A DNA stretch of 64,000 nt, taken from sequence record PQ351811; one strand, given 5' to 3'. Positions 1-64,000 of this stretch are shown here, piece after piece; positions within the stretch are counted from its first letter, which is position 1, and each line of letters opens with the position of its first letter. The position numbers were made by a program, and so were the translations under genes. The notes beneath the pieces are model-generated. The model saw only the letters and a list, made by a program, of their open reading frames with translations. It was not told the DNA's origin and did no database searches. The stretch comes from Shigella phage SSG23.

Positions 1-4
1 ATCT

Positions 5-115
5 ATGACTGAACAGGAACGAATGATGTTGATAGGTGGACCGGAGTTCACTAAATTTGATGCAATTCTTATTGCGTTGGGGTTTCTTATGATCTGTTGT
101 ATGGTGGCGCTATGA
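5..115 (+). CDS. small hydrophobic protein (36 aa)
   Basis: ATG at 5, stop TGA 113-115 overlapping next ATG (ATGA coupling); hydrophobic C-terminus; below track size cutoff. Confidence 0.3.
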   Translation: MTEQERMMLIGGPEFTKFDAILIALGFLMICCMVAL

Positions 116-333
116 GTAGCATAAAATATTTTGCTTTCTTGTGTTTTATGATGTTCTTTACATTCTTAGCATGTGTATTCTTTACATGGCTTGCTCATGT
201 TGATAATGCAACCGGACCGTTTTACTTCTTTTGTGTGCTGTCGGTGTTGACTGGTGCTCTTGTTACGTGGATGATTCGAGATTGTTACGGAATGTATAAG
301 TTTGAAAAGACTCGACCGAAATGGGGCAAATGA
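112..333 (+). CDS. small membrane protein
   Basis: Track ORF 97..333, ATG at 112; strongly hydrophobic (2 predicted TM segments). Confidence 0.45.
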   Translation: MSSIKYFAFLCFMMFFTFLACVFFTWLAHVDNATGPFYFFCVLSVLTGALVTWMIRDCYGMYKFEKTRPKWGK

Positions 334-515
334 TGAAACTATTTGCGTGGCTAATTATTTTAAATGTAATTATTAAGACTGTTCTCGCTGGTTTACTGAT
401 GATACATAGCACGGAACCAGAAGAAGCATTAACGTATTGTGTTGCTTATGTGTTGGGATTCTTGCTTACTGCGTGGATGTGTGATGAATATCGAAGAATT
501 GAGGTAAAACCATGA
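321..515 (+). CDS. small membrane protein
   Basis: Track ORF; hydrophobic; start overlaps upstream stop. Confidence 0.45.
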   Translation: MGQMMKLFAWLIILNVIIKTVLAGLLMIHSTEPEEALTYCVAYVLGFLLTAWMCDEYRRIEVKP

Positions 516-730
516 AGATGACTTTTTATATCTTAGCAAGTATCATGCTTGTGATCTCTTCTGCACTATTTGCATTTCTTACCGTTTGGGGGATCTGCAC
601 TGATGCGAAGCCGTGGGATATCGTAGAAAACACTGTTATGTTTATTATCAGTCTCATGTGTCTGTTTGATGCATTTAACTCTATCAAAGAAGAAGATCAA
701 AAACGTCGCGAAAGAAAGCTATATAAATAA
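512..730 (+). CDS. small membrane protein
   Basis: Track ORF; ATGA overlap with upstream ORF; hydrophobic N-terminal two thirds. Confidence 0.5.
   Translation: MKMTFYILASIMLVISSALFAFLTVWGICTDAKPWDIVENTVMFIISLMCLFDAFNSIKEEDQKRRERKLYK
722..729 (+). promoter_or_regulatory. T4-late-type promoter motif TATAAATA
   Basis: Exact TATAAATA overlapping stop codon of ORF 512..730; gp55 late sigma gene is present in window. Confidence 0.4.
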
Positions 731-734
731 TAGT

Positions 735-906
735 GAACTAAAACAGCGCGGTTAGAATGATTTGGACGTCACCTAGCCGCATTTATTGCAGCGTATGGGG
801 TTAATCCGGTACGCTAAAGCATTCACTTGCTAGGCCGCTAGCAGGTTGGAGACAAGGAAGATTCGCTACCTTCCCTATAAGCCACTCTTCGGAGTGGCTT
901 TTTTAT
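735..906 (+). ncRNA. candidate structured noncoding RNA (about 170 nt)
   Basis: No ORF over 15 codons and no SD; three internal hairpins (e.g. TGCTAG-GCCG-CTAGCA); bounded by late-promoter motif and intrinsic terminator. Confidence 0.3.
880..906 (+). terminator. intrinsic terminator
   Basis: AGCCACTC-TTCG-GAGTGGCT stem-loop followed by TTTTTT. Confidence 0.65.
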
Positions 907-932
907 TGCCTAAAATTTTTTAAAAAAAGTTG

Positions 933-961
933 TTGACACCAAATCGTGCCTATAGCATAAT
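933..961 (+). promoter_or_regulatory. sigma70-consensus early promoter (PeSL-like cassette)
   Basis: TTGACA, 17-bp spacer, CATAAT; followed by conserved leader ACACCCATCGAAACGAAACAC and GGAG SD. Confidence 0.7.
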
Positions 962-1007
962 ACACCCATCGAAACGAAACACACTTTCTTAAACGGAGAA
1001 TCAAATT

Positions 1008-1193
1008 ATGGCACGTCGCATCACTAAAGCACTGAAAGCAGTAAGCAAAGAAAACGTAGTAGCTATTCTGGTAATCTGGGGTTATAACGAAGAATCCGCT
1101 AAACAGAAAGTTGAAGCGGGGTTTGAACTGGCAGTAAAAGCAATGCCGAATGATGACTCTGTAGGGCTGGCAAATTATATCGCATATTTCTGA
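1008..1193 (+). CDS. hypothetical early protein
   Basis: Track ORF directly downstream of promoter and GGAGAATCAAATTATG initiation region. Confidence 0.55.
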   Translation: MARRITKALKAVSKENVVAILVIWGYNEESAKQKVEAGFELAVKAMPNDDSVGLANYIAYF

Positions 1194-1201
1194 TAAAAGT
1201 G

Positions 1202-1231
1202 TTGACAGGGGGAGGATAACTCCCCTACAAT
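1202..1231 (+). promoter_or_regulatory. sigma70-like early promoter
   Basis: TTGACA then inverted repeat GGGGAG..CTCCCC in spacer then TACAAT; conserved leader CATCAACGAAACGGGAGAATCAAAATG. Confidence 0.6.
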
Positions 1232-1260
1232 ACAACCATCAACGAAACGGGAGAATCAAA

Positions 1261-1482
1261 ATGATCAACTTTAAAGAAGCAGCGAAAGAAATTATCGACT
1301 TTGAGCGCGAATTGTTTGAAATGGAACCAAATATGAGCAAACTGGAACTGGCTAACCAGATCTGGTACTCTAAAATGAATCCATCTGATCGCCTAGAAGT
1401 TATGAACATTGTAGGCGAAGTGAAAGGTAGTGCACTAATGAAACTCCGCGCTTGCCACGCTTACATCGCTGATCAACTGTAA
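1261..1482 (+). CDS. hypothetical early protein
   Basis: Track ORF after promoter with GGAG SD. Confidence 0.55.
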   Translation: MINFKEAAKEIIDFERELFEMEPNMSKLELANQIWYSKMNPSDRLEVMNIVGEVKGSALMKLRACHAYIADQL

Positions 1483-1493
1483 GAGGGTATATT

Positions 1494-1682
1494 ATGGGGG
1501 AGAAACCATTAGTACAACTAAGAGTACGCTATAACCAGATTTTAGCATTACTTAAGGCTGAGGGTGTAGATCCATCGGACCGCGAGGCTGTAAAAGCGTG
1601 TCTATCTGATACGGTACAACCAAAACAAAACTATGCTTGTTATATGTACTTTCAAAATCGATTGAATAACGTTAAGTGTTGA
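1494..1682 (+). CDS. hypothetical protein
   Basis: Track ORF; SD GAGGG upstream; tiles with neighbours. Confidence 0.5.
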   Translation: MGEKPLVQLRVRYNQILALLKAEGVDPSDREAVKACLSDTVQPKQNYACYMYFQNRLNNVKC

Positions 1683-1691
1683 GGTGATACT

Positions 1692-1880
1692 ATGGAAGAC
1701 AAAATTGAACAATTACGCGAATCCGCTAAAGAGCATGGTATGAGCGAAGAGTTTGTAGAATGGTTTATTTCTAAAAAGGCTGATTCCTGCGGGTGCTTTA
1801 ACTTCATTACTATGTCCATTATGTGGGAAGGTTGGAAAGGTGCAGTAGAAACTGCTCTAGAAATTATGAAAAAAGACTAA
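1692..1880 (+). CDS. hypothetical protein
   Basis: Track ORF; SD GAGGTG upstream. Confidence 0.5.
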   Translation: MEDKIEQLRESAKEHGMSEEFVEWFISKKADSCGCFNFITMSIMWEGWKGAVETALEIMKKD

Positions 1881-1887
1881 AAAAGTT

Positions 1888-1916
1888 GTTGACAATGGGT
1901 CGGGTGTATAGCATAA
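1888..1916 (+). promoter_or_regulatory. sigma70-consensus early promoter (PeSL-like cassette)
   Basis: TTGACA-17-CATAAT; 8-bp inverted repeat GGGTGTAT/ATACACCC straddling -10; conserved leader. Confidence 0.7.
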
Positions 1917-1959
1917 TACACCCATCGAAACGAAACACGAACTACTAAGGAGTATCAAA

Positions 1960-2286
1960 ATGAAACCAGTATCTGTTAAAGTTATCTTCTCTGAATCTTC
2001 TGTATTCGCTAACGCAAACGAAGTATTCCACTTCGAAGACTTCGAGCGTAAAGCACTGGACGCGGCAGCAAAAGCCTATGAAAGCGAATATGACAAAACT
2101 CAAATCGAGGTTACATTCGAAGACGGCACTACTTACGCTTGCCGCCTTGACCTGGGTGATCGTCTGTCTGGCTTCCGTCACCATGTAGAGAAGACAATCG
2201 CTTTCTCTAAAACCGAAAAAGGAAAACACTACTTTTCTGTATTCGGTACTGAAAATCTGGATTTCTTGAAAACGGTTTCTTTCTAA
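1960..2286 (+). CDS. hypothetical early protein
   Basis: Track ORF after promoter and AAGGAG SD. Confidence 0.6.
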   Translation: MKPVSVKVIFSESSVFANANEVFHFEDFERKALDAAAKAYESEYDKTQIEVTFEDGTTYACRLDLGDRLSGFRHHVEKTIAFSKTEKGKHYFSVFGTENLDFLKTVSF

Positions 2287-2294
2287 GGTATATT

Positions 2295-2477
2295 ATGAAA
2301 AAGATTAATTGGTTAGCGAACATAGGCGCGGTATGCGCCTTTAACATCCTCGGATGGATAATGTTACATTTTGATGATCGCGTTTCAAAATGTGAAGGTG
2401 GATTGATTCTAGGATCTGCTAGTGTTTTCATTATGCTGTATGCAATTATAGTTGACTTAAACCGCGAGGATTGTTAA
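2295..2477 (+). CDS. small membrane protein
   Basis: Track ORF; hydrophobic; SD AAGG upstream. Confidence 0.5.
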   Translation: MKKINWLANIGAVCAFNILGWIMLHFDDRVSKCEGGLILGSASVFIMLYAIIVDLNREDC

Positions 2478-2478
2478 T

Positions 2479-2679
2479 ATGAAAATTAATAATAGTGCCA
2501 TCAGATTTTCGAGCGTATATGCTAGTTTCATTGCGCTGGTCTGTATGTTTGTTTTTATTCCTGTTGTACTTCTTGGATATTGTGATATTGAAGTAGCATT
2601 GATTGCTGGGATCTATATGTGGGTTGCGGTCTTTGTTCTTTCAATTGTAATGTGCAAGATTATTGACTATACTGATTAA
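2479..2679 (+). CDS. small membrane protein
   Basis: Track ORF; two hydrophobic segments. Confidence 0.5.
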   Translation: MKINNSAIRFSSVYASFIALVCMFVFIPVVLLGYCDIEVALIAGIYMWVAVFVLSIVMCKIIDYTD

Positions 2680-2697
2680 CTGTGTGAGGATTATATT

Positions 2698-3018
2698 ATG
2701 AGCAAACTGTTTGAAACTCCGCGCGAAATTCTGATTGATAAACTGAAAGAGCGTGGTTTTAAGATCAAAGATGCAACCAAATACAGCAGAATTGATGAAA
2801 TTAAGTTGCATTCTCTTGATGAACTGGTAGAATATGTTGCGGCAGTGGCTGATCCGCAGTTTGATGTTATTGTAGGTGACGTTGAATATCTCGATAATGT
2901 ATATTCATTCTTCACTTATGGTAAAATTGTGTCTGTGAAAATTTCATTCTGTGAAAATGTGGAGGTACTTGCTAGTGAACCAGAAGAACCAACTAACAAC
3001 GGTCCTACGGCAGCGTAA
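2698..3018 (+). CDS. hypothetical protein
   Basis: Track ORF preceded by GAGGATTATATTATG initiation cassette. Confidence 0.55.
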   Translation: MSKLFETPREILIDKLKERGFKIKDATKYSRIDEIKLHSLDELVEYVAAVADPQFDVIVGDVEYLDNVYSFFTYGKIVSVKISFCENVEVLASEPEEPTNNGPTAA

Positions 3019-3289
3019 CAAGGAAGACCGCCTGATTTATGCGCTGGCTGTTATCCTAGAAAAAGAATTACCGGATCTTGAGGTAGTCTTTACTGACAGA
3101 CCAGTAGGCCAACGTTACGGCGGATATGATAGCCTAGTTTATCCTTCATATAGCCTTGAAATGTGGGTAGAAGATTTTAAAAACCTGGCTGATACATCTA
3201 AACCGCTTTATCTATGGGATGTTGAGTATAATTGCGATCCTAACTGGCCTGGTATTAATGTTTATGCGTCTATGACTTTGAAGGTGTGA
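2951..3289 (+). CDS. hypothetical protein (start uncertain)
   Basis: Track ORF in +1 frame overlapping upstream ORF by 68 nt; no SD at annotated start; AAGGAAG at 3020-3026. Confidence 0.3.
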   Translation: MKMWRYLLVNQKNQLTTVLRQRNKEDRLIYALAVILEKELPDLEVVFTDRPVGQRYGGYDSLVYPSYSLEMWVEDFKNLADTSKPLYLWDVEYNCDPNWPGINVYASMTLKV

Positions 3290-3291
3290 TA

Positions 3292-3450
3292 ATGATTGAA
3301 CAAATGTTAACTGCAACGGTAATGGCTTTCTGTATGGTTGTTGTTATGATTGCAATGATCCCTAAAGAGAGAATGAGTCTTCTTGTCGCTGTCTGTGTGG
3401 GTGTTGTTTGCGGATGGTTTGGAATCGCTTTAGAACAAGCTCTGCGTTGA
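3292..3450 (+). CDS. small membrane protein (52 aa)
   Basis: ATG 2 nt after upstream stop; highly hydrophobic; below track cutoff. Confidence 0.4.
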   Translation: MIEQMLTATVMAFCMVVVMIAMIPKERMSLLVAVCVGVVCGWFGIALEQALR

Positions 3451-3511
3451 TTAACAAAGCGGGTAGGGGAATGTACTACCCGCACTAAATTAGCTAACTG
3501 GAGGGCTTTCT

Positions 3512-3700
3512 ATGGCGTTTTATCTATGGTTGATTATAGTATGCTTTGTGCTGGGGTTGTGCTTCTATACTGGCGTATTCTGTTTGATTGGCTGGATAAA
3601 CGGAGGATTCTCTAGTATCATTTTGCTTGCCGGATCAATCGCCTCGTTTCTGTTGATATGGCTTTTTTCTTATTTGTTTGGTGAATGGGATTTATTATGA
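3512..3700 (+). CDS. small membrane protein
   Basis: Track ORF; SD GGAGGG upstream; hydrophobic. Confidence 0.5.
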   Translation: MAFYLWLIIVCFVLGLCFYTGVFCLIGWINGGFSSIILLAGSIASFLLIWLFSYLFGEWDLL

Positions 3701-3876
3701 ACAAATATATGTTTTGGGCGATCCTTGCCTATGTTGTGATTGCGGTAGTCTGGGGACTCTGTGTTATTGTCGCTTCCCTGATCTGGTGGGAATCACTTGG
3801 CGTGGGTTGCTTGATTAGTGGTGCATCCTCTCTTATTATGGGTGTGATTGTTGGGTTTCTTGTGTCGGGGGATTGA
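3697..3876 (+). CDS. small membrane protein
   Basis: Track ORF 3685..3876; ATG 3697 in ATGA overlap with upstream stop; hydrophobic. Confidence 0.5.
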   Translation: MNKYMFWAILAYVVIAVVWGLCVIVASLIWWESLGVGCLISGASSLIMGVIVGFLVSGD

Positions 3877-3878
3877 CA

Positions 3879-4094
3879 ATGGTTTTCTTCGGTCTTATTA
3901 TAATGGTGCTTAATGTCATTTGTGGCGTTGCTATGTTAGCTATGGCCTTTACTGTTCCTATGTCTGTTGATAGCGCCGCATCCGTAGGCGTGTTGGGAAT
4001 TGTAAACCTGTTTACCGCCCTAGCATGTTGGATCACCGGACGAGATGAGGTAATGTATTACTTTTATAAACGTAAACAGAGAAAAGGAAAATAA
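3879..4094 (+). CDS. small membrane protein
   Basis: Track ORF 3873..4094 (TTG); first ATG at 3879; hydrophobic. Confidence 0.5.
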   Translation: MVFFGLIIMVLNVICGVAMLAMAFTVPMSVDSAASVGVLGIVNLFTALACWITGRDEVMYYFYKRKQRKGK

Positions 4095-4095
4095 T

Positions 4096-4287
4096 ATGAG
4101 ATTTGCATTTGGTTTTACCGTGATGTTGATTATTGCTCTGAGTATGTGTACCGGAATGCTTGTATTTGGTCTTGCAAACGGATTTAGCATTTATAATGAT
4201 CCGTGGGTTGATTGGGGGATGGTTGCTGTTAATGCGATCCTGATTGGTGCTAATACAAGAACTCTATGCAGGATCACAGGAATCTAA
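4096..4287 (+). CDS. small membrane protein
   Basis: Track ORF; SD AAAGGAAAA upstream; hydrophobic. Confidence 0.5.
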   Translation: MRFAFGFTVMLIIALSMCTGMLVFGLANGFSIYNDPWVDWGMVAVNAILIGANTRTLCRITGI

Positions 4288-4315
4288 ATATTATCACTCA
4301 CAAAGGGGGTGAATA

Positions 4316-4705
4316 ATGTTTAAATTATCTAAAAGAAGCAAAGATCGGCTTGTTGGCGTACATCCAGACCTGGTAAAAGTCGTTCATCGTGCATTAGAAC
4401 TGACTCCGGTCGATTTTGGTATTACGGAAGGTGTGCGTAGTCTAGAAACGCAAAAGAAATATGTTGCGGAAGGTAAATCTAAGACTATGAAATCTCGTCA
4501 TCTTCACGGTTTCGCGGTTGACGTTGTAGCGTATCCTAAAGATAAGGATACATGGAACATGAAATATTACCGCATGATCGCTGATGCATTTAAACAAGCT
4601 GGTCGAGAATTGGGTGTTCCTGTTGAATGGGGTGGAGATTGGACCAGTTTCAAAGATGGTCCTCATCTACAATTGCCACACAGCAAATACCCAGATCCAA
4701 AATAA
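4316..4705 (+). CDS. peptidase M15-type endolysin (L-alanyl-D-glutamate peptidase / VanY-like)
   Basis: SRHLHGFAVDV (SxHxxGxAxD zinc motif) and C-terminal DGPHLQL His; SD AAAGGGGGTG; sits where T4 has lysozyme e. Confidence 0.8.
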   Translation: MFKLSKRSKDRLVGVHPDLVKVVHRALELTPVDFGITEGVRSLETQKKYVAEGKSKTMKSRHLHGFAVDVVAYPKDKDTWNMKYYRMIADAFKQAGRELGVPVEWGGDWTSFKDGPHLQLPHSKYPDPK

Positions 4706-4767
4706 AATATTAACCATCAACGGGGAGACAATCTAAGGATCTCTCCCCGTTCACTGGAGACTTTACC

Positions 4768-5253
4768 ATGAATATTGATGTAAAATTAGAAAGTAAAGAT
4801 TTGATTTATGCTGCGTGTGTATCTGCCGTAAATGGCATCATAGAACGCCGTAAGCGACGCAATTTTGCTGATGACCTAGATTCCATAGTCTCAATCAATT
4901 TAGGCCGTCAGACAGGGCATACAGACGCTACAATCAAGTTATATGACCATTATACGCGAAAAGGCTATAGTGTCTTTATCGTTTCAACGACGCGGGAACA
5001 TGCCAAAACGATCCGAGATCGCGGTCGCGGTGAAAATGTCAACATTTCAAATGTAGATTGCACGTCGATCCGAACTTTCCTGAATCCGATCACTTGGCGA
5101 GGTCGTAGTCTTGACAAAACAATTTTTATCCTAGATACTACCATGCGCGGATTTACTGACAGCGTATTGCAGTTTTTAGAGTTAAATCGACTTAGTGTTG
5201 GGATGGGTAATGTAGAAGACCAACCTATTTTCATTGGCTTAGGTATCAACTAA
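4768..5253 (+). CDS. hypothetical protein
   Basis: Track ORF; SD GGAGA upstream. Confidence 0.55.
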   Translation: MNIDVKLESKDLIYAACVSAVNGIIERRKRRNFADDLDSIVSINLGRQTGHTDATIKLYDHYTRKGYSVFIVSTTREHAKTIRDRGRGENVNISNVDCTSIRTFLNPITWRGRSLDKTIFILDTTMRGFTDSVLQFLELNRLSVGMGNVEDQPIFIGLGIN

Positions 5254-5390
5254 TGAAAAATAAAGATAGCGTAGCTCGTCGATTCCGTGCTACAATCAAT
5301 AAGAATCGTAAAGTCCAACCTGATAAACTCTATGGGGTTTTGGTTGGAAAAGTTAATGACGAACGTCCTGATCTATAAAAGAGGTGAATT

Positions 5391-5807
5391 ATGGAATTTA
5401 AAGCAATTCAAATCATGAAAGGTGAGCATAAAGGTACTATTATTGGTGGACACTTCGCGCCTATGATTCTGGTATCCGAACCGAAAGCACTGATCGGCGC
5501 TAAAGTAATTGTTAGTAAAACTTTCGCAGAAGACCATGTGATCACCGCAGAAGACGTCGATTCGCTGGAACTGCACACAACTAGCTTCCGTCCTGTTGTT
5601 GTAGATAATGGTGCTCCGGTTGTCGAAGGTGGTCAACACCTAAATGTTAACGTATTGTTACGAGAAATGTTGCTGGACGCGGTTGAACATCCTGAGAAGT
5701 ACCCGCAGCTTACAATTCGCGTTTCTGGTTACGCAGTGCGCTTCAATAGTCTGACTCCAGACCAGCAGCGTGACGTGATCGCGCGTACCTTTACCGAATC
5801 TCTCTAA
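5391..5807 (+). CDS. grcA: autonomous glycyl radical cofactor GrcA/YfiD-like protein
   Basis: C-terminus [49 protein letters not shown] with glycyl-radical motif RVSGYAVRF; SD AGAGGTG. Confidence 0.85.
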
Positions 5808-5817
5808 TTTTTCATCA

Positions 5818-5846
5818 AGCCAATCCGAAAAGGGTTGGCTTTTTCT
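5818..5846 (+). terminator. intrinsic terminator
   Basis: AGCCAATCC-GAAAA-GGGTTGGCT stem-loop followed by TTTTTC. Confidence 0.6.
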
Positions 5847-5893
5847 TTATAGTGTGATACGATGCAATCTCTTAATCAACTGAGGGTTTAATT

Positions 5894-6592
5894 ATGCATA
5901 CAATGGTTAAAATGGTCTTTGGATCTCACTTATACGGCCTTGATACTGAAAATTCCGATAAAGATTATCGTGGTATCTTTGTTCCAACTGCGAAAGAAAT
6001 TATCTTAGGATCGATGAAAGAACACTATGACCAAAGCACTAGCGGTCAAGGTATCAAGAACACCAAAGACGATATTGATGTTAATATGTTCAGTCTAAAA
6101 AGGTTTATCAACCTGGCATGTAAAGGTGATATTGGCGCTATTGACATTGTGCACGCGCCTAGTAACATGTTGATTGAATCCTCCAGAGAATGGGAATACA
6201 TCCGAACACATCGCGATAAATTCTATCATGTTGGTATGTGGGGTTGTTCTGGCTATCTCAAAAAGCAGGTAGCCAAATCTGAAAAGTATTTCAGTAACTG
6301 GAAAGATCTTTCTCATGCTCTGCGTGTTGGTTATCAGCTACTTGAAATCTATCAGACAGGTGATCTACAATTCCCACTCGCTCGACGTTCTTCTATTTTA
6401 GCGTGTAAGTTAGGAGAAAGAACCTTTGATAATGTGCGGGAAGAATTGAAAGATCTCTACGAACGTGTTAAACTCGCGCGTGAAGAGGCAAAGAAAAACG
6501 GGATGCCAGAAGAACCAGATGTTGACTTTTGGAAAGATTTATTAGAATATATTCATCTGACCGTTGTTCTTGAACACTATACCCGTGGTTAG
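5894..6592 (+). CDS. minimal nucleotidyltransferase (pol-beta superfamily fold)
   Basis: N-terminal FGSHLYGLDTENSDKDYRGIF matches hG[GS]x(9-13)DxD NTase motif; downstream DIDV acidic residue. Confidence 0.7.
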   Translation: MHTMVKMVFGSHLYGLDTENSDKDYRGIFVPTAKEIILGSMKEHYDQSTSGQGIKNTKDDIDVNMFSLKRFINLACKGDIGAIDIVHAPSNMLIESSREWEYIRTHRDKFYHVGMWGCSGYLKKQVAKSEKYFSNWKDLSHALRVGYQLLEIYQTGDLQFPLARRSSILACKLGERTFDNVREELKDLYERVKLAREEAKKNGMPEEPDVDFWKDLLEYIHLTVVLEHYTRG

Positions 6593-6613
6593 TTAATATA
6601 GGAGATTAATAAA

Positions 6614-6808
6614 ATGCAAGTTTATACCAATAGCAATAAAGGACAAGATATTACGCCCGGAAAGATGTATGATTTTACCCCGGCACGAGACGACGAAAAT
6701 CCACCGACAATCGGTTACATCAAAGATGATATAGGTTATCGTATTACGATACTTCTTGATGGTGGATGTTCTCATCTTCGCGGTGATAAATGGGAGTTAG
6801 TACCATGA
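6614..6808 (+). CDS. small protein, tandem paralog 1
   Basis: Track ORF; shares GK(M/L)Y.FTP...GYIKDD.GY motif with next ORF. Confidence 0.5.
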   Translation: MQVYTNSNKGQDITPGKMYDFTPARDDENPPTIGYIKDDIGYRITILLDGGCSHLRGDKWELVP

Positions 6809-7050
6809 TGTATGTTATGACACCTTATAGTAGTAGATCTTACATCACCCCAAATAAACTGTATAAGTTTACGCCAGATGAAAGAATGTCTACCTACGGT
6901 TACATCAAAGATGATAAAGGATACGAACTTTTTATTTCTCTGAAAAGTTGTGCATACCTTGATGACCGTCCGTGGACACTGATCGAAAAACCAAAACAAC
7001 CTGAGAATAAAGGTCTTTGGAATGTGCTAAAAAAATTCTTGAAAAAGTAG
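6805..7050 (+). CDS. small protein, tandem paralog 2
   Basis: Track ORF 6790..7050, ATG 6805 after GGGAG SD; paralog of 6614 ORF. Confidence 0.5.
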   Translation: MMYVMTPYSSRSYITPNKLYKFTPDERMSTYGYIKDDKGYELFISLKSCAYLDDRPWTLIEKPKQPENKGLWNVLKKFLKK

Positions 7051-7079
7051 TTGACAGCATGAAACGGGGGTAGTAATAT
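7051..7079 (+). promoter_or_regulatory. sigma70-like early promoter (PeSL-like cassette)
   Basis: TTGACA-17-TAATAT with inverted repeat GGGGGTA/TACCCCC; conserved CATCGAAAC leader. Confidence 0.65.
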
Positions 7080-7110
7080 ACCCCCATCGAAACAACAACG
7101 GAGTATTAAA

Positions 7111-7449
7111 ATGAGTGTTAAAGAAGTGTTTGTTTATACCGACTATGACGGGTGCGCCTATATCACCGCCGGAAAACTTTACCGATGTGAAATTATTCAT
7201 GGTACATTAGGTCGAATTATGTGCGATCCGGTTACAAAATTGTGGAAAAGCAATCCTAGTGAGCGAGAAACTCTTATTAACCTAGATCCAGACGGTTGTT
7301 CACATTTGGACTATAGAAAATGGCATATCGTGACACATGATGCTTATGGTATTCATCTTGCTACTAAAGAATTAACTATAGAGAAATTCAAGTTTAAAGA
7401 AATCCCGTTTGTATACTGGCTTCGCAATTTGTTCAAGAAAGGAGAATAA
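7111..7449 (+). CDS. small protein, tandem paralog 3
   Basis: Track ORF after promoter; GKLY....DPDGCSHLDYRKW resembles paralogs 1 and 2. Confidence 0.55.
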   Translation: MSVKEVFVYTDYDGCAYITAGKLYRCEIIHGTLGRIMCDPVTKLWKSNPSERETLINLDPDGCSHLDYRKWHIVTHDAYGIHLATKELTIEKFKFKEIPFVYWLRNLFKKGE

Positions 7450-7450
7450 A

Positions 7451-7873
7451 ATGGAAACAATTAATGTACATGTTCGTCGTAGCAAGCTGCGTCGATTCTT
7501 CGAAACTGAAATGCGCAAAACTAATGCACAGATCAAAGAAAAGTGCTTGAATGATGGTTACGGTGAGTATATTTTCATTCGCTTTAGTCCGCATATGATC
7601 GACCGTCTAACCGATCGTCATATCGATGAACATAAGACAATGGAACTATTCAATAAGGTAGAAACTCGTTTACCTGAGATCTTCAAGTTCTTGAAAATGG
7701 AAGACCGACCTAACCGACTAGAAATCACTGACGGTAACATGTGGATCGGGATGACAGTAGATCTAATCGAAGACGGTAAACCGTATTACGGGCTATGCTG
7801 CCGAATGATTATAGAGAATCCAAAGCGACTGGCGGGTAAAATGTCGGCGGTTGTTTTGAAAGTGGACCAATAA
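7451..7873 (+). CDS. regB: RegB-like site-specific endoribonuclease
   Basis: METINVHVRRSKLRRFFE..RLEITDGNMWIGMTV..CRMIIENPKRLAGK matches remembered T4 RegB; SD AAGGAG. Confidence 0.75.
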   Translation: METINVHVRRSKLRRFFETEMRKTNAQIKEKCLNDGYGEYIFIRFSPHMIDRLTDRHIDEHKTMELFNKVETRLPEIFKFLKMEDRPNRLEITDGNMWIGMTVDLIEDGKPYYGLCCRMIIENPKRLAGKMSAVVLKVDQ

Positions 7874-7894
7874 TGGAAATTGGTTAAATTAATG

Positions 7895-7924
7895 CTTGAC
7901 TTTCTGGTGATAGGGCTATATTAT
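7895..7924 (+). promoter_or_regulatory. sigma70-like promoter
   Basis: TTGACT, 17/18-bp spacer, TATTAT upstream of 7959 ORF. Confidence 0.5.
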
Positions 7925-7958
7925 GGAATCAGAAAGTTAAGCCAAACAGGAGAAATTG

Positions 7959-8549
7959 ATGTTAAAAGTTCTAAAAGCGATAGTATTGAGTCTGTCACTA
8001 GCCGTTGGTGCTACACACGCATCGACTAGCGCACCGATCAAAAAAGCGCCGATAGACAACTTTACAGCACACCAACTAGATAATTTACATTTCGCCTATC
8101 AATACGGTGAGCAATTCGAGAAAAGCGGTAAGTTGAAAAATGACCATCCGAATATTCGCTATAACGGAAAGGGTTTAGGTCACATCCTGGCGGGTATCGC
8201 ATGGCAAGAATCAAGCGCGGGTGCAAACTTAGCACCAAAGAAAAATCATCATGCTTATGGATTATTTCAAAATTACCTTAAAACGGTGAAAGCGAAAAAT
8301 GCAAAGCGCGGTGTTAAAATGAGTGATCGCCAGACTATCAACTTTATCATGAATCGCGAGGTTTCTGCATTCTACGCGATGGATGAGTTAGCATACTGGC
8401 TGGATGTTCGAAACGGTAATATTCGACTCGCGCTAGCTTCTTACAATGCAGGATGGAACTATAAAGCCGGGTTAGGTTATGCTGATGACGTACTAAAAAA
8501 GGCTAACCATCTAAAGAGTAAAGGCATTCTTAAAACTAAACGCTATTGA
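7959..8549 (+). CDS. secreted soluble lytic transglycosylase (SLT domain) with signal peptide
   Basis: N-terminal signal peptide MLKVLKAIVLSLSLAVGATHA; SLT motifs AWQESS, GLFQ, SYNAG. Confidence 0.75.
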   Translation: MLKVLKAIVLSLSLAVGATHASTSAPIKKAPIDNFTAHQLDNLHFAYQYGEQFEKSGKLKNDHPNIRYNGKGLGHILAGIAWQESSAGANLAPKKNHHAYGLFQNYLKTVKAKNAKRGVKMSDRQTINFIMNREVSAFYAMDELAYWLDVRNGNIRLALASYNAGWNYKAGLGYADDVLKKANHLKSKGILKTKRY

Positions 8550-8556
8550 GGAATCT

Positions 8557-8916
8557 ATGAAAAAGTTGACAGTAATTGCTATGATTGCTATGATGCTCTC
8601 GGCTGGTGCGCTTGCTAGTAATGAGCGCCCTTATCCAAAGTTCGAATACAAAGGGTTTGAGATCAACAAAAAGATCATTAAAACCTTCTGTGATAATGAT
8701 AACATGTGTAGCGATTTTATCGCACTTGAACTTGACGAAGCGTACAAACAAGGTCGAGACGAAAAACGAAAAAATCGAGCGTGGGATCTAAGTATTGCCA
8801 GCTTTGCTAAAACAAAACGTAACTTGTGTGATACTGCCCCGGATAAGCAATTGTGTTTTGCATATCGTGACACACTGTTAAGCCGTTTTATGGCTGGGTT
8901 GTCTTCCCGTGACTAA
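8557..8916 (+). CDS. secreted/periplasmic small Cys-containing protein
   Basis: Signal peptide MKKLTVIAMIAMMLSAGALA; four Cys; no lipobox. Confidence 0.55.
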   Translation: MKKLTVIAMIAMMLSAGALASNERPYPKFEYKGFEINKKIIKTFCDNDNMCSDFIALELDEAYKQGRDEKRKNRAWDLSIASFAKTKRNLCDTAPDKQLCFAYRDTLLSRFMAGLSSRD

Positions 8917-8931
8917 TTAGAGGTTTATATT

Positions 8932-9387
8932 ATGATTATTGATACTGTAAAGGGCGATCTCATCGCCCTGTTTAAACAAGGAAACGGTCATTTAATTCAT
9001 GGTTGTAATTGTTTTCATACTATGGGCGCTGGTATTGCTGCGGATATCGCAAAAGAGTTCCCGCAAGCGTTAGAGATTGACAAGCAAACTTCTCGCGGTA
9101 AGGTAGAAAAGCTGGGTGGGTTTAGTGTCTGGACGCATCAAGTTAATGGTTATAACTGGTGTGGGGTGAATCTCTATACCCAATTCCGACCGGGTCCAAA
9201 TGCTGAATATAGTGCTATCCTGAAAGGATTTGAGTCTCTCAATGATGTTTTTGAAGGTGCTATACAGCCTTTCTATATTCCTAAAATCGGTTGCGGTATC
9301 GGTGGCCTTGAGTGGGAATGCGTAGAAGAAATCATTAATATTGCTACTCCAGATATCAATATTGTGGTGGTTGAATATGGCAAATAA
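8932..9387 (+). CDS. macro domain protein, TARG1/DarG-like
   Basis: Motifs HGCNCFHTMGAGIA and IPKIGCGIGGLEWE match TARG1-type macro domain signature; GAGG-TTTATATTATG start. Confidence 0.75.
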   Translation: MIIDTVKGDLIALFKQGNGHLIHGCNCFHTMGAGIAADIAKEFPQALEIDKQTSRGKVEKLGGFSVWTHQVNGYNWCGVNLYTQFRPGPNAEYSAILKGFESLNDVFEGAIQPFYIPKIGCGIGGLEWECVEEIINIATPDINIVVVEYGK

Positions 9388-9571
9388 AAATGATCTATAT
9401 TCCGGCGATTGGGTTAAACGTCAGACTGTAGAAAACGTAACTTGTTTTCGTTGTTTCACTGAATACAATATAAAAACCGCTCCTGTTAGTGTTCCAAAGA
9501 CAGACGGGTATTATATTAAAGAACCGCATTGCCCTAAATGTAAATGTCGATTATATTGGAGTCATCTATGA
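9377..9571 (+). CDS. small Cys-rich (zinc-ribbon-like) protein
   Basis: Track ORF 9341..9571, ATG 9377; CFRC...CPKCKC. Confidence 0.5.
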   Translation: MANKNDLYSGDWVKRQTVENVTCFRCFTEYNIKTAPVSVPKTDGYYIKEPHCPKCKCRLYWSHL

Positions 9572-9786
9572 AGAAGCCTAATACCGCTCACATGAAGGAA
9601 AACTGCCGATGTGGTAGATGTGGTTGGCCTATTATCTTCACTTGCTGTAACGACGATATGCAGCGTTTACCGTGGGGAATGTGGGATTGGTGGATGTATT
9701 GCAGCAATAAAGGATGTATTCACCATGAAGGCGAAGGAGTGTTTCAAGAAACGCCTGATTGGGTGGAGGTGATAGAAAATGCTTGA
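9568..9786 (+). CDS. small Cys-rich protein
   Basis: Track ORF 9544..9786, ATG 9568 after GGAG; CRCGRCGW..CCND..C..C. Confidence 0.5.
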   Translation: MKKPNTAHMKENCRCGRCGWPIIFTCCNDDMQRLPWGMWDWWMYCSNKGCIHHEGEGVFQETPDWVEVIENA

Positions 9787-10072
9787 GACTATCATTAACC
9801 TTGTTATGTGGACTTTTAATTTCGTTATTGTTATTATTGCGGGTATTGAGATCGTCAAGCAATATCTGTTACAATCCAGAAATAAACATGTTGTAATTGA
9901 TATGGATTCTCAAGGAAATAAGCTGATCCTGCTAGAAGACGGTCGGGAATATTGGGTAGGTTATCCAAAGACACTACGCGGATTTATCTTTGCTATGGGT
10001 GTTTGCTTCTTTTTCCTTTGTATCTGGGTTTATGTTGGTTTAGGTCTTGCTGGATTTTTGGAGATTAATTAA
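9779..10072 (+). CDS. small membrane protein
   Basis: Track ORF; two hydrophobic segments. Confidence 0.5.
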   Translation: MLETIINLVMWTFNFVIVIIAGIEIVKQYLLQSRNKHVVIDMDSQGNKLILLEDGREYWVGYPKTLRGFIFAMGVCFFFLCIWVYVGLGLAGFLEIN

Positions 10073-10668
10073 TGGCTCAACTATATTTCTACTATGCATC
10101 TATGAACGCTGGCAAATCAACTTCCCTGCTACAAAGTGCTTATAACTATACCGAACGTGATATGCGAGTATTAATTCTTAAACCAGCGATTGATAATCGT
10201 GATTCAGATAGTGAAGTTGTTTCCCGAATTGGTCTAAGTGCTCCAGCGATCACCTTCACTAAATCGGATGATCTTTTCGATTTGGTTTATCGTGAATCAC
10301 TGGGTAAGCGTAGACCAGATCGCTGGCGTCCTGATGCTGTATTTGTAGATGAAGCCCAATTTATGACTAAAGAACATGTTTTAGGCTTATGTGCACTGGT
10401 TGATGATGCCAATATCCCTGTTTTGTGCTATGGCCTTCGCACTGACTTTAAAGGCAATCTATTTGAGGGATCTGCGGCATTAATGGCATTGGCTGATAAA
10501 CTGGTTGAAATGAAGGGTATTTGTCATTGCGGTAAGAAAGCAACTATGGTCCTTCGCGTAGATAAAGATGGTAATGTTATTCGCGATGGTGCTCAAATAG
10601 AAGTTGGTGCAGAGGATAAATATGTTTCTGTGTGCCGTAAACATTTTATTGACGGAACTACCAACTAA
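10072..10668 (+). CDS. tk: thymidine kinase
   Basis: Walker A ASMNAGKST, DEAQF, C-terminal Zn Cys cluster CHCGKKAT...CRKHF. Confidence 0.9.
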   Translation: MAQLYFYYASMNAGKSTSLLQSAYNYTERDMRVLILKPAIDNRDSDSEVVSRIGLSAPAITFTKSDDLFDLVYRESLGKRRPDRWRPDAVFVDEAQFMTKEHVLGLCALVDDANIPVLCYGLRTDFKGNLFEGSAALMALADKLVEMKGICHCGKKATMVLRVDKDGNVIRDGAQIEVGAEDKYVSVCRKHFIDGTTN

Positions 10669-10695
10669 GAGTTAATCATAAATAAAGCCCCAGAT

Positions 10696-10703
10696 TATAA
10701 ATA
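10696..10703 (+). promoter_or_regulatory. T4-late-type promoter motif TATAAATA
   Basis: Exact TATAAATA 34 nt upstream of rI-like ORF, inside loop of CCCCAGATT/AATCTGGGG inverted repeat. Confidence 0.5.
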
Positions 10704-10736
10704 TAACTGAATATTTTCAATCTGGGGGAATGACTT

Positions 10737-11039
10737 ATGTCATTTATTCGTAAAACTCTAACAGCGGCAATATGCTTGACTGCGGTCGGAAGTGTCAGTG
10801 CTGATCAATATGATCCAACTGGTGACTTTACTGATTATTTCGACGGTGCAATGATAGTATATGTAAACAAAATATCTCCTTCCATTGAAACCAGCCAGAA
10901 ATTTCATGCCCATATTATGAAGATGTATGCTCGTAGTAAATGTATGGATTCTAAGCAGTGTTTTATTATGGGGGAATATGCCGCAAAACAATTTGTTATG
11001 TTGTATAATGTGGAGAATCGAGAACATGAAATTCAGTGA
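10737..11039 (+). CDS. rI: RI-like periplasmic antiholin
   Basis: Signal/anchor sequence; C-terminal Y..S.C.DS.QC...GEYAAKQF resembles remembered T4 RI; adjacent to tk as in T4. Confidence 0.6.
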   Translation: MSFIRKTLTAAICLTAVGSVSADQYDPTGDFTDYFDGAMIVYVNKISPSIETSQKFHAHIMKMYARSKCMDSKQCFIMGEYAAKQFVMLYNVENREHEIQ

Positions 11040-11424
11040 TTTTCGAAAGACGTCCGAAGAGGGGAAAGCTAATAAAGTTGACCGCTTTATCGGTGAATGT
11101 CTGATGAGTGTTACTTATATGCATTCTGCGCATTTTGGGGTGACTGGTCCAGGATCTTATGCAAAACATAAGGCTCTAGAAGAGTTCTATCTTGAAATGC
11201 AAGAATTGGTTGATAATTTCACTGAAACCAATATTGGGATCACTGGTCGTTATCAACCAACGTTGGTCGTCCGCAAGGAGATTAGCGAAATTGCCTATTT
11301 GCAAGAGTTAACGCAAATGGCTAGTGAGATTTATAATGATGTTGATAGCTCGTTACAGAGCGTTTTAGATGATATCAAAGTTCTATGCTTTAAAACAATT
11401 TATAAACTCACTCGACTGGCTTAA
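11026..11424 (+). CDS. hypothetical protein
   Basis: Track ORF 10927..11424, ATG 11026 after GGAGAATC SD. Confidence 0.5.
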   Translation: MKFSDFRKTSEEGKANKVDRFIGECLMSVTYMHSAHFGVTGPGSYAKHKALEEFYLEMQELVDNFTETNIGITGRYQPTLVVRKEISEIAYLQELTQMASEIYNDVDSSLQSVLDDIKVLCFKTIYKLTRLA

Positions 11425-11445
11425 TGTCAGTCACAAGGGGGATAC

Positions 11446-13593
11446 ATGCCAGCAGAAATTAAAAACACTACAATTAACTCTCAAATTTGGCTTCCTCATA
11501 CTTTTGAATGTTCGATTGTTGCCGAGTCGGATGACCCGGAGAAAAGACGAAAAGGATATTTATGGAAAAAGAACGATAAGTTGATCACAATGACCGATGG
11601 TCCGTCTTTTCCGCTAAAGTCTGTTAAAGAGGAAGATAAAACAGGTTGGTCTGTTAATGTTCGTGGTTTTGCTCAAGATGATGAAAATCTTTCTGGCGAA
11701 TCCGTAGATATCGGTACGGAAAACTTCACCTTTGAACTTTTTGATAATCCATATGTGGAACATGTATACCCGCCTACGTCTTTTAATATTGGTGATGAAA
11801 TCAAGGCAAAGATTGTTTTTCGTAGTCATATCCAGCCTAATATTTCGGTTGACCTTTATTATAATGATGGTTTGGTTGATTCCGTTGACGGTGATCTGGG
11901 GTTAGACCATCGTGAATTTAAAATTGCAAAATTCGCGTGGCCTGAATTTTCCGGTACATATAAAATGGAATTGAGTGATGAACATGGTGAGGTTAAGTTT
12001 GTATATCCTTTCTATGCAAATATCACTGAAAATAAGGAAGTATTCAACGTACAAAAATATGCACCTGCCTATTTTACAGTAGAGGATGATGCACCGAATC
12101 AGGCGGAATATACTATTGTCCGATATCGACTAGAGCGCAATGATGGTAGTTTGGTTTATGAGTCTAAAGATAAGACTCTATACGTGACTAAACACGCTCA
12201 ACCGTCCGATGCTGGGGTTTATATTGCTTTTGTTCGTGCATATAAGGTTGTTAATGGACCTGGTGCTGGGACCGAATATGTGGATGGTGAAAAACATCGA
12301 TTCACAGTTAACGTAAAAGAAAACGAATTTTTTAGCCGTGATTTTAGTGCTATTGATTTTCGTTATCCTTCTGGGTCTACTGTAAACCTTGATATGCCAG
12401 TGATGCAAGCCGATAGCTCATGGAATCGTCATTATGGTATGCTTACTAACAACGTTTACTTTACGTGGATGCTTGGCGGTAAGAAACTACAAAGTAAAAA
12501 ATATGGTGATGAAGGATATGACCGAATCACATTATCTGGATTGCAATATGATAACAGCGTTGCGCTTCAATTGTTGGTTGCTCCTGCCAATCCAGCGGGT
12601 GAACAGGTGATTCCTAACGGTCGCCCATTATTTTATGATCGTCGTATGCTTGAGATTTATGATAAAGAGTATGATTATCGTAATATTGAAGTGGGTGAAC
12701 CGATTGTTCTCAAGATCGTAGATCCTGAACCGCCAGCTAGTGATGATCCTGAACAAACGCGAACTTTGGTTATCACCAAAAACGACGTTAAAGTAACGGA
12801 ACTTCCACTAGGTACTAAGGAATATAAGATCACCGACTCTGCGGACCGAGACCATAACGGCATCTGGGCGCATGAATATCGTGATAGTCCGAGTAAAGAT
12901 CCATTTAGTGCACATACTGATTTTGATATTGCTGGTCGTTCGACCTATCATGTTGAAGTAGTGCCGAATATGGAGTTTGACGGTCCTCATCCTGTGCAGG
13001 TGACGGAGGGTGATACCCTGACGCTAGAAGCAACCATGCTAAAACCGCCAGCCTCATATGTTCCGACTTATGAGTTTAGTAAAAACGGTGTTAAAATGGA
13101 AATGGAAGACCCAAGAAGTCCGATTTACCGTAAAGCAAACGTTACGCTAGAGGATGCTGGTGTTTATCGATTTGTTGCATTTGCTGATAAAAACAGCAAC
13201 GATGAACTAGATCCTGGCGAGATTGTCGGGTATACAAAATATGTTCAGGTTGTAGTTAATAAACGTCCTGTGCGACCGGATGAACCTAGACCGGAAGTTA
13301 AAATTGTTACTATGTTTAACGAGTTTAGCAAAGGTCGATTTAGTCCGTGTCCGTATTGGGTAATTGATGAGCTTGTCGAATTGATGGAAGACCCGCATGG
13401 CTGGATGGATAAACTTGAAGATTCTGTCTACTATGACTGGCAAATCACTATCTTTAATGAGTTCCTAAAAGGCAAGGATTTGTATCTTCAAGATTCGTGT
13501 AATGGTTACTGGGCGATTGTCCGCCAGAAGGATATGTCTATTGAAACTGGCTATGGTCGATTCAAACACTACTATACAAATGGACGTGAATAA
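11446..13593 (+). CDS. large Ig-like-domain protein (715 aa)
   Basis: Repeated Ig-like signatures DAGVYIAFVRAY and DAGVYRFVAFA; candidate virion decoration/adhesin-like protein. Confidence 0.65.
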   Translation: MPAEIKNTTINSQIWLPHTFECSIVAESDDPEKRRKGYLWKKNDKLITMTDGPSFPLKSVKEEDKTGWSVNVRGFAQDDENLSGESVDIGTENFTFELFDNPYVEHVYPPTSFNIGDEIKAKIVFRSHIQPNISVDLYYNDGLVDSVDGDLGLDHREFKIAKFAWPEFSGTYKMELSDEHGEVKFVYPFYANITENKEVFNVQKYAPAYFTVEDDAPNQAEYTIVRYRLERNDGSLVYESKDKTLYVTKHAQPSDAGVYIAFVRAYKVVNGPGAGTEYVDGEKHRFTVNVKENEFFSRDFSAIDFRYPSGSTVNLDMPVMQADSSWNRHYGMLTNNVYFTWMLGGKKLQSKKYGDEGYDRITLSGLQYDNSVALQLLVAPANPAGEQVIPNGRPLFYDRRMLEIYDKEYDYRNIEVGEPIVLKIVDPEPPASDDPEQTRTLVITKNDVKVTELPLGTKEYKITDSADRDHNGIWAHEYRDSPSKDPFSAHTDFDIAGRSTYHVEVVPNMEFDGPHPVQVTEGDTLTLEATMLKPPASYVPTYEFSKNGVKMEMEDPRSPIYRKANVTLEDAGVYRFVAFADKNSNDELDPGEIVGYTKYVQVVVNKRPVRPDEPRPEVKIVTMFNEFSKGRFSPCPYWVIDELVELMEDPHGWMDKLEDSVYYDWQITIFNEFLKGKDLYLQDSCNGYWAIVRQKDMSIETGYGRFKHYYTNGRE

Positions 13594-13605
13594 AACATAA
13601 TCAAA

Positions 13606-13636
13606 AGCCATCCGAAAGGGTGGCTTTTTCGTTTTT
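13606..13636 (+). terminator. intrinsic terminator
   Basis: AGCCATCC-GAAA-GGGTGGCT followed by TTTTTCGTTTTT. Confidence 0.65.
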
Positions 13637-13641
13637 AGGTG

Positions 13642-13670
13642 TTGACAACCGGATCGTGGTATAGCATAAT
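13642..13670 (+). promoter_or_regulatory. sigma70-consensus early promoter (PeSL-like cassette)
   Basis: TTGACA-17-CATAAT; leader CACATCGACAACAAAAGGAGAACCAAAATG. Confidence 0.7.
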
Positions 13671-13700
13671 GCACACATCGACAACAAAAGGAGAACCAAA

Positions 13701-13910
13701 ATGATTAATCCCGTAGCCGCAGCACTTGCTTCCGAAGAAACTTTGAAGTATATGGTAGAACACGCAGCAAAGAAGGGAGAAATTGTTACTGCCGATGAGA
13801 TCGTAGAAACCATGCTTCGCGATCCGAAGGGTAACACAGCAAAGTTTTTCGGTGATCATCTTAAGCTGGCTTACAAAACAATTATGGAGACCGTAAAGAA
13901 TGCAAAATGA
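13701..13910 (+). CDS. hypothetical early protein
   Basis: Track ORF after promoter, GGAG SD. Confidence 0.55.
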   Translation: MINPVAAALASEETLKYMVEHAAKKGEIVTADEIVETMLRDPKGNTAKFFGDHLKLAYKTIMETVKNAK

Positions 13911-14238
13911 TGTAATTGAAGTTATTATGAATCAATATCAAAACCGGATTAAATCGGGGCGAATCACCGAAGAAAAGGCGAAACGGATCATCGAAAGATA
14001 CGCCGAAGCAACTAAAGGCGCGCCATCAGCTAACAGAATCATGATTCTTAAATGTCTGGTGCTTTCTGGTGACGATATGCCTATTCATGCAAAGAGTGCA
14101 ACCGATTTTCATAAGACCTATCGCCAGTGTGATGTAATTTTTACTTCTGGCTTAGGTAGTTATGACTCTATTATGTGGAATTTAATGCACCTTGATCCGA
14201 TTATCTGGGATGTACTTTCAGAGGAGGGCTACAATTGA
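13900..14238 (+). CDS. hypothetical protein
   Basis: Track ORF overlapping upstream stop. Confidence 0.5.
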   Translation: MQNDVIEVIMNQYQNRIKSGRITEEKAKRIIERYAEATKGAPSANRIMILKCLVLSGDDMPIHAKSATDFHKTYRQCDVIFTSGLGSYDSIMWNLMHLDPIIWDVLSEEGYN

Positions 14239-14585
14239 ACATTGATATTCAGCGATTAATTGATCATCTTCATGCGGGAATACCTTATCATGGCGACGTT
14301 ACCCGCGATATTCTTGATGTTCTGGGATATACCCAGCAAGTGATCAACGAAAAGCAAGCATTAGAATCACGGATCGACGAGGCAATAGGAAACATTGCAA
14401 CCGAAGATGAATTAGATAATCACTTTGGACCTGTTCTCGATGCTCTTATGGCTGCGCGTGATACTAAGCTGAAACAAGATAAACAAGAATTTATCCTTGA
14501 TGGTTTAGCTCGTTATCACAATGCAATTGATATTATGAATAACCAGCATGATTATGCTATTAGTGTTTTGAGGGGTATGGCATGA
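14235..14585 (+). CDS. hypothetical protein (TTG start)
   Basis: Track ORF; GAGGAGGG SD 6 nt upstream of TTG. Confidence 0.45.
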   Translation: MNIDIQRLIDHLHAGIPYHGDVTRDILDVLGYTQQVINEKQALESRIDEAIGNIATEDELDNHFGPVLDALMAARDTKLKQDKQEFILDGLARYHNAIDIMNNQHDYAISVLRGMA

Positions 14586-14866
14586 AAGACACAAACGAAT
14601 TTAACGGCATTCAGGTAAGCCCGAATTTTATTGTTCCGTCACTGGTGACTAAGCTGAATGGTCATATGGTCGCTTTGTCTTCCACACCGCCAGAATCAGG
14701 AAAGTTTATTACTATCGTAGTTTATGCAGGGCAAATTTTCTCTCATGATTGCTGCATGAAAAATGGTGAACTGATGGTTGCAAATTATGACTACGGCGAC
14801 CTTGATTGGGAAGTTTTAGGTCTGGCTAAAGGTGCTGAAATTCTGGGCTATCTTCGATTAGTTTAA
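14582..14866 (+). CDS. hypothetical protein
   Basis: Track ORF; SD GAGGGG; ATGA overlap. Confidence 0.5.
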   Translation: MKDTNEFNGIQVSPNFIVPSLVTKLNGHMVALSSTPPESGKFITIVVYAGQIFSHDCCMKNGELMVANYDYGDLDWEVLGLAKGAEILGYLRLV

Positions 14867-14884
14867 AAATTTTCTTAGAAAGTG

Positions 14885-14913
14885 TTGACAGCGATCCGGT
14901 GTTATTGCATAAT
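14885..14913 (+). promoter_or_regulatory. sigma70-consensus early promoter (PeSL-like cassette)
   Basis: TTGACA-17-CATAAT; conserved leader ACACCCATCGAAACGAGATACAC. Confidence 0.7.
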
Positions 14914-14954
14914 ACACCCATCGAAACGAGATACACTTTCTAGGAGAATCAAAA

Positions 14955-15176
14955 ATGGCAACTGTTAAAATTATCAAATCTTCCGCTGGCTTCGGTTTCA
15001 TGCGTGGTGCTAAGTACCCGATGATTATTGAAAACGTTGCCATCGAAGATGGTATGGCTAAAGTGACCAGCCGTCAATTGTTCGAAGCTGGTGTTAAAAC
15101 TGCTGAATCATGGGCGCTTCGCTATCCTAACAAAACATGGTCTTTCTTCCTGAATGGTGAAGCTGAGATCATCTAA
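14955..15176 (+). CDS. hypothetical early protein
   Basis: Track ORF after promoter, AGGAG SD. Confidence 0.55.
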   Translation: MATVKIIKSSAGFGFMRGAKYPMIIENVAIEDGMAKVTSRQLFEAGVKTAESWALRYPNKTWSFFLNGEAEII

Positions 15177-15193
15177 GTAATATTATCAATCAA

Positions 15194-15216
15194 TGCCCCT
15201 TAATTGGGGCTTTTCT
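15194..15216 (+). terminator. intrinsic terminator
   Basis: GCCCC-TTAATT-GGGGC followed by TTTTCTT. Confidence 0.55.
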
Positions 15217-15230
15217 TGTGAGGAAACTTT

Positions 15231-16010
15231 ATGGCAATTAAAGCAGGTTGGGTCGGATCATCGGCTGTGTCCGAGACTGGTCAACGGTGGATGAGCGCCG
15301 CAATGCAAGCTGTACGCTTAGGCCGTCCGGCGTATATGTCAGCGATGGTCGGACGCTCTAAAGAGATTCATTATAGCATTGGCGCTAGTAACTCTTACAA
15401 TAAAGACACTCTTATTAACTGGATGAAAGCACAAGGATCTACTCCGGTAGTAATTACTATCACAGGTAATATTGTTTCCCAATCTACTGGCGTTCCTTGT
15501 CTTGATTTCCCTAGCTCACTAACAAATGAATATGTAACACTCATTATTAACTCTGGTGTTCATGTCTGGGGGCGTGGTGGTAATGGTGGCAATAACTCCG
15601 CTGGTGGTGCTGGTGGTAATGCAATTAACAACGGTATAGGCACACGCTTGCGCATCACAAATAACGGCGCTATTTGCGGTGGCGGTGGCGGCGGTGGCGG
15701 CGGGTATTATTCTCCTTTTTCACAAATGAAATTGACTTTTGGTGGAGGGGGCGGTCGTCCATTTGGTGCTGCTGGTGGGTCTGCTAATATGGAACAGGGT
15801 GCTACTGCTGGTACTATTTCCGCGCCAGGTAAAGGGTCTGTCAACGGTGTATATAATGGCGGTAACGGTGGTGATGCTGGTGGTGCTGGTGGTAAATGTA
15901 ATATCCGTGGACAGGGGTCGGAATATAATGGCGGAGCGGCTGGTAAGGCTGTTACTGGCAATGCCCCTCGCTGGGATAAAGTAGGCACGATCTACGGTGC
16001 TCGTGTGTAA
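15231..16010 (+). CDS. gp38-like receptor-recognizing adhesin (T2-type, glycine-rich motifs)
   Basis: N-terminus GWVGSSAVSETGQRWMS, NEYVTL, GRGGNGGNNSAGGAGG, poly-Gly GGGGGGGGGYY and further GGNGG blocks as remembered for T2-type gp38. Confidence 0.75.
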   Translation: MAIKAGWVGSSAVSETGQRWMSAAMQAVRLGRPAYMSAMVGRSKEIHYSIGASNSYNKDTLINWMKAQGSTPVVITITGNIVSQSTGVPCLDFPSSLTNEYVTLIINSGVHVWGRGGNGGNNSAGGAGGNAINNGIGTRLRITNNGAICGGGGGGGGGYYSPFSQMKLTFGGGGGRPFGAAGGSANMEQGATAGTISAPGKGSVNGVYNGGNGGDAGGAGGKCNIRGQGSEYNGGAAGKAVTGNAPRWDKVGTIYGARV

Positions 16011-16046
16011 TTTTATGGGCTATCCTTCGGGGTAGCCTTTTTTGTT
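16008..16046 (+). terminator. intrinsic terminator
   Basis: GGGCTATCC-TTCG-GGGTAGCC followed by TTTTTTGTTTT. Confidence 0.65.
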
Positions 16047-16053
16047 TTGGGTG

Positions 16054-16081
16054 TTGACAAAGATAATCACAATGCTATAAT
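16054..16081 (+). promoter_or_regulatory. sigma70-consensus early promoter
   Basis: TTGACA-16-TATAAT; leader with AAGGAGAATCAAAGATG. Confidence 0.7.
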
Positions 16082-16110
16082 GCACGCATACCAACTAAGG
16101 AGAATCAAAG

Positions 16111-16401
16111 ATGACCACTGAACAATTAATCAAACATATCCGCAACATTATTTGGGATCTGTCTGGTGATAAAGAGGAACAAGCTGAACGCATTTTAGCT
16201 AAACTCTATAAGCGCCGTGACCGTGGAGTATCAGCAAAGAAAGTGGAAACTTTCAAAGAGTTATCTTTCATCGAAGCTAAAAGGGATGGATTGATTTATC
16301 AGTTGACAGATGGTTACTGGTGCTATGATAATACTCGTTATGACACAGCAACTGATGCATTAAAAGCATGTAATGACCATCTTCGCAAAACTACCATTTG
16401 A
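16111..16401 (+). CDS. hypothetical early protein
   Basis: Track ORF after promoter. Confidence 0.55.
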   Translation: MTTEQLIKHIRNIIWDLSGDKEEQAERILAKLYKRRDRGVSAKKVETFKELSFIEAKRDGLIYQLTDGYWCYDNTRYDTATDALKACNDHLRKTTI

Positions 16402-16411
16402 GGATTATATT

Positions 16412-16609
16412 ATGAAGGTTAAAACATTGGCTGATATGGATGAGATCGAGACTCAAGTACACGCGGCGTTAGTCGGTTATGAGTTCGGTCGATTCCTTAA
16501 TAAGTTCCATGATTATAAATGTTTAAATTGTGGTGCTCATAACGCAATTGGTGCTTGCTGTATTAATCCTGTTATAGTACCATATAAAAGAAATGAAACA
16601 GAAGAGTGA
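16412..16609 (+). CDS. hypothetical protein
   Basis: Track ORF 16373..16609, ATG 16412 after GAGGATTATATTATG cassette; Cys pairs. Confidence 0.5.
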   Translation: MKVKTLADMDEIETQVHAALVGYEFGRFLNKFHDYKCLNCGAHNAIGACCINPVIVPYKRNETEE

Positions 16610-16619
16610 GGAATATAGA

Positions 16620-17054
16620 ATGAAAAAGTTGATGGCGACCTTTCATGATATGCGAGATCTACCAGGTTTAGAACATGTCGATTTTCCTGTTACTATGGAA
16701 GTGTCGGAATATGACGGTTATCATGATATTCTGTTTATTAAAAACACTGAGTTTATCCGCTTATGCGCTAAACCTGCTGTGCTATACCCAGAAGGAAACC
16801 GGACAGCGGTCAGAAAAACAAATTCTGTTAAATTAGCATTTAGTTCAGATGTTGACTTGGAACCAGCTTTCGGATATACTCCGGTCGAGATCACAAAATC
16901 GAATACTTCATTCGTGAAAGTTGGAGAGAAAACGCATATTTCAACTATGCAAGACGGTACACAATACCTATGGTCCGATTTCTGCCAGCGTTATGAGCGT
17001 TTATCATGGGCTACCCGCTTATGGCGTGTTGAGTATAAGGAGATCACAAAATGA
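16620..17054 (+). CDS. hypothetical protein
   Basis: Track ORF 16593..17054, ATG 16620 after GAGGAA SD. Confidence 0.5.
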   Translation: MKKLMATFHDMRDLPGLEHVDFPVTMEVSEYDGYHDILFIKNTEFIRLCAKPAVLYPEGNRTAVRKTNSVKLAFSSDVDLEPAFGYTPVEITKSNTSFVKVGEKTHISTMQDGTQYLWSDFCQRYERLSWATRLWRVEYKEITK

Positions 17055-17305
17055 TCACCGGATATATTCCATATTCAACGACAAAACACATTGTCGGTTT
17101 TGAAAACATAGAAAAGTCTTGCTTTCCTCTCAAGGTTGAAGTAGACTTTATTACAGCGAACGGATGGGCTTACGTTACCGTGGAAGAGATGAAACGCTTA
17201 GGGTGGGAAAATTGCATACACCTACCGCATCTTATCCTAGATGTTCGCGCTGGTGAGATTGATATTGATGGAAAGATCTATGGAGACAATGTAAATGAAA
17301 ATTGA
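17051..17305 (+). CDS. hypothetical protein
   Basis: Track ORF; AAGGAG SD; ATGA overlap. Confidence 0.5.
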   Translation: MITGYIPYSTTKHIVGFENIEKSCFPLKVEVDFITANGWAYVTVEEMKRLGWENCIHLPHLILDVRAGEIDIDGKIYGDNVNEN

Positions 17306-17555
17306 AATTATTGACCGTGCTGGGTATACTTTCATGGAAAAAGTTAAACTTCCTATCATTGTTGAAGGTCGCCCCTACTATCAAGGATTCTTTATAACGA
17401 CCAGAGAACTACGAAAGGCTGGTGTTCCTGTTGAATCCTGTTTCTGTGATGATTATGAATGGTGTTTCAGTGGCTTACGTGCGTGCAAAGCCAAAGAAGA
17501 AGCACGAAAAACATCATGGTTTACTCGCTTTAATAACTGGTTGAGGAAGCTGTGA
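17295..17555 (+). CDS. hypothetical protein
   Basis: Track ORF; GGAGA SD. Confidence 0.5.
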   Translation: MKIEIIDRAGYTFMEKVKLPIIVEGRPYYQGFFITTRELRKAGVPVESCFCDDYEWCFSGLRACKAKEEARKTSWFTRFNNWLRKL

Positions 17556-17893
17556 TGAACGAACCGAAAATGTATTTGTTGCTGAATGATTCAGGATATA
17601 CCTTTCTACAAGGTGTCGAGCGTGATTCCCGTCCGATTGTATATGGCAAGGAACATCCGACCATTCCTGGGGTCATTCTTGTTACGACAACATCACTGCG
17701 TCGAGTGTCGGAAAGTCCATACCTACAAAACGTAAAGCAAGACCGAGAATGGGCTTTCGAGTTAGGTAAAGATCTTGTTGAGTGGGTAAACTGTGAAGAC
17801 AAGAACCAACGAAATCATGAAAAGAAGATTGCACGACTTGAACATAGAAGAAAACTTGATGAAATCAAAAACAGGATTCTACAATCAATGTAA
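17555..17893 (+). CDS. hypothetical protein
   Basis: Track ORF 17552 (GTG), ATG 17555 after GAGGAAG SD. Confidence 0.5.
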   Translation: MNEPKMYLLLNDSGYTFLQGVERDSRPIVYGKEHPTIPGVILVTTTSLRRVSESPYLQNVKQDREWAFELGKDLVEWVNCEDKNQRNHEKKIARLEHRRKLDEIKNRILQSM

Positions 17894-18113
17894 CAGGGTA
17901 TTCATTGTCCTTCTGGATTCAGAAAACTATCCAGAACTCTCTAAAACGCGTTTTCCGTGCGTTGTTGAAGCACACAAGGCATATGCACCAGATAAACAGT
18001 TTATCGTGATGGCGAGCGAAATAGAGCGGTTAGGGGCGATTCCTAAACATGATGAATATGTGTTTCGTAAGGCGTTCTCTGTGCCTCATTTTGGTGTAGA
18101 GTTAATTCACTAA
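17859..18113 (+). CDS. hypothetical protein (start uncertain)
   Basis: Track ORF 17793..18113 overlapping upstream gene; most 3-prime in-frame ATG chosen. Confidence 0.35.
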   Translation: MKSKTGFYNQCNRVFIVLLDSENYPELSKTRFPCVVEAHKAYAPDKQFIVMASEIERLGAIPKHDEYVFRKAFSVPHFGVELIH

Positions 18114-18129
18114 AATCATAAAAAAGTTG

Positions 18130-18158
18130 TTGACAGGGGATCGCCGATCCCCTATACT
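18130..18158 (+). promoter_or_regulatory. sigma70-like early promoter (PeSL-like cassette)
   Basis: TTGACA then palindromic spacer GGGGATCGCCGATCCCC then TATACT; conserved leader. Confidence 0.7.
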
Positions 18159-18199
18159 ACACACATCAAAACGAAACACACTTTTTAAGGAGAATCAAA

Positions 18200-18478
18200 A
18201 TGAGCAACCTGTCTTTCGCTAAAGTAGAAATTTCTAAAACTCGCGGTGGCATCAAAATCAAAACTTCCAATATCACTTCCTGCCGTGGTTGCGACCAGTT
18301 TGCGCGTGACCTTGCTGTGAAGCTGGGTATGAAAACCTTTACGGTGGAGAGCGGATCTAACTGGACCACTCTGATTGTTACTGCCGCTTGGATCAATGGC
18401 GAGTATGTAGAAAAAGCATACTTTGACATTTTCTATGACTATGAAGAAAAATGCTTTTACGCACTGCAAGACATGTAA
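18200..18478 (+). CDS. hypothetical early protein
   Basis: Track ORF after promoter and AAGGAGAATCAAAATG. Confidence 0.55.
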   Translation: MSNLSFAKVEISKTRGGIKIKTSNITSCRGCDQFARDLAVKLGMKTFTVESGSNWTTLIVTAAWINGEYVEKAYFDIFYDYEEKCFYALQDM

Positions 18479-18488
18479 GGAGGATAAT

Positions 18489-18797
18489 GTGACAACACAA
18501 GATATTGTTAATGTGCTTTATATTTGGCCTACTGGTGCAATGATCTCGTATCTTATATTCTGCTTGTATGCCAGATTCGACAAGAACACGAAAGAGATCG
18601 ATACAGGAGCATTTTGTATTGCTGCAATCATCTGGCCTATAACGTGGACCGTAGTTTATGTTGTTATGTGTTATAAAGGGCTGAAATGTTTTGGTTTGAT
18701 GATCGCGGGTAAACCGGAAGCGAAGCCGCGCAAGCATACCGGATTTACCCCAAAACAAGAAGACGACGGTCGATATAAACCGGAAGAAGATTTTTAA
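18489..18797 (+). CDS. small membrane protein (GTG start)
   Basis: Track ORF 18423..18797; AAGGAGG SD 7 nt upstream of GTG 18489; two hydrophobic segments. Confidence 0.45.
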   Translation: MTTQDIVNVLYIWPTGAMISYLIFCLYARFDKNTKEIDTGAFCIAAIIWPITWTVVYVVMCYKGLKCFGLMIAGKPEAKPRKHTGFTPKQEDDGRYKPEEDF

Positions 18798-18805
18798 AAA
18801 AACAG

Positions 18806-18834
18806 TTGACATGAAAATGCGGTTATCCTATAAT
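18806..18834 (+). promoter_or_regulatory. sigma70-consensus early promoter
   Basis: TTGACA-17-TATAAT. Confidence 0.7.
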
Positions 18835-18868
18835 AGCCGCATCAAATGAACGATGTGAGGATTATATT

Positions 18869-19177
18869 ATGTTTATCTCTTCTGCTACTCCAGTTAAAGT
18901 TTATGGCGAAACTGTGTATCTTCCGGCTGGCTATCGCTATGTTATTGTTGACCGTTACGGTGTAGTATATGCTTTTAAAGGCCGTCCGGTTGAGATTGAT
19001 GCTGAATATTGTACATGGGGATATAAAGCCGCATACATGGATATTCCTGATCTTGGAGTGCGCTTAGGAAGATTTGATAATGATGTTAAACCATGCTTGA
19101 TTAAGTATGCATCCTATGGTAAAACTGTTAAACCAAATAGCGTCGGCTGGATTGATGACGGCGTTAACGTGAAATAA
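18869..19177 (+). CDS. hypothetical protein
   Basis: Track ORF after promoter and GAGGATTATATTATG cassette. Confidence 0.55.
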   Translation: MFISSATPVKVYGETVYLPAGYRYVIVDRYGVVYAFKGRPVEIDAEYCTWGYKAAYMDIPDLGVRLGRFDNDVKPCLIKYASYGKTVKPNSVGWIDDGVNVK

Positions 19178-19191
19178 TGTGAGGTGAATTT

Positions 19192-19485
19192 ATGTTGTCT
19201 ACTCGTAAAATGGTTGTTGGTGTCGCTGAAAATGCTTTAGAAATCGCTGATGAGGCTTTGACCGTCGCTTATGTTCGACGTGAAGAACTGCTACTGAAAC
19301 ACGCGGACCTGTTGGCTGAAATGAAAGAGACTGCGAAAGCTGGTAAAAGCACGCTCGCGATCGCCATTAAACTTGCTGGTAGTGAAGATGAGATCGTGGA
19401 TATCCACACTAAGATCAAGGAAGTGGAAAAACACTATGAAATGCTGCGACACAATCTTGATGAACTTGGGGTAAATCATGGCTAA
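19192..19485 (+). CDS. hypothetical protein
   Basis: Track ORF; SD GAGGTG. Confidence 0.5.
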   Translation: MLSTRKMVVGVAENALEIADEALTVAYVRREELLLKHADLLAEMKETAKAGKSTLAIAIKLAGSEDEIVDIHTKIKEVEKHYEMLRHNLDELGVNHG

Positions 19486-19699
19486 GTTACGATCTGGACG
19501 AGTTTTAACTCTGGTTGAATTGAGAGAAAAGGGATTAGACCCCGATTCTGTCGGTATTAGACCTATTAATTACATTCTGTTTCTAGAGGGTAAACTCTTT
19601 ACTAATGCTCATTCAGCATTAAATGCACCACATTTTTATAAGTGCAATGACTTTAACGGCTATATCGTTCCAGAATATTTCTTAGAATTTGATGATTAG
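19478..19699 (+). CDS. hypothetical protein
   Basis: Track ORF overlapping upstream stop. Confidence 0.45.
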   Translation: MAKLRSGRVLTLVELREKGLDPDSVGIRPINYILFLEGKLFTNAHSALNAPHFYKCNDFNGYIVPEYFLEFDD

Positions 19700-19985
19700 T
19701 ATAAAACACTCACCGACCGGAAAGGGGTCGGTGATCTTTAATGACGATAAGCCGTTAATCTTAATTCGAAATGGTGACTGGACATTACATGATACCCGTG
19801 TTACTATCCATTCACCGCCTAAAGAGATTCAACGGGAATTGGTTAGGATTGCCCTAACCGACAAGCATAAAGATGCGGTAGGTTATTCTCTTCTGAAATT
19901 GGGTGTTGACTTTCCTTTCGAGTATACGCTAACATTCAGAGAGCAGTCAGTGAAGCTAACAGAGATTCTATTCTCTGAGATATGA
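19692..19985 (+). CDS. hypothetical protein (start uncertain)
   Basis: Track ORF 19689..19985; no clear SD; hairpin CACCGACC..GGTCGGTG near 5-prime end. Confidence 0.4.
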   Translation: MISIKHSPTGKGSVIFNDDKPLILIRNGDWTLHDTRVTIHSPPKEIQRELVRIALTDKHKDAVGYSLLKLGVDFPFEYTLTFREQSVKLTEILFSEI

Positions 19986-19995
19986 GGATTATATA

Positions 19996-20424
19996 ATGGT
20001 TTATCCAACTCCTAGTAAGATTTACATTGATGATACCCATTTTATGGTTGATATGATGGGTATAAAGTTTAGTGGTAATGTTAAAATTGTAGAGTGGGAA
20101 TTGCACGGTCAACCTGTCATCGATTATGACCATTACATTCCTTTTTTGGGTGATGACAATTTTGTCTCGTTTGACCATGAAGGTTACATGATCTTTGAAC
20201 AGTCTGACGTACCTTTGTATCTGGCAATGATGCAAATTCCTACGAAGGTTTCTGTTGTTGAGGGTGATTGCGATTGCTGCGGTTGGTATACTGTAACAGA
20301 TATTAAGTTGCCATCCGGTAAAGAACTCTACAACGAAGACCATTTTGGAAACTGTAACTTTCCGTGTGATTGGGATGAATTTTTCGAACTGGTAGAAACT
20401 GAAAGAACTTATTTAAGGAAGTGA
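19996..20424 (+). CDS. Cys-rich hypothetical protein
   Basis: Track ORF after GAGGATTATATAATG; GDCDCCGW and C..C motifs. Confidence 0.55.
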   Translation: MVYPTPSKIYIDDTHFMVDMMGIKFSGNVKIVEWELHGQPVIDYDHYIPFLGDDNFVSFDHEGYMIFEQSDVPLYLAMMQIPTKVSVVEGDCDCCGWYTVTDIKLPSGKELYNEDHFGNCNFPCDWDEFFELVETERTYLRK

Positions 20425-20426
20425 TA

Positions 20427-21239
20427 ATGAAGAAAGTATTAGGTTTAATTCCCTATACTGGCAATAAAGAAAAGTTATTACCGACAATTAGTAAGTATTT
20501 CCCTAAGCACTACAAACGCTTTGTTGATGCCTTTTGTGGTGGCTTGAGCGTGTCTCTGTACGTCGAAGGTGATGTGCTGGCTAATGACTATGATCACCAA
20601 TTAATTGACGCTTACAAGGCCATTGACGAGTGTCCTGATCCGGTTTCTACGATCAAGCGGATTATTGCCGAAAATGGTTTGTCTCGCGAAGATAAAGACG
20701 CTTACATGACATTCCGTAAGAAGTATAACGAGAATCCAGATCCGCTATCGCTGTTTGTGTTGATTCAGCATAGTTTTAGCAACATTAACCGCCATAACCG
20801 GAAGGGCGAATTTAATGCTAATTTTGGTCGCCGGACTTTTAACGAAAACGCGGTAGAGCGTGTCCTGAATTTTAAGGAAGAAAACAAAGACGGTCGAATC
20901 ATTTTTACTTCTGGACGATATGACGAGATCGAGATCTTGCCAGGTGATTTCGTTTATTTGGACCCGCCGTATCTTATCACTTCTGCGGAATATAATAAGT
21001 TCTGGAGTGACGAGGAAGAGATTAAATTCTATCAGTGGGTAGAATCTATTATGGCGCGTGGTTTTCAGTTTGGTATCAGTAATGTCACGCATCATAAGGG
21101 AAAGGTAAATGATCATCTTCTTGACTTTATCAAGCGGAATGATCTAAACTGCGTCCTGTTGAATAAGACCTATTGCCTAGATCGTTCAGGTGGCAAGTCT
21201 TCTGATACGCAAGAAGTTTATGTAACTAACGTAGATTGA
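20427..21239 (+). CDS. dam: DNA adenine methyltransferase (Dam, N6-adenine GATC-type)
   Basis: Motif I FCGGLSV and motif IV DPPY; close to remembered T4 Dam along full length. Confidence 0.9.
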   Translation: MKKVLGLIPYTGNKEKLLPTISKYFPKHYKRFVDAFCGGLSVSLYVEGDVLANDYDHQLIDAYKAIDECPDPVSTIKRIIAENGLSREDKDAYMTFRKKYNENPDPLSLFVLIQHSFSNINRHNRKGEFNANFGRRTFNENAVERVLNFKEENKDGRIIFTSGRYDEIEILPGDFVYLDPPYLITSAEYNKFWSDEEEIKFYQWVESIMARGFQFGISNVTHHKGKVNDHLLDFIKRNDLNCVLLNKTYCLDRSGGKSSDTQEVYVTNVD

Positions 21240-21247
21240 GGTATAAT

Positions 21248-21529
21248 ATGGTAGAAATTTTTGGTTTTGAAGGTTACAACTGTAAGTATTGCCAGAATGC
21301 AAAGCGCCTTTGTGAATCGCGTAAGATCCCTTACATCTACATTCCGGTTAATGATGGTGTAGACGAAAACGGTCGTCCGGTAAAGATTGATTCTATCATT
21401 GCCGACATTCAGGATCGCGCAGGGGTAGAAGTTATTGCCACCATGCCGCAGATTTTCTATAATGGTGATTATATAGGTGGTTTTGATGAGTTCAGATCCT
21501 TTGTAGTCAAAAACAAGATTAATGGTTAA
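21248..21529 (+). CDS. nrdC: glutaredoxin/thioredoxin (NrdC-like)
   Basis: Active-site C..C (CKYCQNA) in glutaredoxin-sized 93-aa protein; GAGGTATAATATG start; between dam and gene 49. Confidence 0.7.
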   Translation: MVEIFGFEGYNCKYCQNAKRLCESRKIPYIYIPVNDGVDENGRPVKIDSIIADIQDRAGVEVIATMPQIFYNGDYIGGFDEFRSFVVKNKING

Positions 21530-21553
21530 ATACCTTCTTTGGAGGGTGAATTT

Positions 21554-22027
21554 ATGTTACTGACTGCTAAGAGTGCTAAAGAGTACAAACAAGAACTATT
21601 CGAAAAACAAGGGGGCATTTGCCCCCTTTGTCAATTACCACTTTTTGAGGATATGAGCAAAAACCATCTTGACCATGATCATGATCTAGATGGGAAAGGG
21701 CAAGGCCGCGTAAGGGGATTGCTTCATTCGTGTTGCAACCGCCTAGAAGGATCGTTGACCGGAGACTTTAAACGGTTTGGTGTTGGTGCTTTAGGTGCTG
21801 ATTTCGTTGTTTGGGCTACAAACTATGTTAATTACATCAAAGGAGACTACACCAACAATCATTTACATCCTCAATATGCTGTTGATAAAGTAAAACGATT
21901 TTCACGCTTGACACGCGCGGAGATGGTTGCTATTATGGACGCAGAAGGTTTCGATTACTGCGACGCTGATACACGAGAAGAAATCACGAAGAAGTATAAG
22001 AAACAATTCATACAAAGATTAAGATAG
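21554..22027 (+). CDS. 49: recombination endonuclease VII (Holliday junction resolvase)
   Basis: MLLTAKSAKEY...CPLCQ..NHLDHDHDL..GKGQGRVRGLLHSCCN matches remembered T4 gp49 zinc/H-N-H region. Confidence 0.85.
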   Translation: MLLTAKSAKEYKQELFEKQGGICPLCQLPLFEDMSKNHLDHDHDLDGKGQGRVRGLLHSCCNRLEGSLTGDFKRFGVGALGADFVVWATNYVNYIKGDYTNNHLHPQYAVDKVKRFSRLTRAEMVAIMDAEGFDYCDADTREEITKKYKKQFIQRLR

Positions 22028-22030
22028 TAG

Positions 22031-22059
22031 TTGACAATAAGAAATGGGAGTAGTAAAAT
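22031..22059 (+). promoter_or_regulatory. sigma70-like early promoter (PeSL-like cassette)
   Basis: TTGACA-17-TAAAAT with inverted repeat GGGAGTA/TACTCCC. Confidence 0.65.
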
Positions 22060-22090
22060 ACTCCCATCTAATCAAGAAGGAGAATCAACA

Positions 22091-22351
22091 ATGCGTAAGA
22101 TGTTTAAAGCTGGTGTGGCCTATGTTTTTAAATCTGAGCAAGCACATAAAGACTTCTTAGATGATGAATACGAAGGGGTGAAAGATACCTACGAAGTCAT
22201 CAAGAATGGGTTTACTGTTCTTAAAGTGTCACCTGTTGGTTATGTAAGTGAAATAGCGGTTGATGGGAAAACATACACCGCTAAAGACTTTGACCCGCGT
22301 TGGGAATTTATGCTGCTTCCGTGTGAGCGCATTCTGTTCCGTGCTGTTTAA
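22091..22351 (+). CDS. paralog family B member (single N-module)
   Basis: Track ORF 22031..22351, ATG 22091 after AAGGAGAATCAACAATG; GFTVLKV..DGKTYTAKDF module. Confidence 0.55.
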   Translation: MRKMFKAGVAYVFKSEQAHKDFLDDEYEGVKDTYEVIKNGFTVLKVSPVGYVSEIAVDGKTYTAKDFDPRWEFMLLPCERILFRAV

Positions 22352-22377
22352 TTAGTGAAATGATAGAGGATTATATT

Positions 22378-22938
22378 ATGGTACAGAAAACGTATAAATT
22401 GTATCCGGCTAAGTCTTCAAATGATGCTGTTTTTGAACGAGGTCGTTATTACACTTTCCGTAGTGCAGAAACAGCCGCAGAATTTATCAAACGATGTCCG
22501 CAACATAATAAGTTCTTGTATGACGTGCTTTGTAACGGCTTTAAAGTTCTCACTGTTGATGCGATGGGGCGTGTGTATCTGGTAGAAACTCATGGGTATG
22601 AAGGTGCATCTGTTCTGATTGCTGCAAACGAGCGCAAATACTTTAAACGCATCACTAAAAAGCAGTTTGAAGAAATGAAACCAGTTAAGAAAGAAGAATC
22701 TCTGGAAGATCTGATTAACTTGTTTGGTAAAGTTCGCTCTATCTCCTTTGCGATTGAAGATGACATTACCGACAATAAAATCTTTGTCAAGAACGCGGAA
22801 GACCTGAAAGAGTTCCTTATTGAAAATAGATCTCGACTGGAAACCTTTCTTGAAAGTGAAATTATTCGACATGATACCTACGCTAAATTCAGCGCCGAGA
22901 AAGTGGAAGAACTGAAAGAGATTAAAAAGTCACTTTAA
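22378..22938 (+). CDS. paralog family B member
   Basis: ATG after GAGGATTATATTATG; GFKVLTVD..NERKYFKRI.. plus helical C-module LEDLINLFG...LKEFL. Confidence 0.55.
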   Translation: MVQKTYKLYPAKSSNDAVFERGRYYTFRSAETAAEFIKRCPQHNKFLYDVLCNGFKVLTVDAMGRVYLVETHGYEGASVLIAANERKYFKRITKKQFEEMKPVKKEESLEDLINLFGKVRSISFAIEDDITDNKIFVKNAEDLKEFLIENRSRLETFLESEIIRHDTYAKFSAEKVEELKEIKKSL

Positions 22939-22941
22939 CGC

Positions 22942-22970
22942 TTGACATGATGAAACGGGAGTAGTAAGAT
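22942..22970 (+). promoter_or_regulatory. sigma70-like early promoter (PeSL-like cassette)
   Basis: TTGACA-17-TAAGAT with GGGAGTA/TACTCCC inverted repeat. Confidence 0.65.
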
Positions 22971-23001
22971 ACTCCCATCTAAACAACGAGAGGATTATAT
23001 T

Positions 23002-24180
23002 ATGGCTAAATTCTTTGAAGGTCATTACTATGCATTCCGTGAAGGCGGTAAAGATGAGTTTCTAGACTTTTCTCGCTATTCAATTATTCTGACCGATGCT
23101 TCGCGCCGTGGTCATATTCGAGTTGCTGAAATCGTAGAAAAGGGCTTTAAAGTATTAGAAAAAGATGACCACGGTCATGTTATTACTATTGAAGCTGGAG
23201 ATGTAGTTTATTCCGCTGAGGATATCGTTTATTATTGGTCTACTATGATTATGCACAATGAGCGCAAATACTTTAAACGTATCTCAAAAGAGGCATACGA
23301 AGCGATGAACAAGAAAGAGGATGCAATGCCGACTTACTTTGAAAAAGGTAAATGTTATTCGTTTACCCCAGAAGGTTTGCAAGAATTTAAGCGATTCTGG
23401 GGAGAGCATGACCCAGAACACAAAGAAGCCATGAAACTTGCTGATTTTGTCGAATATGGCTTTTTGGTTGAAGAAGAATTGCACGGATCAGCTACCATGA
23501 TCACCGCGAAAGGTGAAACCGTTAAGGCAGATCGTTTTTGTGATCAATGGGCTTGTGTGTTTGACGGTGGCGAATTTGAATACTTCGCGGAAATCACCAA
23601 CCATCAATTTCATTCTATGCAAGCGGAAGGTCAGCGATTTAAAGTAGGCGAACGCTACAAGCCAAATCAGCATAATTTGCCTCATTGGTTTAACACTGAA
23701 ACCGTATCCAGCCATGTTATTGAAATTGTTCAAAAGCTGGAACATGGATTTAAGGTAACTAAAGTAGATCCTTTCGGAAGTGTTGACGCGGTTGAAGTTG
23801 ATGGTGTAGAATATACTCCCAAATCTTTCGGGCTTTGCTGGTATCATCTGATCAGCAATGATGAACGTTATAACTTTGTTGAACTGCCATCTGAACCGGA
23901 AGAAGCACTAGAGGATCATGATCATCTATCTGAACTGGTTAAGCTGTTTGGTGATCTGCCGGATGGTGTAGGGGTGGCGGTAATGGGTGAAGGTGCGGTT
24001 ATCCGAAACCTGAAAGACTTTAAAAAGTTCTTGATTGACATGCTGCCTAAACTTGATGATAATCTCGATACAGATATTCAGAATCGCAAAGAAATTGTTA
24101 AAGAGACTGAAAAAGAGATCGAAGCGATTCGAGCAATTCGCCAGAAGGTGAAAGCAGTAAAGAAAAAAGTTCGTGCTTGA
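23002..24180 (+). CDS. paralog family B member (multi-module, 392 aa)
   Basis: Repeated GFKV..D..G.V...V.G..Y modules, NERKYFKRI, C-terminal LSELVKLFG..LKDFKKFL helical module. Confidence 0.6.
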   Translation: MAKFFEGHYYAFREGGKDEFLDFSRYSIILTDASRRGHIRVAEIVEKGFKVLEKDDHGHVITIEAGDVVYSAEDIVYYWSTMIMHNERKYFKRISKEAYEAMNKKEDAMPTYFEKGKCYSFTPEGLQEFKRFWGEHDPEHKEAMKLADFVEYGFLVEEELHGSATMITAKGETVKADRFCDQWACVFDGGEFEYFAEITNHQFHSMQAEGQRFKVGERYKPNQHNLPHWFNTETVSSHVIEIVQKLEHGFKVTKVDPFGSVDAVEVDGVEYTPKSFGLCWYHLISNDERYNFVELPSEPEEALEDHDHLSELVKLFGDLPDGVGVAVMGEGAVIRNLKDFKKFLIDMLPKLDDNLDTDIQNRKEIVKETEKEIEAIRAIRQKVKAVKKKVRA

Positions 24181-24205
24181 CATGCGAAGGGAGTATGCTA
24201 TAATA
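24177..24205 (+). promoter_or_regulatory. sigma70-consensus early promoter
   Basis: TTGACA (overlapping upstream stop), spacer with GGGAGTAT/ATACTCCC repeat, TATAAT. Confidence 0.7.
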
Positions 24206-24234
24206 CTCCCACTTAACAACGAGAGGATTATATT

Positions 24235-24729
24235 ATGTGGGTACAAGATGTTTGGTATACTGTAACTAAAGAAAACCTTGACGCATTCAGCGACCAATCT
24301 TGCGCTAATAGTTCAATTGCTGGTATCCTTACTGATGTGTTTGGTGGTGTTGATAAAATTCGTTTTAAAGTTGTTGTTGGTTCGATGGGGGGTGTAAAAG
24401 ACCTATACACCGAAGATAAAGACCTTGATCTTGAACTTCGTCTTCGTATTGATAATGCAAGTCTAGGTTATTGGTTTGAAGATAACGAATATGAATACTT
24501 CACCCCAGCAATTAAAGTTTTTGCGACTAAACTGGAAGCTGTACTAAATATCCGACCAATTAATGTTGACGGTTATATTATCAAAAATATTCAGGATTGG
24601 GAGTTGTATCTAGATCAGATTATCCGAAATAGTAAGCAGGAAGCCGCTAATAAGAAGCGACAAGAGATTAAACAGCTTAAGGCTGAACTGGAAGCTAAAG
24701 AAAAAGAATTAGCAGAACTGGTAAAATAA
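24235..24729 (+). CDS. hypothetical protein, paralog-family-like
   Basis: ATG after GAGGATTATATTATG; WFEDNEYEYF motif; coiled-coil C-terminus. Confidence 0.55.
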   Translation: MWVQDVWYTVTKENLDAFSDQSCANSSIAGILTDVFGGVDKIRFKVVVGSMGGVKDLYTEDKDLDLELRLRIDNASLGYWFEDNEYEYFTPAIKVFATKLEAVLNIRPINVDGYIIKNIQDWELYLDQIIRNSKQEAANKKRQEIKQLKAELEAKEKELAELVK

Positions 24730-24737
24730 CTATCAAC

Positions 24738-24760
24738 GAGCGGGAGAAATCCCGCTTTTT
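24738..24760 (+). terminator. intrinsic terminator
   Basis: AGCGGGA-GAAA-TCCCGCT followed by TTTTTC. Confidence 0.65.
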
Positions 24761-24773
24761 CATAGGTGATACA

Positions 24774-26636
24774 ATGGAAAAACTAATCAAAGACATTACA
24801 GAGATCGCAACGGGTAAAGAAAACGAAGTAAGCAAAGAGAACGCGAACAAAGACGCGCGAACATTCCCGACACGTCGAGATCTGATTGCTGGTGCTGTGT
24901 CTAAACAGATTGCTAAAACCGTGTTACCTGAGCACATCTATAAAGCGCATGTAGACGGTGATATTCATTATCATGATATGGATTATGCACCCGCTATGCC
25001 GTTTACTAACTGCTGTCTTGTTAATCTCAAAGACATGTTAGAGAATGGTTTTAAATTGGGTAGCGCACAAATCGAAAGTCCTAAATCGATCGGCGTTGCT
25101 TGTGCTGTAACCGCTCAAATTATCGCACAGGTGGCAAGTCATCAATATGGCGGGACCACAATTGCAAACATCGATCAGGTTTTAGCGCCATACGTTGAGA
25201 AAACATATCATAAACACCTTGCTGATGCAGAAACCTACGGAATCAAAGCTGATACTCTCTATGCACAAGAGAAGACAGAAAAAGAAACGCTAGACGGATA
25301 TCAGGCGTTGGAATATGAGATCAACACTTTGTTCTCTACCAACGGTCAAACACCTTTTGTGACTTTAACCTTTGGTATGGGTACTAGCTGGGAAGAAAAA
25401 CTGATTCAGAAAGCGATCCTGAAAGTTCGAACTAAAGGTTTAGGTAAAGATGGTATAACTCCGGTGTTTCCTAAGCTGGTGATGTTCTTAGAAGAAGGAT
25501 TAAACCTTAAACCGGAAGATCCGAACTACGACATTAAGCAACTTGCATTGGAATGTTCTAGTAAGCGTCTTTACCCTGATTATATCTCTGCGAAGAATAA
25601 CCGTAGTATCACTGGATCTAGTGTTCCGGTTAGCCCGATGGGTTGTCGTAGCTTCCTGGGTGTGTGGCATAATGAGAAAGGCGAAGAAGTATTAGATGGA
25701 CGTAATAACTTAGGTGTTGTGACTCTGAATCTTCCGCGTATTGCACTTATTGCCGCGCGTCGTGCTGGTAAAGCGTCTGTAATGCGCAGAATTGAGCTAT
25801 TCGAACAAGAGCTAGCTAATCGTCTGCCTATTTGCTTTGATGCGCTCATGAGTCGCGTAGACGCTTTAAAAGGGGCTAAAGCCAATGTTGCTCCTGTACT
25901 GTATACCGAAGGTGCATTTTTCCGTATTCATCAAAACGATGAAATTTTGGAAGTGCTGAAAGATGGTCGCGCTAGTATCTCTCTTGGGTATATTGGTTTA
26001 CATGAAGTGTTGAGCGTCCTGTTTGGTGTTCATCCGTTTGATTCGGAAGATGCGCAGCGATACGGTAAACATATTCTTAAAATCCTGCGTCATTATACTG
26101 AAAAATGGAAGGACGAAACCGGACTTGGGTTTAGTCTTTACGGCACGCCAGCCGAGAGCCTTTGTTATCGATTTAATCGACTGGACCGAGAGCAATTTGG
26201 TATTGTTAAGGGTGCTACCGATAAAGACTGGTACACCAACTCATTCCACCTTGACGTAGACCGGAAAGTTACACCGTTTGAGAAAATCGACTTTGAGAAA
26301 GACTATCACTGGCTGGCGTCTGGTGGTATGATCTCTTATGTTGAGTTCCCGGACATGAAAAACAACATTAAAGGGCTTGAAACTGTAGTAGACTATGCAA
26401 TGGATAAATTGCACTACTTCGGTGTTAATACTCCTTCTGATGTATGTCATGTATGCGGATCTACTAAGGAAATGAGAGCGACCGAGTCTGGTTTTGTTTG
26501 CCCTGATTGCGGCAATGACAATCTGGAAAAGATGAATGTTATCCGTCGCGTTAGTGGATATCTTGGATCTGTTGACCTGCGTCCATTCAACCACGGGAAA
26601 CACTCCGAGATGGTAAACCGCGTTAAACACATGTAA
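24774..26636 (+). CDS. nrdD: anaerobic ribonucleoside-triphosphate reductase
   Basis: 620 aa; C-terminal Zn site CHVCGS..CPDCG and glycyl-radical motif RVSGYLG. Confidence 0.92.
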   Translation: MEKLIKDITEIATGKENEVSKENANKDARTFPTRRDLIAGAVSKQIAKTVLPEHIYKAHVDGDIHYHDMDYAPAMPFTNCCLVNLKDMLENGFKLGSAQIESPKSIGVACAVTAQIIAQVASHQYGGTTIANIDQVLAPYVEKTYHKHLADAETYGIKADTLYAQEKTEKETLDGYQALEYEINTLFSTNGQTPFVTLTFGMGTSWEEKLIQKAILKVRTKGLGKDGITPVFPKLVMFLEEGLNLKPEDPNYDIKQLALECSSKRLYPDYISAKNNRSITGSSVPVSPMGCRSFLGVWHNEKGEEVLDGRNNLGVVTLNLPRIALIAARRAGKASVMRRIELFEQELANRLPICFDALMSRVDALKGAKANVAPVLYTEGAFFRIHQNDEILEVLKDGRASISLGYIGLHEVLSVLFGVHPFDSEDAQRYGKHILKILRHYTEKWKDETGLGFSLYGTPAESLCYRFNRLDREQFGIVKGATDKDWYTNSFHLDVDRKVTPFEKIDFEKDYHWLASGGMISYVEFPDMKNNIKGLETVVDYAMDKLHYFGVNTPSDVCHVCGSTKEMRATESGFVCPDCGNDNLEKMNVIRRVSGYLGSVDLRPFNHGKHSEMVNRVKHM

Positions 26637-26641
26637 ATTTC

Positions 26642-26674
26642 AGCCGATCCGAAAGGGTCGGCTTTTTCGTTTTG
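26642..26674 (+). terminator. intrinsic terminator
   Basis: AGCCGATCC-GAAA-GGGTCGGCT followed by TTTTTCGTTTT. Confidence 0.7.
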
Positions 26675-26679
26675 GGGTG

Positions 26680-26707
26680 TTGACAACATGATTAGATAAT
26701 GTATAAT
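26680..26707 (+). promoter_or_regulatory. sigma70-consensus early promoter
   Basis: TTGACA-16-TATAAT; leader CACATCGAAAACAACGAGAGGACAACATG. Confidence 0.7.
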
Positions 26708-26739
26708 GCTCACATCGAAAACAACGAGAGGACAACATG

Positions 26740-27276
26740 ATGATGTTTTGTGTACTGAGCAAAGAAGTTAAACTTCGTAAACTGGAAATTGGCGATGGTG
26801 TTGTTGTTAAAATGCACGCTAGCACATTGACTAGTTTTAATTTAAAGGAAAGTTTTTTTATTAGAGGAACGGTGGTTAATATCTGCTGGAGTAAAGGCGA
26901 AGGAATCCGTAGCTTTTGCGTAATTGACGATGATAATAACCTGTATGTGATTCGCTATCATAATAATTCTATATTGGTCTATACCGACAATTCACGAGAA
27001 TTGTATACTCTTGAATTTGTTAAGCGTACTGATTGCGATCGATTTGTTCGTGCTTATGAAGAAGATGGCTGTTTTGCGACTGAAACAGAAACACATGAAT
27101 ATGTTCCTATGGAAGTAGGAGCCGAAATTAAACACAAGATCACGGATCGTATTTTTAAGGTTGTGGCGGTTGCTCATACTCAATTTGTAGCGCAAGCGCC
27201 GGATGAAGAATTTATTATCTACAATATTGGTAATGCAAGTTCTCACTTTCATAATGTACAATATCGCGATCTTTGA
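26740..27276 (+). CDS. hypothetical protein
   Basis: Track ORF 26737..27276; GAGAGGA SD 7 nt upstream of second ATG. Confidence 0.55.
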   Translation: MMFCVLSKEVKLRKLEIGDGVVVKMHASTLTSFNLKESFFIRGTVVNICWSKGEGIRSFCVIDDDNNLYVIRYHNNSILVYTDNSRELYTLEFVKRTDCDRFVRAYEEDGCFATETETHEYVPMEVGAEIKHKITDRIFKVVAVAHTQFVAQAPDEEFIIYNIGNASSHFHNVQYRDL

Positions 27277-27293
27277 AATAATGTGAGGTGACT

Positions 27294-27839
27294 ATGAAAT
27301 CATTAAACCGTAAACGTAAAGCACAACGACACATGGAACACGCAAAATCAATTAATGTTGATATGACATTAGAACATATTGATGATGATTCATGTTATGA
27401 TGATGAACCAACAAATAAGATCCCTGTATGGATGGTTACGGTAAGAATTGACAATAAACAGATCGAAGAGACACACGATGCTTTAGCCTTGTTTCACGAA
27501 TGGCATCCGGTTAATATCGGGTGGGAGGAAAACAAAGCAAAAGGTCAATACTTCCTCACCTGTTCGTGTGGTGTAGCCGGATGCGCTGGGTATTGGGAAC
27601 CTGTTGTGATTCGGGTTAAAAAGGATACTGTACAATGGTCTGTGCGTAAAGAGCAGGGATACAGCAAAGGTGTGATCGGTACTGGCGAGAATGTGATTTA
27701 TCTTAAACGTAAAGATTACGAAGAGTGCCGGAAGTTTATTTTGAATATGCTGCGTTCTTATCCAGATGACAATTTCATGTTTGCCGGAGAGTACCTACCA
27801 GGCCGCCTGTGGTTGAAATCTCTCGAAAAATTTAAATAA
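27294..27839 (+). CDS. hypothetical protein
   Basis: Track ORF 27288 (GTG), ATG 27294 after GAGGTG SD; CSCGVAGCAGYW Cys cluster. Confidence 0.55.
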   Translation: MKSLNRKRKAQRHMEHAKSINVDMTLEHIDDDSCYDDEPTNKIPVWMVTVRIDNKQIEETHDALALFHEWHPVNIGWEENKAKGQYFLTCSCGVAGCAGYWEPVVIRVKKDTVQWSVRKEQGYSKGVIGTGENVIYLKRKDYEECRKFILNMLRSYPDDNFMFAGEYLPGRLWLKSLEKFK

Positions 27840-27843
27840 ATGC

Positions 27844-27872
27844 TTGACGGGGATCGCGAGATCCCCTATACT
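27844..27872 (+). promoter_or_regulatory. sigma70-like early promoter (PeSL-like cassette)
   Basis: TTGACG then palindromic spacer GGGGATCGCGAGATCCCC then TATACT; conserved leader. Confidence 0.65.
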
Positions 27873-27914
27873 ACACACATCAAGACGAGATACAACTTTA
27901 CAGGAGAATCAAAT

Positions 27915-28067
27915 ATGTGGACTTTACTGATTTGGGAAACTGAAAACGCACAAGTAGAAATCCGTGAATACGAATACCTAAGCCCAGCTTATCTATTGGC
28001 ATCTCGCGGCGGTTACTATAAAGCGCAGATTGTAAACGAGTTCGGGGTAATTGAATATGAGTTCTGA
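27915..28067 (+). CDS. small hypothetical early protein (50 aa)
   Basis: ATG after AGGAGAATCAAATATG; within track ORF 27840..28067. Confidence 0.45.
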   Translation: MWTLLIWETENAQVEIREYEYLSPAYLLASRGGYYKAQIVNEFGVIEYEF

Positions 28068-28560
28068 TACATACGGCAAACTACGCTATGCCGATATTAA
28101 AGATTGTGATATGGTTAATGGTGAGGGAGTGAGAGTCTCCCTTTACGTTACCGGATGTTCACACGCATGTGATGGTTGCTTTAATTCCAGTATACTCAAT
28201 CCTAAGAACGGGGAACCATTCACCGATGATACAATGGGATTGATTCTGGATCTGCTTAGACCTGATTTTATTCAGGGGCTAACATTCTTAGGTGGAGATC
28301 CACTGTATAAACGCAATTTAAAGGGTGTACAGCGGATCATCGATGAAGTAAAATCATGGATGCCAAATAAAGATATTTGGCTATGGTCCGGTTATACCCT
28401 TGACCAATTGAATGATGAGCAAAGAAAAATTGTAGAATCGGTTGACATGTTCATCGATGGGCGTTATATTAAAGATATGCCAACGAAGAAGCCGTGGCGG
28501 GGGTCTGACAATCAAGTACAATACAAGATTGTTAATAGTATTCCCGTGAAAATTATTTGA
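28057..28560 (+). CDS. nrdG: anaerobic ribonucleotide reductase activating protein (radical SAM)
   Basis: Cys cluster GCSHACDGCFN (CxxxCxxC-type); track ORF 28051 (TTG), ATG 28057. Confidence 0.88.
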   Translation: MSSDTYGKLRYADIKDCDMVNGEGVRVSLYVTGCSHACDGCFNSSILNPKNGEPFTDDTMGLILDLLRPDFIQGLTFLGGDPLYKRNLKGVQRIIDEVKSWMPNKDIWLWSGYTLDQLNDEQRKIVESVDMFIDGRYIKDMPTKKPWRGSDNQVQYKIVNSIPVKII

Positions 28561-28570
28561 GGTGATTATT

Positions 28571-29098
28571 ATGGAATGGGAAGTTGGTAAAACTTACAAG
28601 ATTGAATGCGAAGCGTCGAAAGCCGAACTGACTAAATTTTCGTCGTCTATTAACAGATGTATTGTTGACTTGTTGGCTGGTCGCCCGTTTAGGGTAGAAG
28701 ACCTTGACGATGATGGTGATGTTAGAGAAATTACTATTATTGGTAGTAATTTCGACTCTATGACGTTAAAAGAATCCCCTATTGGTTGTTCTGGTGTGTG
28801 GTTTTGGTCGGGTGAGCGTCGTTTCTTTACCGAAGTTACTATTGAACCTAAGATTCCAGAATCGGAAGAAAAAGAAGAAGACCTAACTTTAGAACGTCTG
28901 GGTCTGCTTATGGAAGCCTACGACATTCAGTTGATCGATAAGACAGGATTGCACAATAGCATTGCTAAAATCACTACCCTAGAAGGTATTAAGAGCGTAC
29001 TGGATGGTATGCCTAGCCGGATCGGTGCTATCCGCGAATACAAGCAAACGCGCGACCGTATGATCCAATTAGAATCACGTATCAAAAATGAGAGATGA
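28571..29098 (+). CDS. paralog family A member 1
   Basis: MEWEVGKTYK...RPFRV..WFWSGERRFFTEV module plus helical C-module; GAGGTG SD. Confidence 0.6.
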   Translation: MEWEVGKTYKIECEASKAELTKFSSSINRCIVDLLAGRPFRVEDLDDDGDVREITIIGSNFDSMTLKESPIGCSGVWFWSGERRFFTEVTIEPKIPESEEKEEDLTLERLGLLMEAYDIQLIDKTGLHNSIAKITTLEGIKSVLDGMPSRIGAIREYKQTRDRMIQLESRIKNER

Positions 29099-29102
29099 TA
29101 AT

Positions 29103-29588
29103 ATGAAATGGGAAGAAGGTAAGACCTATAAGTTGGGTGGAGAATACGAAAAGAGTATTTTGCGTGATTGTTGGCGTTACGAACGAAGACCTAATATTGA
29201 TGGTATGTTTACATATCTCGATAAACCATTTATTGTTGCTACGGTAGACCGTTGGGGTAATGTACGTTCAATCTATAATCACGAAGGGGATTATATTAGT
29301 TCTATCGATGTTGGTGATAATATATGGTTTTCCGATGGCGACCGAGCGTGCTTCAAAGAAGTTTTATTGCCTGGTCATGAGCATGATCTAATTGATCTTC
29401 TCAAATTGGCGATGGATAATTATAAAATTCGCTTTGAATGCAAATCACATGCGGCTATCGGTGCTAATGCATTGCGTCATATCTCCAGTTTTGAAGAGTT
29501 GAAAGATTTTCTTGACAAAATGCCGGAAAGAGTGCAAGCTATACAGGAAGCAGAGAAAGCATTAAACGAACTTGATAAAATCGGTTAA
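29103..29588 (+). CDS. paralog family A member 2
   Basis: MKWEEGKTYK...KPFIV..WFSDGDRACFKEV; C-module FLDKMPERVQAIQEAE. Confidence 0.6.
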   Translation: MKWEEGKTYKLGGEYEKSILRDCWRYERRPNIDGMFTYLDKPFIVATVDRWGNVRSIYNHEGDYISSIDVGDNIWFSDGDRACFKEVLLPGHEHDLIDLLKLAMDNYKIRFECKSHAAIGANALRHISSFEELKDFLDKMPERVQAIQEAEKALNELDKIG

Positions 29589-29600
29589 GGGGAATATATT

Positions 29601-30425
29601 ATGAAATGGGAAATTGGTAAAACTTACACTTGGAAAGATGAAAAAGCTAAAACTGAGTTTATTACTAACGGTGAAGGTGTTCTTTCTCCACTTAACAGCG
29701 ATATTAGTGCAGCTATTGGTGACAAGCCATTTACCATCATCGAGATCGAGGGTAATGGTTGGATTGATGTAATAGAACTCGATGGGGTTGAGCATACGGC
29801 GAAAACTGCTACAGGAAAAGACATTTGGACTGCAACATATTTCTTTAGTCCATTCGATAGAAAATTCTTTCGTGAAGTTGAAGAAGTTCCCCAGAAATGG
29901 GAGGTTGGTAAAACTTATACTTGGAAAGATGCGAATGCTATGACCGACTTCTGTCATTATGCTGAAAACGTATCTAATCTTAATTATGTTATTGCACGAG
30001 CAATAAATTATAGACCTTTTACTGTTAAAAATGTTCGTCCATGTGGGCAAATTGATGTAATTGAAATTGATGGTAAAGACCATACTCTAATGAGTGCAAC
30101 CGAAGATAGCGACCATAAAGGAACTAGCTGGTTTATTGATTCTGATAGAAAATTCTTTCAAGAAGTAGAAGAATTGGAAGTTATAACCACTGATTCTAAG
30201 ATCGTTGGGCAATTGAAGCGTCTGTTTAGTAGTCGTTATGGCCTAACAATGGTTAAATTTGGCGAAGCAAATGAAGGTAAAACCTTTGAACGTTTCGATG
30301 ATTTCATCACAGCACTTGACAAGATGGACGAAATCATGCAAGATCGACAGAAGATTAAAGACCTTCAAGAAGACATTAACCGTCGTGAAGTTGAATTTTT
30401 GATTGGTAAAGAGCGAGGATGGTAA
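29601..30425 (+). CDS. paralog family A member 3 (internally duplicated N-module)
   Basis: Two copies of WE.GKTYTWKD...RPFT...IDVIE.DG...FDRKFF.EVEE (residues 1-95 and 97-190) plus C-module. Confidence 0.65.
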   Translation: MKWEIGKTYTWKDEKAKTEFITNGEGVLSPLNSDISAAIGDKPFTIIEIEGNGWIDVIELDGVEHTAKTATGKDIWTATYFFSPFDRKFFREVEEVPQKWEVGKTYTWKDANAMTDFCHYAENVSNLNYVIARAINYRPFTVKNVRPCGQIDVIEIDGKDHTLMSATEDSDHKGTSWFIDSDRKFFQEVEELEVITTDSKIVGQLKRLFSSRYGLTMVKFGEANEGKTFERFDDFITALDKMDEIMQDRQKIKDLQEDINRREVEFLIGKERGW

Positions 30426-30426
30426 T

Positions 30427-30909
30427 ATGTTTGTTGCTGGCGTGACCTATCAGTGGAAAGATAAGAAAACGAGAGAAGATTTTGCAAACTTTAGCGTTGC
30501 AAATGATGCAATAGCAGAGTTTATCGGCGACCGTCCATTTAAAGTTATTGCATTTGATCACCATGCATCGGATGTGGATTATGTTTCTGTGATTGAAATT
30601 GATGGCAAGGTGTACACCTGCTGCAATGTTGATGATGTACGGGAATACGCGCACAACTGGTTTTTGCAATCAGAAGAACGTCATTTTAAAGTGGTATCGG
30701 CAGAACTGACCACTGATGCAATGTTGGAACAATTTTTTAACAACTACGAAGTTTCTGTACGTCGATATGGTGAAGAGGAAGTATTTAAAATTGATGACTA
30801 TAATCAGTTTAAACGAGTATTCGCCACTAAGATCCAACGTGATATTGAACGCGAGAAGCGCATCAAGGAACTGGAAGAAGAACTGGAAAGATTAAAGGCT
30901 GAGAAATGA
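30427..30909 (+). CDS. paralog family A member 4
   Basis: Track ORF 30403..30909, ATG 30427 after GAGCGAGGATGG; VTYQWKDKK...RPFKV..VIEIDG..WF; coiled-coil C-terminus. Confidence 0.55.
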   Translation: MFVAGVTYQWKDKKTREDFANFSVANDAIAEFIGDRPFKVIAFDHHASDVDYVSVIEIDGKVYTCCNVDDVREYAHNWFLQSEERHFKVVSAELTTDAMLEQFFNNYEVSVRRYGEEEVFKIDDYNQFKRVFATKIQRDIEREKRIKELEEELERLKAEK

Positions 30910-31175
30910 TCGAGATATACGGCATACCGAAAGAGGCTTATCATTGTTATGGTTGTATTGGTGCAATGAAGCTACTGGATGATCTGGGTATTCCGTATAC
31001 ACTTAAACCAGTATTCAAGCAGGTCGGGGTTGACATTATTCCCGACCGTGATATGATTGAAGAACTGGCGGGGAGGCTGAACTCAAAGAGCCTCCGGTTT
31101 GTATACCCCCAGATATTCATTGACAACGAGCACATTGGAGGCTATAAAGAACTGAGGGCGATTTATGATTATTGA
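30906..31175 (+). CDS. glutaredoxin-like protein (NrdH-like redoxin)
   Basis: CYGC active site at N-terminus of 89-aa protein; ATGA overlap; position corresponds to T4 nrdH. Confidence 0.7.
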   Translation: MIEIYGIPKEAYHCYGCIGAMKLLDDLGIPYTLKPVFKQVGVDIIPDRDMIEELAGRLNSKSLRFVYPQIFIDNEHIGGYKELRAIYDY

Positions 31176-31323
31176 GAATTTAGTTTCGGTGTTCATTATT
31201 GCTTTATTTGCTATAATGGCTTTACCGTTGAATAAGTGTAAACACTGTAACGGAACAGGATTGCGTGGTGATGGGTGTTGCGCTCATTGTCATGGATCTG
31301 GTAAAGTAAGTATCATTAAGTAA
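31165..31323 (+). CDS. small TM protein with CxxC-x11-CCxxC tail (52 aa)
   Basis: GAGGG SD 6 nt upstream; hydrophobic N-terminus then CKHC...CCAHCHG; overlaps glutaredoxin stop. Confidence 0.35.
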   Translation: MIIENLVSVFIIALFAIMALPLNKCKHCNGTGLRGDGCCAHCHGSGKVSIIK

Positions 31324-31344
31324 TTCTTGAGCGAGGAATATATT

Positions 31345-31632
31345 ATGTTAGTACACAATGCAATCGCACACATGGTTTACTCTCGATTTGGACGCATGGA
31401 AGAAATCAGTATTACCGATGCAGATTTAGATCTGATGCAAGTAGAAGGTCAGACATATCTGAAAAATAACGGCGTGAATATCGGTAAAGCGCGTGTGCGT
31501 GAATTGTTGGTTGAATATATTCTCTCTGAATTTGGCATTAGTGCTTTCGGTGTGAAAGAGATTGCACCAAAGCGAGAAATCTCTGATAAGATGATCAAGA
31601 AATGCCAGAAAGCACGACGTAAGGGTTTCTAA
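31345..31632 (+). CDS. hypothetical protein
   Basis: Track ORF 31327 (TTG), ATG 31345 after GAGGAATATATTATG. Confidence 0.5.
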   Translation: MLVHNAIAHMVYSRFGRMEEISITDADLDLMQVEGQTYLKNNGVNIGKARVRELLVEYILSEFGISAFGVKEIAPKREISDKMIKKCQKARRKGF

Positions 31633-33101
31633 TGAAGATTGAAACATTAATCGCATTGCCAGCGGCGGGGAAAACTGATGCTATACTTTCCCACGTCCTA
31701 GAGACAAAAGAAAAAGCGGTTATTGCTTCGCCATCTCGTGTTTTAAGTGAACAATCTTACAATAAGTTTAAAAGAATGGGCGGTCGTGCTGTCTTGATTG
31801 ATAGCACAAGACTAAGAAGCCTTAAGACAGTGCAAGCGTCGATAATGCAATCAGTTAAAGACGGCGCTGATGTGATATTCATTACACACACCGCGTTATC
31901 TAATATGGAACGTTCAAAAATGTTTGGTGAATATGCTCTTTACATTGATGAAGTTCCTCAACTGGTCGAATTTAATGAATATCCGTTTAAGTCTAATCTT
32001 GAACTTATCACGAAGCATTGCGAACCAATCGCCGATGAATCAGAATGCCTACAGAACCTAGTTCTAAAAGATTCTGAGAAGTCCGCTATCAAAGAAAAGA
32101 TAGAAAGTGCGAAGGATGGTACTGATATGATCGATTCTTCGCTTAGAGGGCTTTATGAGGCGTTATTAGAGAAGAAAATCAACGTTATGGTAAAACATAA
32201 CGAAGGACACCGGAAGAATGGGTCGAAAATTGTTTTCTTGAACGATAACAAACACGGTACGTGGGGAGACTTTAAAAAGGTTACGATAGCATGTGCAAAT
32301 CTCTTTGATACATACAGCGGAAAGTATCTACGATACTATGCAAATTGCGATTTTGTTCCTAGTGCGCTAGAATCGCGGTTGTATTTTAAAGAATACAAAA
32401 ATACCGATAGAGTTAATATCGTGCTAATGACCGATTCTGAAAGATGGTCCCGTCATCAATCAGAAACAAATAATACCTTTGAACGTTTGGTTGATATGGT
32501 TAAAGATGAATGTGGTGACAATTTCATATATACCGTTAACCGCGACCGAGAGGCGTGCACAAATGGTATTGGTGAGCGGATACCATACGGATCATATGGC
32601 CTTAACTCTTACATTCATCATAAAAATGTTGCTGTGATGTTCAGCTTTAACCCTCAACGGTGGGAGATTGACATTTTAAAAGGATTGGCGCATAGTTGCG
32701 ATCTCCCGACAAATGAGTTTTTGAAAGCGCGTCATGTTTCTGACTATCTGGAACCAGCATTTCAATTATGTTTGCGTTGCAACCTTAGAGACAACGAGAG
32801 CAAAGAGAAGGTTAATTTATATGTTCCTGATTGGGCGTTAGTGGACTATCTAAAAACTTTTCTTCCTAACGCCAATGTTATAACAGACCGCATGATCTCT
32901 TTAGAATGTGGTGAGCGCAAAGGTCGAAAATCGTTTAAGAAGATGTTCGATTTTAACGAGAAGGAGAACGCCAGATTTAATGGATTCAAGCACCGCATGA
33001 AGAAAAAAGGAAAAACTCTTGATCCGTCTGATGGTGAATCGGTAGAGATGGTTAGAGTGTGGATAACTAAGCAAAGAAAGTATAATAGTAATGGGGAATA
33101 G
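31632..33101 (+). CDS. P-loop NTPase of unknown function (489 aa)
   Basis: Walker A LPAAGKTDA and Walker B-like LYIDEV; occupies T4 alpha-gt slot between nrdH-like and gene 55. Confidence 0.6.
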   Translation: MKIETLIALPAAGKTDAILSHVLETKEKAVIASPSRVLSEQSYNKFKRMGGRAVLIDSTRLRSLKTVQASIMQSVKDGADVIFITHTALSNMERSKMFGEYALYIDEVPQLVEFNEYPFKSNLELITKHCEPIADESECLQNLVLKDSEKSAIKEKIESAKDGTDMIDSSLRGLYEALLEKKINVMVKHNEGHRKNGSKIVFLNDNKHGTWGDFKKVTIACANLFDTYSGKYLRYYANCDFVPSALESRLYFKEYKNTDRVNIVLMTDSERWSRHQSETNNTFERLVDMVKDECGDNFIYTVNRDREACTNGIGERIPYGSYGLNSYIHHKNVAVMFSFNPQRWEIDILKGLAHSCDLPTNEFLKARHVSDYLEPAFQLCLRCNLRDNESKEKVNLYVPDWALVDYLKTFLPNANVITDRMISLECGERKGRKSFKKMFDFNEKENARFNGFKHRMKKKGKTLDPSDGESVEMVRVWITKQRKYNSNGE

Positions 33102-33141
33102 CCCGAAAGGGTTATTTCCTAAATAATAGCGAGGGTGCGAA

Positions 33142-33675
33142 GTGTCTGATTATGTAAACAATAAAGAGCTTTACGAAGAAATTTGTCGTTGGAAACAACG
33201 AATTGCAGCCGAAGGTCGACAAGTGCCAATGAGCAACCAAATCGGCCTAGCAATTATGCAAATCTCTAAAAATCTATCACGGCGTTTTAACTTTTCTGGC
33301 TATAGTCAAACGTGGCGCGAAGAAATGATCGACGATGGAATCGAAGCGGCGGTCAAGGGTTTGATTAATTTTGACGAGACAAAGTATAAAAATCCTCATG
33401 CTTACATTACGCAAGCGTGCTTTAATGCCTTTGTACAGCGCATTAAAAAAGAAAGAACAGCAACCGCCGCAAAATACAAATATTTTGTGCATCATGTGTA
33501 TGACGAACGCGACGCTGATATGTGCCAGATTGCGGATGAGGCATTCATACAGGACATTTACGATAAGATCAACAACTACGAGGAATCGGTCAATAAACCG
33601 AAAGCGCCAAAGGTTGAAGATGTATTGACCGAGGAATTGCCTAGCCTGGACCAATTTTATGAGATTGAAAATTAA
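33142..33675 (+). CDS. 55: late-transcription sigma factor gp55
   Basis: GTG start after GAGGG; [66 protein letters not shown] matches remembered T4 gp55. Confidence 0.9.
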
Positions 33676-33892
33676 CATTTCCCGTTTGCTGGAAGAAGCA
33701 GAGTTTGAAACTGACCTTGTGCCGTATTTCTCCAAATTATTTTTGAGAGATTGCGGCGTTCCGGTGATTATCGATCCGTGTAATATCAAGTCACCGGATC
33801 TTGAGGTCTTGACGGGTACAATCTCACATAGCTATAATGTATCAGAAGATGAATTTTCTTTAATCATCGACTATATCCCAGAAGGAAAATAA
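33659..33892 (+). CDS. hypothetical protein (overlaps gene 55 end)
   Basis: Track ORF; ATG inside 3-prime end of gene 55 in +1 frame; no SD. Confidence 0.35.
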
Positions 33893-33893
33893 T

Positions 33894-34181
33894 ATGACTC
33901 ACAATGAACAACATGAGCAAATTGCTGTGAATGAAGTAGACAAAGTTCAAGCAGACCTAGAGGCGAAAGCCGCTAAAAAGGCTGGAAAGATCCTGCGTAA
34001 GAACGCGCGAGAGATTGAACGCCTTAAATTGTGGGCTGAAAAGGCTATCATCGATGATAACCGTGATGCGTATATCTACGCTATCGGAAAGTTACGTGAT
34101 ATCTACAAACAGCCACACACGCCAGAACTGCTTTCTGCTATGTGGATTAGTACACGGCAAACGGTATTAAGTATGCTGTAA
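33894..34181 (+). CDS. hypothetical protein
   Basis: Track ORF; SD GAAGGAAAATAATATG. Confidence 0.5.
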   Translation: MTHNEQHEQIAVNEVDKVQADLEAKAAKKAGKILRKNAREIERLKLWAEKAIIDDNRDAYIYAIGKLRDIYKQPHTPELLSAMWISTRQTVLSML

Positions 34182-34192
34182 TGGCTTTATAA

Positions 34193-34228
34193 GGGAGACT
34201 CCGAAAGGGGTTTCCCTTTTTATTTTTC
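34193..34228 (+). terminator. intrinsic terminator
   Basis: GGGAGACTCC-GAAA-GGGGTTTCCC followed by TTTTTATTTTTC. Confidence 0.65.
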
Positions 34229-34271
34229 TATGATATAGTGAGAGCATCGAAAACGAAGAGAGGAAGAGACT

Positions 34272-35297
34272 ATGAAAATTTTGCTTTTGGGTGATCTGCA
34301 TACTGGTATCGGTGGCGATGATCCGTGGGTGCATGAGTATATTTTAGACACGATCAAGAAAGCGGTTGATTATTCTAAAGAAAATGGTATTAAGACATGG
34401 ATTCAAACAGGGGATTGGTTTGATTGCCGCAAGGCGATAACTCATGAAACCATGAAGTTTAACCGTACTAAGGTCATCCCATTACTGGAAGAGGCTGGAA
34501 TTACTTGTTATATCACGGTCGGGAATCATGATATGTTTAAACGAAACAAGATCCAGCCTAACGCACCGCGTGAAGTGTTAAGCCAGTATGATTGCATTAA
34601 GGTCATCGATAAGCCGGAAACAGTTACCTTTGATGGTGTATCGTTTGATCTGTTCCCGTGGTTTTGTGATGATAATAAATCAGAGGTTTTAGAGTTTATT
34701 CAAAATTCATTCAGCGAATATTGTGTAGGCCATTGGGAATTGTCTGGTTACTATTTCTATAAAGGTCTAAAATCCGAAGGTTATAGCGCGGACTTCCTCA
34801 AGAAATACCGTGAAGTGTTTTCCGGTCACTTTCATACTATCAGTGATGGCGGTAACGTAACGTATATTGGCACACCATACACACTAACGGCGGGTGACGA
34901 AAACGATCCGCGTGGTTTTTGGGTATTCGATACCGATACACACAAAAAAGAGTTTATCCAGAATGATAAAACATATCATGTGCGTATCACTTACCCGTCA
35001 GATGATAAAATCGACGTAGAACGCTATAAGGGGCTTAGTGTGCGTCTTATCGCAACGGTCGCTGATAATGGGTTAACTAAGTTAGAAAGCGCGTTAGAAG
35101 CCGTTGTGCATAAGCTAAAAGTGGTCCATAAGCTGGAGAGTAGCGCATCACAGGAAACAGGTGTTATTGAAGTTAAAAGCACTATTCAGATGGTCTATGA
35201 ATATCTGGAAGAACAAAACCTAGAACCGGAAGAACTTGCGGCAGTTAAGCGCATCTCTGATGAACTTTTAGCCGAAGTAAATAGCGCAAAAAGTTAG
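34272..35297 (+). CDS. 47: recombination endonuclease subunit gp47 (Mre11/SbcD-like)
   Basis: Phosphoesterase motifs LLLGDLHTG, GDWFD, GNHD, GHWE, GHFH; close to remembered T4 gp47. Confidence 0.9.
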   Translation: MKILLLGDLHTGIGGDDPWVHEYILDTIKKAVDYSKENGIKTWIQTGDWFDCRKAITHETMKFNRTKVIPLLEEAGITCYITVGNHDMFKRNKIQPNAPREVLSQYDCIKVIDKPETVTFDGVSFDLFPWFCDDNKSEVLEFIQNSFSEYCVGHWELSGYYFYKGLKSEGYSADFLKKYREVFSGHFHTISDGGNVTYIGTPYTLTAGDENDPRGFWVFDTDTHKKEFIQNDKTYHVRITYPSDDKIDVERYKGLSVRLIATVADNGLTKLESALEAVVHKLKVVHKLESSASQETGVIEVKSTIQMVYEYLEEQNLEPEELAAVKRISDELLAEVNSAKS

Positions 35298-35326
35298 TTG
35301 ACGCGGGGAGAAATCCCCGTTATACT
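35298..35326 (+). promoter_or_regulatory. sigma70-like early promoter
   Basis: TTGACG then spacer with CGGGGA-GAAA-TCCCCG hairpin then TATACT. Confidence 0.6.
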
Positions 35327-35350
35327 CTCTAAAAATTGATGGAGGTTATT

Positions 35351-35602
35351 ATGATTACTGATGCACTGAAAGAATTTAACGCAAGTTTAGAGAAGTTCAC
35401 TAAGATCCGAGTTTTTGAGGTTGTTCGGAATGGTCAACATATGCTATCCTTCCGTTCTAACTACGGGATGTGGACACATGACGAAATCCCGTTTGATCGT
35501 GATAATATCACTAGACTGGAACTAGCAACCATTGTATCCCGTAAGATTGCTGATATTACCCAGAATGTTATTGCGCGTGGGTCTATGGAGTCTGTACGAT
35601 GA
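35351..35602 (+). CDS. hypothetical protein
   Basis: Track ORF 35336..35602, ATG 35351 after GGAGGTT SD. Confidence 0.5.
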   Translation: MITDALKEFNASLEKFTKIRVFEVVRNGQHMLSFRSNYGMWTHDEIPFDRDNITRLELATIVSRKIADITQNVIARGSMESVR

Positions 35603-35916
35603 AAACACTTGCACAAAAAGTAATGGAATTTAATGCAGCGTTGCCTATGTTCGCTCGACGTAAGGGGATCTCCGTTGATGTATGGTATTCCAAAGAGCAT
35701 GAAGAAGTTCGGATGATGCTCGAAAAGCGACTCACTGACACTACCGTTAAGTGTAAGATTCGTTCTATTCCTCGCGAGGAAATAGAATTTGATGAAAGCT
35801 ATTACTTTACGCTGCGTCATGTGCTGAAACAAGCAATGGATGAACTTTTAGAAGACCTGAAACAATATGAGATTGAAGGGGGAACATATTATGAATATGA
35901 CTATGGTCGAGGCTGA
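35599..35916 (+). CDS. hypothetical protein
   Basis: Track ORF; ATGA overlap. Confidence 0.5.
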   Translation: MKTLAQKVMEFNAALPMFARRKGISVDVWYSKEHEEVRMMLEKRLTDTTVKCKIRSIPREEIEFDESYYFTLRHVLKQAMDELLEDLKQYEIEGGTYYEYDYGRG

Positions 35917-36463
35917 TTCTGATTCGCTGGTAATGGAACATTTTATTGAATTGGTACACACATACACAATAAAACAATCATATCACAAGAATCCGATCTA
36001 TGGCTATCTGAAAGCGCGTATTGCTAAAATGTGGGGTCAGCCAGTGGTTAAGATGTGGTATGATGACGGTTATCGTCGTTACCTTAAAGTTATTCATCCA
36101 CAGGATTTGATGGTAACTATGGACATTGGCGACTTTGTAAAAGACAAAGTAGAATCCATTATTAAGAGTGTGGTTGGTGAATATAATCCGATTGTATATG
36201 GTGCTTTCGTCCAGTGGATACAATCCAGCAAGTATTATTTTCCGAATACTCCATTGACGCTAACAGGTTGGATCTCTGTCATGCATAGCGGTGTATTCCT
36301 GGAAGCGTCAGAGACAATGTACAAGGGATATATTCTCCCGCATCGACTGGTGAAATGTGATCACCGCTTGACTGTAGGTGAATTTCGCGATATTCTGGAA
36401 CAGCAAGCGGAAGACCTGCAAGGTGAAATTGAAGAATTTTTAGAGGAACATAAACTAAAATGA
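35891..36463 (+). CDS. hypothetical protein
   Basis: Track ORF 35867..36463, ATG 35891 after AGGGGG SD. Confidence 0.5.
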   Translation: MNMTMVEADSDSLVMEHFIELVHTYTIKQSYHKNPIYGYLKARIAKMWGQPVVKMWYDDGYRRYLKVIHPQDLMVTMDIGDFVKDKVESIIKSVVGEYNPIVYGAFVQWIQSSKYYFPNTPLTLTGWISVMHSGVFLEASETMYKGYILPHRLVKCDHRLTVGEFRDILEQQAEDLQGEIEEFLEEHKLK

Positions 36464-36723
36464 TTCTATCGATGACCTACCTTAGACATAGGGTTATAGA
36501 AGGTCTTCGCGAATATCTGGCATTGAATAAAGGGATTTACATTGATCCCTTTATGACATATGATCCGGCGACACTGGATTATGTGGTCATGTTGCCAGAT
36601 CGCAGAGACACACTAGTTAAAGTGAAGGCGGCAAGTGTTTACAACATTGATGAAGATGTGTTAGCATTTAATATTATGGAATGTGTGATCGCGGAGTGGA
36701 TTAATGGCAAAGTTAAATTTTAA
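36460..36723 (+). CDS. hypothetical protein
   Basis: Track ORF; ATGA overlap. Confidence 0.5.
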   Translation: MILSMTYLRHRVIEGLREYLALNKGIYIDPFMTYDPATLDYVVMLPDRRDTLVKVKAASVYNIDEDVLAFNIMECVIAEWINGKVKF

Positions 36724-38386
36724 AACCTTGCGCTATCAGAATATAATGAGCGTAGGTGCTGAACCTGTAGAGATTCAGCTAGACGGATTCAAAAAGACAC
36801 TAATCACTGGTGTTAACGGTGCTGGTAAATCAACAATGATCGAGGCGCTTTGCTTTGTATTGTTTGGTAAACCGTTTCGTAGTATCAAGAAAGGCCAATT
36901 GATTAACAGCGTCAACAAAAAGAAACTGTTAGTCGAAGTCTGGTTTGAACTGGACGGGAAAGAATTTTATATTAAACGTGGTCAAAAGCCGGAAGTATTC
37001 GAAGTGCATCGCGACGGTCAAAAGATCGACGAGAGCGCGAGCACCAAAGACTTTCAGGAATATTTTGAAGGTATCATAGGCATGAACCTAGCCAGCTTTA
37101 AGCAGATTGTTGTTTTAGGCACTGCTGGTTATGTTCCGTTTATGAGTCTTCCGGCAGCGGGTCGCCGTAAGCTGGTCGAGGATTTGCTTGATATTGCCAC
37201 ATTAGGAGAAATGGACAAGCTGAATAAAGCGTATGTGCGCGAGATTACCCAGAATATCCAAATGCAGGAAATGAAAGCTAATCACGTTCAGCAACAAATC
37301 AACACTCATAAAAAGTACATAGAAGACGCTAGCAAGGCGAGTGCCGAGAATCTCCAGCGTTTACAGAATATGTATGATAAAGAGGTAGAATCGGCTAAAG
37401 CATTTAAAGCCGAAGAAACGCGCTTGACCGATGAGCTATTGGCTGTTGTTATGCCGGAAGATCCCAGCGCGGCATTGGCTAAAATTAATACGGCTATCGC
37501 ACAGATTGGTGCACAGATCCAGAACTTTGACCGTGTTATCCATATGCACGAGAAAGGCGGGGTTTGTCCTACGTGTACACAACCGATCATTCAGGGTAAT
37601 GATCATGCTGTACGCGAACAAAAAGCACAAGCAGAACATAAGCTGTCTCTGATTGACGAGAAACGCGTAGAATACGCAGAGAAAGCCAATTCTTTCCAGA
37701 CAGCACAAACTAAGGTCTTGGAAATTAAACGCGCTATAGAGTCACAGAGAGCGAATTTAACGGCATCTGTAGGTCGGGCTAAACAGATCCAGAAAGCAAT
37801 TCAGGAATTACAAAAAGAAAGGGTTGACAATTCCGAAGAACTTGCTAAACTGGAGCACGAACTGGTAGAGATTACCAATGAAAAATCAAAACTAGTTCTT
37901 GAAAAATATCATCGTGGATTTGTAACAGAAATGTTGAAGGATTCCGGTGTTAAGGCGTCTATCGTCAAGAAATATATTCCATATTTCAATGATCGAATTG
38001 CTTATTATCTGGAGATCATGGAAGCGGATTATATCTTTACGCTAGATGAAGAGTTTAACGAAACAATCAAATCACGGGGGCGTGAATCGTTTTCGTATAC
38101 ATCATTCAGTCAAGGCGAAAAAGCACGTATTGATCTTGCGATGCTCTTTACATGGCGTGATGTTGCTGGTAAAGTATCTGGTACTAATATCTCTTTGTTG
38201 GTACTCGATGAAATTTATGATGGGGCTACTGACGTTCAAGGCGTAAAAGCACTTGATTCCATCATTGACAAGTTAGATGATAACGTGTATATTATCAGCC
38301 ATCGTGACCATAACCCTGATGATTTTAGCCGTCATCTCAAGATGGTTAAACGTGGGCGATTCACTGAAATGAATGTTAACATTTGA
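36704..38386 (+). CDS. 46: recombination endonuclease subunit gp46 (Rad50/SbcC-like ATPase)
   Basis: Walker A GVNGAGKST, coiled-coil with CPTC zinc hook, signature FSQGEKARIDLA, Walker B LVLDE. Confidence 0.92.
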   Translation: MAKLNFKTLRYQNIMSVGAEPVEIQLDGFKKTLITGVNGAGKSTMIEALCFVLFGKPFRSIKKGQLINSVNKKKLLVEVWFELDGKEFYIKRGQKPEVFEVHRDGQKIDESASTKDFQEYFEGIIGMNLASFKQIVVLGTAGYVPFMSLPAAGRRKLVEDLLDIATLGEMDKLNKAYVREITQNIQMQEMKANHVQQQINTHKKYIEDASKASAENLQRLQNMYDKEVESAKAFKAEETRLTDELLAVVMPEDPSAALAKINTAIAQIGAQIQNFDRVIHMHEKGGVCPTCTQPIIQGNDHAVREQKAQAEHKLSLIDEKRVEYAEKANSFQTAQTKVLEIKRAIESQRANLTASVGRAKQIQKAIQELQKERVDNSEELAKLEHELVEITNEKSKLVLEKYHRGFVTEMLKDSGVKASIVKKYIPYFNDRIAYYLEIMEADYIFTLDEEFNETIKSRGRESFSYTSFSQGEKARIDLAMLFTWRDVAGKVSGTNISLLVLDEIYDGATDVQGVKALDSIIDKLDDNVYIISHRDHNPDDFSRHLKMVKRGRFTEMNVNI

Positions 38387-38603
38387 CAGAGTAACGCAGC
38401 CGGAGTTAGAATTGTATACATTAATCAATCTATATTCCGGTGAAGAATATGTAGTTAGTATGGGGGATATGAAAAACAGCATATACAGCGATGCAGACAT
38501 AACAAAAATGTTGTCTTGTCGTCATCATGAGTTTATGCTGGTCCCCAACTTTGATAAACTTGATTACCCTGATGCTGGGGTTGCAACAAACTTTAGAACG
38601 TGA
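38373..38603 (+). CDS. hypothetical protein (start uncertain)
   Basis: Track ORF overlapping gene 46 end; alternative internal ATG after GGGGG. Confidence 0.3.
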   Translation: MLTFDRVTQPELELYTLINLYSGEEYVVSMGDMKNSIYSDADITKMLSCRHHEFMLVPNFDKLDYPDAGVATNFRT

Positions 38604-38633
38604 TATACTGATTTTATTTTGGAGATTAATATT

Positions 38634-39011
38634 ATGACTACTTCCGCAAACCTGGCTAAAATTACCGTAGCAGACATTCAGAACAAGAAAACCAGTCTCG
38701 AATTTGACCGAGCAATGAACAAGATCCGTAAAGCGTGGGTACTTCAAATGCCGGAAAGCGAGAAAGCTAAAATGAAGGTTATCCCACAGCAAGCACGCTT
38801 TGAACTATACGCGCATATTGATGATATGGTGCAAAAAGAATGGATCGCGGCAATGCGCAAGTATTACGATGATTCAATTGCTAAAGGCGCTAAAACTATT
38901 CGAGGTAAAGATATTCTCGAAAAGGGTTATCAGATTGACACTGATGAACTGCTGATTGAAGCCGCTAGCGCAGTAGTAACTCGTCTAATCGCAATTGCTG
39001 ATGGGAAGTGA
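38634..39011 (+). CDS. rpbA: RNA polymerase-binding protein RpbA-like
   Basis: Track ORF 38619..39011, ATG 38634 after GGAGATTAATATTATG; position between 46 and 45 as T4 rpbA. Confidence 0.55.
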   Translation: MTTSANLAKITVADIQNKKTSLEFDRAMNKIRKAWVLQMPESEKAKMKVIPQQARFELYAHIDDMVQKEWIAAMRKYYDDSIAKGAKTIRGKDILEKGYQIDTDELLIEAASAVVTRLIAIADGK

Positions 39012-39015
39012 TAGA

Positions 39016-39393
39016 ATGAAACGTATGAGCCTAAAAGAACAATTAATGTTTATCGAACTTGACTATAAACTATTCCCGATACCGTTTGATTATGTCAAAC
39101 GTGGCAGTGTGGTTAATTTTGATATTGGAACCGATAGCAACATTTGGCATTTTGTTGTTGATGAGTTTGTTGATAATGTGATTCGTCGTAAACTTGCTTT
39201 TGAACCTTGCGGTGATCTGGTATATCTCGAAGGCAAGAAGACCGCAAAGAACCCTGTTACTGTCTATGCTCTGCAACAATACTTGACAGCATATATTGGA
39301 TTCAGATATACTCATACTATTGATGAGAAAGCTGCGGAAAACTTCCAAAACAAAATGCTCAAGATTCGTAACGAACACGAAGTAAACCCGTAA
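39016..39393 (+). CDS. hypothetical protein
   Basis: Track ORF 38995..39393, ATG 39016 after GGAAGTGATAGAATG. Confidence 0.5.
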   Translation: MKRMSLKEQLMFIELDYKLFPIPFDYVKRGSVVNFDIGTDSNIWHFVVDEFVDNVIRRKLAFEPCGDLVYLEGKKTAKNPVTVYALQQYLTAYIGFRYTHTIDEKAAENFQNKMLKIRNEHEVNP

Positions 39394-39423
39394 TTAATTG
39401 ATTAACATGATAAAGGTGATTTG

Positions 39424-40110
39424 ATGAAACTGACTAAAGAAACTATTGCTACTCTGAAAAACTTTTCCGCTATTAACCCAGGTATCATCCTGAAAAAAGG
39501 AAATGTGCTGATCACCAAAAACATGACAAACGTTGTATATGGTGAAGCGACTCTGAATCAAGAACTGGAACACGAAATTGGGATCTATGATCTTAACTCT
39601 TTCCTGGGTATTCTGAATCTGGTAGGCGATGAAGCAGATATTACGGTTGATAACCGCACTGGAAACATTCGTGTGTCTAACGATCGTCTGAAAATTAACT
39701 ATCCTGGTGCTAGTGCTGCCGCTATCGTATCACCGAAAGGCCGAGTTACTCCACCTGCAAGCGATGTAGATTACGAACTGAGCAACGACGATCTGAAACA
39801 GCTTATGAAAATGAGCAATCAGCTTAAAGTGGACCGCCTTGAATTTCTACCGATTGATGGTCGTCTGATGATCAAAGGCTGGGAAGAGATTGACAAAAAC
39901 AATCCTAATGAGATGTTTTGTCTTGACATGGGCGAATATACCGGAACCGCCGACTTCCATTTCTTTATTCGTAAAGACAACATGAAACTGGTTGCTACTG
40001 ACTTCGGCGATTACAAACTGAGCTTCACTCGCCGTAAGGCTGTATGGCTGGCAAGTGAAACCGTGTCTTACATGATCGCGTGTGACCTTGACTCCAGCTA
40101 CACCGACTAA
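39424..40110 (+). CDS. 45: sliding clamp gp45
   Basis: MKLTKETIATLKNFSAINPGIILKKG... matches remembered T4 gp45 N-terminus; 228 aa; SD AAAGGTGA. Confidence 0.9.
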   Translation: MKLTKETIATLKNFSAINPGIILKKGNVLITKNMTNVVYGEATLNQELEHEIGIYDLNSFLGILNLVGDEADITVDNRTGNIRVSNDRLKINYPGASAAAIVSPKGRVTPPASDVDYELSNDDLKQLMKMSNQLKVDRLEFLPIDGRLMIKGWEEIDKNNPNEMFCLDMGEYTGTADFHFFIRKDNMKLVATDFGDYKLSFTRRKAVWLASETVSYMIACDLDSSYTD

Positions 40111-40123
40111 TATAATGTTTGTG

Positions 40124-40146
40124 GGGAGTGTAAATACTCCCTTTTT
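40124..40146 (+). terminator. hairpin plus T-run (candidate attenuator between genes 45 and 44)
   Basis: GGGAGT-GTAAAT-ACTCCC followed by TTTTTAATG. Confidence 0.4.
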
Positions 40147-40174
40147 AATGATGTAATTTGTGAGAGGTGATTAT

Positions 40175-41149
40175 ATGCTGAGTGTTAATGAAAATGAGTT
40201 TCAGTGGGAACAGAAATACCGTCCGAAATCAATTTCTGAATGTATTCTGCCGGAAGCAGATAAAAAGATCTTCGCGCAGATCGTTAAACAAGGCCGAATC
40301 CCTTCAATGATTCTGCATAGCCCATCGCCGGGTACTGGTAAAACAACCGTTGCTAAGGCGCTTTGTGAAGATGTGGGTGTTGATTATCTGTTTGTTAACG
40401 GCGCAGATTGTAAGATTGACTTTATCCGCGATGAGATTACACGCTTTGCGCAGAGTGTATCACTCGATGAAGAAAAACGAGAAAAAGGCAAAGTTGTTAT
40501 TATCGATGAGTATGACCGAGCGGGGCTGGCTGATGCTCAAAGACACTTGCGTAGTTTCTCTGAGGCATACTCAAACAATGTGACATTCATTATCACAGCA
40601 AACGATCTAGAAGGTATTATCCCAGCGTTGAGATCTCGATTTGATCCAATCACGTTTGGATCTCCGACTAAAGATGATCAGCTTCGCATGATGAAAGAAA
40701 TGATCGTCCGGTGTAAAGCAATTCTTGATAAAGAAGGTGTTCCAGTAGAAGAAATGCGCGTATTGGCGGAACTGGTTAAGCAGAACTTCCCAGATTTCCG
40801 GCGCGTAATGAAACTTTTGGACCGTTACGCAAAACACGGTAAAATTGATGCTGGCGTATTGAGCATGGTTATCGAAAGTAGCAATACCGAAGTAACCGAT
40901 GTGGTGGAAGCACTTAAAACTAAACAGTTTGCTAATGTGCGTAAACTTGCGCCACGATATACCAATACATACGCTCAATTTGTCAAGAAACTTTATAATG
41001 AGTTGTATACTCAAGTTAAGCCAGCGTCGATTATTCGTCTCACTGAGATCATCGGTGAAAATAATCAGATGTTTGCACACGCGGCTGATAAAGAGATTCA
41101 CATTGTCTTTTTGTTAATGCAATTAATGGTTGAATTGGAGTTCGTATAA
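40175..41149 (+). CDS. 44: clamp loader large subunit gp44 (AAA+)
   Basis: Walker A SPSPGTGKTT, Walker B VVIIDEYD; ATG 40175 after GAGAGGTG. Confidence 0.9.
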   Translation: MLSVNENEFQWEQKYRPKSISECILPEADKKIFAQIVKQGRIPSMILHSPSPGTGKTTVAKALCEDVGVDYLFVNGADCKIDFIRDEITRFAQSVSLDEEKREKGKVVIIDEYDRAGLADAQRHLRSFSEAYSNNVTFIITANDLEGIIPALRSRFDPITFGSPTKDDQLRMMKEMIVRCKAILDKEGVPVEEMRVLAELVKQNFPDFRRVMKLLDRYAKHGKIDAGVLSMVIESSNTEVTDVVEALKTKQFANVRKLAPRYTNTYAQFVKKLYNELYTQVKPASIIRLTEIIGENNQMFAHAADKEIHIVFLLMQLMVELEFV

Positions 41150-41727
41150 TGTTAGGTCAATTTTTCGGTGAAGATGATACACAATTAAACGAGCATGAAA
41201 TTGCATGGCGCTCTCGTGATTGGGAAAAGGTGTCTGAACTAGCGGACACATTCACCGAGAAAACCGACAATGCATTATTTGCTCTGATGGATCATATCAC
41301 CTTAGATAAACAGCGCGTTAATGTGGGAAACAATTCTGCATATAACCAGAGATGGATTAACACCGCTCTTTCCCAGCACGCAGATTGTCTATATAGCGCG
41401 TATGTGATGAATTTAATCGGTCATGGCCTCCCAGATCAAATGCATTTTGATTATCTCTTACAGAGTATTTCTAAGGGGAAACGATACGGTAAATGGGCTA
41501 AACTAACAGAAGAATTGGACCAAAAATTGGTTTTAATGGCAGTGGCGAAAGCATATTGTGTAAATATGGATGACGCCCGGTTTTATCTCGATTTGGCTAA
41601 TGAAAAGGGATATATGGACAAGTTATTGAAGCACATTAAACCGTATGCGACCGATGAACTTTTGGCGGGTGTTACTAAGAATCAGACAGAAAGGAAACGA
41701 CTTAAAAAGATTATAGAAAGGTGGTAA
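41149..41727 (+). CDS. 62: clamp loader small subunit gp62
   Basis: ATGA overlap with gene 44 stop; position and size match T4 gp62. Confidence 0.8.
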   Translation: MLGQFFGEDDTQLNEHEIAWRSRDWEKVSELADTFTEKTDNALFALMDHITLDKQRVNVGNNSAYNQRWINTALSQHADCLYSAYVMNLIGHGLPDQMHFDYLLQSISKGKRYGKWAKLTEELDQKLVLMAVAKAYCVNMDDARFYLDLANEKGYMDKLLKHIKPYATDELLAGVTKNQTERKRLKKIIERW

Positions 41728-41728
41728 A

Positions 41729-42091
41729 ATGATTGAAATTAATTTGATTAATCCTGAAAACTTCCTTAAAATTAAGGAGACTTTAACCCGCTGCGGCATT
41801 GCCAACAATCGAGACAAGACGCTGTATCAGTCTTGTCATATTCTCCAGAAGAAGGGGCGTTATTACATCGTTCATTTCAAGGAGTTGTTGAAATTAGATG
41901 GTCGTAGTGTTAAAATGACGTGGGAAGATGAATTACGCCGTAATAACATTGCAAAACTTCTTGCGCAGTGGAATCTATGCACCCTGATTGATAGTGATTT
42001 TGAAACTACCGAAGTTAATAATTTCCGCGTACTGTCTTTTAAACAGAAAGAAGAGTGGACGCTGATCGAGAAATATCAGATCGGACGCTAA
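41729..42091 (+). CDS. regA: translational repressor RegA
   Basis: KETLTRCGIANNRDKTLYQSCHILQKKGRYYIVHFKE..NNFRVLSFKQKEEW matches remembered T4 RegA. Confidence 0.88.
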   Translation: MIEINLINPENFLKIKETLTRCGIANNRDKTLYQSCHILQKKGRYYIVHFKELLKLDGRSVKMTWEDELRRNNIAKLLAQWNLCTLIDSDFETTEVNNFRVLSFKQKEEWTLIEKYQIGR

Positions 42092-42112
42092 GATACTGAT
42101 GGGATAGGGGTG

Positions 42113-42141
42113 TTGACAAACTAGTTCGACTCCCCTATAAT
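42113..42141 (+). promoter_or_regulatory. sigma70-consensus promoter upstream of gene 43
   Basis: TTGACA-17-TATAAT. Confidence 0.7.
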
Positions 42142-42173
42142 GAGTGTCTTTCGTAAGTGAAGGAGTTTATATT

Positions 42174-44852
42174 ATGTATTTTCTGTCATGTGAGCGAGTA
42201 GGTGATAAGATCTACGAGCGTTATATTGATGATGCTGGACAAGAACAAGAGCGTTACGTTGAATATACGCCAACATTATTTCATCATGCCGCGCCTGGTA
42301 TGGTTACTAATTATAAAGATATCTATGGCAAGCCTTGCATTGCTAAAAAATTCCCATCTATGAACGAGGCCAACAAATGGCGTAAAAAGATGGGGGAAAT
42401 GGGGCAAGAGGCACTAGGGATGGATGATTTTATCATCTCCTATCTGTCTGATACATATAAAGGTGAGATTCGATATGACCGAAATAAAATCCGTGTAGCA
42501 TGGGTTGATATTGAGGTCACTGCACCGGAATTTCCTAAACCAGAAGAGGCGAAATATCCTATCGATGCAATTACGCATTATGACTCCGTACATGATCGTT
42601 TCTTTGTATTTGATTTGAAAGGAAAAAACGGTGAAATCTGGGAAGCAAGAAAGTCTATTCTTCGACCTGATATTGTAGAGCGCGTTGTTTATAACGTCTA
42701 TGATACAGAAGATGAATTGCTATTAGAATACATCCGATTCTTTGAGGAAAATCGACCAGTTGGCTTCACTGGCTGGAACACAGAAACATTCGATATCCCG
42801 TATATCATTAAGCGTATCAGTAATAAGTTTGGAAGTCGAACGGCAAACCGTTTAAGCCCGTGCGGTAAGATTAAATCCCGAATCTCACAGGATGATTTTG
42901 GCAACGAGCGTGAAGCATTTACGATCATGGGGATCGAAAGCCTTGATTACATTGACCTGTACAAGAAATTTAGCTTTACGACTCAACCAACATATGCATT
43001 AGATTATGTTGCTGAATATGAGACAGGAATCGGTAAGGTTGATTATGATGGTCCGTTAAAGAAATTGCGTGATGACAACCATCAACTTTACATCGATTAT
43101 AACATCGGCGACGTTGACCGTGTGCTGGCGATTGATAAAAAACGTGGTTTTATTGATCTGGTGTATAGCCTATGTTTCTATGCAAAAATTAAATTTAACC
43201 ATGTTTATAATCCGATGAAAGTATGGGATGCTATTATCTTCGGATCTCTGAAAGCAGAGGGTAAAGTAGTACCGGAAAATAAGATACAGCCTAAGCAGAC
43301 TTATCCCGGCGCATTTGTAAAAGAACCTGTGCCGAATGCTTACCGTTGGATGATGAGCTTTGACTTAACAAGTCTTTATCCATCTATTATTCGACAGGTT
43401 AATATTTCGCCGGAAACTATCGCTGGGTCTTTTGATGCTGCACCGATGCACGAGTATATCAATAAAACTGCCCCGCGTCCGAGTGATGAGTATTCTTGCT
43501 CGCCTAACGGATGGATGTATCGAAAAGATATTCATGGTATCGTACCGATTGAGATTAAAAAGGTATTCGACCAGCGTAAGCAGTACAAAAACATGATGTT
43601 GGCATGTGATCGCAATGCTGAACTCTGTAAAGCGATTCTACACGATGAAAATCATGTTTATGGGGGAACCATTAGCTATAGCGTTGAAGTTCGTCATGAC
43701 TTCGATGAAGCGTTTAAATCTATGCTTTCGGAATTGAGCAAAGATACCCTAGAAAAATTGCTGGAAGAATGTAAAGACGAGTCGATCTTGTGCAACACAA
43801 ACCAGCTTTCTCGAAAAGTTTTGATCAACTCCCTTTATGGTGCGTTGGGGAATCCTAAATTCCGCTTTTATGATCTCCGTAACGCTAGTGCGATCACATT
43901 GTTTGGTCAGCTTGCAATTCAGTGGATTGAGCGTAAGATTAACGAATACTTAAACGAGCTTTGCGGAACAACTGATTTTGCATATGTTCGTTATTGTGAT
44001 ACTGACTCCGTTTATGTGCTGGTTAACAATGTTGTTGATAAGGTTGGCGGGGAAGACCGTTTCGACGATACCGAAAAACTTGTTGACTTCCTTGATAATT
44101 TCGGTAAGCATAGAATGGAACCGATTATCGACAAGGGATATCGCGAGTTATGCGAGTACATGAACAACTATGAGCACTTGATGTTTATGGACCGTGAGGC
44201 AATTGCCGGACCGCCTTTGAAGTCTGCGGGTATCGGTGGATTCTGGACTGGTAAAAAGCGTTATGCTCTTAATGTTTGGGATATGGAAGGAACGCGCTTT
44301 GCTGAACCTAAGCTAAAAATCATGGGCTTGGAAACACAACGTAGTTCTACTCCTAAAGCATGTCAGAAATCACTGAAAGAATGTATTCGTCGTATGTTGC
44401 AGGAAGGTGAAGAGTCATTGCAGGAATACTACGGTATTTTTGAGCAAGAATTTAGAAAACTTGACTATCTTGAGGTTGCTGCGGTATCATCTGCAAACAA
44501 CCTACAGAAATACAGCGATTCAAACGGGTATCCGATTAAGGGTTGTCCGTATGCGGTTAAGAGTGTATTGTGTTATAATCGTAATGCTCGAAAATTCGGA
44601 CTAGATCCGATTCGTGAGGGCGAGAAAGTTATGATCGTACCGCTCAAAGATCGAAATCCGTTTGGAGAAATCTGTTTTGGTTGGTTGTCTGGTACTCGTA
44701 TTCCGCCAGAAATTGAATCAGAAGTGTTAAAGTGGTTAGACTGGCCTTTGTTGTTTAATAAGACTTTCGTCAAACCACTGGAGAACATTACCACGGCTGC
44801 AAAGCTGCAATATGAAAAAGTTGCTTCTCTGACTGACCTGTTTGACATTTAA
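42174..44852 (+). CDS. 43: DNA polymerase gp43 (family B)
   Basis: Exo motifs VAWVDIEV and YNIGDVD; pol motifs DLTSLYPSII, CDTDS; ATG 42174 after AAGGAG (track start 42144 is GTG). Confidence 0.95.
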   Translation: MYFLSCERVGDKIYERYIDDAGQEQERYVEYTPTLFHHAAPGMVTNYKDIYGKPCIAKKFPSMNEANKWRKKMGEMGQEALGMDDFIISYLSDTYKGEIRYDRNKIRVAWVDIEVTAPEFPKPEEAKYPIDAITHYDSVHDRFFVFDLKGKNGEIWEARKSILRPDIVERVVYNVYDTEDELLLEYIRFFEENRPVGFTGWNTETFDIPYIIKRISNKFGSRTANRLSPCGKIKSRISQDDFGNEREAFTIMGIESLDYIDLYKKFSFTTQPTYALDYVAEYETGIGKVDYDGPLKKLRDDNHQLYIDYNIGDVDRVLAIDKKRGFIDLVYSLCFYAKIKFNHVYNPMKVWDAIIFGSLKAEGKVVPENKIQPKQTYPGAFVKEPVPNAYRWMMSFDLTSLYPSIIRQVNISPETIAGSFDAAPMHEYINKTAPRPSDEYSCSPNGWMYRKDIHGIVPIEIKKVFDQRKQYKNMMLACDRNAELCKAILHDENHVYGGTISYSVEVRHDFDEAFKSMLSELSKDTLEKLLEECKDESILCNTNQLSRKVLINSLYGALGNPKFRFYDLRNASAITLFGQLAIQWIERKINEYLNELCGTTDFAYVRYCDTDSVYVLVNNVVDKVGGEDRFDDTEKLVDFLDNFGKHRMEPIIDKGYRELCEYMNNYEHLMFMDREAIAGPPLKSAGIGGFWTGKKRYALNVWDMEGTRFAEPKLKIMGLETQRSSTPKACQKSLKECIRRMLQEGEESLQEYYGIFEQEFRKLDYLEVAAVSSANNLQKYSDSNGYPIKGCPYAVKSVLCYNRNARKFGLDPIREGEKVMIVPLKDRNPFGEICFGWLSGTRIPPEIESEVLKWLDWPLLFNKTFVKPLENITTAAKLQYEKVASLTDLFDI

Positions 44853-44913
44853 GATAAAGTGTGTATAATGGCGGGTGTTGGGTGACGATACCCGCCAATG
44901 TGAGAAATATACT

Positions 44914-45102
44914 ATGAGAGACATTGAAAAGATTAAACGTGAACGAGAGGAAGGTATAGAGCATTTCAAGAAAGTTCACGGAAATCACAGCAACGAAGTA
45001 TTTGTGACGATCGATGTTGATGCGATGAAAAAGTTAATTCAAGAGCACTACAAAGATCGAATAACAATGAAGCAATTAAAGTATTACGGATTAACTGAAT
45101 AG
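44914..45102 (+). CDS. small hypothetical protein
   Basis: Track ORF 44875..45102; ATG 44914 chosen; only ORF in the 43-uvsX gap. Confidence 0.45.
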   Translation: MRDIEKIKREREEGIEHFKKVHGNHSNEVFVTIDVDAMKKLIQEHYKDRITMKQLKYYGLTE

Positions 45103-45113
45103 AGGTATTAATA

Positions 45114-46184
45114 ATGTCTGTACTGGAAAAACTGAAAAAGAACTCTACCCTGAAAACTACTGCGGTACTGTCTAAATCCAGCTTCTTTAACGAAAAAACA
45201 AATACTCGCACTAAGATCCCGATGCTGAATATTGCGTTTTCTGGTGATCTTAAAAAAGGCTTTCAATCTGGTCTGATTTTCTTTGCTGGTCCGTCTAAGC
45301 ACTTTAAATCAAACATGGGATTAACTTGTGTTAGTGCATACATGAAACAGAATCCTGATGCGGCTTGCTTGTTCTTTGATTCTGAGTTTGGTATTACTTC
45401 CGCATATCTGGAATCTATGGGAGTAGATCCTGATCGCGTGGTGCATGTTCCAATCAAGAACATCGAAGAACTTAAATTTGAAATCATGAACCAGCTTGAG
45501 CAAATTACCCGCGAAGATAAAGTGATTATCTTTATTGACTCAATCGGTAACTTAGCAAGTAAAAAAGAAGTTGAAGACGCGATTAATGAGAAATCCGCGC
45601 AGGATATGACGCGAGCTAAAGCACTTAAAGGCTTGTTCCGTATGGTTACGCCATATCTGACTATGAATGATATCCCGTGCATCGCCATTAACCACACTTA
45701 CGAAACGCAAGAAATGTTTAGTAAGACCGTTATGTCCGGCGGTACTGGCGCGATGTATTCAGCCAATGAAGTTTTCATTATCGGTCGTCGTCAGCAGAAA
45801 GAAGGAACCGAAATTACTGGTTATGATTTTATCCTGAATGCGGAAAAATCACGAACCGTTAAAGAAAAATCTAAGTTCCCGATTAGCGTAACCTTTAGCG
45901 GTGGTATCGATCCATATTCTGGCTTGCTGGAATTGGCTGTAGAGTTAGGTTGGGTAGTGAAACCGTCAAACGGCTGGTATTCTCGTTCCATCCTGAATAC
46001 AGAGACCGGAGAGATGGAAACCGAAGAACGCAAGTTCCGTGCTAAAGAAACCAATAGTATTGAGTTCTGGAAACCACTTCTGACAAACGATAAGTTTAAC
46101 GAAGCAATCAACGATCATTATAAGCTGGGACAAGTGATCAGCAATGAAGCAGTTGACAAAGAAATCGAAGATATGTTAGCATAA
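45114..46184 (+). CDS. uvsX: recombinase UvsX (RecA-like)
   Basis: Walker A GPSKHFKSN, Walker B IIFIDS; 356 aa; SD GAGGTA. Confidence 0.92.
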   Translation: MSVLEKLKKNSTLKTTAVLSKSSFFNEKTNTRTKIPMLNIAFSGDLKKGFQSGLIFFAGPSKHFKSNMGLTCVSAYMKQNPDAACLFFDSEFGITSAYLESMGVDPDRVVHVPIKNIEELKFEIMNQLEQITREDKVIIFIDSIGNLASKKEVEDAINEKSAQDMTRAKALKGLFRMVTPYLTMNDIPCIAINHTYETQEMFSKTVMSGGTGAMYSANEVFIIGRRQQKEGTEITGYDFILNAEKSRTVKEKSKFPISVTFSGGIDPYSGLLELAVELGWVVKPSNGWYSRSILNTETGEMETEERKFRAKETNSIEFWKPLLTNDKFNEAINDHYKLGQVISNEAVDKEIEDMLA

Positions 46185-46194
46185 CAATGGTAGT

Positions 46195-46217
46195 AAAGGG
46201 GCTACTTGCCCCTTTTT
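46195..46217 (+). terminator. intrinsic terminator
   Basis: AAGGGGC-TACTT-GCCCCTT followed by TTTC. Confidence 0.55.
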
Positions 46218-46239
46218 CATATCTAGAGAGGATTATATT

Positions 46240-46557
46240 ATGGATAAGAAACCAACAAGTTTAGAAGAAGCACACGGCTTGATTCAAGAAGCAATGAAGA
46301 CAGTTATTCAGGAATTGATAATTGTTGATGAAGAGGGAGAGCATCATATTGTCTATATTCATAATGTTGAATACGATCCAGACACTAAAGGTATTGTGGT
46401 CGACTACTCCACGCCGTCAGATCGTGATGTGGTATATCCTCACGTCATTAAGGCGTTAACCGCGCAGATCAAAGAAGCAGAAGAAAAGTTGAAAAAGGAA
46501 ACTTTCTGGTATAAACTCAAGACCTTTGTTATGCGTGTAGTCGGGGGCTATGTATGA
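46240..46557 (+). CDS. 40: gp40-like head vertex assembly chaperone
   Basis: 105-aa ORF between uvsX and gene 41 as in T4; GAGGATTATATTATG start. Confidence 0.55.
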   Translation: MDKKPTSLEEAHGLIQEAMKTVIQELIIVDEEGEHHIVYIHNVEYDPDTKGIVVDYSTPSDRDVVYPHVIKALTAQIKEAEEKLKKETFWYKLKTFVMRVVGGYV

Positions 46558-47966
46558 TTAAAACTATCTTTTCACAGTTGATTTACAATGGCGCATTCTT
46601 TACGAATGTATGGCCTCACCTTAAAGCGGACTACTTCACCGAAGACGAAGAAAAACTGATTTATAAGCTGATTAAAAAGCACGTAGACGAATATTCTAAT
46701 ATTCCTACGCCAACTGCATTACAGATTGCTTTAGACAAGGAGAGAGGCAATCAGACAACATATGAAGGGGCTAAAACTCTTCTCGATTCGCTGGAGAATA
46801 CACCGGAAGACCTTGATTGGTTAATGAAGGAAACCGAAAAATTTATCCGCGACCGCGCTATGTATAATGCAATGTCACGGGCGCTAGAGATTCAGGCGAA
46901 CGCACAACTACCAAAAGAGAAACAGAATAAGAAATTGCCAAGTGAAGGCGCTATTCCTGAGATCATGCAGGAAGCACTATCCATTACGTTTGATTCTGAT
47001 GTAGGTCATGACTGGTTTAATGACTTTGAAAAACGATTCTTGTTATATCAGACTAAAGCGAATAAGATCCCGTTTAAGCTGTCTATTCTGAATAAAATCA
47101 CGAAAGGCGGGGCAGAGAAAAAGACATTGAATGTTTTACTTGCTGGTGTAAACGTTGGTAAATCGTTGGGATTGTGTTCTCTTGCTGCGGATTATATGGA
47201 ATGTGGTTATAATGTTCTGTATATCTCAATGGAGATGGCAGAGCATGTCGTAGCCAAACGTATTGACGCAAATTTGCTTGACATTACCTTAGATGAATTG
47301 GATGATGGCAATGTTTCCTTTGCTGAATATTCCGCACGCATGAAACGCGTCAAGAATAAGAAAGCTGGAGAACGTCCAATCGGCAAGCTGATGATCAAAC
47401 AGTATCCGACTGGTGGCGCGAACTCCAATCACTTTGAGGCGTTAATGAATGAATTGCGACTCAAGAAACAGTTTAAACCTGATGTTGTGATTGTTGACTA
47501 TCTGGGGATTTGCGCATCGTCTCGCTTGCGTGTATACTCTGAAAATAGTTACACACTAGTTAAGGCTATTGCGGAAGAACTTCGCGGATTTTTTGTTAAG
47601 TGGGATGTTGTTGGTTGGACTGCGGCACAGACTACCCGCGCGGGTTGGGATGCTTCCGACCTTAACATGAGTGATACCGCTGAATCAGCAGGTCTTCCGG
47701 CTACAGCCGATTTTATGTTGGGTGTAATTGAGACCGAAGATCTTGCAAAAATGGGTGTTCAATTACTCAAGCAGATTAAATCTCGTTACGGTGATAAGAA
47801 CTATTATTCACGGTTTAACGTTGGTGTGAAAAAAGGCAATCAGCGTTGGTATGAAGTCCCAAACCAGATCGCAGATCAGGAGAATGCACAAGTTAAACCA
47901 CAAAGCGCACAGCAAGCCGAGAAACGAGAAAAACTCGACGAGCTAGCAAATAACATGACTTTCTAA
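46554..47966 (+). CDS. 41: replicative DNA helicase gp41 (DnaB-like)
   Basis: Walker A GVNVGKS, Walker B VVIVDYLG; 470 aa. Confidence 0.92.
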   Translation: MIKTIFSQLIYNGAFFTNVWPHLKADYFTEDEEKLIYKLIKKHVDEYSNIPTPTALQIALDKERGNQTTYEGAKTLLDSLENTPEDLDWLMKETEKFIRDRAMYNAMSRALEIQANAQLPKEKQNKKLPSEGAIPEIMQEALSITFDSDVGHDWFNDFEKRFLLYQTKANKIPFKLSILNKITKGGAEKKTLNVLLAGVNVGKSLGLCSLAADYMECGYNVLYISMEMAEHVVAKRIDANLLDITLDELDDGNVSFAEYSARMKRVKNKKAGERPIGKLMIKQYPTGGANSNHFEALMNELRLKKQFKPDVVIVDYLGICASSRLRVYSENSYTLVKAIAEELRGFFVKWDVVGWTAAQTTRAGWDASDLNMSDTAESAGLPATADFMLGVIETEDLAKMGVQLLKQIKSRYGDKNYYSRFNVGVKKGNQRWYEVPNQIADQENAQVKPQSAQQAEKREKLDELANNMTF

Positions 47967-48016
47967 TAAAATGCGCCCTACGGGGCGCTGGTGAATGATT
48001 TGATAGGAGATATAAC

Positions 48017-48652
48017 ATGATCGCTAATGCTTTACCGCCAAAATGGATCGTAAGTCGTTTTTATACTCTCAAGGAAGGTAACGCACCTGATGGTCGTCCG
48101 ATCCGAGATCTGTTTCTGGAGATGACTACAGCCGAAGCACAGTTTTATAATGATCTGACAGACGATAAGCCATTTCTCGTAAATTCGGTGGACCTTGATG
48201 GTAATGTTACGTCAATTATCGCACATGGTGGGGAAGTGAAAAATATTACTTCCTTGCGTGATCACGGTTGGGAAATTGCTTGTGTATTTCCTGCGGATGT
48301 ACGCGGATTCTTTGATGAGGTATCTGATATTAAAGTAAATGCACTGGAACCATATGACGAGAACCCACCACTGAAAGAAGAAAAAGAGTTGACACCGGAA
48401 GATGTAGGCAGTATACTACAACCCGACCTGTTTAAAAAGATTAGCGGTTTATGGACTATTACCCTGTATCCAACCGCATTAGGTTTAGAATTGGGTATGC
48501 CAACTTATTCTGATATTGATAATTGGACTAAGCACATTGATAAAGATGTTGAAAAACAGCGAAACAATGCTAAACTACAGTTGAAAGAGAAACGCAAAGA
48601 TCTTGAACGACAACTGAAAGAAACAAAACATTTGCTTTCTACGTTCGCTTGA
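48017..48652 (+). CDS. hypothetical protein with paralog-family-A-like module
   Basis: KPFLVNSVDLDGNV...GWEIACVFPADVRGFFDEV resembles modules at 28571-30909; coiled-coil C-terminus. Confidence 0.55.
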   Translation: MIANALPPKWIVSRFYTLKEGNAPDGRPIRDLFLEMTTAEAQFYNDLTDDKPFLVNSVDLDGNVTSIIAHGGEVKNITSLRDHGWEIACVFPADVRGFFDEVSDIKVNALEPYDENPPLKEEKELTPEDVGSILQPDLFKKISGLWTITLYPTALGLELGMPTYSDIDNWTKHIDKDVEKQRNNAKLQLKEKRKDLERQLKETKHLLSTFA

Positions 48653-48682
48653 TCTATAATGAAACTCTAAGGAGACTATATT

Positions 48683-49057
48683 ATGAAAAATATGATTACA
48701 CCGGAAGATGTAGCATTTAAAACCGCAAATAACGGAGACATTCTTATCTTTATTAACGGTAAACATGCTGGTATGGTTGAACCGGAAGGACGCTGGGGAG
48801 TCGCCGAACTTTATGATGTGGCTGGTGTAGATCCGAAAACTGCAATTGTTTTTCTGGCTGATAAAGATCAAATGCGTCGAAAAATTGCTGCGCTCTATAA
48901 TGAAGCAGTATATTTCTACGAACCGTTTCATCGTATTAAAACGATCTCCCGCGTGACTCGAAAAGATGTTAACGCTTGTATTATCAAGATTGTAGAGAAT
49001 CAGGATAAACTGACGAAAGACCAGATCGTTGACTTACTGAAAGAGATTATTCTATGA
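48683..49057 (+). CDS. hypothetical protein
   Basis: Track ORF after AAGGAGACTATATTATG. Confidence 0.55.
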   Translation: MKNMITPEDVAFKTANNGDILIFINGKHAGMVEPEGRWGVAELYDVAGVDPKTAIVFLADKDQMRRKIAALYNEAVYFYEPFHRIKTISRVTRKDVNACIIKIVENQDKLTKDQIVDLLKEIIL

Positions 49058-49230
49058 TTGGCTTTAAACAGTTTGTTGAAGAAAATAAACTCAAAGAAGA
49101 TATGACCGCTGGCGATGCTGGCGGCAATCCTGAGAAGATCGCAGCAGGGGAAACGAGCGGATCTATTACCAATCGTGGACCTAGCGTAGTGGGTAAAGAA
49201 AAACGCAAGAAGGAGAAAGACGGTGCTTAG
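49054..49230 (+). CDS. small hypothetical protein (58 aa)
   Basis: ATGA overlap with upstream stop; Gly/Lys-rich; below track cutoff. Confidence 0.3.
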   Translation: MIGFKQFVEENKLKEDMTAGDAGGNPEKIAAGETSGSITNRGPSVVGKEKRKKEKDGA

Positions 49231-49381
49231 TATCATCATGTTTATCGTTGGCTTGCTGTCCGCTATTATCGGTGTTGTTGTTTTCGGATTATCTGGACAC
49301 AAAACAAAAACAGAAAAGTTATCCGAGATCACAATGTATGTTGGTGTAGTTCTCATTCTGTTATCGGTGGCGCTTAAATGA
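49223..49381 (+). CDS. small membrane protein (GTG start)
   Basis: AGGAG SD 7 nt upstream of GTG; single TM helix; ATGA overlap with next ORF. Confidence 0.35.
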   Translation: MLSIIMFIVGLLSAIIGVVVFGLSGHKTKTEKLSEITMYVGVVLILLSVALK

Positions 49382-49581
49382 TTACGATGAAATGTCTTAA
49401 AAGCACATATGCACTTTTTGAAGCCGGAAAAGAATATGAATTTACAGAACTTGATCCGGTAGGCCGTTTTCGTGTATTCTCTTACACATCGCCAGATGGT
49501 AGTGTCTACAAATTTGGCTTAGATGAGAACGGAGAGAATGAAAATGAAAGTGTTGGAACTTTCATGAAATTTGAGCTATAA
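49378..49581 (+). CDS. small hypothetical protein
   Basis: Track ORF. Confidence 0.45.
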   Translation: MITMKCLKSTYALFEAGKEYEFTELDPVGRFRVFSYTSPDGSVYKFGLDENGENENESVGTFMKFEL

Positions 49582-49590
49582 GAGGTTATT

Positions 49591-50619
49591 ATGATTTACT
49601 ACGCAGATTATGAAATAGCGGAAAAAGCCATATACGGCGAACGAAATTTTAAACGGTTGCATACTAGCTCATTTACGCTGGTCTGTAGTTGTCCGATCTG
49701 CGGTGACTCAAAGAAAAATCATACTCAAGCGCGATTCCGTATCTATACCTATAAGGATAGTTTGCGTTGTGGTTGTTTCAACTGTAACTACAATCAGCCG
49801 TTAGGTGAATTTCTCAAACAGTATAAGCCGGACCTATTCAGGGAATGGCTTATGGAACGACGGAAGGAACAAGGCGACCACAAGAACACCACGTTCAAGC
49901 CACTGAAAAAGGTAGAAAAGCCGGAGATTAAGAAAGTGCAAACATTGCCTTTCTGCGAGAGATTAGATACTCTTCCGGCTAATCATCCTATAATAAAGTA
50001 TGTCAGTGATCGTTGCATTCCCAACGATAAATGGGATCTTCTGTATTTCACGAGAGAATGGCAAAAGGTAGCAAATCACATTAAAGCGGATACCTTCAAG
50101 AATCCGCAACCTGAACCGCGTTTAGTGATTCCTATCTTTAACCGTGAGAACAAGATAGAATCCATTCAGGGGCGAGCATTGAGAAAGGATTACGGAAAGA
50201 CCAAATATATGACGATTAAAACTCATGAGTTAGCGAGTAAGGTCTACGGTCTTGAACGTGCTGATCCGAGCAAACCAGTGTACTTCTTAGAGGGTCCGAT
50301 AGATTCCCTGTTCATTGATAATGGATGTGCTATCACTGGCGGTACTTTGGGATTGGATGAAATTCCTTTCCCTGATCAGCGAGTGTTTGTACTTGACGCC
50401 GAACCACGGTCAGCCGATACAATGCACCGACTGGAAAAGTTTATCAATGCAGGGGAAAAGATTGTATTGTGGGATCGTTGCCCGTGGCATTCTAAAGACG
50501 TTAACGCCATGATTCAGGACGAGGGCGCTACACGCGACCAGATCATGGAATATATCAAAGAGAACACCGTACAAGGTCTGATGGCTAAAATGCGGTTTAT
50601 GAAATATTGTAAATTTTAA
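49591..50619 (+). CDS. 61: DNA primase gp61
   Basis: N-terminal zinc ribbon CSCPICGDS...CGCFNCNY, TOPRIM-like EGPIDSLF and VLDAEPR; close to remembered T4 gp61. Confidence 0.9.
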   Translation: MIYYADYEIAEKAIYGERNFKRLHTSSFTLVCSCPICGDSKKNHTQARFRIYTYKDSLRCGCFNCNYNQPLGEFLKQYKPDLFREWLMERRKEQGDHKNTTFKPLKKVEKPEIKKVQTLPFCERLDTLPANHPIIKYVSDRCIPNDKWDLLYFTREWQKVANHIKADTFKNPQPEPRLVIPIFNRENKIESIQGRALRKDYGKTKYMTIKTHELASKVYGLERADPSKPVYFLEGPIDSLFIDNGCAITGGTLGLDEIPFPDQRVFVLDAEPRSADTMHRLEKFINAGEKIVLWDRCPWHSKDVNAMIQDEGATRDQIMEYIKENTVQGLMAKMRFMKYCKF

Positions 50620-50633
50620 TTAATGAGGTGAAT

Positions 50634-51152
50634 ATGTCAGAATTTAATTCTTGCGCTGGTCTGGTTAGCGACGAAACTATGTCTAAAGCTGGTATTGCGT
50701 ATTCCGAGGCAATCACTAGCGGCAAAGATCCGCTGCAAGTAATGTTAGATATGCAAAAAGGCTTACAGGTCGCACTAGCTGATAAATTTGAGTGGGTGCC
50801 GCATCCTGATAAGCTGGAAACTTGCGGGGAGATCCTTGATTGGATGAAGTTGTGGGATGACGCAATCGACGACGAGACACGAGAACTTTATGTTGCCCTG
50901 GGTGGCATGTCAAATGGCAAAGATGCAAGCGCAATTACTAAAGTGTGGAAGAAGAACCACGGCGAAGCACGAGCGCGTAAATTTGCTGATCTGTCAGATG
51001 ACGATAAAATCGAAATTGCGATGGAATTGATCGATATCTGGCATTTCGTGCTGATTAAAATGCTGGGCTTAGGTTTAACCGCTAAGGATATCTTCAAGCT
51101 GTACTACCTGAAAAATGCTGAAAATTTCGCCCGTCAAGAACGCGGCTACTAA
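50634..51152 (+). CDS. 56: gp56-like dCTP/dUTP pyrophosphatase (MazG-like)
   Basis: KDPLQVMLDMQ, HPDKLET, ELIDIWHFVL, KLYYLKNAENFARQ resemble remembered T4 gp56; adjacent to gene 61 as in T4. Confidence 0.65.
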   Translation: MSEFNSCAGLVSDETMSKAGIAYSEAITSGKDPLQVMLDMQKGLQVALADKFEWVPHPDKLETCGEILDWMKLWDDAIDDETRELYVALGGMSNGKDASAITKVWKKNHGEARARKFADLSDDDKIEIAMELIDIWHFVLIKMLGLGLTAKDIFKLYYLKNAENFARQERGY

Positions 51153-51159
51153 AAATTAG

Positions 51160-51188
51160 TTGACACTACTCTATAATGGTTTTATTAT
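51160..51188 (+). promoter_or_regulatory. sigma70-like promoter with leader hairpin
   Basis: TTGACA-17-TATTAT; leader GCCTCC-CGTCGAAAGATT-GGAGGC + TTTTTATT sequesters the SD. Confidence 0.55.
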
Positions 51189-51220
51189 GCCTCCCGTCGA
51201 AAGATTGGAGGCTTTTTATT

Positions 51221-51724
51221 ATGCAATTCACACCAGAAGAACTTAACATCATTGATGAAGTGATGAACTCTAAAGAAAATATCGATATGTCGATCCTTAA
51301 TGGATTGATTGAAAAGACTGAACGGTTAGTGCATCACGAAGCCTTGTATCGCGGTGTGAGCAAAAGAGAAGGCCGTAAGCTGGATACCTTAATTGTGGGT
51401 GATTCTTTCGTTGTAGAGCGTCCTATGAGCTTTACGCCACTACAATCAACAGCAGAGGACTTTGCAACCGATGTTTATGCAACAGGAAAGATTATTGCAG
51501 TAAAACCTACCAAGCCTTGCATGAATTATTACGAACATGCTATAGACCGAGTGGTGTCTAAAGAGTATGACAATCCGACTACTCGACTGTCTTTGTATGC
51601 TATGTTGGCTGATGAGCGCGAGTGCATATACAAGACAGGGACGACCATGATCCTTGATGAGATCGAGGAAGTTTACGCGTGCAATGGCGACCTGATAGAG
51701 ATTTACAAATTTTCTTTAATTTAA
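51221..51724 (+). CDS. candidate ADP-ribosyltransferase (ModA/ModB-like)
   Basis: Possible R-S-ExE triad: ALYRGV, SFTPLQST, DEIEE, with ART-like spacing; position matches T4 modA/modB region. Confidence 0.4.
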   Translation: MQFTPEELNIIDEVMNSKENIDMSILNGLIEKTERLVHHEALYRGVSKREGRKLDTLIVGDSFVVERPMSFTPLQSTAEDFATDVYATGKIIAVKPTKPCMNYYEHAIDRVVSKEYDNPTTRLSLYAMLADERECIYKTGTTMILDEIEEVYACNGDLIEIYKFSLI

Positions 51725-51727
51725 GTG

Positions 51728-51756
51728 TTGACAGCACAAACCAGATAGACAATAAT
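51728..51756 (+). promoter_or_regulatory. sigma70-like early promoter
   Basis: TTGACA-17-AATAAT; leader ACACACATACCAACTAAGGAGAATCAATTATG. Confidence 0.65.
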
Positions 51757-51785
51757 ACACACATACCAACTAAGGAGAATCAATT

Positions 51786-52541
51786 ATGAAACTGTTTGCT
51801 TTTAAATCTAACGAAGAATTGGCGCTGGTTGTTTTCCGTTTGAACTCTATCATGGCTGGCGCTTCTCGTCGTAACAAAGACTTCTCTATGAGCTTAGTCA
51901 CTGTGCGTAACATCTATCGCCAGACTCATTGCGCATATTCAGGTGAGGCGTTCGGTGAAGGTGATGATGGACTCTCCTTAGAGCGCATTGATTGCAATCT
52001 GGGCTATGTTGATGGCAATGTGATTCCGGTTAAACTGAAATACAATTCTTTCCGTGGTAATCACACTATCGAATCTCTTAAAGAGATCCAGGAACTAGGA
52101 ACTAACGGTAAACTTTCTGATGATGAGATCGCCCTACGTGCAAAGTACATCGAGTGGATCGAACTTAACGAGAATCGCATCAAGAATCAGGAAATGGCGA
52201 TTGAAGAAAAGAAATTAGCGGTAGAACGCCACAAAAAGCACAATGAACCGGAGAAAGCAGAGGCAGCAGAGAAAGCAATTAAAAACACTCTCTTCCGTAT
52301 GGAAGAACGTTATCAGAAAATTGCAGATCTCAAGCAAGCCCTTAGCGAAATCAACAAGAAAGAGGAAAAACTTAAGGCTATTGCAAATAATACCGAAATC
52401 GTGCTAAAATATACCAGCGTTTTGATTGAATCTCTTTCTAAGTATGAGAACTTAACGCCAGCACAAAAAGAACGCGTGAAATACGGGCTTCCGATTGATG
52501 CGTCGTGGATTGAATTGATGAAAGCGAAGGTAGGTTTATAA
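51786..52541 (+). CDS. hypothetical protein with degenerate HNH-like motif and coiled-coil tail
   Basis: HCAYSGEAF...LERIDCNLGYVDGNVIPV..N resembles HNH_3-type motif lacking some catalytic residues. Confidence 0.55.
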   Translation: MKLFAFKSNEELALVVFRLNSIMAGASRRNKDFSMSLVTVRNIYRQTHCAYSGEAFGEGDDGLSLERIDCNLGYVDGNVIPVKLKYNSFRGNHTIESLKEIQELGTNGKLSDDEIALRAKYIEWIELNENRIKNQEMAIEEKKLAVERHKKHNEPEKAEAAEKAIKNTLFRMEERYQKIADLKQALSEINKKEEKLKAIANNTEIVLKYTSVLIESLSKYENLTPAQKERVKYGLPIDASWIELMKAKVGL

Positions 52542-52855
52542 TGCATGTATTTGCTGTATGTTATCGTGATAAAGACGGATTCTTTCAATACTCAGTGGAC
52601 GCGAAAGGTCGCGTCCTAACTTGCGAAACACATGATGCAGCGTTAGCGTCAATGTGTGATCAGATAGATTATTGTGAGAGTCTATTGGCAGGTGAACCGA
52701 AATACAAGGTTGTGCCTAAACGAAAATTTGGTATAATCCGGTCTTCTGAAATTGTTCGGGATGGTGTAGAATACAAAATTCCAGACTATGAAAAAGAGCG
52801 GGTACGACGAGAACTCAATACTATCTGTGTTCGCAAGGTGAGGATTTTAGGATAA
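52541..52855 (+). CDS. hypothetical protein
   Basis: Track ORF; ATGA-type overlap with neighbours. Confidence 0.5.
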   Translation: MHVFAVCYRDKDGFFQYSVDAKGRVLTCETHDAALASMCDQIDYCESLLAGEPKYKVVPKRKFGIIRSSEIVRDGVEYKIPDYEKERVRRELNTICVRKVRILG

Positions 52856-54246
52856 TGAGCAGAGTATTAACTTTCGATATGTTGACAGACGGACAAAAAC
52901 ATGCTTTCGATGTTCTGATGAAACGCATTGAACAAAAGAAACATACAACTGTCCGAGGTGCGGCGGGTACTGGTAAAACCGCAATGATGAAATTCATTGT
53001 TCAGGAAATGGTCCGCCGTGGTGTAACTGGTGTGGTTTTGGCAACGCCTACCCACCAGGCTAAAAAAGTTTTGAGTAAGGCGGTAGGTCGTCAAGCATTT
53101 ACTTTACATGCTTTATTGCGTCTTAATCCGACCAATTATGAAGATACTCAAGTATTTGAACAAAAAGATACTCCTAAGCTAGATGATGTTCAGATCATCA
53201 TTGTTGATGAAGCGAGTATGGTCGATAAGAAGTTATTTGATATTCTCATGAAGAGTATCAACGGGCGAATTGTTATTATTGCCGTGGGTGATCCGCACCA
53301 GTTACGACCAGTTGATCCGAGCGGTGCAACGTCAATTTCTCCTTTCTTCACGGTTGAAGAGTTTCAGAACGTGGAGTTAACAGAAATTAAAAGGTCTAAT
53401 GCACCAATAATTGATGTGGCGACCGCTGTCCGTAACGGTAAATGGGTATTCGAAAAGCAGTGCGGTAACGAGGGTGTATTCCATAGCTCAACTCTACCGG
53501 AGTTTATGACTCGTTATTTTGAAGCAGTGAAAACGCCGGAAGACCTTCTAGAAAACCGTATTCTGGCTTACACTAATAAGAGTGTCGAAAAACTCAATGA
53601 AATTGTGCGTAAGCGCATTTACAATACAGAAGATCCGGTCATTGTAGATGAAATTCTGGTTACTCAGGAACCGTTGATCGAATATCTGCGAGATGAACGC
53701 GGGAAGAAGATTCCTAATGTGATTTTTAACAACGGTGAGATGATCCGAGTTAAAGAGGTTATACCGCGCGAATTTACATTACGTTGCACGGGGGTAGATC
53801 CGCAACCAGTTTTAGGGTATACTCTTAAAGTCGAAAGCGTCGATAATGACGAAGACAAAGAGATCCTGAATCAGAAAGTTGGTTTAGATGCAGTCGGAAT
53901 CACTACCGACAAACCGGATTTAGTAGAAATCAATATTCTGACAGAACAACGACAGAAGAACATTTTCTCTATCTACCTGAATACGGTAGCCGGACAATAT
54001 CGCGAAATGAAGAAAGAGAATCCAAACTTTAAACCAGATTGGGATTCTTTCTGGACGATGAAACGTATGTTCCTTAATGTAAAAGCATTACCAGCTTGCA
54101 CTATTCATAAGTCACAAGGGATCAGCGTAGACCGCGTGTTCCTGTATACTCCTTGCATGTGTACAGATAATGTTGACTTTGAACTGGCAATGCAGTTATT
54201 ATATGTGGGTGTTACCCGTGCACGTTATCGGGTAGACTATATTTGA
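52855..54246 (+). CDS. dda: DNA helicase Dda (SF1B)
   Basis: Walker A GAAGTGKT, Walker B IIIVDEASM, C-terminal LYVGVTRAR; close to remembered T4 Dda. Confidence 0.92.
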   Translation: MSRVLTFDMLTDGQKHAFDVLMKRIEQKKHTTVRGAAGTGKTAMMKFIVQEMVRRGVTGVVLATPTHQAKKVLSKAVGRQAFTLHALLRLNPTNYEDTQVFEQKDTPKLDDVQIIIVDEASMVDKKLFDILMKSINGRIVIIAVGDPHQLRPVDPSGATSISPFFTVEEFQNVELTEIKRSNAPIIDVATAVRNGKWVFEKQCGNEGVFHSSTLPEFMTRYFEAVKTPEDLLENRILAYTNKSVEKLNEIVRKRIYNTEDPVIVDEILVTQEPLIEYLRDERGKKIPNVIFNNGEMIRVKEVIPREFTLRCTGVDPQPVLGYTLKVESVDNDEDKEILNQKVGLDAVGITTDKPDLVEINILTEQRQKNIFSIYLNTVAGQYREMKKENPNFKPDWDSFWTMKRMFLNVKALPACTIHKSQGISVDRVFLYTPCMCTDNVDFELAMQLLYVGVTRARYRVDYI

Positions 54247-54256
54247 GGAAACTATT

Positions 54257-54424
54257 ATGATTATGCGAAATATCCCCGAATTTGACGAAGTGACGGTACG
54301 CCGTCACAATGGAACTGTTACCATGTGTTTTAGTTGGGGTCATTATGGATGGAACGTGTCCGGCGACAGTGAAGCTGAATGTATCAATAAAATGATCGAA
54401 CATTTCACTAAGCGAGGTTTTTGA
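54257..54424 (+). CDS. small hypothetical protein (55 aa)
   Basis: GAGGAAACTATTATG start; below track cutoff. Confidence 0.4.
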   Translation: MIMRNIPEFDEVTVRRHNGTVTMCFSWGHYGWNVSGDSEAECINKMIEHFTKRGF

Positions 54425-54425
54425 T

Positions 54426-54668
54426 ATGGTTGTTATTAACGATATCTCTAAGGTAATTCATCTTGAATCAATTGTCGCGTGGAACCGTCAAAAGATTCAT
54501 TGTGACTATGCACAACATGTAATGAATTTTAACAACAAGGTACGCGCATACATGGCAACGGACCGACTGTTAACCGATAATTACGGTAAAGGAATTATTG
54601 ATTGTAGCGGTTTCATTCTGGACAAAAACGATCTTGAGTTGTTCCGGCATATAGCGGAGGATATTTAA
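54426..54668 (+). CDS. hypothetical protein
   Basis: Track ORF. Confidence 0.5.
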   Translation: MVVINDISKVIHLESIVAWNRQKIHCDYAQHVMNFNNKVRAYMATDRLLTDNYGKGIIDCSGFILDKNDLELFRHIAEDI

Positions 54669-54669
54669 A

Positions 54670-55338
54670 ATGCTTCCAGTGGATTTAATGATTGACTTTG
54701 AAAGTTTAGGTTATCCGCCTGATGGGGCGGTAATCAATATGGCGGCAATCGGATTTAAAGAAGATCCACACAATCCACCGACATTTAAAGAACTGGTTGA
54801 TAATTCCTTTCTGGTAAAATTTGATATTCCTTCCCAGAAAGGTGTAAGGATCTTTGATCATGGTGTGGTTGAATGGTGGAAGAATACCGCCTCAGAAGGC
54901 ATGAGAAAGCAATTAATCACAAATGGGACGGAAGTATCAACCAAAGAAGGTTTAGCGCGTTTTAACGCATTCTGTGAATCCGTGGGAGTAGATCCGGTTA
55001 AATCCGTAATGTGGTCACGCGGTAATGCGTTTGATATTCCGTTGCTAGTTGATATGATTCGACGCGCTCATAATACCCGTGAGACGTTCACTCTTGAACC
55101 TGTGCGATTCTGGAACATCCGAGATGTTCGCACCGCCATTGAGCGTACATTAATGCATCGTGGTATGTGTGAGTGTCCGCTACCAATGGGTACATTAGAC
55201 GGATTCATCGCACATGATGCAATTCACGATTGCGCTCGCGATATTCTTATGCTAATCTATGCACAACGTTATGCTATGGGTCTGGAAGACCTGCCAGAAA
55301 ATCCAGACCCAAATTCAGTTAAGAAACAAAGGGGATAA
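54670..55338 (+). CDS. dexA: exonuclease DexA-like (DEDD 3-prime-5-prime exonuclease)
   Basis: N-terminal LMIDFESLG (Exo I D-x-E), later HDAIHDCARD; position next to dda as in T4. Confidence 0.7.
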   Translation: MLPVDLMIDFESLGYPPDGAVINMAAIGFKEDPHNPPTFKELVDNSFLVKFDIPSQKGVRIFDHGVVEWWKNTASEGMRKQLITNGTEVSTKEGLARFNAFCESVGVDPVKSVMWSRGNAFDIPLLVDMIRRAHNTRETFTLEPVRFWNIRDVRTAIERTLMHRGMCECPLPMGTLDGFIAHDAIHDCARDILMLIYAQRYAMGLEDLPENPDPNSVKKQRG

Positions 55339-55339
55339 T

Positions 55340-55513
55340 ATGCCATTATACGATTATTCTTGTGAAGAACACGGTCAATTTCAGAAAATCCGCAAAATTT
55401 CCGAGCGTGAAAAGGCAGAATGTCCTGAATGTGGGAAAGAATGTAAACAGGGATTAACTGCCCCGCGCGGTATTAATGGCGGGTATTACGATAAAAATGT
55501 GCGCGTGTCATGA
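55340..55513 (+). CDS. FmdB-family zinc-ribbon protein
   Basis: MPLYDYSCEEHGQF...CPECGK matches FmdB-type zinc ribbon; track ORF 55259 has upstream extension. Confidence 0.55.
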   Translation: MPLYDYSCEEHGQFQKIRKISEREKAECPECGKECKQGLTAPRGINGGYYDKNVRVS

Positions 55514-55612
55514 GTCATATACTTGACAATCACTCAATTTTTAATATGATTGTTGCAGCCGTCTTTGTGGCGGTTGCAGTAAGTTATGGTTATGTTATGA
55601 AGAGGTTTAATA

Positions 55613-57436
55613 ATGAGTGAGTTCCGCATTTTATCGGATCGTGAACATGTCCTTAAGCGTGCAGGAATGTACATAGGATCAACTACTTATGAAGAACATC
55701 AACGTTTCCTGTTCGGTAAGTGGACAAAAATTTCATACGTTCCTGGACTGGTTAAAATCATTGATGAGATCATCGACAACTCTGTAGATGAGGCGATCCG
55801 CACTAACTTTGAATTTGCCAATGTGATTAGCGTCGATATCCAAAACAATATTGTTACGGTAACAGACAATGGTCGCGGTATTCCTCAACATATGGTTACT
55901 ACTCCAGAGGGTACGCAGATTCCGCAACCTGTAGCCGCATGGACACGAACAAAAGCCGGGTCTAACTTTGATGATACCAATCGATTAACGCAAGGGATGA
56001 ACGGCGTAGGATCGTCGTTGTCAAATTTCTTTAGCGATTGGTTTACTGGTGTAACCTGTGACGGTGAAACAGAAATGACCGTTCAATGCACAAATGGTGC
56101 TGAAAATATCACATGGTCATCAAAACCATCAAAATTAAAGGGAACAAAGGTTACATTTTGTCCAGACTTCGATCACTTCGAAGGTTATATGATGGACAAC
56201 TCTGTTTTAGATATCGTTCATGATCGTCTGCAATCATTGAGCGTAATATTTCCGAAGATCACGTTTAAGTTTAATGGTAAACGTATTGTTAGTAAGTTCA
56301 AGGAGTATGCTAAACTCTATAATGATGATCCGTTTGTCATTGAAGATAAAAACTTTTCACTTGCCCTAGTTCCTGCGGTTGAGGGTGAAGGTTTTAAATC
56401 TGTATCCTTTGCTAATGGTCTGTTTACCAAAAACGGGGGAACACACGTTGATTATGTGATGGATGATCTTTGTGAAGAGATTGTAAAACGAATCAAGAAA
56501 GAATATAAGGTTGATGTTACTAAAGCTGCGGTTAAGTCTGGTTTGACCTGTATCCTTATTGTTCGTGAATTGCCTAACCTTCGTTTTGATTCACAGACAA
56601 AAGAGCGATTGACTAACCCGACTGGTGATATCAAGCGTCATATTGATCTGGACTTTAAAAAACTGGCTAAGGTCATTGCTAAGAAAGAAAACATTATCAT
56701 GCCTATTATTGCTGTAGTTCTAGCACGCAAAGAGGCAGCAGATAAAGCGGCAGCGACTAAGGCAGCAAAGGCAGCAAAACGGGCTAAGGTTGCAAAACAC
56801 GTTAAAGCTAACCTTATTGGAACTGACGCAGAAACTACCCTGTTTCTGACGGAAGGTGATTCCGCAATCAACTATCTGATTTCTGTACGTGATCAAGATT
56901 TACATGGCGGTTTCCCGTTGCGAGGTAAAACTCTTACAACGTGGGAACAACCGGAGGCAAAGATCGTTAAGAATGCCGAAATTTTTAACATCATGGCGAT
57001 CACTGGCTTGCAATTTGGTGTTGATGCATTGGAAGTTATGCAATACAAAAATATTGCGATTATGACTGACGCGGATACTGACGGGATCGGATCTATTAAG
57101 CCTAGTCTGATCTCTTTCTTTGCACGTTGGCCTGAATTGTTCGAAGATGGACGAATCCGGTTTATCAAAACACCTATTATCATTGCAGAACCAAAGAAAG
57201 GTGATGATGTTCGATGGTATTATGACCTAGAAGATTTCGAGAACGACCGAGATAATATCAAAGGTTATAACATTCGATATATCAAAGGGTTAGCATCGCT
57301 TACAGAATCAGATTATCATCGCGTGATCAATGATCCTGTCATGGAGATCATCACGTTACCGGAAAACTATAAAGAGCTATTCGATTTGCTCTATAGCGAA
57401 GATTCAGACCGCCGTAAAGAGTGGATGTGTAGCTAA
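55613..57436 (+). CDS. 39: DNA topoisomerase II large subunit (gp39, apparently fused with gp60 region)
   Basis: GHKL ATPase motifs DNSVDEA, DNGRGIP, GMNGVGSS; TOPRIM LFLTEGDSA and MTDADTDG; 607 aa. Confidence 0.9.
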   Translation: MSEFRILSDREHVLKRAGMYIGSTTYEEHQRFLFGKWTKISYVPGLVKIIDEIIDNSVDEAIRTNFEFANVISVDIQNNIVTVTDNGRGIPQHMVTTPEGTQIPQPVAAWTRTKAGSNFDDTNRLTQGMNGVGSSLSNFFSDWFTGVTCDGETEMTVQCTNGAENITWSSKPSKLKGTKVTFCPDFDHFEGYMMDNSVLDIVHDRLQSLSVIFPKITFKFNGKRIVSKFKEYAKLYNDDPFVIEDKNFSLALVPAVEGEGFKSVSFANGLFTKNGGTHVDYVMDDLCEEIVKRIKKEYKVDVTKAAVKSGLTCILIVRELPNLRFDSQTKERLTNPTGDIKRHIDLDFKKLAKVIAKKENIIMPIIAVVLARKEAADKAAATKAAKAAKRAKVAKHVKANLIGTDAETTLFLTEGDSAINYLISVRDQDLHGGFPLRGKTLTTWEQPEAKIVKNAEIFNIMAITGLQFGVDALEVMQYKNIAIMTDADTDGIGSIKPSLISFFARWPELFEDGRIRFIKTPIIIAEPKKGDDVRWYYDLEDFENDRDNIKGYNIRYIKGLASLTESDYHRVINDPVMEIITLPENYKELFDLLYSEDSDRRKEWMCS

Positions 57437-57441
57437 AACAC

Positions 57442-57469
57442 TTGACATACAAGGGAGATTCTCTATAAT
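57442..57469 (+). promoter_or_regulatory. sigma70-consensus promoter
   Basis: TTGACA-16-TATAAT followed by GGGAGTCTCCC hairpin and T-run. Confidence 0.6.
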
Positions 57470-57503
57470 GGGAGTCTCCCTTTTCTTTTATGAGGATTTA
57501 ATA

Positions 57504-57803
57504 ATGAGCAAAAAGAATAACATGATGATGAGCATGGCAAAGTTCATGGAAGCAGACCTGATCAAAAATACAGTACAGCATGAACGTCAGCGAGAAGCCG
57601 CAGTGATTGCAGAACAAGGTTTTCAGGTTATCCGCAATCCACCTAAAGACACGGTTAAATCGAAATACAGAGACGATTTGAAAGACCATGAAGTACGGGA
57701 ACTGGTTAATGATCTGCGTGACATTGCTATCAAATATCATGGTTATCAGTGCTTAAGAGAACTGATTGCAGAGCGAGTAATGGATGCACTGAAAAAAGAT
57801 TAA
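57504..57803 (+). CDS. hypothetical protein
   Basis: Track ORF 57330..57803 runs through promoter; ATG 57504 after GAGGATTTAATAATG. Confidence 0.5.
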   Translation: MSKKNNMMMSMAKFMEADLIKNTVQHERQREAAVIAEQGFQVIRNPPKDTVKSKYRDDLKDHEVRELVNDLRDIAIKYHGYQCLRELIAERVMDALKKD

Positions 57804-57810
57804 AAAGTTG

Positions 57811-57839
57811 TTGACGCTGGATCGGGGATATAGCATAAT
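57811..57839 (+). promoter_or_regulatory. sigma70-like early promoter (PeSL-like cassette)
   Basis: TTGACG-17-CATAAT; inverted repeat GGGGATAT/ATATCCCC straddling -10; leader CATCGAAAAC. Confidence 0.65.
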
Positions 57840-57860
57840 ATCCCCATCGAAAACAAAAGG

Positions 57861-58064
57861 TTGACTTATATGAAACCGTTTAAGAATGAAGAAACTCAAA
57901 AATTTTGTGAAAAAATTGCAGAAATCTACTTGACAGGAGAGAAGGAAAAGGCTAATATTATGTTCAAAGAGGCAGTTTCCTTGATGAAAGTAGCACGCTG
58001 GGAACTGATTGCAATGCAAGACCAAATTCGTTATCTAGTAACAAAGGAGAATCAAAATGCGTAA
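57861..58064 (+). CDS. hypothetical early protein
   Basis: Track ORF after promoter. Confidence 0.5.
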   Translation: MTYMKPFKNEETQKFCEKIAEIYLTGEKEKANIMFKEAVSLMKVARWELIAMQDQIRYLVTKENQNA

Positions 58065-58251
58065 CCATTACATCGAACTGGCAAGCCGTAAAGTTTCCGA
58101 TCTGAAAGGCGTAATTGCTTACTATGAAGAAGTCCTGAAAAACGAAATTGCTGATTGGGAACGTAAAGAATACAGCAAGTGCTTAGAGAAAAGCCGCGCT
58201 GAATTGGTTGACGCAGAAGCCCATCTGCAATGGGTGATTGAAAATGTGTAA
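58057..58251 (+). CDS. hypothetical protein
   Basis: Track ORF; AAGGAGAATCAAAATG start. Confidence 0.5.
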   Translation: MRNHYIELASRKVSDLKGVIAYYEEVLKNEIADWERKEYSKCLEKSRAELVDAEAHLQWVIENV

Positions 58252-58261
58252 GGAGTAGAAA

Positions 58262-58519
58262 ATGAGTCGAAGTTTTGATTTTATGTTCGCCAAGTATCAT
58301 CGAGACAAGAAATCGATGGACCTGTTTATGGAATGTTTGAGGTATGAATATGCTCACCTTCGGAAGAACAAAATTGATCCGCAAGTTTCCTACGAAAACA
58401 TCAAGAAATATGCGAAAGAAGTGATTGACAATAATTGCACCGTGACATATAATGCGTTTATTGATTTATGGGCGTGGGATGTAATCTACGCAGAGATGGA
58501 CAAAGAAGATTTTAATTAA
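58262..58519 (+). CDS. hypothetical protein
   Basis: Track ORF; AAGGAG SD. Confidence 0.5.
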   Translation: MSRSFDFMFAKYHRDKKSMDLFMECLRYEYAHLRKNKIDPQVSYENIKKYAKEVIDNNCTVTYNAFIDLWAWDVIYAEMDKEDFN

Positions 58520-58533
58520 GTGAGGATTATATT

Positions 58534-60642
58534 ATGAAAATGCATATTGATAATGAAGAAGTATTTGGCAGTGACCTGAGCGGTGCGGTTGATTTTTCAC
58601 TGAAAGCAAGTAGCAAGGCTTTTATGGTGCTTTCTAAGAACACATATCAATATTGTGAGCGTGCTTGCGTCCGTGAGTATTCGTGCAATGCTACCGACAC
58701 TCACAAAGAAGCCGGAACCTTAGATCGTCCGTTTGATATTCATTTGCCGACTGCAATCGAACCGTATTTCTCTGTACGTGATTATGGTACTGGTATTCCA
58801 TCTAAGAAAGAATTAGAACAACTGTTTACGGTTTACTTTGAATCAACCAAAGACCAGACTAATGACTATATCGGATCTTTTGGTTTGGGTGCGAAGTCTG
58901 CTTATAGCTACACCGACACCTTTACAATCGTGAACTATTACAATGGTCGCGCTTATGGCTTTACTGCATTCGTGCAAAACTCTATGCCGAAAATGGTGCA
59001 GATTTTCGACGAACCAACCTATGAAGACAATGGTCTGAAAATCACTATTCCGGTGAAAGAGAAAGATATTCAGACATGGCATCGAGAAGCACAATTTGTA
59101 CTGCGTCATTTTGGGGAACATAAACCGAATATCAACGCAATCGAAATTAATTATTTCCCTAGCTTTGATAATTATTATGTGTGTAATGGACGTGATAACG
59201 ATTCCTATGTGGTATATGCAATCATGGGTAAGATCCAGTATCCGATCCCGTATGAATATGTTCGCGGAACATGGTTAGAAGCTGTAAACCGCCAGCACCA
59301 GACCATTTACATTAATTTTGAGTTGGGTGATCTGGACCTGATGCCATCGCGTGAAGAAGTTCACTTGTCAATTGAGACTAAAGCGAACATCGAAAAACGT
59401 ATTGCAGAAATCAATGAAATGATGTTGGAAAAGGTTAAAGAGAAGATCGCCAGCATTGAAACGGAGCGTAAACTCGCGCAATTTATGAGCGAGTATTCAT
59501 CGACTCAACGCAATATTATTAGCAAGATGGGTAAGATCGGACAATGGGACGATCCGGTAGCAATCTATAACAAGTTTGTAAATGCTGGTAAAGATTCGCC
59601 TAATGACGTAGAAGGTCAAGTGTATACTCTGTATCGTACTCGACACACAATCAGCAAATTGCGCCCTGCTTTCGTTAGCAGTCAATACAACATTACGCAC
59701 TTTGTATGGATTCATAAAGAAGATATTCTATGTGTAATTGATGATACGGATAAACCGAAACTGCGTGCACTGACTCTTAACGGCATGGTCCAGGAATACG
59801 GCATCAATAAAAAGGTACTGGTGTTCCGTCAGAGCAACGAAAAACACATGGAGACTTTCGAGTACATCAAACAGTATTATGATGAATCGGAAATGACCGT
59901 GATTAAGGTATCCGAGGCCGATGATCTGCGTGCTAAAGCAGTTAAGCCGGAGAAGACCGAACGTGCACAGCGTGAAGCTACTCCTAAGCTGCCTAACGTG
60001 TATATCATGGAAAAGATTGGTGACAGTTGGCATAAAACCAGCCATCATATGAAAGCGGCAGAGATTCGCGAGTTATCAGGCTTGCACATGTTCCGCGTGG
60101 GTGATGCATTCGAAAGCCGTAGCCGTCAATCGATCTATAGTGAAGATACCTTACACACGGCGCTTGACTACTTCGGGGTAACAAAGTATATTATTACCAG
60201 AAACGAGACACAAAAATATCTCGTTGACGAACAACTGGAATGCGCGCTAGAATTTGTTCGCGGTAAGCTGGCTGGTCTGGCTAAGAAGGTTAAGACCAAT
60301 CATCTGGGGTATGGCGAATATCTGGGTGTGATCACTATGTTGTTTCATGACGATGAATTAGAACGCTGTATTCCAGAATTTATTGACAGACTCTATGGTC
60401 GTCATTATAATAAAGAGGTTTCCAAGTTGCTCCTTCGTACTCGTTGGATTATGGACGAAGAAACTAAGAAGATCTGCGATGAAAAATTCACGGCAGCAAA
60501 CGAACGAATTAAAGCAGTTTGTGCGAAGTTTAAAGAGAATAGCCCGTTACTGTATGATATTGTAGATAACTGGTATCGTATTCTGCATAATGACAAACGC
60601 GCACAAGACTTTATGAAACTGGTTAAGAATGTTAAATTTTAA
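58534..60642 (+). CDS. rIIA: rIIA protein (GHKL-type ATPase fold N-terminus)
   Basis: 702 aa; DYGTGIP and GSFGLGAKS ATP-lid motifs; precedes rIIB as in T4. Confidence 0.8.
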   Translation: MKMHIDNEEVFGSDLSGAVDFSLKASSKAFMVLSKNTYQYCERACVREYSCNATDTHKEAGTLDRPFDIHLPTAIEPYFSVRDYGTGIPSKKELEQLFTVYFESTKDQTNDYIGSFGLGAKSAYSYTDTFTIVNYYNGRAYGFTAFVQNSMPKMVQIFDEPTYEDNGLKITIPVKEKDIQTWHREAQFVLRHFGEHKPNINAIEINYFPSFDNYYVCNGRDNDSYVVYAIMGKIQYPIPYEYVRGTWLEAVNRQHQTIYINFELGDLDLMPSREEVHLSIETKANIEKRIAEINEMMLEKVKEKIASIETERKLAQFMSEYSSTQRNIISKMGKIGQWDDPVAIYNKFVNAGKDSPNDVEGQVYTLYRTRHTISKLRPAFVSSQYNITHFVWIHKEDILCVIDDTDKPKLRALTLNGMVQEYGINKKVLVFRQSNEKHMETFEYIKQYYDESEMTVIKVSEADDLRAKAVKPEKTERAQREATPKLPNVYIMEKIGDSWHKTSHHMKAAEIRELSGLHMFRVGDAFESRSRQSIYSEDTLHTALDYFGVTKYIITRNETQKYLVDEQLECALEFVRGKLAGLAKKVKTNHLGYGEYLGVITMLFHDDELERCIPEFIDRLYGRHYNKEVSKLLLRTRWIMDEETKKICDEKFTAANERIKAVCAKFKENSPLLYDIVDNWYRILHNDKRAQDFMKLVKNVKF

Positions 60643-60653
60643 GAGGTGATATT

Positions 60654-60785
60654 ATGACTAAACTGACCGCTATCCAGAAAGAAACTATTCGTAAACAATA
60701 CGCTCGCGGCTTGACTAAAGGCGAACTGGCACGAATCTATAATGTATCAGACCGCACAATCCGCAAGGTTGTCGAAGCAAAATAA
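60654..60785 (+). CDS. small HTH protein paralogous to rIIB N-terminus (43 aa)
   Basis: AGAGGTG SD; ELARIYNVSDRTIRKV resembles ALAAAFGVSRRTASRVL at rIIB N-terminus. Confidence 0.45.
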   Translation: MTKLTAIQKETIRKQYARGLTKGELARIYNVSDRTIRKVVEAK

Positions 60786-60846
60786 TTCTGGTATAATGAT
60801 GTGAATCGGGCGGCGATAGTCGCCCACTAATAGAGGAATGAATACT

Positions 60847-61839
60847 ATGACTAAAGCAAAAATCACCGTCTCTGACCGTAACGTTCAATGCCTGGACTCT
60901 GCGAAACAAATCAAACTGGCTAAACAGTGGGGCGAAGGTAAGTTTACTACCCGCGAAGCACTTGCGGCAGCATTTGGTGTATCTCGTCGCACTGCCTCCC
61001 GTGTATTACTGATTCAGAAAGACGCAGTAGCGGAAGGTCGCAAGGCACTGGAAAACCGTAAAGCACGCCGTAAAACCAGTAAAGGAAAAGGCGGTGAACG
61101 CGCAAAAAAGCCCGTGACTACTTCCTCAAAAATCGTAGCAATAGCCTCATCTAAATTCATTACTATTACATGTGGTGACATTGTTTATACTGCTGACCCA
61201 TCACATGTTAACTTTAATGAAGCACTGGAAGCGATTAAACAAAATGATTTCATCAAAGCTATTACGCTGATTGACATTAAGAAAGCGGTTGAAGTATATT
61301 ATCACGGCGCTTTCCGTATCGAAAATGGCATTGTGTATTATCATAATATTGTTCTTGATAATAATCTGACTCGTCGAGTTGTTGAGTCGATTAAAGAGAA
61401 TAAGCCATATACGCACTATCTGAACTTCTTTGAGAAGTGCAAGAAAAACCCTAGCCGTAAGGCGGTAGATCGTCTGTTTGACTTCTTAGAGCACAACGAC
61501 ATTGAGATCGGGGAAGATGGTTGTTTCTATGCATGGAAACGTGTTGATGTTGATTATAAAGATTTCTTTACGCATACGTTTGATAATAGCCCAGGGCGCA
61601 CGGTTAAAATGAAGCGTAAAGACGTGGACCCAGATGATGACCGCACTTGCTCTAATGGCCTCCATGTTGCAGCGAAACACTACATTCCGCACTATGGCGG
61701 TGGACGAGGCCGAATCATTAAATGCAAAGTTGATCCGCGTCACGTTGTAAGTATTCCGAAAGATTATGCGAATGCCAAAATGCGCTGTCATCGTTACTAT
61801 GTGGTTGAAGATGTAACCGAAGGTTTTAGCCATTACTAA
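60847..61839 (+). CDS. rIIB: rIIB protein
   Basis: SKKAVDRLFDFLEHNDIEI..DGCFYAWK..NGLHVAAKHYIPHYGG..PRHVVSIPKDYANAKMR matches remembered T4 rIIB; ATG 60847 after GAGG. Confidence 0.88.
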   Translation: MTKAKITVSDRNVQCLDSAKQIKLAKQWGEGKFTTREALAAAFGVSRRTASRVLLIQKDAVAEGRKALENRKARRKTSKGKGGERAKKPVTTSSKIVAIASSKFITITCGDIVYTADPSHVNFNEALEAIKQNDFIKAITLIDIKKAVEVYYHGAFRIENGIVYYHNIVLDNNLTRRVVESIKENKPYTHYLNFFEKCKKNPSRKAVDRLFDFLEHNDIEIGEDGCFYAWKRVDVDYKDFFTHTFDNSPGRTVKMKRKDVDPDDDRTCSNGLHVAAKHYIPHYGGGRGRIIKCKVDPRHVVSIPKDYANAKMRCHRYYVVEDVTEGFSHY

Positions 61840-61853
61840 CAGAGGAATTGATT

Positions 61854-62171
61854 ATGATTGATATGAAGGTTACTTGCGAAAGTGCACATGTTGAAGTAGA
61901 ACAGGTATTATATCCATCTCAACGCGTTACGGTGACTTTAGACGAGGTGGATCTGGCTAATAGTGTTACCGTTGAAGATATTGCTAACGAGTATGACCAT
62001 GATGAACTGTTAGATGCAATCCCTGAACATGTTGTCATTCAGCATGTAGTAAGCAATAATGATCCATCGACTTTCATTAAAGAATATGGCGCTGATGAAA
62101 TGCTCGATGAAATTGGCGAAAAGATTGTTATTGCATGGCTTGAAAACAACGGTTATACTGTAGAACAATAA
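61854..62171 (+). CDS. acidic hypothetical protein
   Basis: Track ORF 61848 (TTG), ATG 61854 after AGAGGAA. Confidence 0.5.
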   Translation: MIDMKVTCESAHVEVEQVLYPSQRVTVTLDEVDLANSVTVEDIANEYDHDELLDAIPEHVVIQHVVSNNDPSTFIKEYGADEMLDEIGEKIVIAWLENNGYTVEQ

Positions 62172-62178
62172 TCAACAT

Positions 62179-62200
62179 AGGCCGCTTTGCGCGGCCTTTC
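62179..62200 (+). terminator. intrinsic terminator
   Basis: AGGCCGC-TTTGC-GCGGCCT followed by TTCTT. Confidence 0.5.
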
Positions 62201-62216
62201 TTAGAGGGAATATATT

Positions 62217-62510
62217 ATGACGGTCACGATTATTACCAAATACGACGACGAAAATGTGATTTACGGTGATGTGGTTGTTGTTCACGGTCGTAGCATGAAA
62301 GTTACTGGTAATTGTAAAGATGGTGCTATTATTTGCGGTGAACTTGTGCGAACCGTCAATCCTATCACCGACGAACAAAAGCGAGACATTATCAGAAAAT
62401 TTAAAGACAGCGGATATTGTAACGTTGTGGTGATTCAAGAAAAATTTGAAGTAGGACACCTATACACAAACCAGAAAACAATTCCAGTATCAATGATGAA
62501 AGGCGGTTAA
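62217..62510 (+). CDS. hypothetical protein
   Basis: Track ORF after AGAGGGAATATATTATG. Confidence 0.5.
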   Translation: MTVTIITKYDDENVIYGDVVVVHGRSMKVTGNCKDGAIICGELVRTVNPITDEQKRDIIRKFKDSGYCNVVVIQEKFEVGHLYTNQKTIPVSMMKGG

Positions 62511-62512
62511 TA

Positions 62513-62875
62513 ATGCTAGGTCATTCTAAAATAGAAGATTGCTCATTCAGAGCAATGAAAGATGATTTTTCTGTCCTGTATGCGTCTATCCGAGAATTGT
62601 TTGTAGATTTTAAGCAATTCAGGGAATACAAAGGCGTTAAGATGCGGGAGTGGGTATTCTGGCCTTTCTATATCATTACTCTGTTTTCTATGGTATTTTG
62701 TTTTGTCGGGATCACTATCGCTAGCTTTGTCACTTGCGTTTTCCTGATTATCCGGTGTATCATGTTTGCTTTGATTGCTGCCCCGTTTATTGTTTCAATC
62801 CTTCCGTTAAAATGGCTATTGGATTGGGCTGATAAATCTGATAAAGTAAAGAATGTGATTTGTAAGCGTGTATGA
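62513..62875 (+). CDS. membrane protein
   Basis: Track ORF; two strongly hydrophobic segments. Confidence 0.5.
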   Translation: MLGHSKIEDCSFRAMKDDFSVLYASIRELFVDFKQFREYKGVKMREWVFWPFYIITLFSMVFCFVGITIASFVTCVFLIIRCIMFALIAAPFIVSILPLKWLLDWADKSDKVKNVICKRV

Positions 62876-62882
62876 GGTGAAG

Positions 62883-64000
62883 ATGGATAAAATTAGTCAA
62901 ATTATAAACACAATTACTTACCGTAGCCTTGAAAGCATTGTACACAATGAAGCTAAGGAATATGCGATCTATTCTGCCGAGGAACGCGGGATTCCTCAAT
63001 TAGTAGATGGGCTTAAACCAGTGCAACGCTTTGTTATGGAATGTGCTTTGCAAAAGAGTAAAGGCGACCGTAAGAAATTCCGTAAGATGGCAGATATTGG
63101 ATCTGGTGTTGCTGAGTTGGGGTATCACCACGGGGAAACTAATGCCGTAGAAGCTGGATCACTCATGGCGAATACATGGAGCAATAATACTCCACTGCTT
63201 GACGGTCAAGGTAACTTTGGATCGCGTTTAGTCCAGAAAGCGGGGGCAGCACGTTATATCTTTGCTCGTGTGCATGAAAACTTCTTTAAAATCTATAAAG
63301 ATATGAATTGCGCACCTAAGCACGAAGATCTGGAACACATCCCGCCAGCATTCTACTTGCCAGTCGTGCCAATGGTATTAGCTAATGGTATTAGTGGTAT
63401 TGCTACAGGGTACAAAACTGACATTTTACCGCATTCACTGGAAAGCCTCATTGAATGCACAGAGCTAGCACTTGCCGGAAAACTGGATAAAGAACCTACT
63501 GTTCAATTCCCGAAATTCACGGGTAAAGTTATCCCGCGAGATGATCGCGATGGTGTGATTCTTGAGGGTACATATGAACTAAACGGCAAGACTAAGCTGA
63601 CAATAACGGAAGTTCCTTATAAGTTCGACCGTGAAGAATATGTAGCGGTACTGGATGCGCTGGAAGAAAAAGATCTGATTGTATCGTATAATGACCGTTG
63701 CTCTAAGGACGGATTCAGATTTGAAGTAACCCTGAAACGCGATTATTTCAAAAGTGAAGATGAATCCGCTCGACATGAGCAGATCATGAAGGATTTTAAG
63801 TTAACGCAGCTAGTAGCACAGAATATCGTAGTAGTTAACGAACGTGGTTTAGTTGAAGTATTCGAGAAAGCGAGCGATCTGATCCGTCGATTCGTCGAAA
63901 TCAGATTAGGCTATGTAGATAAACGCATTGAATTGATGCAAGCCGAAACACTGGAAGCATACAATTATGCAATGGCTAAAGCAGAATTTATCGACCGCGT
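62883..64000 (+). CDS. 52: DNA topoisomerase II medium subunit gp52 (partial, runs off window)
   Basis: ATG after GAGGTG; GLKPVQRFV, GYHHGE, LLDGQGNFGSR, RYIFARV match GyrA/ParC-like gp52; no stop before window end. Confidence 0.85.
   Translation, partial: MDKISQIINTITYRSLESIVHNEAKEYAIYSAEERGIPQLVDGLKPVQRFVMECALQKSKGDRKKFRKMADIGSGVAELGYHHGETNAVEAGSLMANTWSNNTPLLDGQGNFGSRLVQKAGAARYIFARVHENFFKIYKDMNCAPKHEDLEHIPPAFYLPVVPMVLANGISGIATGYKTDILPHSLESLIECTELALAGKLDKEPTVQFPKFTGKVIPRDDRDGVILEGTYELNGKTKLTITEVPYKFDREEYVAVLDALEEKDLIVSYNDRCSKDGFRFEVTLKRDYFKSEDESARHEQIMKDFKLTQLVAQNIVVVNERGLVEVFEKASDLIRRFVEIRLGYVDKRIELMQAETLEAYNYAMAKAEFIDR

Follow-up and report, generated by a model that had tools for sequence, protein, structure and literature searches.

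Two spare parts have been validated experimentally, YfiD (GrcA) of Escherichia coli and Y06I of phage T4. According to PMC8683613, which cites Wagner et al. (2001, BBRC 285:456), these are the only two; both receive their radical from the activase of pyruvate formate-lyase (PFL) and both reactivate O2-cleaved PFL, and the rescue of PFL by Y06I was shown in vitro in 2001 (Wagner et al., via the same paper). The spare-part mechanism on PFL is also covered by PMC12338860. In YfiD, the disordered segment 1-60 supports binding to the cleaved enzyme as well as radical installation (Andorfer et al., 2021, PMC8683613), and residues 61-127 have the same fold as PFL 693-759 (PMC8683613). The same paper raises the speculation that other glycyl radical enzymes, too, might be repaired by some of the GrcA-like proteins. 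An NMR structure of E. coli GrcA/YfiD is available as PDB 6OWR. T4 Vs.6 is the SwissProt entry Y06I and carries the RefSeq name 'autonomous glycyl radical cofactor GrcA'; the gene was listed in 2006 as a conserved Gly_radical ORF in six of six T4-like genomes, RB49 included (Nolan et al., PMC1524935). The class III ribonucleotide reductase (RNR) NrdD of both T4 and E. coli takes its electrons from formate (PMC4390871). In the literature searched, no in vivo phenotype was found for any phage vs.6/GrcA mutant.

Here we describe a gene of this family in a 64,000-nucleotide stretch of DNA from Shigella phage SSG23 (PQ351811; hereafter the window), a Krischvirus (Straboviridae), an RB49-like relative of T4. 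Phage GrcA is not new; the family is known and widespread among phages, and the window gene is an unremarkable instance of it. A tblastn search returned 1,580 phage records with vs.6 homologues, carried by T4-like phages of Escherichia, Klebsiella, Salmonella, Cronobacter and Aeromonas and by T5-like phages, many of them annotated as GrcA. Many Krischvirus records already name the gene 'autonomous glycyl radical cofactor', and the labels in SFHK24, in the RefSeq entry of RB49 and in many relatives include 'hypothetical protein', 'Vs.6', 'pyruvate formate-lyase' and even 'ribonucleotide reductase subunit'.

Identity and setting of the gene at 5391-5807

The ORF at 5391..5807 (+) runs from ATG to TAA and encodes a product of 138 aa, in which the protein sequence quoted in an earlier reading made from the letters alone (the sequence-only reading) was present. 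It is a stand-alone gene with its own Shine-Dalgarno (SD) sequence, start, stop and terminator, and the preceding ORF ends at 5378. The features of the locus are as follows.

4316-4705: endolysin, syntenic with T4 lysozyme e
4768-5253: vs.8, assigned by gene order
Between vs.8 and vs.6: ORF of 41 aa, assigned by gene order
5381..5387, + strand: Shine-Dalgarno sequence GAGGTGA, 3 nt ahead of the ATG, read from the sequence
5391..5807, + strand: vs.6/Y06I orthologue, phage GrcA-like autonomous glycyl radical cofactor, assigned from 6OWR, TIGR04365 and synteny with RB49 and T4 vs.6
5391..5603, + strand: N-terminal half, residues 1-71, the counterpart of disordered YfiD 1-60 in alignments
5604..5804, + strand: glycyl radical domain at the C-terminus (residues 72-138), the counterpart of YfiD 61-127 and PflB 693-759
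5718..5738, + strand: radical-site heptapeptide RVSGYAV, residues 110-116, from alignment with GrcA and PflB
5817..5851, + strand: intrinsic terminator directly 3' of vs.6, where it closes the transcription unit, with a 10-bp stem (5817-5841), five G-C pairs and a T run
5894-6592: nrdC.11 nucleotidyltransferase, assigned by gene order

The sequence-only reading had proposed a GrcA-like protein in a phage that also carries nrdD and nrdG, and this was borne out. The E. coli GrcA structure 6OWR matched the vs.6 protein at E=1.5e-33 (residues 37-138 on 29-127), and both nrd genes were located in the window (see below). The C-terminus of PflB (structure 1H16) matched at E=5e-27, PHROG 1209 matched across the full length (E=2.7e-51), and Pfam Gly_radical (PF01228) scored 61 bits (cutoff 22) over residues 78-119. 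The top NCBIfam model was GrcA TIGR04365 (E=1.5e-39, residues 37-138 aligned), and the score of 135.2 bits lies below its equivalog cutoff of 170 bits. In a calibration of this model, E. coli GrcA scored 234 bits and T4 Y06I 151.1. As the validated Y06I also falls below the cutoff, the latter parts bacterial from phage forms and not functional from non-functional ones. By sequence comparison, the protein has every testable feature of the GrcA/Y06I family except a score above this equivalog cutoff.

The two halves of the protein differ in their distance from bacterial GrcA. The last 60 residues were identical to E. coli K-12 GrcA (from NC_000913) at 55 of 60 positions (92%) and to Salmonella/Klebsiella-type GrcA at up to 95%, whereas the N-terminal part was identical to K-12 GrcA at 13 of 53 positions (25%), with small insertions. 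The C-terminal near-identity and N-terminal divergence that the sequence-only reading had described therefore hold in alignments, and so does the conserved glycine, whose absence it had said would refute its proposal. Within RVSGYAV, G113 (codon 5727-5729) is predicted to carry the radical; it aligned to GrcA G102 and PflB G734. Five substitutions relative to LRRETLEDAVKH lie in the helix of the C half, R to L, T to M, E to L and K to E among them. From residue 3 on, the N half is collinear with bacterial GrcAs, with the motifs xIQIxK and ARxIVxKxxxxED.

Like E. coli GrcA/YfiD, the window protein is small and stands alone; the two are collinear over the whole length, have the same context around the radical glycine and presumably share the activase PflA and the client PflB. 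E. coli GrcA is a stress/FNR-regulated chromosomal gene, in contrast to the window gene, which is phage-encoded and part of an early-gene cluster. The last 60 residues were identical to PflB (693-759; 1H16/2PFL) at 50 of 60 positions (83%), and the helix segment REMLLDA looks PflB-like, being nearer to PflB than to E. coli GrcA. Unlike PflB, the window protein is free-standing, has 15 kDa and lacks the 10-stranded barrel and the catalytic C418/C419, and its tail is GrcA-like and not PflB-like. Capture of a 3' fragment of pflB instead of grcA was considered as an origin of the gene and ruled out by the N-terminal collinearity with GrcA together with the GrcA-type tail. A single-sequence AlphaFold2 model had a mean pLDDT of 42.8 and was too poor for a fold search, agreeing with YfiD 61-127 only in the secondary-structure order of the C half; the fold was taken as settled because of the 92% identity to a solved structure.

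T4 Vs.6 has the same two-part architecture, and the N-terminal phage motifs KAxQIxxGxHKGTI and IVSKTFxED are common to both proteins. The C-terminal 60 aa of the two were 90% identical, including an identical RVSGYAV, but the N halves only 40%. With 120 aa against 138 aa, the T4 protein lacks ~14 residues (window 18-31) and a four-residue insertion before the radical domain. The GrcA homologues of T5-like phages (DT57C gp049; the T5 'acetyltransferase-related protein') share a radical domain of about 80% aa identity, have 122 aa and occur in NrdD-encoding phages. They differ in belonging to the Demerecviridae, in lying in a tRNA-region context, in an N half that is barely alignable and in saturated DNA.

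Over 4300-6600, identity was 100% to Shigella phage SFHK24 and 97% to RB49, Phi1, GEC-3S and ~55 other Krischvirus genomes. The gene was found at the same locus in 58 independently sequenced Krischvirus genomes with 90-100% nucleotide identity, the RB49 counterpart being RB49p099, named vs.6. The window, RB49 and T4 share the gene order endolysin, vs.8, small ORF, vs.6, nrdC.11, regB, vs.1, vs, tk.4, tk, with T4 reading e ... vs.8, vs.7, vs.6 ... regB, vs.1, vs, tk.4, tk. Among the downstream neighbours, vs.1 carries an SLT domain and tk.4 a Macro domain. As judged by synteny, the window gene is the orthologue of T4 vs.6. The endolysin at 4316-4705, in the position of T4 e, is a Peptidase_M15_4 protein (L-alanyl-D-glutamate or D-Ala-D-Ala peptidase type), and the T4 enzyme is a muramidase. 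Further along, the ORF at 11446-13593 (715 aa), which adjoins an rI.-1-like gene and is hypothetical in SFHK24, had only a sub-cutoff Ig_3 match in Pfam.

On account of its strong SD and its terminator, vs.6 was taken as an expressed gene. Sigma-70-like sites were no commoner than in shuffles (9 vs 7.7), and no MotA-box-like site was found within 3500-6000. The T4-type late promoter TATAAATA was absent within several kb of vs.6, which fits the early-gene region around it. The gene is probably transcribed by readthrough from the upstream early genes.

Age of the gene and probable replacement of the radical module in relatives

A nucleotide search of 5,426 complete E. coli genomes returned matches to only the last ~185 nt of the gene, at no more than 76% identity, with pflB as the best match followed by grcA and tdcE. 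The last 60 codons were 75.6% identical to E. coli grcA (dS 2.8, dN 0.09) and 75.0% identical to pflB. Against 80 bacterial grcA genes, each from a different species of the Enterobacterales, Pasteurellales or Vibrionales, the closest was 79.4% identical and the median identity was 73.9%, pS being 0.61 or more; synonymous sites are saturated between the window copy and bacterial grcA. Within the phages, dN/dS of the N half was 0.11 against RB49 and 0.21 against JK32, and that of the C half 0.04 against RB49. Judged by these distances, the window copy is an old phage gene held by protein-level selection and is neither a recent capture nor a chimera. The alignment to host grcA that the sequence-only reading had suggested for dating thus points to an old acquisition, and no trace was seen of the chimera with host DNA that it had named as a possible flaw.

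The coding region 5625-5804 has a GC content of 0.49 and a GC3 of 0.48, compared with a GC3 of 0.37 in the N half, a GC content of 0.41 in the window and a mean gene GC3 of 0.36. The higher GC3 of the C half, the one host-like trait left in the window copy, could be residual foreign composition or could reflect amino-acid and codon constraint. Bacterial loci that matched from residue 3 or 5 through 138 (L039, L043, L051, L068) were considered as phage-type copies and proved to be normal GrcA genes. An enterobacterial-type grcA was seen on a contig labelled Vagococcus sp. WN89Y (L010), a Firmicute, where it is probably due to contamination or mislabelling, and another on the 276-kb plasmid unnamed4 of Klebsiella sp. 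WOUb02 (L018).

The radical domain of T4 vs.6 has a different history at the DNA level. Its last 180 nt (L003:6561-6740) were 97.8% identical to E. coli K-12 grcA (L004:2070-2249), with a dS of 0.07, compared with 75% and saturated synonymous sites for the window's domain, and nothing comparable to the grcA-like tract of T4 was present in the window copy. The high identity sets in sharply at the EGGQH codons and runs as far as the stop codon, and the 5' half is typical T4 DNA with a GC3 of 0.18. The tract was 97% identical to Escherichia grcA and at most 91% identical to that of other genera, which indicates a transfer from host to phage; the tract has the look of a recent gene conversion in this direction. 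About 500 phage records have a tract at least 95% identical in nucleotides to E. coli grcA, and in all of them it is confined to the 3' half.

Another kind of exchange was found within Krischvirus. In Shigella phage JK32 (L087:1690-2560, compared with window 5578-5896) and about nine other records, the N half is as in the window, with 96-100% nucleotide identity up to ~5577. From window 5578 to 5802 these phages carry another radical module, 58-71% identical in nucleotides and with the motifs AGHHLN and RISGYAT, which still scored best against GrcA/PFL models. An insertion at about window 5870 holds an HNH endonuclease gene of ~590 bp, and from 5897 the sequences are again 93-100% identical. 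The JK32 pattern resembles a cassette replacement associated with a homing endonuclease, and the window allele may be the target of the JK32 HNH enzyme. Together, the comparisons suggest that the radical-domain cassette has been replaced recurrently, in one case in association with a homing-type endonuclease. A more general reading, in which the phage spare-part gene consists of two modules, the radical one being replaced over and over through recombination at the edge of the structured domain and the window keeping an old RB49-type module, is put forward tentatively, as possible but more doubtful than not. No mention of module swapping in phage vs.6 was found in the literature searched.

Proposed client of the spare part and rival readings

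The window gene is the Krischvirus Vs.6/Y06I and, by analogy with the characterized proteins, very probably encodes a phage spare part of the GrcA (YfiD) type acting on host PflB; we infer for it the activity of T4 Y06I and E. coli YfiD. Both pflB and pflA are present in the host. Host PflB would be cut by O2 at its radical glycine G734, the N-terminal half of the phage protein would aid docking on the cleaved enzyme, and residues 72-138 would stand in for the lost module, PflB 693-759. Host PflA, the radical SAM PFL activase, would then take a hydrogen off G113 of the RVSGYAV loop. From there the radical would move to PflB C419, so that the conversion of pyruvate and CoA to acetyl-CoA and formate could resume. 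Divergence in the N half and near-invariance in the C half are as expected from the domain roles in YfiD, with residues 1-60 serving in binding and activation and 61-127 providing the PFL fold. Points that speak against the proposal are the 25% identity to E. coli GrcA and the small insertions of the N half, the part important for docking in YfiD, the five substitutions in the C-half helix, and the sub-cutoff TIGR04365 score, although Y06I shares the latter. The role in sustaining host PFL that the sequence-only reading had advanced agrees with the in vitro result for T4 Y06I described in PMC8683613.

In an infected cell with its own gene expression turned off, the supply of fermentative ATP and acetyl-CoA would thereby be kept up. 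The same would hold for formate, the electron donor of T4-type NrdD, and dNTP synthesis by NrdD/NrdG could go on under anaerobic or microaerobic conditions. As NrdD uses formate, upkeep of PFL would also maintain the reductant of the phage enzyme. The two genes concerned are listed below.

24774..26636, + strand: nrdD, class III anaerobic glycyl radical RNR (PF13597, 585 bits; NF006732, 880 bits)
28051..28560, + strand: nrdG, radical-SAM activase of NrdD (TIGR02491, 166 bits, cutoff 126)

NrdG was the sole protein with a CxxxCxxC motif among the window reading frames of at least 90 aa. Both genes lie 19-23 kb downstream of vs.6 on the same strand, and at this distance they do not form one operon with it; the link between vs.6 and nrdD/nrdG would be a metabolic and not a physical one. 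The window's nrdD is uninterrupted, and T4 nrdD has a group I intron with I-TevII. Between nrdD and nrdG, where T4 has the homing endonuclease gene mobC, the window has two ORFs with no Pfam match (26737-27276 and 27288-27839).

The presence of NrdD and NrdG in the same genome also favours a more direct connection, in which vs.6 would be activated by NrdG and replace the C-terminal radical segment of O2-cleaved phage NrdD. The radical motif of the window's NrdD, RVSGY (residues 592-596, window 26547-26561), is the same pentapeptide as in vs.6, PFL and GrcA, and differs from RTCGY in T4 NrdD; the radical domain of class III RNRs (G580 in T4) belongs to the same Pfam Gly_radical superfamily, and in vs.6 as in NrdD the chain continues for about 25 residues beyond the glycine. 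GrcA homologues and NrdD (found in 2,910 phage records) are moreover present in the same groups, the T4-like and T5-like enterobacterial phages, as seen in group-level counts, and the speculation of PMC8683613 on the repair of other glycyl radical enzymes points the same way. On the local motif, cross-recognition by the two activases, NrdG and PflA, is a possibility. However, BLASTP of the vs.6 protein against the window's NrdD returned nothing beyond RVSGY (E about 1-2). The C-terminus of NrdD (...CHVCGS...CPDCGN...IRRVSGYLGSVDLRPFNHGKHSEMVNRVKHM) consists of a Zn ribbon before the glycine loop and an unrelated tail, and its activase is NrdG; vs.6 lacks the Zn-ribbon cysteines and so has no domain like the segment that NrdD loses on O2 cleavage. 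Its radical domain was instead 83% identical to PflB 700-759 and 92% to GrcA, and a C half held this close to PflB and GrcA is as expected if PFL and PflA are the constraining partners. Y06I also keeps RVSGY though T4 NrdD reads RTCGY, and it acts on PFL with the PFL activase (PMC8683613). We therefore consider it very unlikely that vs.6 is a spare part for NrdD, and the patching of oxygen-damaged NrdD, which the sequence-only reading had entertained, found no backing in a similarity limited to RVSGY.

The remaining readings concern the host side or the gene itself. That the main client is another host enzyme of the PFL family, such as the 2-ketobutyrate formate-lyase TdcE, is very unlikely. 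The 3' half of vs.6 also matches E. coli tdcE, at 74% nucleotide identity, and the C-termini of TdcE and PflB are related closely enough to make cross-rescue plausible, but the top E. coli matches were pflB and grcA for both DNA and protein. TdcE, moreover, is a minor, conditionally expressed enzyme, and the only biochemical data concern PflB (PMC8683613). A decoy or inhibitor that titrates PflA, or sits on PflB without restoring catalysis and so redirects host metabolism, could account for a docking N half diverged from that of host GrcA. Such a role is highly improbable, given that all elements of the catalytic site are kept at a dN/dS of 0.04, including a glycine that a decoy does not need, and that the T4 orthologue restores activity (PMC8683613). 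Finally, the C-half GC3, above both the phage average and that of its own N half, and the truly host-like tract at the equivalent place in T4 might raise the suspicion of an artefact, either a chimera assembled with host DNA or a recently captured and now decaying grcA or pflB. The chance of this is practically negligible in view of the distances to the 5,426 E. coli genomes (at most 76%, last ~185 nt only) and the 80 bacterial grcA genes (at most 79.4%, pS at least 0.61), the same gene at the same place in 58 independently sequenced Krischvirus genomes, and an intact frame with SD, terminator and purifying selection on both halves. A spare part for host PflB thus remains our preferred reading.

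Meaning for T4-like phages

As a discovery the assignment adds little, and its use lies in the clean-up of annotations. The pattern of module replacement may be of interest for mosaicism and homing endonucleases in T4-like phages. If the exchange is adaptive, phages may re-fit the spare part to the PFL and activase of their current host; alternatively, homing endonucleases may target invariant sequence. In Krischvirus, whose NrdD likewise has RVSGY, cross-activation of both substrates by NrdG and PflA is conceivable. The gene is a compact case of a phage auxiliary gene that would repair a host enzyme and not replace it, and its in vivo rationale would most plausibly be fermentative energy together with formate for the phage's own anaerobic RNR.

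Follow-up and report, generated by a model that had tools for sequence, protein, structure and literature searches.

A compact RlaP-family nucleotidyltransferase gene, homologous to nrdC.11 of T4, in Shigella phage SSG23

The Locus and Its Gene

The DNA analyzed here, hereafter the window, is a stretch of 64,000 nucleotides of Shigella phage SSG23 (PQ351811). It matches Shigella phage SFHK24 (PQ351812.1; Straboviridae, Krischvirus, RB49 group) with 100% identity and 57 other Krischvirus genomes with 94–97%. On its plus strand, positions 5894–6592 hold an open reading frame encoding a protein of 232 aa that starts at an ATG and whose translation begins with MHTMVKMVFGSHLYGLDTENSDKDYRGIF; a Shine-Dalgarno-like GAGGG can be read at 5882–5886 on the same strand, 7 nt before the start codon. 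The protein matches the Pfam family PF10127 (RlaP) with 52.7 bits (E = 6e-14, gathering cut-off 23) in a colinear alignment of residues 7–191 on model positions 24–198 of 249, and it also matches PHROG 388, “nucleotidyltransferase”, with E = 3e-79. These two scores put the nucleotidyltransferase (NTase) motif that is predicted from the sequence far beyond chance, and we regard the assignment to the RlaP family as practically certain. A search of NCBIfam with the 232-aa protein returned no family, and PADLOC gave no real match, its lone CARF/HEPN match (E 0.03) being spurious. A comparison with the counterpart in phage G2494 (MK327935) gives 18 synonymous against 4 non-synonymous differences and a dN/dS of 0.053, which shows strong purifying selection on the NTase gene. 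We are dealing with a real gene that, as judged from its sequence, encodes an intact nucleotidyltransferase.

Upstream lies a gene for a vs.6-like autonomous glycyl-radical protein (PF01228), and between the two genes the terminator scan found a terminator-like hairpin of 10 pairs followed by a T-run (5817–5841, plus strand), at the same place where a terminator is annotated in phage G2494. From this hairpin to the ATG, the promoter scan found no sigma-70-like site scoring at least 9 of 12; a faint candidate, TTGGCT-N17-TACGAT preceded by TG, can be seen by eye in the same gap, below the threshold of the scan, and we do not rely on it. Downstream there are three tandem small paralogues restricted to Krischvirus, which were checked as possible partners and gave no informative family, so that no functional link to them can be claimed. 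Beyond the paralogues come regB, 0.86 kb downstream of the NTase gene and on the same strand, a gene for an SLT transglycosylase, a coding sequence labelled “valyl tRNA synthetase modifier” (vs; this label is annotation only, with no Pfam match), and then a gene for a Macro-domain protein. No RNA ligase or other RNA-repair gene was found among these local neighbors. Near the start of the window, a coding sequence labelled “RNA ligase” was considered and discarded, for it encodes Acb1 and not a ligase.

A preliminary description of this DNA, made from its letters, had given the open reading frame, its pol-beta G[GS]-x10-DxD signature with a third acidic residue in DIDV, and the lack of an adjacent HEPN, cyclase, or CCA-type gene correctly, the immediate neighbors being the vs.6-like gene, the small paralogues, and regB. 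It had also taken the gene for a stand-alone orphan, which it is not: it is the sole, single-copy homologue of T4 nrdC.11 in the phage genome, and the identical (100%) SFHK24 protein, XHY53319.1, is already labelled “nucleotidyltransferase” in GenBank. Within the RlaP/T4 NrdC.11 family the protein is thus an ordinary case that had been annotated before, and its short form is a modest structural twist.

Predicted Fold and Active Site

The AlphaFold2 (AF2) model, built from an alignment of 45 sequences, is confident throughout (pLDDT 92.4, pTM 0.88) and divides the protein into two domains. The N-terminal Pol-beta NTase domain, residues ~1–110 (5894–6223, plus strand), has its strands modelled at residues 2–9, 24–30, 44–48, 62–67, and 93–96, and its fold matches those of HalB, ANT(4'), and LinB. 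The C-terminal domain, residues ~116–230 (6239–6583, plus strand), is all-helical in the model, carries the family-invariant K137, H141, and R144, includes a long C-terminal helix modelled with high confidence at residues 210–230, and is similar to the HEPN-like domain at the C-terminus of kanamycin NTase and of HalB. For comparison, in PfRlaP as described, the NTase and helical domains form a cleft, and the last helix packs back on the NTase domain. According to its model, the 232-aa protein belongs to the class with an NTase domain and a HEPN-like helical domain, and because of this fusion it is not the “minimal” NTase, akin to the MNT antitoxins, for which the preliminary description had taken it. 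An Rx4H string at R107–H112 was examined as a HEPN RNase motif and rejected because homologues do not keep it.

The active-site signature, all of it on the plus strand, starts with G10-S11 of the hG[GS] motif (5921–5926), which lies in the modelled turn from strand 1 into a helix and is invariant in alignments A2 and A5. After a spacing of ten residues comes D22-K-D24 (5957–5965), at the start of strand 2, with the two predicted metal-binding carboxylates, again invariant, and later D60-I-D62-V, of which D60-I-D62 (6071–6079) forms the third-carboxylate region at the start of the strand of residues 62–67. Ten residues are invariant in the 45 NrdC.11-like proteins (G10, S11, D22, D24, D60, D62, D84, K137, H141, and R144), and seven of them (G10, S11, D22, D24, D60, K137, and R144) stay so when the alignment is widened to include a bacterial RlaP of the canonical kind (PF10127, 272 bits) and distant members from Bacillus, Mycobacterium, and Microbacterium phages, among which position 62 is either D or E. 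As far as these alignments and the AF2 model go, D22, D24, D60, and D62 are predicted to occupy the positions expected of Pol-beta catalytic residues; within this scope, the doubt that the preliminary description had left, that they might fall away from the NTase catalytic positions, is not borne out.

The closest-family search by HMM and structure, proposed in the same description, leads to PF10127 and PHROG 388 on the sequence side. On the structure side, Foldseek against the PDB placed the ANT(4') kanamycin NTase first (E 4e-5) and then Hailong HalB (E ~1e-4, TM up to 0.49); LinB, AAD(9), and Tam41 came next, and AadA was also among the matches; the matches of the antibiotic-NTase type reached a TM of only 0.25–0.42 at ~10% identity. 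The MNT-HEPN complex 7ae9 appeared as a weak partial fold match (E 0.1), and cGAS-type folds had a Foldseek probability of only ~0.2 with a TM of 0.2 and no match in Pfam or PADLOC. In BFVD, many phage “nucleotidyltransferases” were matched at a TM of ~0.8. Sequence searches of the PDB with the single protein, two family profiles, and the canonical RlaP returned nothing relevant.

A Short Form without the Insert of T4-Type NrdC.11

The T4-type NrdC.11 proteins have ~336 aa against the 232 aa found here, and the difference lies in ~100 residues absent between K128 and N135, at a junction of residues 128–135 (6275–6298, plus strand) where the T4-type protein carries an alpha/beta insert according to alignments A1 and A6. 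In the AF2 model of the long form (pLDDT 87), this insert is a separate alpha/beta module of residues ~131–240, made of a helix, two strands, a helix, three strands, and a helix. The linker motifs KYGxKGSRL (KYGVKGSRL) and YGERAR, kept by nearly all T4-type proteins, are likewise absent here, and of the close relatives about 95% retain the insert with its flanking motifs. For this reason the short form might handle its substrate differently.

The Pfam alignment ends at model position 142 in T6 NrdC.11 but is colinear with the short forms, one close relative (P0002) spanning model positions 23–229 of PF10127, and for this reason we read the short protein as the canonical RlaP core. Among the best 150 representatives of clusters at 50% identity, a length below 260 aa together with one uninterrupted match was found for only five, namely a 94-aa fragment and four short forms of 231–258 aa. 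The rest have at least 270 aa, mostly 300–360 aa, and the match of nearly every one is split in two. Differing remnants of the first motif of the insert persist in the other short forms, such as KYGIKGSKL (P0153) and KYGLK (P0232), which suggests independent deletions of a dispensable module as the probable origin of the short forms. A further short form of 234 aa, with 56% identity, is encoded at the corresponding position of a metagenomic contig that is Krischvirus-like but divergent, in the order M15 endolysin gene, 160-aa open reading frame, glycyl-radical gene, HNH insertion, NTase gene, and small paralogues.

Could the short gene then be a decaying or non-catalytic remnant of nrdC.11, inactivated by the internal deletion of ~100 aa? 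The loss of an insert and of flanking motifs that most close relatives keep speaks for it. Nevertheless, the low dN/dS holds across Krischvirus, all the catalytic residues are kept, the short form is conserved in the same synteny in the divergent relative just mentioned, the protein aligns colinearly with the canonical RlaP model, separate lineages have short forms of their own, and the AF2 model is confident, all of which makes a remnant hardly credible.

Relation to Known Enzymes

By tblastn, homologues were found in 1,583 phage records, mostly T4-like, with one copy per genome. The 232-aa protein has ~44% identity to NrdC.11 of T6, RB27, RB43, and JS98, and the RB43 and JS98 genes are annotated as nrdC.11. 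The likeness to T4 NrdC.11 extends over both sides of the gap at this same identity, with the same N-terminal NTase motifs, a C-terminal helical domain with WKxLSHALRxGYQ in both, and in both cases a single-copy gene in the early region of a T4-like phage. The gene order differs, since the gene here lies between the vs.6-like gene and regB, whereas the T4-type gene lies in the nrdC-mobD region, the T6 nrdC.11 being placed between a mobD-region gene and nrdC.10. Many records give homologues the mistaken names “thioredoxin”, “glutaredoxin”, or “HNH endonuclease”. NrdC.11 was recognized as a COG3541 nucleotidyltransferase in 2006 (PMC1524935); in the December 2025 preprint of Carruthers et al., T4 NrdC.11 falls in RlaP sequence cluster 5, labelled “unknown function”, and the Pseudomonas enzymes fall in a different cluster (10.64898/2025.12.29.696909).

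These Pseudomonas enzymes, PfRlaP and PaRlaP (PF10127 cluster 1a), share with the phage protein the Pfam family, the overall size, the colinear two-domain layout, and the three-carboxylate site, and K137 and R144 do not vary when a canonical RlaP is part of the alignment, although this RlaP and the 232-aa protein have only ~17% identity. The Pseudomonas genes sit in RtcB-RlaP-RtcA operons, whereas the phage gene is not beside a ligase gene, and in place of RtcB the phage has Rnl1, a 5'-phosphate ligase. Elsewhere in bacteria, the closest relatives in Campylobacterota are found in operons with RNA-repair genes: a long form of the NrdC.11-like gene abuts a CCA-adding enzyme gene, a neighbor matching PF01743, in seven Campylobacterota loci, with RtcB also adjacent in three of the seven, and in one deltaproteobacterial locus an NrdC.11-like gene is followed by a canonical RlaP. 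In Microbacterium phage A3Wally, the homologue is followed by genes for an “RNA ligase” and a “metallophosphoesterase” (by annotation only); the contexts in Bcp1 and Itos are uninformative. The support from gene context is lineage-dependent because the short-form homologues of Bacillaceae have no conserved repair neighbors. The 232-aa protein itself has no match to PF01743, the family of class II CCA-adding enzymes and poly(A) polymerases.

The likeness to Hailong HalB (PDB 9dbh, 9dbi, and 9dbj), described in a review as a tetrameric, protein-primed poly-dA synthase, is at the level of the fold only, with 13% identity and no detectable sequence relationship; the RlaP family profiles gave no sequence match to HalB 9dbh, and there is no adjacent gene for a HalA-like membrane partner. 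The catalytic pair of HalB, D21/D23 as named in the title of PDB 9dbi, would correspond to D22/D24 here. ANT(4') and related antibiotic NTases act on small-molecule substrates, are ~10% identical at a TM of ~0.4, and no Pfam match to the ANT, KNTase_C, or MNT families was found. The known MNT antitoxins of HEPN-MNT modules are single-domain proteins of ~100–150 aa encoded beside a HEPN toxin gene, in contrast with the two domains and 232 aa of the phage protein, next to which there is no HEPN gene.

RNA-Repair Genes Elsewhere in the Phage Genome

Rnl1 (PF09511 and PF20819) and Pnkp (kinase and HAD phosphatase), the customary partners of the RlaP family, are encoded by the phage at record positions 129,789–132,651, ~88 kb from the NTase gene and outside the window. 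The statement of the preliminary description that the gene has no obvious partner is therefore right for its surroundings and wrong for the genome as a whole. The phage genome has no tRNA genes, and therefore damaged host tRNAs would be irreplaceable for it. A candidate Rnl2 beside the gene 24 homologue was rejected, as its only match, to Alanine_zipper, was marginal and fell below the cutoff, and no family of RNA ligases was hit. Counted as phage records per genus, homologues of RlaP and of Rnl1 occur in nearly equal numbers: 607 versus 637 for Escherichia, 285 versus 287 for Klebsiella, 82 versus 82 for Shigella, and 69 versus 69 for Acinetobacter, a co-occurrence that may just reflect that both are near-core genes in Straboviridae.

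Proposed Role and Alternatives

Burroughs and Aravind named PF10127 RlaP from its linkage with RNA ligases and predicted that RlaP restores nucleotides lost from cleaved RNAs, as cited in later work (PMC7824862; 10.64898/2025.12.29.696909); the linkage is claimed for “some” members of the family only (10.64898/2025.12.29.696909), and in jumbo phages the distribution of RlaP mirrors that of RNA ligases (PMC7824862). According to Carruthers et al., PfRlaP and PaRlaP add 1–2 NMPs (or dNMPs) to RNA 3'-OH ends, prefer Mn2+ and, in a mimic of cleaved tRNA, the 5' half, leave DNA and protein (including E. coli proteins) unlabelled, and partly rescue the aminoacylation of tRNA missing one anticodon-loop nucleotide (10.64898/2025.12.29.696909). 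On the side of the attack, RloC excises the wobble nucleotide, a lesion that was proposed in 2008 to defeat the T4 Pnk/Rnl1 repair (PMC2610378). Because the Pseudomonas RlaPs add 1–2 NMPs to RNA 3'-OH ends, we consider that the best reading of the phage protein is that of a helper in tRNA or RNA repair against nucleotide-excising anticodon nucleases, and a tRNA repair enzyme was indeed among the roles that the preliminary description had listed.

For the 232-aa protein we infer the following substrate, products, and role in infection. D22, D24, and D60/D62 would coordinate two metal ions, probably Mn2+, an RNA 3'-OH end would be bound in the cleft that the NTase domain forms with the helical one, and 1–2 nucleotides would be added to it without a template. 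Pnkp would then heal the ends and Rnl1 would seal them, both being encoded elsewhere in the genome, and the likely substrates would be host tRNAs cut and trimmed by anticodon nucleases in the manner of RloC. The outcome would be the restoration of a fraction of the cut and trimmed tRNAs, that is, an accessory counter-defense function. We think it likely that the protein has RNA 3'-end transferase activity, and the overall explanation, an active RlaP-family Pol-beta NTase that helps the phage Pnkp and Rnl1 to repair tRNA, is somewhat favored by our analysis, while a specific tRNA-repair role in vivo is put forward tentatively, with chances that we would place slightly short of even. T4 survives the deletion of nrdC.11-mobD.3 in the laboratory (PMC9825161), which fits an accessory role and proves nothing on which role it is. 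Against a repair role, untemplated addition restores the right nucleotide only sometimes (10.64898/2025.12.29.696909), and a modified wobble base would not be restorable by it. In this phage, rnlA and pseT are also unlinked to the NTase gene, at ~88 kb from it.

The same RNA 3'-end activity might be used elsewhere than in the anticodon loop, whether on the 3'-CCA of tRNAs, on RNA ends trimmed by host toxins, or for tailing fragments of phage or host mRNA cut by RegB and processed by Pnkp, so as to steer their decay. The characterized RlaPs label rRNA-sized and full-length tRNA-sized species besides tRNA halves and show little NTP specificity, the NTase gene lies shortly upstream of regB on the same strand, and the Campylobacterota relatives abut a CCA-adding enzyme gene. 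Nevertheless, the linkage to regB is not conserved in the T4-type phages, with their nrdC.11 in the nrdC-mobD region, the 1–2 nt that RlaP is reported to add are a poor tail for decay, and the characterized enzymes favored the anticodon-side end of the cleaved-tRNA mimic over the acceptor 3' end; we thus hold this use to be rather unlikely.

Substrates other than RNA ends fare worse. A nucleotidylylation of small molecules or proteins, as by the aminoglycoside and lincosamide NTases or the AMPylating MNT antitoxins, could serve, for instance, to inactivate a host toxin or metabolite, and the top PDB matches of Foldseek, ANT(4') and then LinB, AAD(9), and AadA, along with the faint match to 7ae9, point in this direction; it is nevertheless very unlikely in view of the low TM and identity of these matches, the absence of Pfam matches to the three families concerned and of an adjacent HEPN gene, the failure of the RlaPs to label E. 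coli proteins, and an architecture that is not that of the single-domain antitoxins. A shade less probable still is a HalB-like template-independent polymerase, whose short oligo(deoxy)nucleotides would act as a decoy to keep the DNA-gated channel HalA of Hailong closed or would otherwise disturb a nucleotide-signal defense. The only points in favor of such a polymerase are the fold similarity to HalB and the use of dATP by RlaPs; the likeness does not reach the sequence level, where family profiles miss HalB, and HalB may be just the nearest relative in a PDB set that is without a PfRlaP structure. Moreover, the characterized RlaPs need an RNA primer, add only 1–2 nt, and label neither protein nor DNA, and PADLOC gave no real match. 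Nothing supports the modification of host proteins or the nucleotide-signal role that the preliminary description had also mentioned, with neither PADLOC nor the cGAS-type folds lending it weight.

Conclusions

In summary, the gene at 5894–6592 adds little conceptually, because the repair idea has already been published by Burroughs and Aravind and by Carruthers et al. in 2025. Its compact 232-aa product points to the ~100-aa insert of T4 NrdC.11 as a dispensable module, and this short RlaP is a convenient construct for probing how the phage members of the family work. Should the repair role be true, the T4-like phages would possess, besides Pnk and Rnl1, a third part of the classic tRNA-repair pathway, and this third part would be their answer to the nucleotide-excising anticodon nucleases of the RloC type.

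Genes Flanking the NTase

On its 5' side, the NTase gene has as its immediate neighbour a plus-strand gene (window 5391–5807) whose product is a GrcA/YfiD-like autonomous glycyl-radical protein that resembles vs.6 (PF01228, E 1.6e-16) and is distinct from the full-length anaerobic ribonucleotide reductase of the phage. On its 3' side, a tandem array of three paralogues of a small uncharacterised protein (phrog_6261/phrog_15978) was found on the plus strand at window 6614–7449, with the first at 6614–6808, the second at 6790–7050 (annotated from 6805), and the third at 7111–7449. A GC[AS]HL-like motif is common to all three, as are conserved residues K, Y, C, L, and W, and their tblastn matches fell in 58 Krischvirus genomes only; in the divergent Krischvirus-like metagenomic contig L010, the NTase is likewise followed by two copies of the same small paralogue.

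RlaP Relatives in Bacteria and Phages

In Campylobacterota (Nitratifractor, Sulfurimonas, and Campylobacteraceae MAGs), an apparent operon combines a CCA-adding enzyme, a long-form NrdC.11-like RlaP, and RtcB, as in loci L048 (464–4305), L050 (4559–8600), and L061 (4560–8146), where the CCA-adding enzyme carries PolyA_pol and HD domains, and the linkage to the CCA enzyme recurs without RtcB in four more Campylobacterota loci. In a deltaproteobacterial MAG (L015:6001–7727), two divergent RlaP-family paralogues adjoin, the NrdC.11-like long NTase coming first and a canonical RlaP (PF10127, 272 bits) following.

In GenBank and UniRef, NrdC.11 homologues are often mislabelled as “thioredoxin”, “glutaredoxin”, or “HNH homing endonuclease”, probably because labels were carried over from adjacent genes or suggested by the name nrdC. 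Ribonucleotide-reductase (RNR) or glutaredoxin genes repeatedly lie near phage RlaP homologues (loci L007, L008, L009, and L002), with neighbours of this type in the T4/T6 nrdC region, Bcp1 (RNR), A3Wally (RNR/NrdI), and Itos (NrdH); this proximity may simply reflect early-region clustering.

Macro-Domain, HAD Phosphatase, and Acb1 Genes

Located 2.3 kb downstream of the NTase, a plus-strand gene annotated as “phosphatase” (window 8932–9387) encodes a Macro-domain protein (PF01661), which could act on ADP-ribose derivatives that arise during RNA repair, or else oppose defences based on ADP-ribosylation. Farther away, 3.5 kb upstream of full-length Pnkp, a stand-alone 158-aa protein (L005:27994–28470, PQ351812.1 127793–128269) has, of the Pnkp domains, the HAD phosphatase only (PF25109, E 1.6e-13), and may be an additional 3'-end-healing enzyme. 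About 1.1 kb ahead of the window start, the GenBank label “RNA ligase” of PQ351812.1 33769–34233 (L001:535–999) was rejected, given that its PF23474 match (E 1.5e-51) identifies this CDS as the anti-CBASS phosphodiesterase Acb1, and such a label could misdirect a search for RNA-repair partners.

Follow-up and report, generated by a model that had tools for sequence, protein, structure and literature searches.

The regB gene at positions 7451–7873 of this stretch of phage DNA raises the question of whether a sequence-specific endoribonuclease sorts the early messages of its phage, inactivating those that bear one type of translation-initiation leader and sparing those that bear another. A preliminary description of the locus proposed such a built-in switch, on the grounds that genes directly behind early promoters use a GGAG Shine-Dalgarno sequence (SD) and that a second set of genes uses an identical 15-mer without GGAG. 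The 11-nt block that begins with GGAG and the 15-mer are referred to here as class 1 and class 2 leaders, respectively. This article describes the identity of the enzyme, the distribution of both leaders and their agreement with the published target rules of RegB, and weighs the switch against other explanations.

Genomic Setting and Scope of the Counts

The window (the whole 64,000-nt stretch of DNA that was analyzed) is 100% identical to positions 35342–99341 of Shigella phage SFHK24 (PQ351812.1), which belongs to the genus Krischvirus, the RB49-like T4-type phages. It covers the prereplicative gene region, rich in small ORFans, and contains about 128 annotated genes, on the + strand except two; nrdD/G, 55, 47, 46, 45, 44, 62, regA, 43, uvsX, 41, 61, dda, 39 and rIIA/B are among them, the names being taken from the RB49 record. 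Genome-wide leader counts refer to the whole SFHK24 genome, rebuilt with its annotation, in which 229 genes lie on the + strand and 52, late and structural, on the − strand. A gene was considered promoter-proximal when it lies 15–75 nt behind an intergenic sigma70-type promoter, which gives 23 such genes and 103 others in the window, and 48 and 181 others on the + strand of the genome. No structured RNAs or tRNAs were found in the region with Rfam and ARAGORN.

MotA-type middle promoters and late promoters were rejected as the basis of the leader classes, the counts of both motifs being below expectation: the window contains no MotA-box middle promoter (a single match, on the wrong strand, with 1.33 expected) and two matches to the late promoter motif TATAAATA (5.4 expected). 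RB49 is not known to carry motA or asiA. The lack of MotA-box promoters in the window leaves room for post-transcriptional control.

The regB Gene and Its Product

7451..7873, + strand: regB coding sequence, 140 aa, sequence-specific endoribonuclease (by Pfam, PHROG, PDB and RB49 identity)

The RegB homolog announced in the preliminary description was confirmed with exact boundaries (ATG at 7451, stop codon ending at 7873), and profile, structure and RB49 matches agree. The product matches the Pfam family REGB_T4 (PF10715) with E = 4.6e-48 and 163.5 bits (cutoff 27) over its full length (query residues 5–137 against profile positions 4–148 of 148), as well as PHROG 1323 "endoribonuclease" (3.3e-50) and the T4 RegB structure 2hx6 (2e-25). 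It shares 96% amino-acid identity with RB49 RegB (AAQ15350), the ORF is annotated as "endoribonuclease" in PQ351812, and the neighbors are those of regB in RB49, with an ORF095-like gene upstream and vs.1 and vs downstream. Judged by this homology, ORF 7451–7873 is the Krischvirus (RB49-type) RegB endoribonuclease, a gene already annotated and partly characterized before.

His48 and Arg52 are catalytic residues of RegB; the T4 mutant R52L is inactive, and the structure 2HX6 was solved for the H48A form. Query residue H48 aligns with the mutated A48 of 2hx6, R52 with R52 and E18 with E19, and thus H48, R52 and the counterpart of E19 are all present. A catalytic role of Glu19 was reportedly described as well (Odaert et al., 2007). 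Across genera, H48 and R52 are kept in every lineage examined (H48 in 7 lineages). His68 of T4 RegB was proposed to be catalytic (Saida et al., 2003, in the account given by PMC3014915); this residue is absent from the RegB of the window, which has Asn68, and RB49 likewise has Asn, while Gly, Ser or Lys occupies position 68 in the enzymes of Gaprivervirus, Jiaodavirus and Kanagawavirus. Since the position varies between genera and RB49 RegB is reported to be active, His68 does not define the family. A tblastn search detected RegB in 1136 phage records, of which those of Krischvirus (n = 58) are at least 95% identical and all others less than 60%. Identity to the T-even RegB is only about 41–45%, and for this reason the specificity of the Krischvirus enzyme may differ.

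The regB Operon and Its Own Leader

7051..7079, + strand: PeSL early promoter of sigma70 type (TTGACA-17-TAATAT), whose −10 is overlapped by the stem GGGGGTA/TACCCCC
7100..7110, + strand: leader of ORF 7111, GGAGTATTAAA, a class 1 variant
7441..7451, + strand: leader of regB itself, GGAGAATAAAA, presumed autoregulatory cleavage site

PeSL (promoter-early-stem-loop) elements are mobile regulatory cassettes described in RB49 and phi1 (Arbiol et al., 2010, PMC2839356; Comeau et al., 2014, PMC4122927). Behind the promoter at 7051, ORF 7111–7449 and then regB form an operon in which the upstream ORF terminates, with TAA, inside the regB leader. With GGAGAATAAAATG at positions 7441–7453, regB has a GGA(G/U) in its own SD, as looked for in autoregulation, and its leader is the only one in the genome that matches the T4 RegB/S1 consensus GGAGRAYARAA at 11 of 11 positions. 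At the equivalent position RB49 has GGATAATAAAA / GGAUAAUAAAA, that is, a GGAU in contrast to the GGAG found here, and RB49 RegB is reported, in the account of PMC3014915, to cut the GGAU of its own SD in vivo. The SD of regB is GGAG in six other genera sampled, with mostly A-rich 3′ sides; in an Aeromonas phage it reads GGAGTGTTTTA.

Target Rules of T4 RegB

T4 RegB alone recognizes just GGA, and its stimulation by S1 needs 7 nt 3′ of GGAG; RegB/S1 cuts efficiently at the 11-mer GGAGRAYARAA, for which GGAGAAUAAAA is the optimal sequence in T4 (Durand et al., 2006, PMC1702504). Among the 68 intergenic GGAG sites of T4, 24–26 are cut and 42 are resistant. GGAU is a rare documented target and the best-tolerated variant, cut at 2 of 30 intergenic sites, each followed by the strict A-rich consensus, and one T4 RNA that has C at position 8 as well as at position 10 resisted the enzyme (PMC1702504). 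S1-stimulated cleavage between the G and the A of GGAG, which leaves 5′-OH ends, is reported for T4 and, in vivo, for the SD of RB49 regB (PMC3014915).

Class 1 Leaders Coincide in Length With the RegB/S1 Site

The sequence GGAGAATCAA occurs nine times in the window, with 0.19 expected, always on the + strand and immediately before a start codon. The 11-nt block GGAGAATCAAA, allowing at most one mismatch, precedes 26 of the 229 + strand genes and none of the 52 − strand genes; it is found before 24 of 48 promoter-proximal genes and 2 of 181 others (Fisher p = 4e-17). The copies listed for the window are the following.

995..1005, + strand: GGAGAATCAAA, gene 1008, promoter P933
1250..1260, + strand: GGAGAATCAAA, gene 1261, promoter P1202
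1949..1959, + strand: GGAGTATCAAA, gene 1960, promoter P1889
13690..13700, + strand: GGAGAACCAAA, gene 13701, promoter P13642
14943..14953, + strand: GGAGAATCAAA, gene 14955, promoter P14885
16099..16109, + strand: GGAGAATCAAA, gene 16111, promoter P16054
18189..18199, + strand: GGAGAATCAAA, gene 18200, promoter P18130
22079..22089, + strand: GGAGAATCAAC, gene 22091, promoter P22031
27903..27913, + strand: GGAGAATCAAA, gene 27915, promoter P27844
51774..51784, + strand: GGAGAATCAAT, gene 51786 (srd), promoter P51728
58046..58056, + strand: GGAGAATCAAA, gene 58057, no intergenic promoter directly upstream

A GGAG in the SD is also enriched behind early promoters (34 of 48 promoter-proximal genes and 40 of 181 others on the + strand of the genome, p = 1e-9; 14 of 23 and 23 of 103 in the window, Fisher p = 6e-4); the earlier statement that almost all such genes use it was nevertheless too strong, given 14 of 23, and the exact 16-mer SD then quoted has just two occurrences. 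GGAG by itself is not what defines the class: the A-rich context is missing from 48 further GGAG leaders of the genome, and the discriminator is the 11-nt context. When the GGAG leaders of the genome were aligned on this motif, the promoter-proximal ones carried 0.6–1.35 bits per position at exactly positions 5–11 (AATCAAA) and little information just upstream or past position 11, whereas the 40 non-proximal ones had essentially none at positions 5–11. Conservation is therefore confined to GGAG plus 7 nt, and the length of the block is the length of the RegB/S1 site. On the mRNA strand of this window, each site that comes near the consensus and keeps GGAG intact stands at a start codon.

Class 1 resembles the T4 site in being 11 nt long and in lying in the translation initiation regions of early genes, and it agrees with GGAGRAYARAA at 10 of 11 positions. 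Only position 8 disagrees: it is always C, whereas A is strongly favored there in T4 and SELEX. Unlike the degenerate T4 consensus, the block belongs to a repeated cassette and is for this reason stereotyped, occurring 19 times in identical form in the genome. Most class 1 blocks are identical in RB49, but the overall identity of about 95% gives this comparison no power, the divergence of about 5% being too low for purifying selection on the block to be shown thereby. In predicted folds the mean unpaired probability of class 1 sites was 0.60, compared with 0.49 for other GGAG leaders (p = 0.02), which would correspond to a modest, small gain in accessibility. Genes with class 1 leaders are short ORFans (median 71 aa, compared with 142 aa for class 2; p = 1e-4).

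PeSL Cassettes End in Either Leader

About 23 PeSL-type promoters occur in the window. The order of elements is that of RB49 and phi1: an AT-rich upstream part is followed by a sigma70 promoter of consensus type, whose boxes enclose or are overlapped by a G+C stem-loop, and then by the SD, the ATG and a small ORFan; the cassettes repeat in hyperplastic early regions. The published cassettes terminate in SD plus ATG and recombine between the −10 and the ATG (PMC2839356), and here the class 1 block constitutes the 3′ end of about half of them. By a count of aligned positions, P22031 and P22942 share about 83% identity over promoter, stem and leader; the former cassette ends in a class 1 leader and the latter in a class 2 leader. 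It follows that the leader class is not simply inherited with the cassette and that the leader is an exchangeable module.

Neither RegB nor the sequence of the SD block is mentioned in the PeSL papers PMC2839356 and PMC4122927, and no connection between PeSL and RegB was found in the literature searched. The recognition of a RegB/S1-like site at the 3′ end of the cassette, and of the alternative GAGGATTATATT ending, is added here to the published picture, and the suggested link between PeSL and RegB, drawn from sequence comparison, is a modest, candidate addition.

Class 2, a Second Stereotyped Leader

2686..2700, + strand: class 2 leader GAGGATTATATTATG, gene 2698
16400..16414, + strand: class 2 leader; the closest record annotates the start at 16373
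18857..18871, + strand: class 2 leader, gene 18869, directly after the consensus early promoter P18806
22366..22380, + strand: class 2 leader, gene 22378 (goF-like, PHROG 8944)
22990..23004, + strand: class 2 leader, gene 23002 (frd.2 / goF-like), directly after PeSL P22942
24223..24237, + strand: class 2 leader, gene 24235, directly after the consensus promoter P24177
46228..46242, + strand: class 2 leader, gene 40 (head vertex assembly chaperone), just past a terminator-like hairpin
58522..58536, + strand: class 2 leader, gene rIIA

The 15-mer GAGGATTATATTATG is indeed a repeated leader. It has 8 exact copies in the window, with 0 expected, and not the "at least nine" first counted, and the copies begin 2–3 nt to the right of the positions then given; 12 occur in the window at up to two mismatches (0.32 expected), and the genome contains 11 exact copies. 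At up to one mismatch it precedes 19 of the 229 + strand genes and none of the 52 on the − strand. Behind the copy at 16400..16414 the true start is probably 16412. Outside the window the class includes gene 1 (dNMP kinase), cd and gene 2, and several of its members are lineage-specific ORFans. A ninth copy exists in RB49, in the corresponding region, and the 15-mers compared are all identical between the two phages, but here too the overall identity of about 95% gives the test no power. To judge from the literature searched, in which no earlier description of this stereotyped leader was found, class 2 is a modest addition.

Three other accounts of the class were discarded. A leader of late genes is contradicted by its presence before 0 of 52 late-strand genes even at up to two mismatches, and late leaders are not stereotyped; a piece of some longer repeat or paralogous N-terminus is contradicted by its conservation, which is bounded at −13 and at the ATG; and a mark of promoter-distal ("delayed") genes is contradicted by its mild enrichment behind promoters. 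This enrichment is slight (8 of 48 promoter-proximal genes and 11 of 181 others in the genome), and three of the eight copies in the window (18857, 22990 and 24223) immediately follow a sigma70-type early promoter or a PeSL cassette, so that proximity to a promoter does not cleanly part the classes. In terms of transcription, class 2 is not set apart, and since it is enriched rather than excluded behind early promoters, any switch would be purely post-transcriptional. The spacer ATATT precedes 30 of the 229 + strand starts and in 5 cases is combined with GGAG, for example in frd (GGAGATTATATTATG) and gene 43; the two leader classes are in this respect two modes of one continuum.

That the 15-mer lacks GGAG was correctly noted at the outset, yet it contains GGAU, and the minimal recognition of RegB is GGA (PMC1702504). 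Set against the RegB/S1 site, class 2, written as GGAUUAUAUUA, departs by a U at position 4 and also disagrees at positions 5, 9 and 10; its core is GGAU followed by UAUAUUA, and the strict A-rich tract demanded after GGAU in T4 (PMC1702504) is absent. With GGAU in so poor a 3′ context, class 2 is predicted to be a weak or resistant RegB substrate under T4 rules. The GGAU of class 2 counts against a switch, together with the cleavage of a GGAU site by RB49 RegB reported in PMC3014915.

A Model of RegB Action and Its Alternatives

Being second in the PeSL operon P7051, regB would be expressed right at the onset of infection. By analogy with T4 and RB49, the enzyme together with host S1 would cut single-stranded mRNA between the G and the A of GGA(G/U), provided that an A-rich tract of about 7 nt follows. 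About half of the PeSL cassettes of this phage carry such a tract at their 3′ end, in the form of the invariant GGAGAAUCAAA that immediately precedes the AUG. Translation of the short ORFans under cassette control would come in a burst, followed by functional inactivation through loss of the SD, and the regB leader GGAGAAUAAAA would make the enzyme self-limiting. Leaders in other contexts, among them the stereotyped GAGGAUUAUAUUAUG and the many GGAG leaders without an A-rich 3′ side, would be poor substrates and stay translatable. We consider it reasonably likely that the T4 model holds here in this form, with RegB/S1 stripping the SD from the mRNAs of the cassette ORFans and from its own mRNA while class 2 persists. 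Its individual steps would be that the Krischvirus RegB/S1 cuts GGAGAAUCAAA despite the C at position 8, that class 2 escapes RegB, and that this discrimination yields different expression kinetics of the two classes; all three are inferred by analogy. Efficient translation likewise favors an A-rich spacer. An invariant spacer is also present in class 2, and for this reason spacer invariance by itself is not evidence of RegB targeting.

It is possible, though rather unlikely, that the stereotyped leaders are unrelated to RegB and represent locally optimal or founder initiation sequences (an SD followed by an unstructured A/U-rich spacer), spread and homogenized across the plastic early region by the recombination that shuffles PeSL/ORFan modules, with any cutting by RegB being incidental. 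Several properties of the leaders fit this explanation: the cassettes end in SD plus ATG and recombine between the −10 and the ATG (PMC2839356), the spacers are invariant in both classes, neither class occurs off the early strand (26 and 19 of 229 genes, compared with 0 and 0 of 52), and the ATATT spacer of 30 of the 229 + strand starts joins GGAG too, in 5 cases. In addition, compared with RB49 a gene module has been replaced, and the right-hand junction of this replacement is the class 2 leader at 2686..2700. Recombination of this kind does not account as well for a class 1 block which consists of exactly GGAG plus 7 nt, matches the RegB/S1 site at 10 of 11 positions and is flanked by unconserved bases, nor for the perfect consensus in the SD of regB; moreover, the different leaders of near-identical cassettes argue for choice over hitch-hiking.

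Another explanation considers class 2, GAGGAUUAUAUUAUG, a candidate operator of the translational repressor RegA or of another leader-binding factor, so that two regulators would act and class 2 would not be "spared". The regA gene bears only on this explanation and is placed by annotation as follows.

41729..42091, + strand: regA, translational repressor

In T4 and RB69, RegA sites are A+U-rich stretches free of structure that either separate the SD from the AUG or cover the AUG itself, as in AAAUUAUGAUU, AAAAUUAUGUAC and the SELEX sequence ...UUGUUAUG... (PMC3014915). Class 2 is likewise A+U-rich, unstructured and located between SD and AUG, and includes the AUG; it shares AUUAUG with the RegA sites and is confined to genes of the prereplicative strand. 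In T4, rIIA, gene 1 (dNMP kinase) and cd, all class 2 genes here, are RegA-sensitive. RegA operators further have a 5′ poly(A) tract and occur on the genes of the replication regulon (44, 45, regA, rIIB and others). On the other hand, class 2 is far more stereotyped than any known set of RegA operators and lacks a 5′ poly(A) tract, the canonical RegA targets present here (genes 45, 44, 62, regA and dexA) do not carry the motif, and several class 2 genes are lineage-specific ORFans. We regard a RegA operator as improbable; it would be compatible with the preferred reading, in which RegB acts on class 1, and is not exclusive of it.

Least probable of all, and very doubtful, is a general decay of early mRNA in which RegB does not discriminate, class 2 is also cut at GGAU and no built-in switch exists. 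In its favor, RegB alone sees GGA, GGAU is its best-tolerated variant (PMC1702504), and in vivo cleavage of the RB49 regB leader GGAUAAUAAAA is reported in PMC3014915. Against it, T4 GGAU sites are cut in 2 of 30 cases, only before the strict A-rich consensus, and positions 5, 9 and 10 of class 2, where a purine or A is required, are all U.

Concluding Remarks

The two-class switch is plausible by analogy with T4; it mostly restates the established T4 model and introduces no new principle. It would extend that model to another genus; the target rules of the enzyme and the cassettes themselves have been published already. A broader proposal, which we hold to be speculative and unlikely, starts from the lack of MotA-box middle promoters in this 64-kb region and holds that the prereplicative timing of RB49-type phages is encoded in the ribosome-binding site, PeSL cassettes being self-limiting modules whose leaders are swappable by recombination with the RegB-resistant GAGGAUUAUAUUAUG.

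If this were true, the PeSL module would consist of a promoter, an attenuator and an SD that is a RegB/S1 "kill-site", and a gene would change its expression window by a swap of about 15 nt. GAGGAUUAUAUUAUG would mark genes that need prolonged translation, or it might be an operator of RegA or another leader-binding factor. If RegB cuts the SD of the cassette, the 11-nt and 15-nt leaders would serve in phage engineering as "early-only" and "persistent" tags, respectively. The PeSL cassettes, which shuffle ORFans among T4-type phages, would in that case carry a full temporal program and more than a promoter, on at infection and off within minutes, which would explain how new genes are prevented from disturbing later development.

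Gene starts and open reading frames

Comparison with the record of Shigella phage SFHK24 (PQ351812), which is identical to the window, indicated several places where its annotation could be revised. The CDS start at 16373 (16373-16609) is a probable annotation error, the likelier start being 16412, which lies behind a class-2 leader (the stereotyped 15-mer that lacks GGAG); the 65-aa product from this start gave a full-length match to PHROG 15013. The 31-aa ORF with a TTG start at 18127-18222 is probably spurious, likewise an annotation error, and it overlaps P18130, the promoter of a promoter-early-stem-loop (PeSL) cassette. At the annotated start of rIIB (ATG 60838) the motif GAGGA directly abuts the ATG, and the real start of this gene may be the in-frame ATG at 60847 (region 60838-60849).

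An additional ORF occurs in the region 10696-11039:

10737-11039, + strand, 100 aa: counterpart of RB49 rI (lysis-inhibition regulator)

This ORF is unannotated in PQ351812, where a - strand ORF (10758-10913) is given instead. Its N-terminus resembles a signal peptide, and upstream, at 10696, is located the late-promoter consensus TATAAATA, one of only two in the window. For the neighboring gene rI.-1, the probable start is 11026 (leader GGAGAATCGAGAACATG) rather than 10927.

A stretch of 277 nt (731-1007) contains no + strand gene, the sole annotated ORF being one of 33 aa on the - strand. It includes hairpins as well as a terminator-like stem with a T run behind it, ahead of the PeSL cassette P933, and showed no match to Rfam or tRNA.

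Gene exchange and leader sequences

Relative to phage RB49, a gene module was replaced at 2483-2682, where one 66-aa membrane-like ORF occupies the place of two RB49 ORFs, ORF111c and ORF110c (397 nt). Homology to RB49 is lost just past the gene 2479 start codon and regained where the class-2 leader precedes gene 2698, and thus the exchange junctions are marked by leaders. RB49 has a deletion of the 2.1-kb gene at 11446-13593 (hypothetical, 715 aa), of which it retains only ~90 nt at the 5' end and ~40 nt at the 3' end. The 565-nt insertion that RB49 carries at the gene 47 leader (HNH endonuclease ORF040c) is absent from the window (gene 47 start, 34272). The 77-nt segment at the start of gene 17295 (17295-17371) has two matches in RB49, which encodes there an additional small paralogous gene with its own class-2 leader; this explains the ninth copy of the 15-mer in RB49.

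Although the PeSL cassettes P22031 and P22942 (22025-23004) are ~83% identical from the promoter through the stem-loop to the leader, the leader class in which they terminate differs (GGAGAATCAAC and GAGGATTATATT, respectively), which points to recombinational swapping of their last ~15 nt.

Follow-up and report, generated by a model that had tools for sequence, protein, structure and literature searches.

The two open reading frames considered here lie at 7959..8549 and 8557..8916, both on the + strand, of a 64,000-nucleotide stretch of Shigella phage SSG23 (sequence record PQ351811; hereafter the window), and they are identified by sequence as vs.1 and vs, a pair of known and ordinary T4 genes in their RB49-type form. 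The 3-kb region around the pair (window 7000-10000) is 100% identical to Shigella phage SFHK24 and shares 95.7-97.5% DNA identity with RB49 and dozens of other Krischvirus (Straboviridae) genomes; the window is accordingly assigned to an RB49-like T4-type phage (Krischvirus). The gene order endolysin ... regB-vs.1-vs-tk.4-(small ORFs)-tk-rI is common to the window, the RB49 RefSeq annotation and the T4 genome; in the window the M15 endolysin is located at 4316-4705, regB at 7448-7873, the macro-domain gene tk.4 at 8932-9387, tk at 10072-10668 and the rI antiholin at 10737-11039. The RB49 RefSeq annotation features the same two CDS as the window ORFs, and the orthologues of the window pair are Vs.1 (P13311) and Vs (P13310) in T4 and RB49p093/RB49p092 in RB49. 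An earlier, sequence-only reading of the window had described both ORFs; it overlooked their identity as T4 vs.1/vs and, with it, the conflicting "valyl-tRNA synthetase modifier" label attached to the second gene.

The vs.1 gene extends from the ATG at 7959 to the TGA ending at 8549, is preceded by AGGAG at 7948-7952, and encodes a 196-aa precursor; vs extends from the ATG at 8557 to the TAA ending at 8916 and encodes a precursor of 119 aa. At the junction (8547..8559, + strand) the vs.1 stop TGA (8547-8549) overlaps the vs Shine-Dalgarno sequence GAGGA (8548-8552) ahead of the vs ATG at 8557, an arrangement which suggests translational coupling. The window has a 7-nt gap between the two genes, whereas T4 has an 8-nt overlap; the window further differs from T4 in an 85-nt gap after regB and in a longer linker behind the Vs.1 signal peptide. 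The gap after regB contains a sigma-70-type promoter-like site (TTGACT-17-TATTAT; 7896..7924, + strand) matching the consensus at 10/12 positions, from which the vs.1-vs unit might be transcribed early; since shuffling leads one to expect at least as many matches of this kind, the site is considered a candidate only. The pairs of the window and of T4/RB49 otherwise show no essential difference, and have in common the order regB-vs.1-vs-tk.4, the signal-type N-termini, the catalytic motif and the four cysteines.

Vs.1 is predicted to be a periplasmic family-1 (SLT/GH23) lytic transglycosylase on the basis of its motifs, profile matches and modeled fold. The protein displays 52% identity to T4 Vs.1 (E=1e-55), matches PHROG 600, a family of unknown function, with E=6e-60, and matches the Pfam SLT domain (PF01464) with E=6.2e-6 and 26.2 bits against a cutoff of 21.3. 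The E-S, GLFQ and SYNAG motifs noted in the sequence-only reading are all present, as AWQ-E84-S-S, Y-G-L-F-Q (residues 100-104) and S-Y-N-A-G-W (residues 161-166). All unique relatives (58/58), down to ~25% identity, retain the predicted catalytic residue Glu84 (codon 8208-8210, + strand), Tyr162 and Gly165; position 85 is Ser or Thr in all 58, and the E-S motif is found in 57. In an alignment of 20 sequences the invariant positions are E84, S86, Y100, G101, F103, Q104, S161, Y162, A164 and G165. The AlphaFold2 (AF2) model of Vs.1 (pLDDT 84.6, pTM 0.77) places Glu84 at the C-terminal end of a helix spanning residues 74-85; no PDB chain related to Vs.1 by sequence was detected, even with a profile. 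The top Foldseek matches of the model in the PDB are MltD and Slt from P. aeruginosa, a GH23 chitinase, MltE from E. coli and Cj0843 from Campylobacter, with probabilities of 0.85-1.0, modest E-values of 1e-2 to 0.9 and TMq of 0.41-0.48; the comparison points to a goose-lysozyme-like α-helical fold, with the modesty of the E-values to be borne in mind.

Vs.1 shares the E-S, G-L-x-Q and Y-N-x-G motifs and the GH23 fold with the catalytic domains of E. coli MltE/EmtA, Slt70 and MltD. Specialised family-1 lytic transglycosylases, such as VirB1, IpgF/IagB, P19 of plasmid R1 and EtgA, are small, Sec-exported, single-domain proteins; Vs.1 resembles these in combining a signal peptide (or lipobox) with one SLT domain of ~150-180 aa, but differs in being phage-encoded and early-expressed, in having no secretion-system context and in its distant sequence. 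The enzyme itself is not new, as an SLT similarity of T4 vs.1 had been published from PSI-BLAST in 2003, as cited in PMC1524935, and was reported for six T4-like phages in 2006 (Nolan et al. 2006, PMC1524935). In reviews of the muralytic enzymes of T4 the count of such genes still stands at only two, e and 5 (PMC7650644).

Both proteins carry the sequence features of Sec-exported proteins. In Vs.1 a Sec signal peptide is predicted from sequence, alignment and rule for residues 1-21 (7959..8021, + strand), where the n/h/c layout MLKVLKAIVLSLSLAVGATHA is followed by STSAP, with probable cleavage between them at THA/STS; its tripartite elements are K3 and K6, the core AIVLSLSLAVGA, and T-H-A before S. 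In Vs the predicted signal peptide comprises residues 1-20 (8557..8616, + strand; sequence and rule), with the layout MKKLTVIAMIAMMLSAGALA followed by SNERP after the predicted cleavage site ALA/SNE, and with K2 and K3, the core LTVIAMIAMMLSAGALA, and A-L-A before S as its elements. The T4 proteins begin in the same way, Vs.1 with MRKALLAGLLAISMMAHS then SEH and Vs with MTKILVLCIGLISFSASASA then DTS, and an N-terminal hydrophobic segment is conserved throughout the 20-sequence Vs.1 alignment. A crude signal-peptide rule (K/R in the n-region; no fewer than 8 uncharged residues, 6 or more of them strongly hydrophobic; small residues at -3 and -1) picks out 38/38 unique Vs sequences and 51/59 Vs.1 relatives, compared with 8.6% of the other ORFs from the same loci; the eight Vs.1 sequences that it misses seem mostly to be truncated ORFs or ORFs whose start was wrongly called too far upstream. 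One further Vs relative (P0073) has the lipobox LSGC, and Vs.1-like proteins from other phage families begin with a signal peptide or a lipobox and contain 3-4 cysteines of their own. A signal-anchor-release (SAR) reading of both N-termini was rejected, as cores of 12-17 residues followed by A-x-A-type sites are typical of cleavable signal peptides. By contrast, the N-terminus of the M15 protein (4316-4705) is not hydrophobic, and the protein matches Peptidase_M15_4 and a PHROG endolysin family. The basic observation of the sequence-only reading, in which an exported transglycosylase unlike the M15 endolysin is followed by a 119-aa protein with its own signal peptide and four cysteines, is thus confirmed.

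Vs from the window is assigned to the T4 Vs family (PF26829, phrog_1256) by its profile match to phrog_1256, "valyl tRNA synthetase modifier" (E=3.9e-33), and by its position behind vs.1; a 100%-identical database copy (P0001) carries a precomputed PF26829 assignment. The cysteines C45, C51, C91 and C100 (codons 8689-8691, 8707-8709, 8827-8829 and 8854-8856, + strand) are all invariant, and all four align with those of T4 Vs in an alignment with 26% identity. Their spacing varies among relatives (C-x5-9-C and C-x8-16-C); variable loop lengths of this kind are as expected for disulfide staples. AlphaFold2 modeling (39 sequences, pLDDT 76) predicts four helices at residues 34-45, 49-71, 76-88 and 97-115, in which C45/C51 flank the first hairpin loop (H1-H2) and C91/C100 the third (H3-H4); the predicted fold returned no informative structural match. 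The mature protein is predicted to have ~99 aa and 11.6 kDa in the window, and the calculated mass of T4 Vs is 11.0 kDa for the mature form and 13.1 kDa for the precursor. When full-length T4 Vs is expressed in the cytoplasm with an N-terminal His tag, it does not stay soluble and forms inclusion bodies (PMC8076793), which, like the lipobox variant, is indirect evidence for export.

On the sequence searches carried out, the Vs family has few members, and all of them come from phages. With a 16-member Vs profile, a word-indexed search of 5.8 billion proteins returned 46 proteins, all PF26829, and an exhaustive HMMER profile search of 1.84 billion representatives returned only 20 clusters, all of this same phage family, with no bacterial relatives among those representatives. 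All distant members have an N-terminal signal sequence and the four cysteines; a Pfam scan of 16 diverse members at E<=10 gave scattered single chance matches only. Between the window and T4, identity in this comparison is 29.5% for Vs and 25.3% for RI, and 45-55% for RegB, Vs.1, Tk.4 and Tk; Vs therefore diverges like the periplasmic RI and much faster than the neighbouring enzymes.

The linkage of the two genes is strict wherever vs occurs. In a Vs.1-seeded set of 69 IMG/VR loci, five reference loci and the window, Vs is present in 44 loci and lies immediately behind vs.1 in 44/44, while in the Vs-seeded loci Vs.1 is immediately upstream in 27/27; the vs start is located -8 to +8 nt from the vs.1 stop in all 71 vs-bearing loci (71/71). 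The pair is conserved in the sampled T4-type phages of enterobacteria, Acinetobacter and Pseudomonas. The Vs.1 family is far larger, with ~2000 phage records including Ackermannviridae, Felixounavirus, and Vibrio and Aeromonas phages, and most of its members have no Vs; none was found beside Vs.1 in the inspected Ackermannviridae, Felixounavirus and Vibrio/Aeromonas examples or in distant IMG/VR loci. In Aeromonas-type phages an unrelated lipoprotein of 140-146 aa occupies the Vs position; two distant contigs (L047, L048) feature a Vs.1-like gene followed directly by an i-spanin/o-spanin-like pair, and in Felixounavirus JH2 the Vs.1-like gene lies between rIIA/rIIB and an Rz-like spanin. The cysteine content of Vs.1 proteins with and without Vs shows no clean difference, and a pattern scan with two peptide patterns found no Vs.1 relatives in 185,579 bacterial and archaeal genomes.

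In T4, entries in the supplement of PMC9697503 list the vs and vs.1 RNAs as early and both proteins as detected. The HIDEN-SEQ transposon screen of T4 (bioRxiv 10.1101/2025.11.20.689424) classes both genes as non-essential, with 30/32 TA sites hit in vs and 46/52 in vs.1; the phenotypes were scored by letting a library of mutants compete in LB and in M9. When M9 glucose is compared with LB, no gene is more strongly depleted than vs (log2FC -2.19, adjusted p ~0), and vs.1 changes in the same direction (log2FC -0.87, p=0.0055, adjusted 0.155); a clean T4 vs deletion forms poor plaques on M9 (10.1101/2025.11.20.689424). Mean insertion counts in LB are 26.6 for vs and 22.6 for vs.1, against 179 for regB, 290 for tk.4 and 652 for vs.3 (10.1101/2025.11.20.689424), so that insertions in the pair are ~10-fold rarer than in neighbouring genes. 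The fitness pattern is thus common to both genes, though insertions in vs.1 could give the same picture by being polar on vs. A "toxic enzyme plus antidote" arrangement, with neutralisation of Vs.1 as the sole task of Vs, is disfavoured by the equal depletion of insertions in the two genes in LB, though polarity could explain this also.

With gene identity, catalytic motifs, predicted fold, export-type N-termini and strict adjacency computed directly, the pair is hypothesized, with slightly better than even confidence, to form an early, coupled periplasmic module of an SLT lytic transglycosylase and a dedicated, disulfide-stabilised partner; this reading leaves the classical Vs label unexplained. 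The vs.1-vs unit would probably be transcribed before replication and translated as a coupled unit, and both products would be made with cleavable Sec signal peptides, whose presumed export and cleavage would allow periplasmic action without a holin. Mature Vs.1 (~19.7 kDa, pI ~9.9) would be a single-domain family-1 enzyme, presumably active, in which Glu84 is predicted to cleave the MurNAc-GlcNAc bond of host peptidoglycan and to leave 1,6-anhydroMurNAc ends. Mature Vs (~11.6 kDa) is predicted to consist of two helical hairpins, each probably stapled by a disulfide (C45-C51 and C91-C100); such disulfides would need the oxidising periplasm. All four cysteines would lie at the same end of the bundle and could alternatively bind metal in the cytoplasm. 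Vs would be a dedicated partner of Vs.1, with which it may physically interact as a regulator, targeting factor or stabiliser, and the two together may provide a non-essential, fitness-relevant remodelling of the wall during infection, especially of slow-growing cells. The suggestion in the sequence-only reading of a periplasmic murein enzyme with a modulator holds up to this extent: the export features, the lytic transglycosylase features and the cysteine-containing partner are all present, and because the small protein is strictly co-inherited and translationally coupled, "enzyme plus modulator" is a reasonable description of the pair; the superinfection or repair role tied to it found no support. 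Among the points against the periplasmic module are that most Vs.1 relatives manage without Vs and that the Foldseek E-value of Vs.1 is only ~1e-2.

The main competing view is the classical one. Neidhardt, Marchin, McClain and Mueller are said to have tied the vs locus, in work from 1966 to 1980, to a peptide of ~10 kDa; this phage peptide reportedly binds cytoplasmic valyl-tRNA synthetase (ValRS) and makes a temperature-sensitive form of the enzyme more stable in vivo. Provided that the ORF is correctly assigned, these results require Vs to be cytoplasmic: Vs would be the tau factor that binds host ValRS, its N-terminus would be unused for export or the pool only partly exported, adjacency would be synteny without shared function, and Vs.1 would be an independent accessory muralytic enzyme. 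All records carry the "valyl-tRNA synthetase modifier" annotation, and the T4 minimal-medium phenotype also fits a role in aminoacylation, as the vs deletion impairs plaques specifically where amino-acid supply is limiting and M9 hits vs insertions harder than those in vs.1 (log2FC -2.19 vs -0.87; 10.1101/2025.11.20.689424). The predicted topology of Vs argues against a cytoplasmic location, however, given the signal peptide-like N-terminus in 38/38 relatives, the lipobox variant and the four invariant cysteines; in 71/71 loci the vs start and the stop codon of a gene for an exported enzyme are at most 8 nt apart, and Vs diverges fast though its supposed target is highly conserved. Size cuts both ways, since the ~10 kDa reported for tau is close to the 11.0 kDa of processed T4 Vs; this sharpens the paradox, for if tau is the processed 11-kDa form, it has been exported by Sec and would be expected outside the cytoplasm. 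The classical account is considered unlikely, albeit a serious contender. The cytoplasmic label may reflect either a second activity of Vs or a historical mis-assignment of gene to ORF, and the conflict between label and export features seems not to have been discussed before. A stronger form of the periplasmic reading is put forward only tentatively, as it is judged to have a somewhat better chance than the classical account and still to be more probably wrong than right: Vs would not be a cytoplasmic translation factor but a Sec-exported, disulfide-stapled partner of Vs.1, the classical phenotype would be mis-assigned to the ORF or reflect a secondary or artefactual interaction, and the need for vs in minimal medium would be an envelope phenotype of a third, so far overlooked T4 peptidoglycan-cleaving system besides gp5 and gp e.

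A role in lysis is regarded as improbable. Here Vs.1 would be a secreted auxiliary or back-up endolysin that weakens the wall in advance, and Vs would restrain it until lysis in the manner of an antiholin; the spanin-like genes directly behind the Vs.1-like genes of L047 and L048, the position of the JH2 gene between rIIA/rIIB and an Rz-like spanin, and the flanking of the window module by the M15 endolysin (4316) on one side and the rI antiholin (10737) on the other are all consistent with this. Expression in T4 is nevertheless early rather than late (PMC9697503 supplement), T4 vs.1 insertions are not neutral, which is unexpected if Vs only neutralised Vs.1, most Vs.1 relatives are without Vs, and T4-type phages already own complete lysis cassettes. 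The placement of the pair in superinfection exclusion or injection-site repair, as proposed in the sequence-only reading, is very improbable, and nothing in the analysis points there: Vs resembles neither Spackle nor RI in sequence or fold, repair or exclusion is not an obvious activity for an enzyme that cleaves glycans, and the T4 fitness phenotypes were recorded during competitive library growth in LB and M9, not in a superinfection assay. What speaks for such a role is the parallel of early expression and periplasmic location with T4 Spackle and Imm.

The pair is early-expressed and fitness-relevant in T4, yet for neither member does a demonstrated mechanism match the sequence. If both proteins are periplasmic, T4-type phages would own a third peptidoglycan-cleaving activity, working from the start of infection, and a 50-year-old label copied into hundreds of phage genomes would need revision; if the classical function holds, Vs would be unusual in having a canonical signal peptide and yet a cytoplasmic enzyme as its target. 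What makes the pair worth following up is the mismatch between the annotation and the sequence of Vs, the unfailing presence of an exported enzyme's gene beside vs, and the recently reported phenotype in minimal medium; the clean plaque phenotype of T4 vs on M9 glucose makes the question of Vs function directly testable.

Small controllers of muramidases provide a conceptual parallel for a periplasmic Vs: T4 Spackle (gp61.3), which acts on the gp5 lysozyme, and Ivy, PliC and MliC, which inhibit lysozymes and lytic transglycosylases, are likewise small, signal peptide-bearing, disulfide-containing periplasmic proteins. Vs has no sequence or fold similarity to Spackle-, Ivy- or LprI-like muramidase inhibitors; Ivy uses a short disulfide-closed loop, while Vs has C-x5-7-C loops, presumably disulfide-closed, at its hairpin tips. 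Spackle targets an incoming virion enzyme, whereas Vs by analogy would act on the co-expressed Vs.1. A relationship of Vs to the RI antiholin (PF24205) was considered and rejected, as hhalign gave a probability of 2.4% with only the signal peptides aligned. T4 RI is nonetheless like Vs in being a small, helical, fast-evolving protein from the same early cluster, periplasmic in the case of RI and predicted to be so for Vs, with conserved cysteine pairing; RI has one such pair and Vs has two.

In two IMG/VR contigs of 183 kb (locus L047, 2842-4183) and 166 kb (L048, 2929-4227), a distantly Vs.1-like exported SLT gene stands beside a spanin-like gene pair. Directly 3' of the SLT gene lies a gene for a protein with a TM segment and a coiled coil, followed by an overlapping lipoprotein gene (LAGC in one contig, LGSC in the other); the two products are an i-spanin/o-spanin-like pair, whose presence suggests that in these contigs the SLT protein is the secreted endolysin within a lysis cassette. 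The Felixounavirus Escherichia phage JH2 encodes a Vs.1-like exported SLT protein with three cysteines (L103, 2438-2986); its gene directly follows rIIA-rIIB, and a Rz-like spanin is found ~1.2 kb further on. The Vs.1-like homologue of a Kuttervirus (L104, 2399-3016) has four cysteines, and an overlapping 212-aa ORF comes next.

Four Aeromonas-type T4-like phages carry vs.1 and lack vs; the Vs position, just 5' of tk.4, is held by an exported protein of 140-146 aa (L037, 3871-4311; L043, 4118-4558; L044, 4384-4806; L049, 4088-4528), for which no relationship to Vs was detected. The N-terminus of this protein reads MKKSIA...YGC, with a lipobox, in three of the four loci (L037, L043 and L049); that of L044 is MKKLVLASILSISFSAFA and has no lipobox. 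The metagenomic Vs homologue P0073 has the lipobox LIVFALSGC where the signal-peptidase-I site would stand, and is therefore predicted to be a lipid-anchored version of Vs. In Klebsiella phage KPV15 (L005) the annotated vs.1 is only 120 aa (2061-2423), and the longest ORF (1902-2423) starts with MALCSTAFGS... and lacks a signal-peptide n-region; either the start codon or the annotation could be at fault, or this copy of the gene could be truncated at its N-terminal end.

Within the final codons of vs in the window, a terminator-like hairpin with a T-run is seen at 8881-8905 (AGCCGTTTTATGGCT GGGTTGTCTT); this candidate could attenuate transcription downstream of the vs.1-vs unit, and terminator-like sites in the region are no more numerous than expected by chance. 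The next gene after vs (8932-9387) encodes a macro-domain protein orthologous to T4 tk.4, which is named AdfM, an anti-DarTG2 factor, in a 2025 preprint (10.1101/2025.11.20.689424).

Three small ORFs in tandem (6614-6808, 6790-7050 and 7111-7449), labelled hypothetical in RB49, look like mutual paralogues. They have these sequence motifs in common: ITPGKMYDFTP / ITPNKLYKFTP / ITAGKLYRCE, and a second motif, ...GYIKDD.GY... / ...DGGCSHL..KW....

On its upstream side, the M15 endolysin gene (4316-4705) is adjoined by five successive small ORFs (3286-4287) of 54, 62, 63, 73 and 63 aa, each hydrophobic over nearly its whole length; their RB49 counterparts, RB49p103-107, are each labelled hypothetical, and the products may be membrane or lysis-related proteins.
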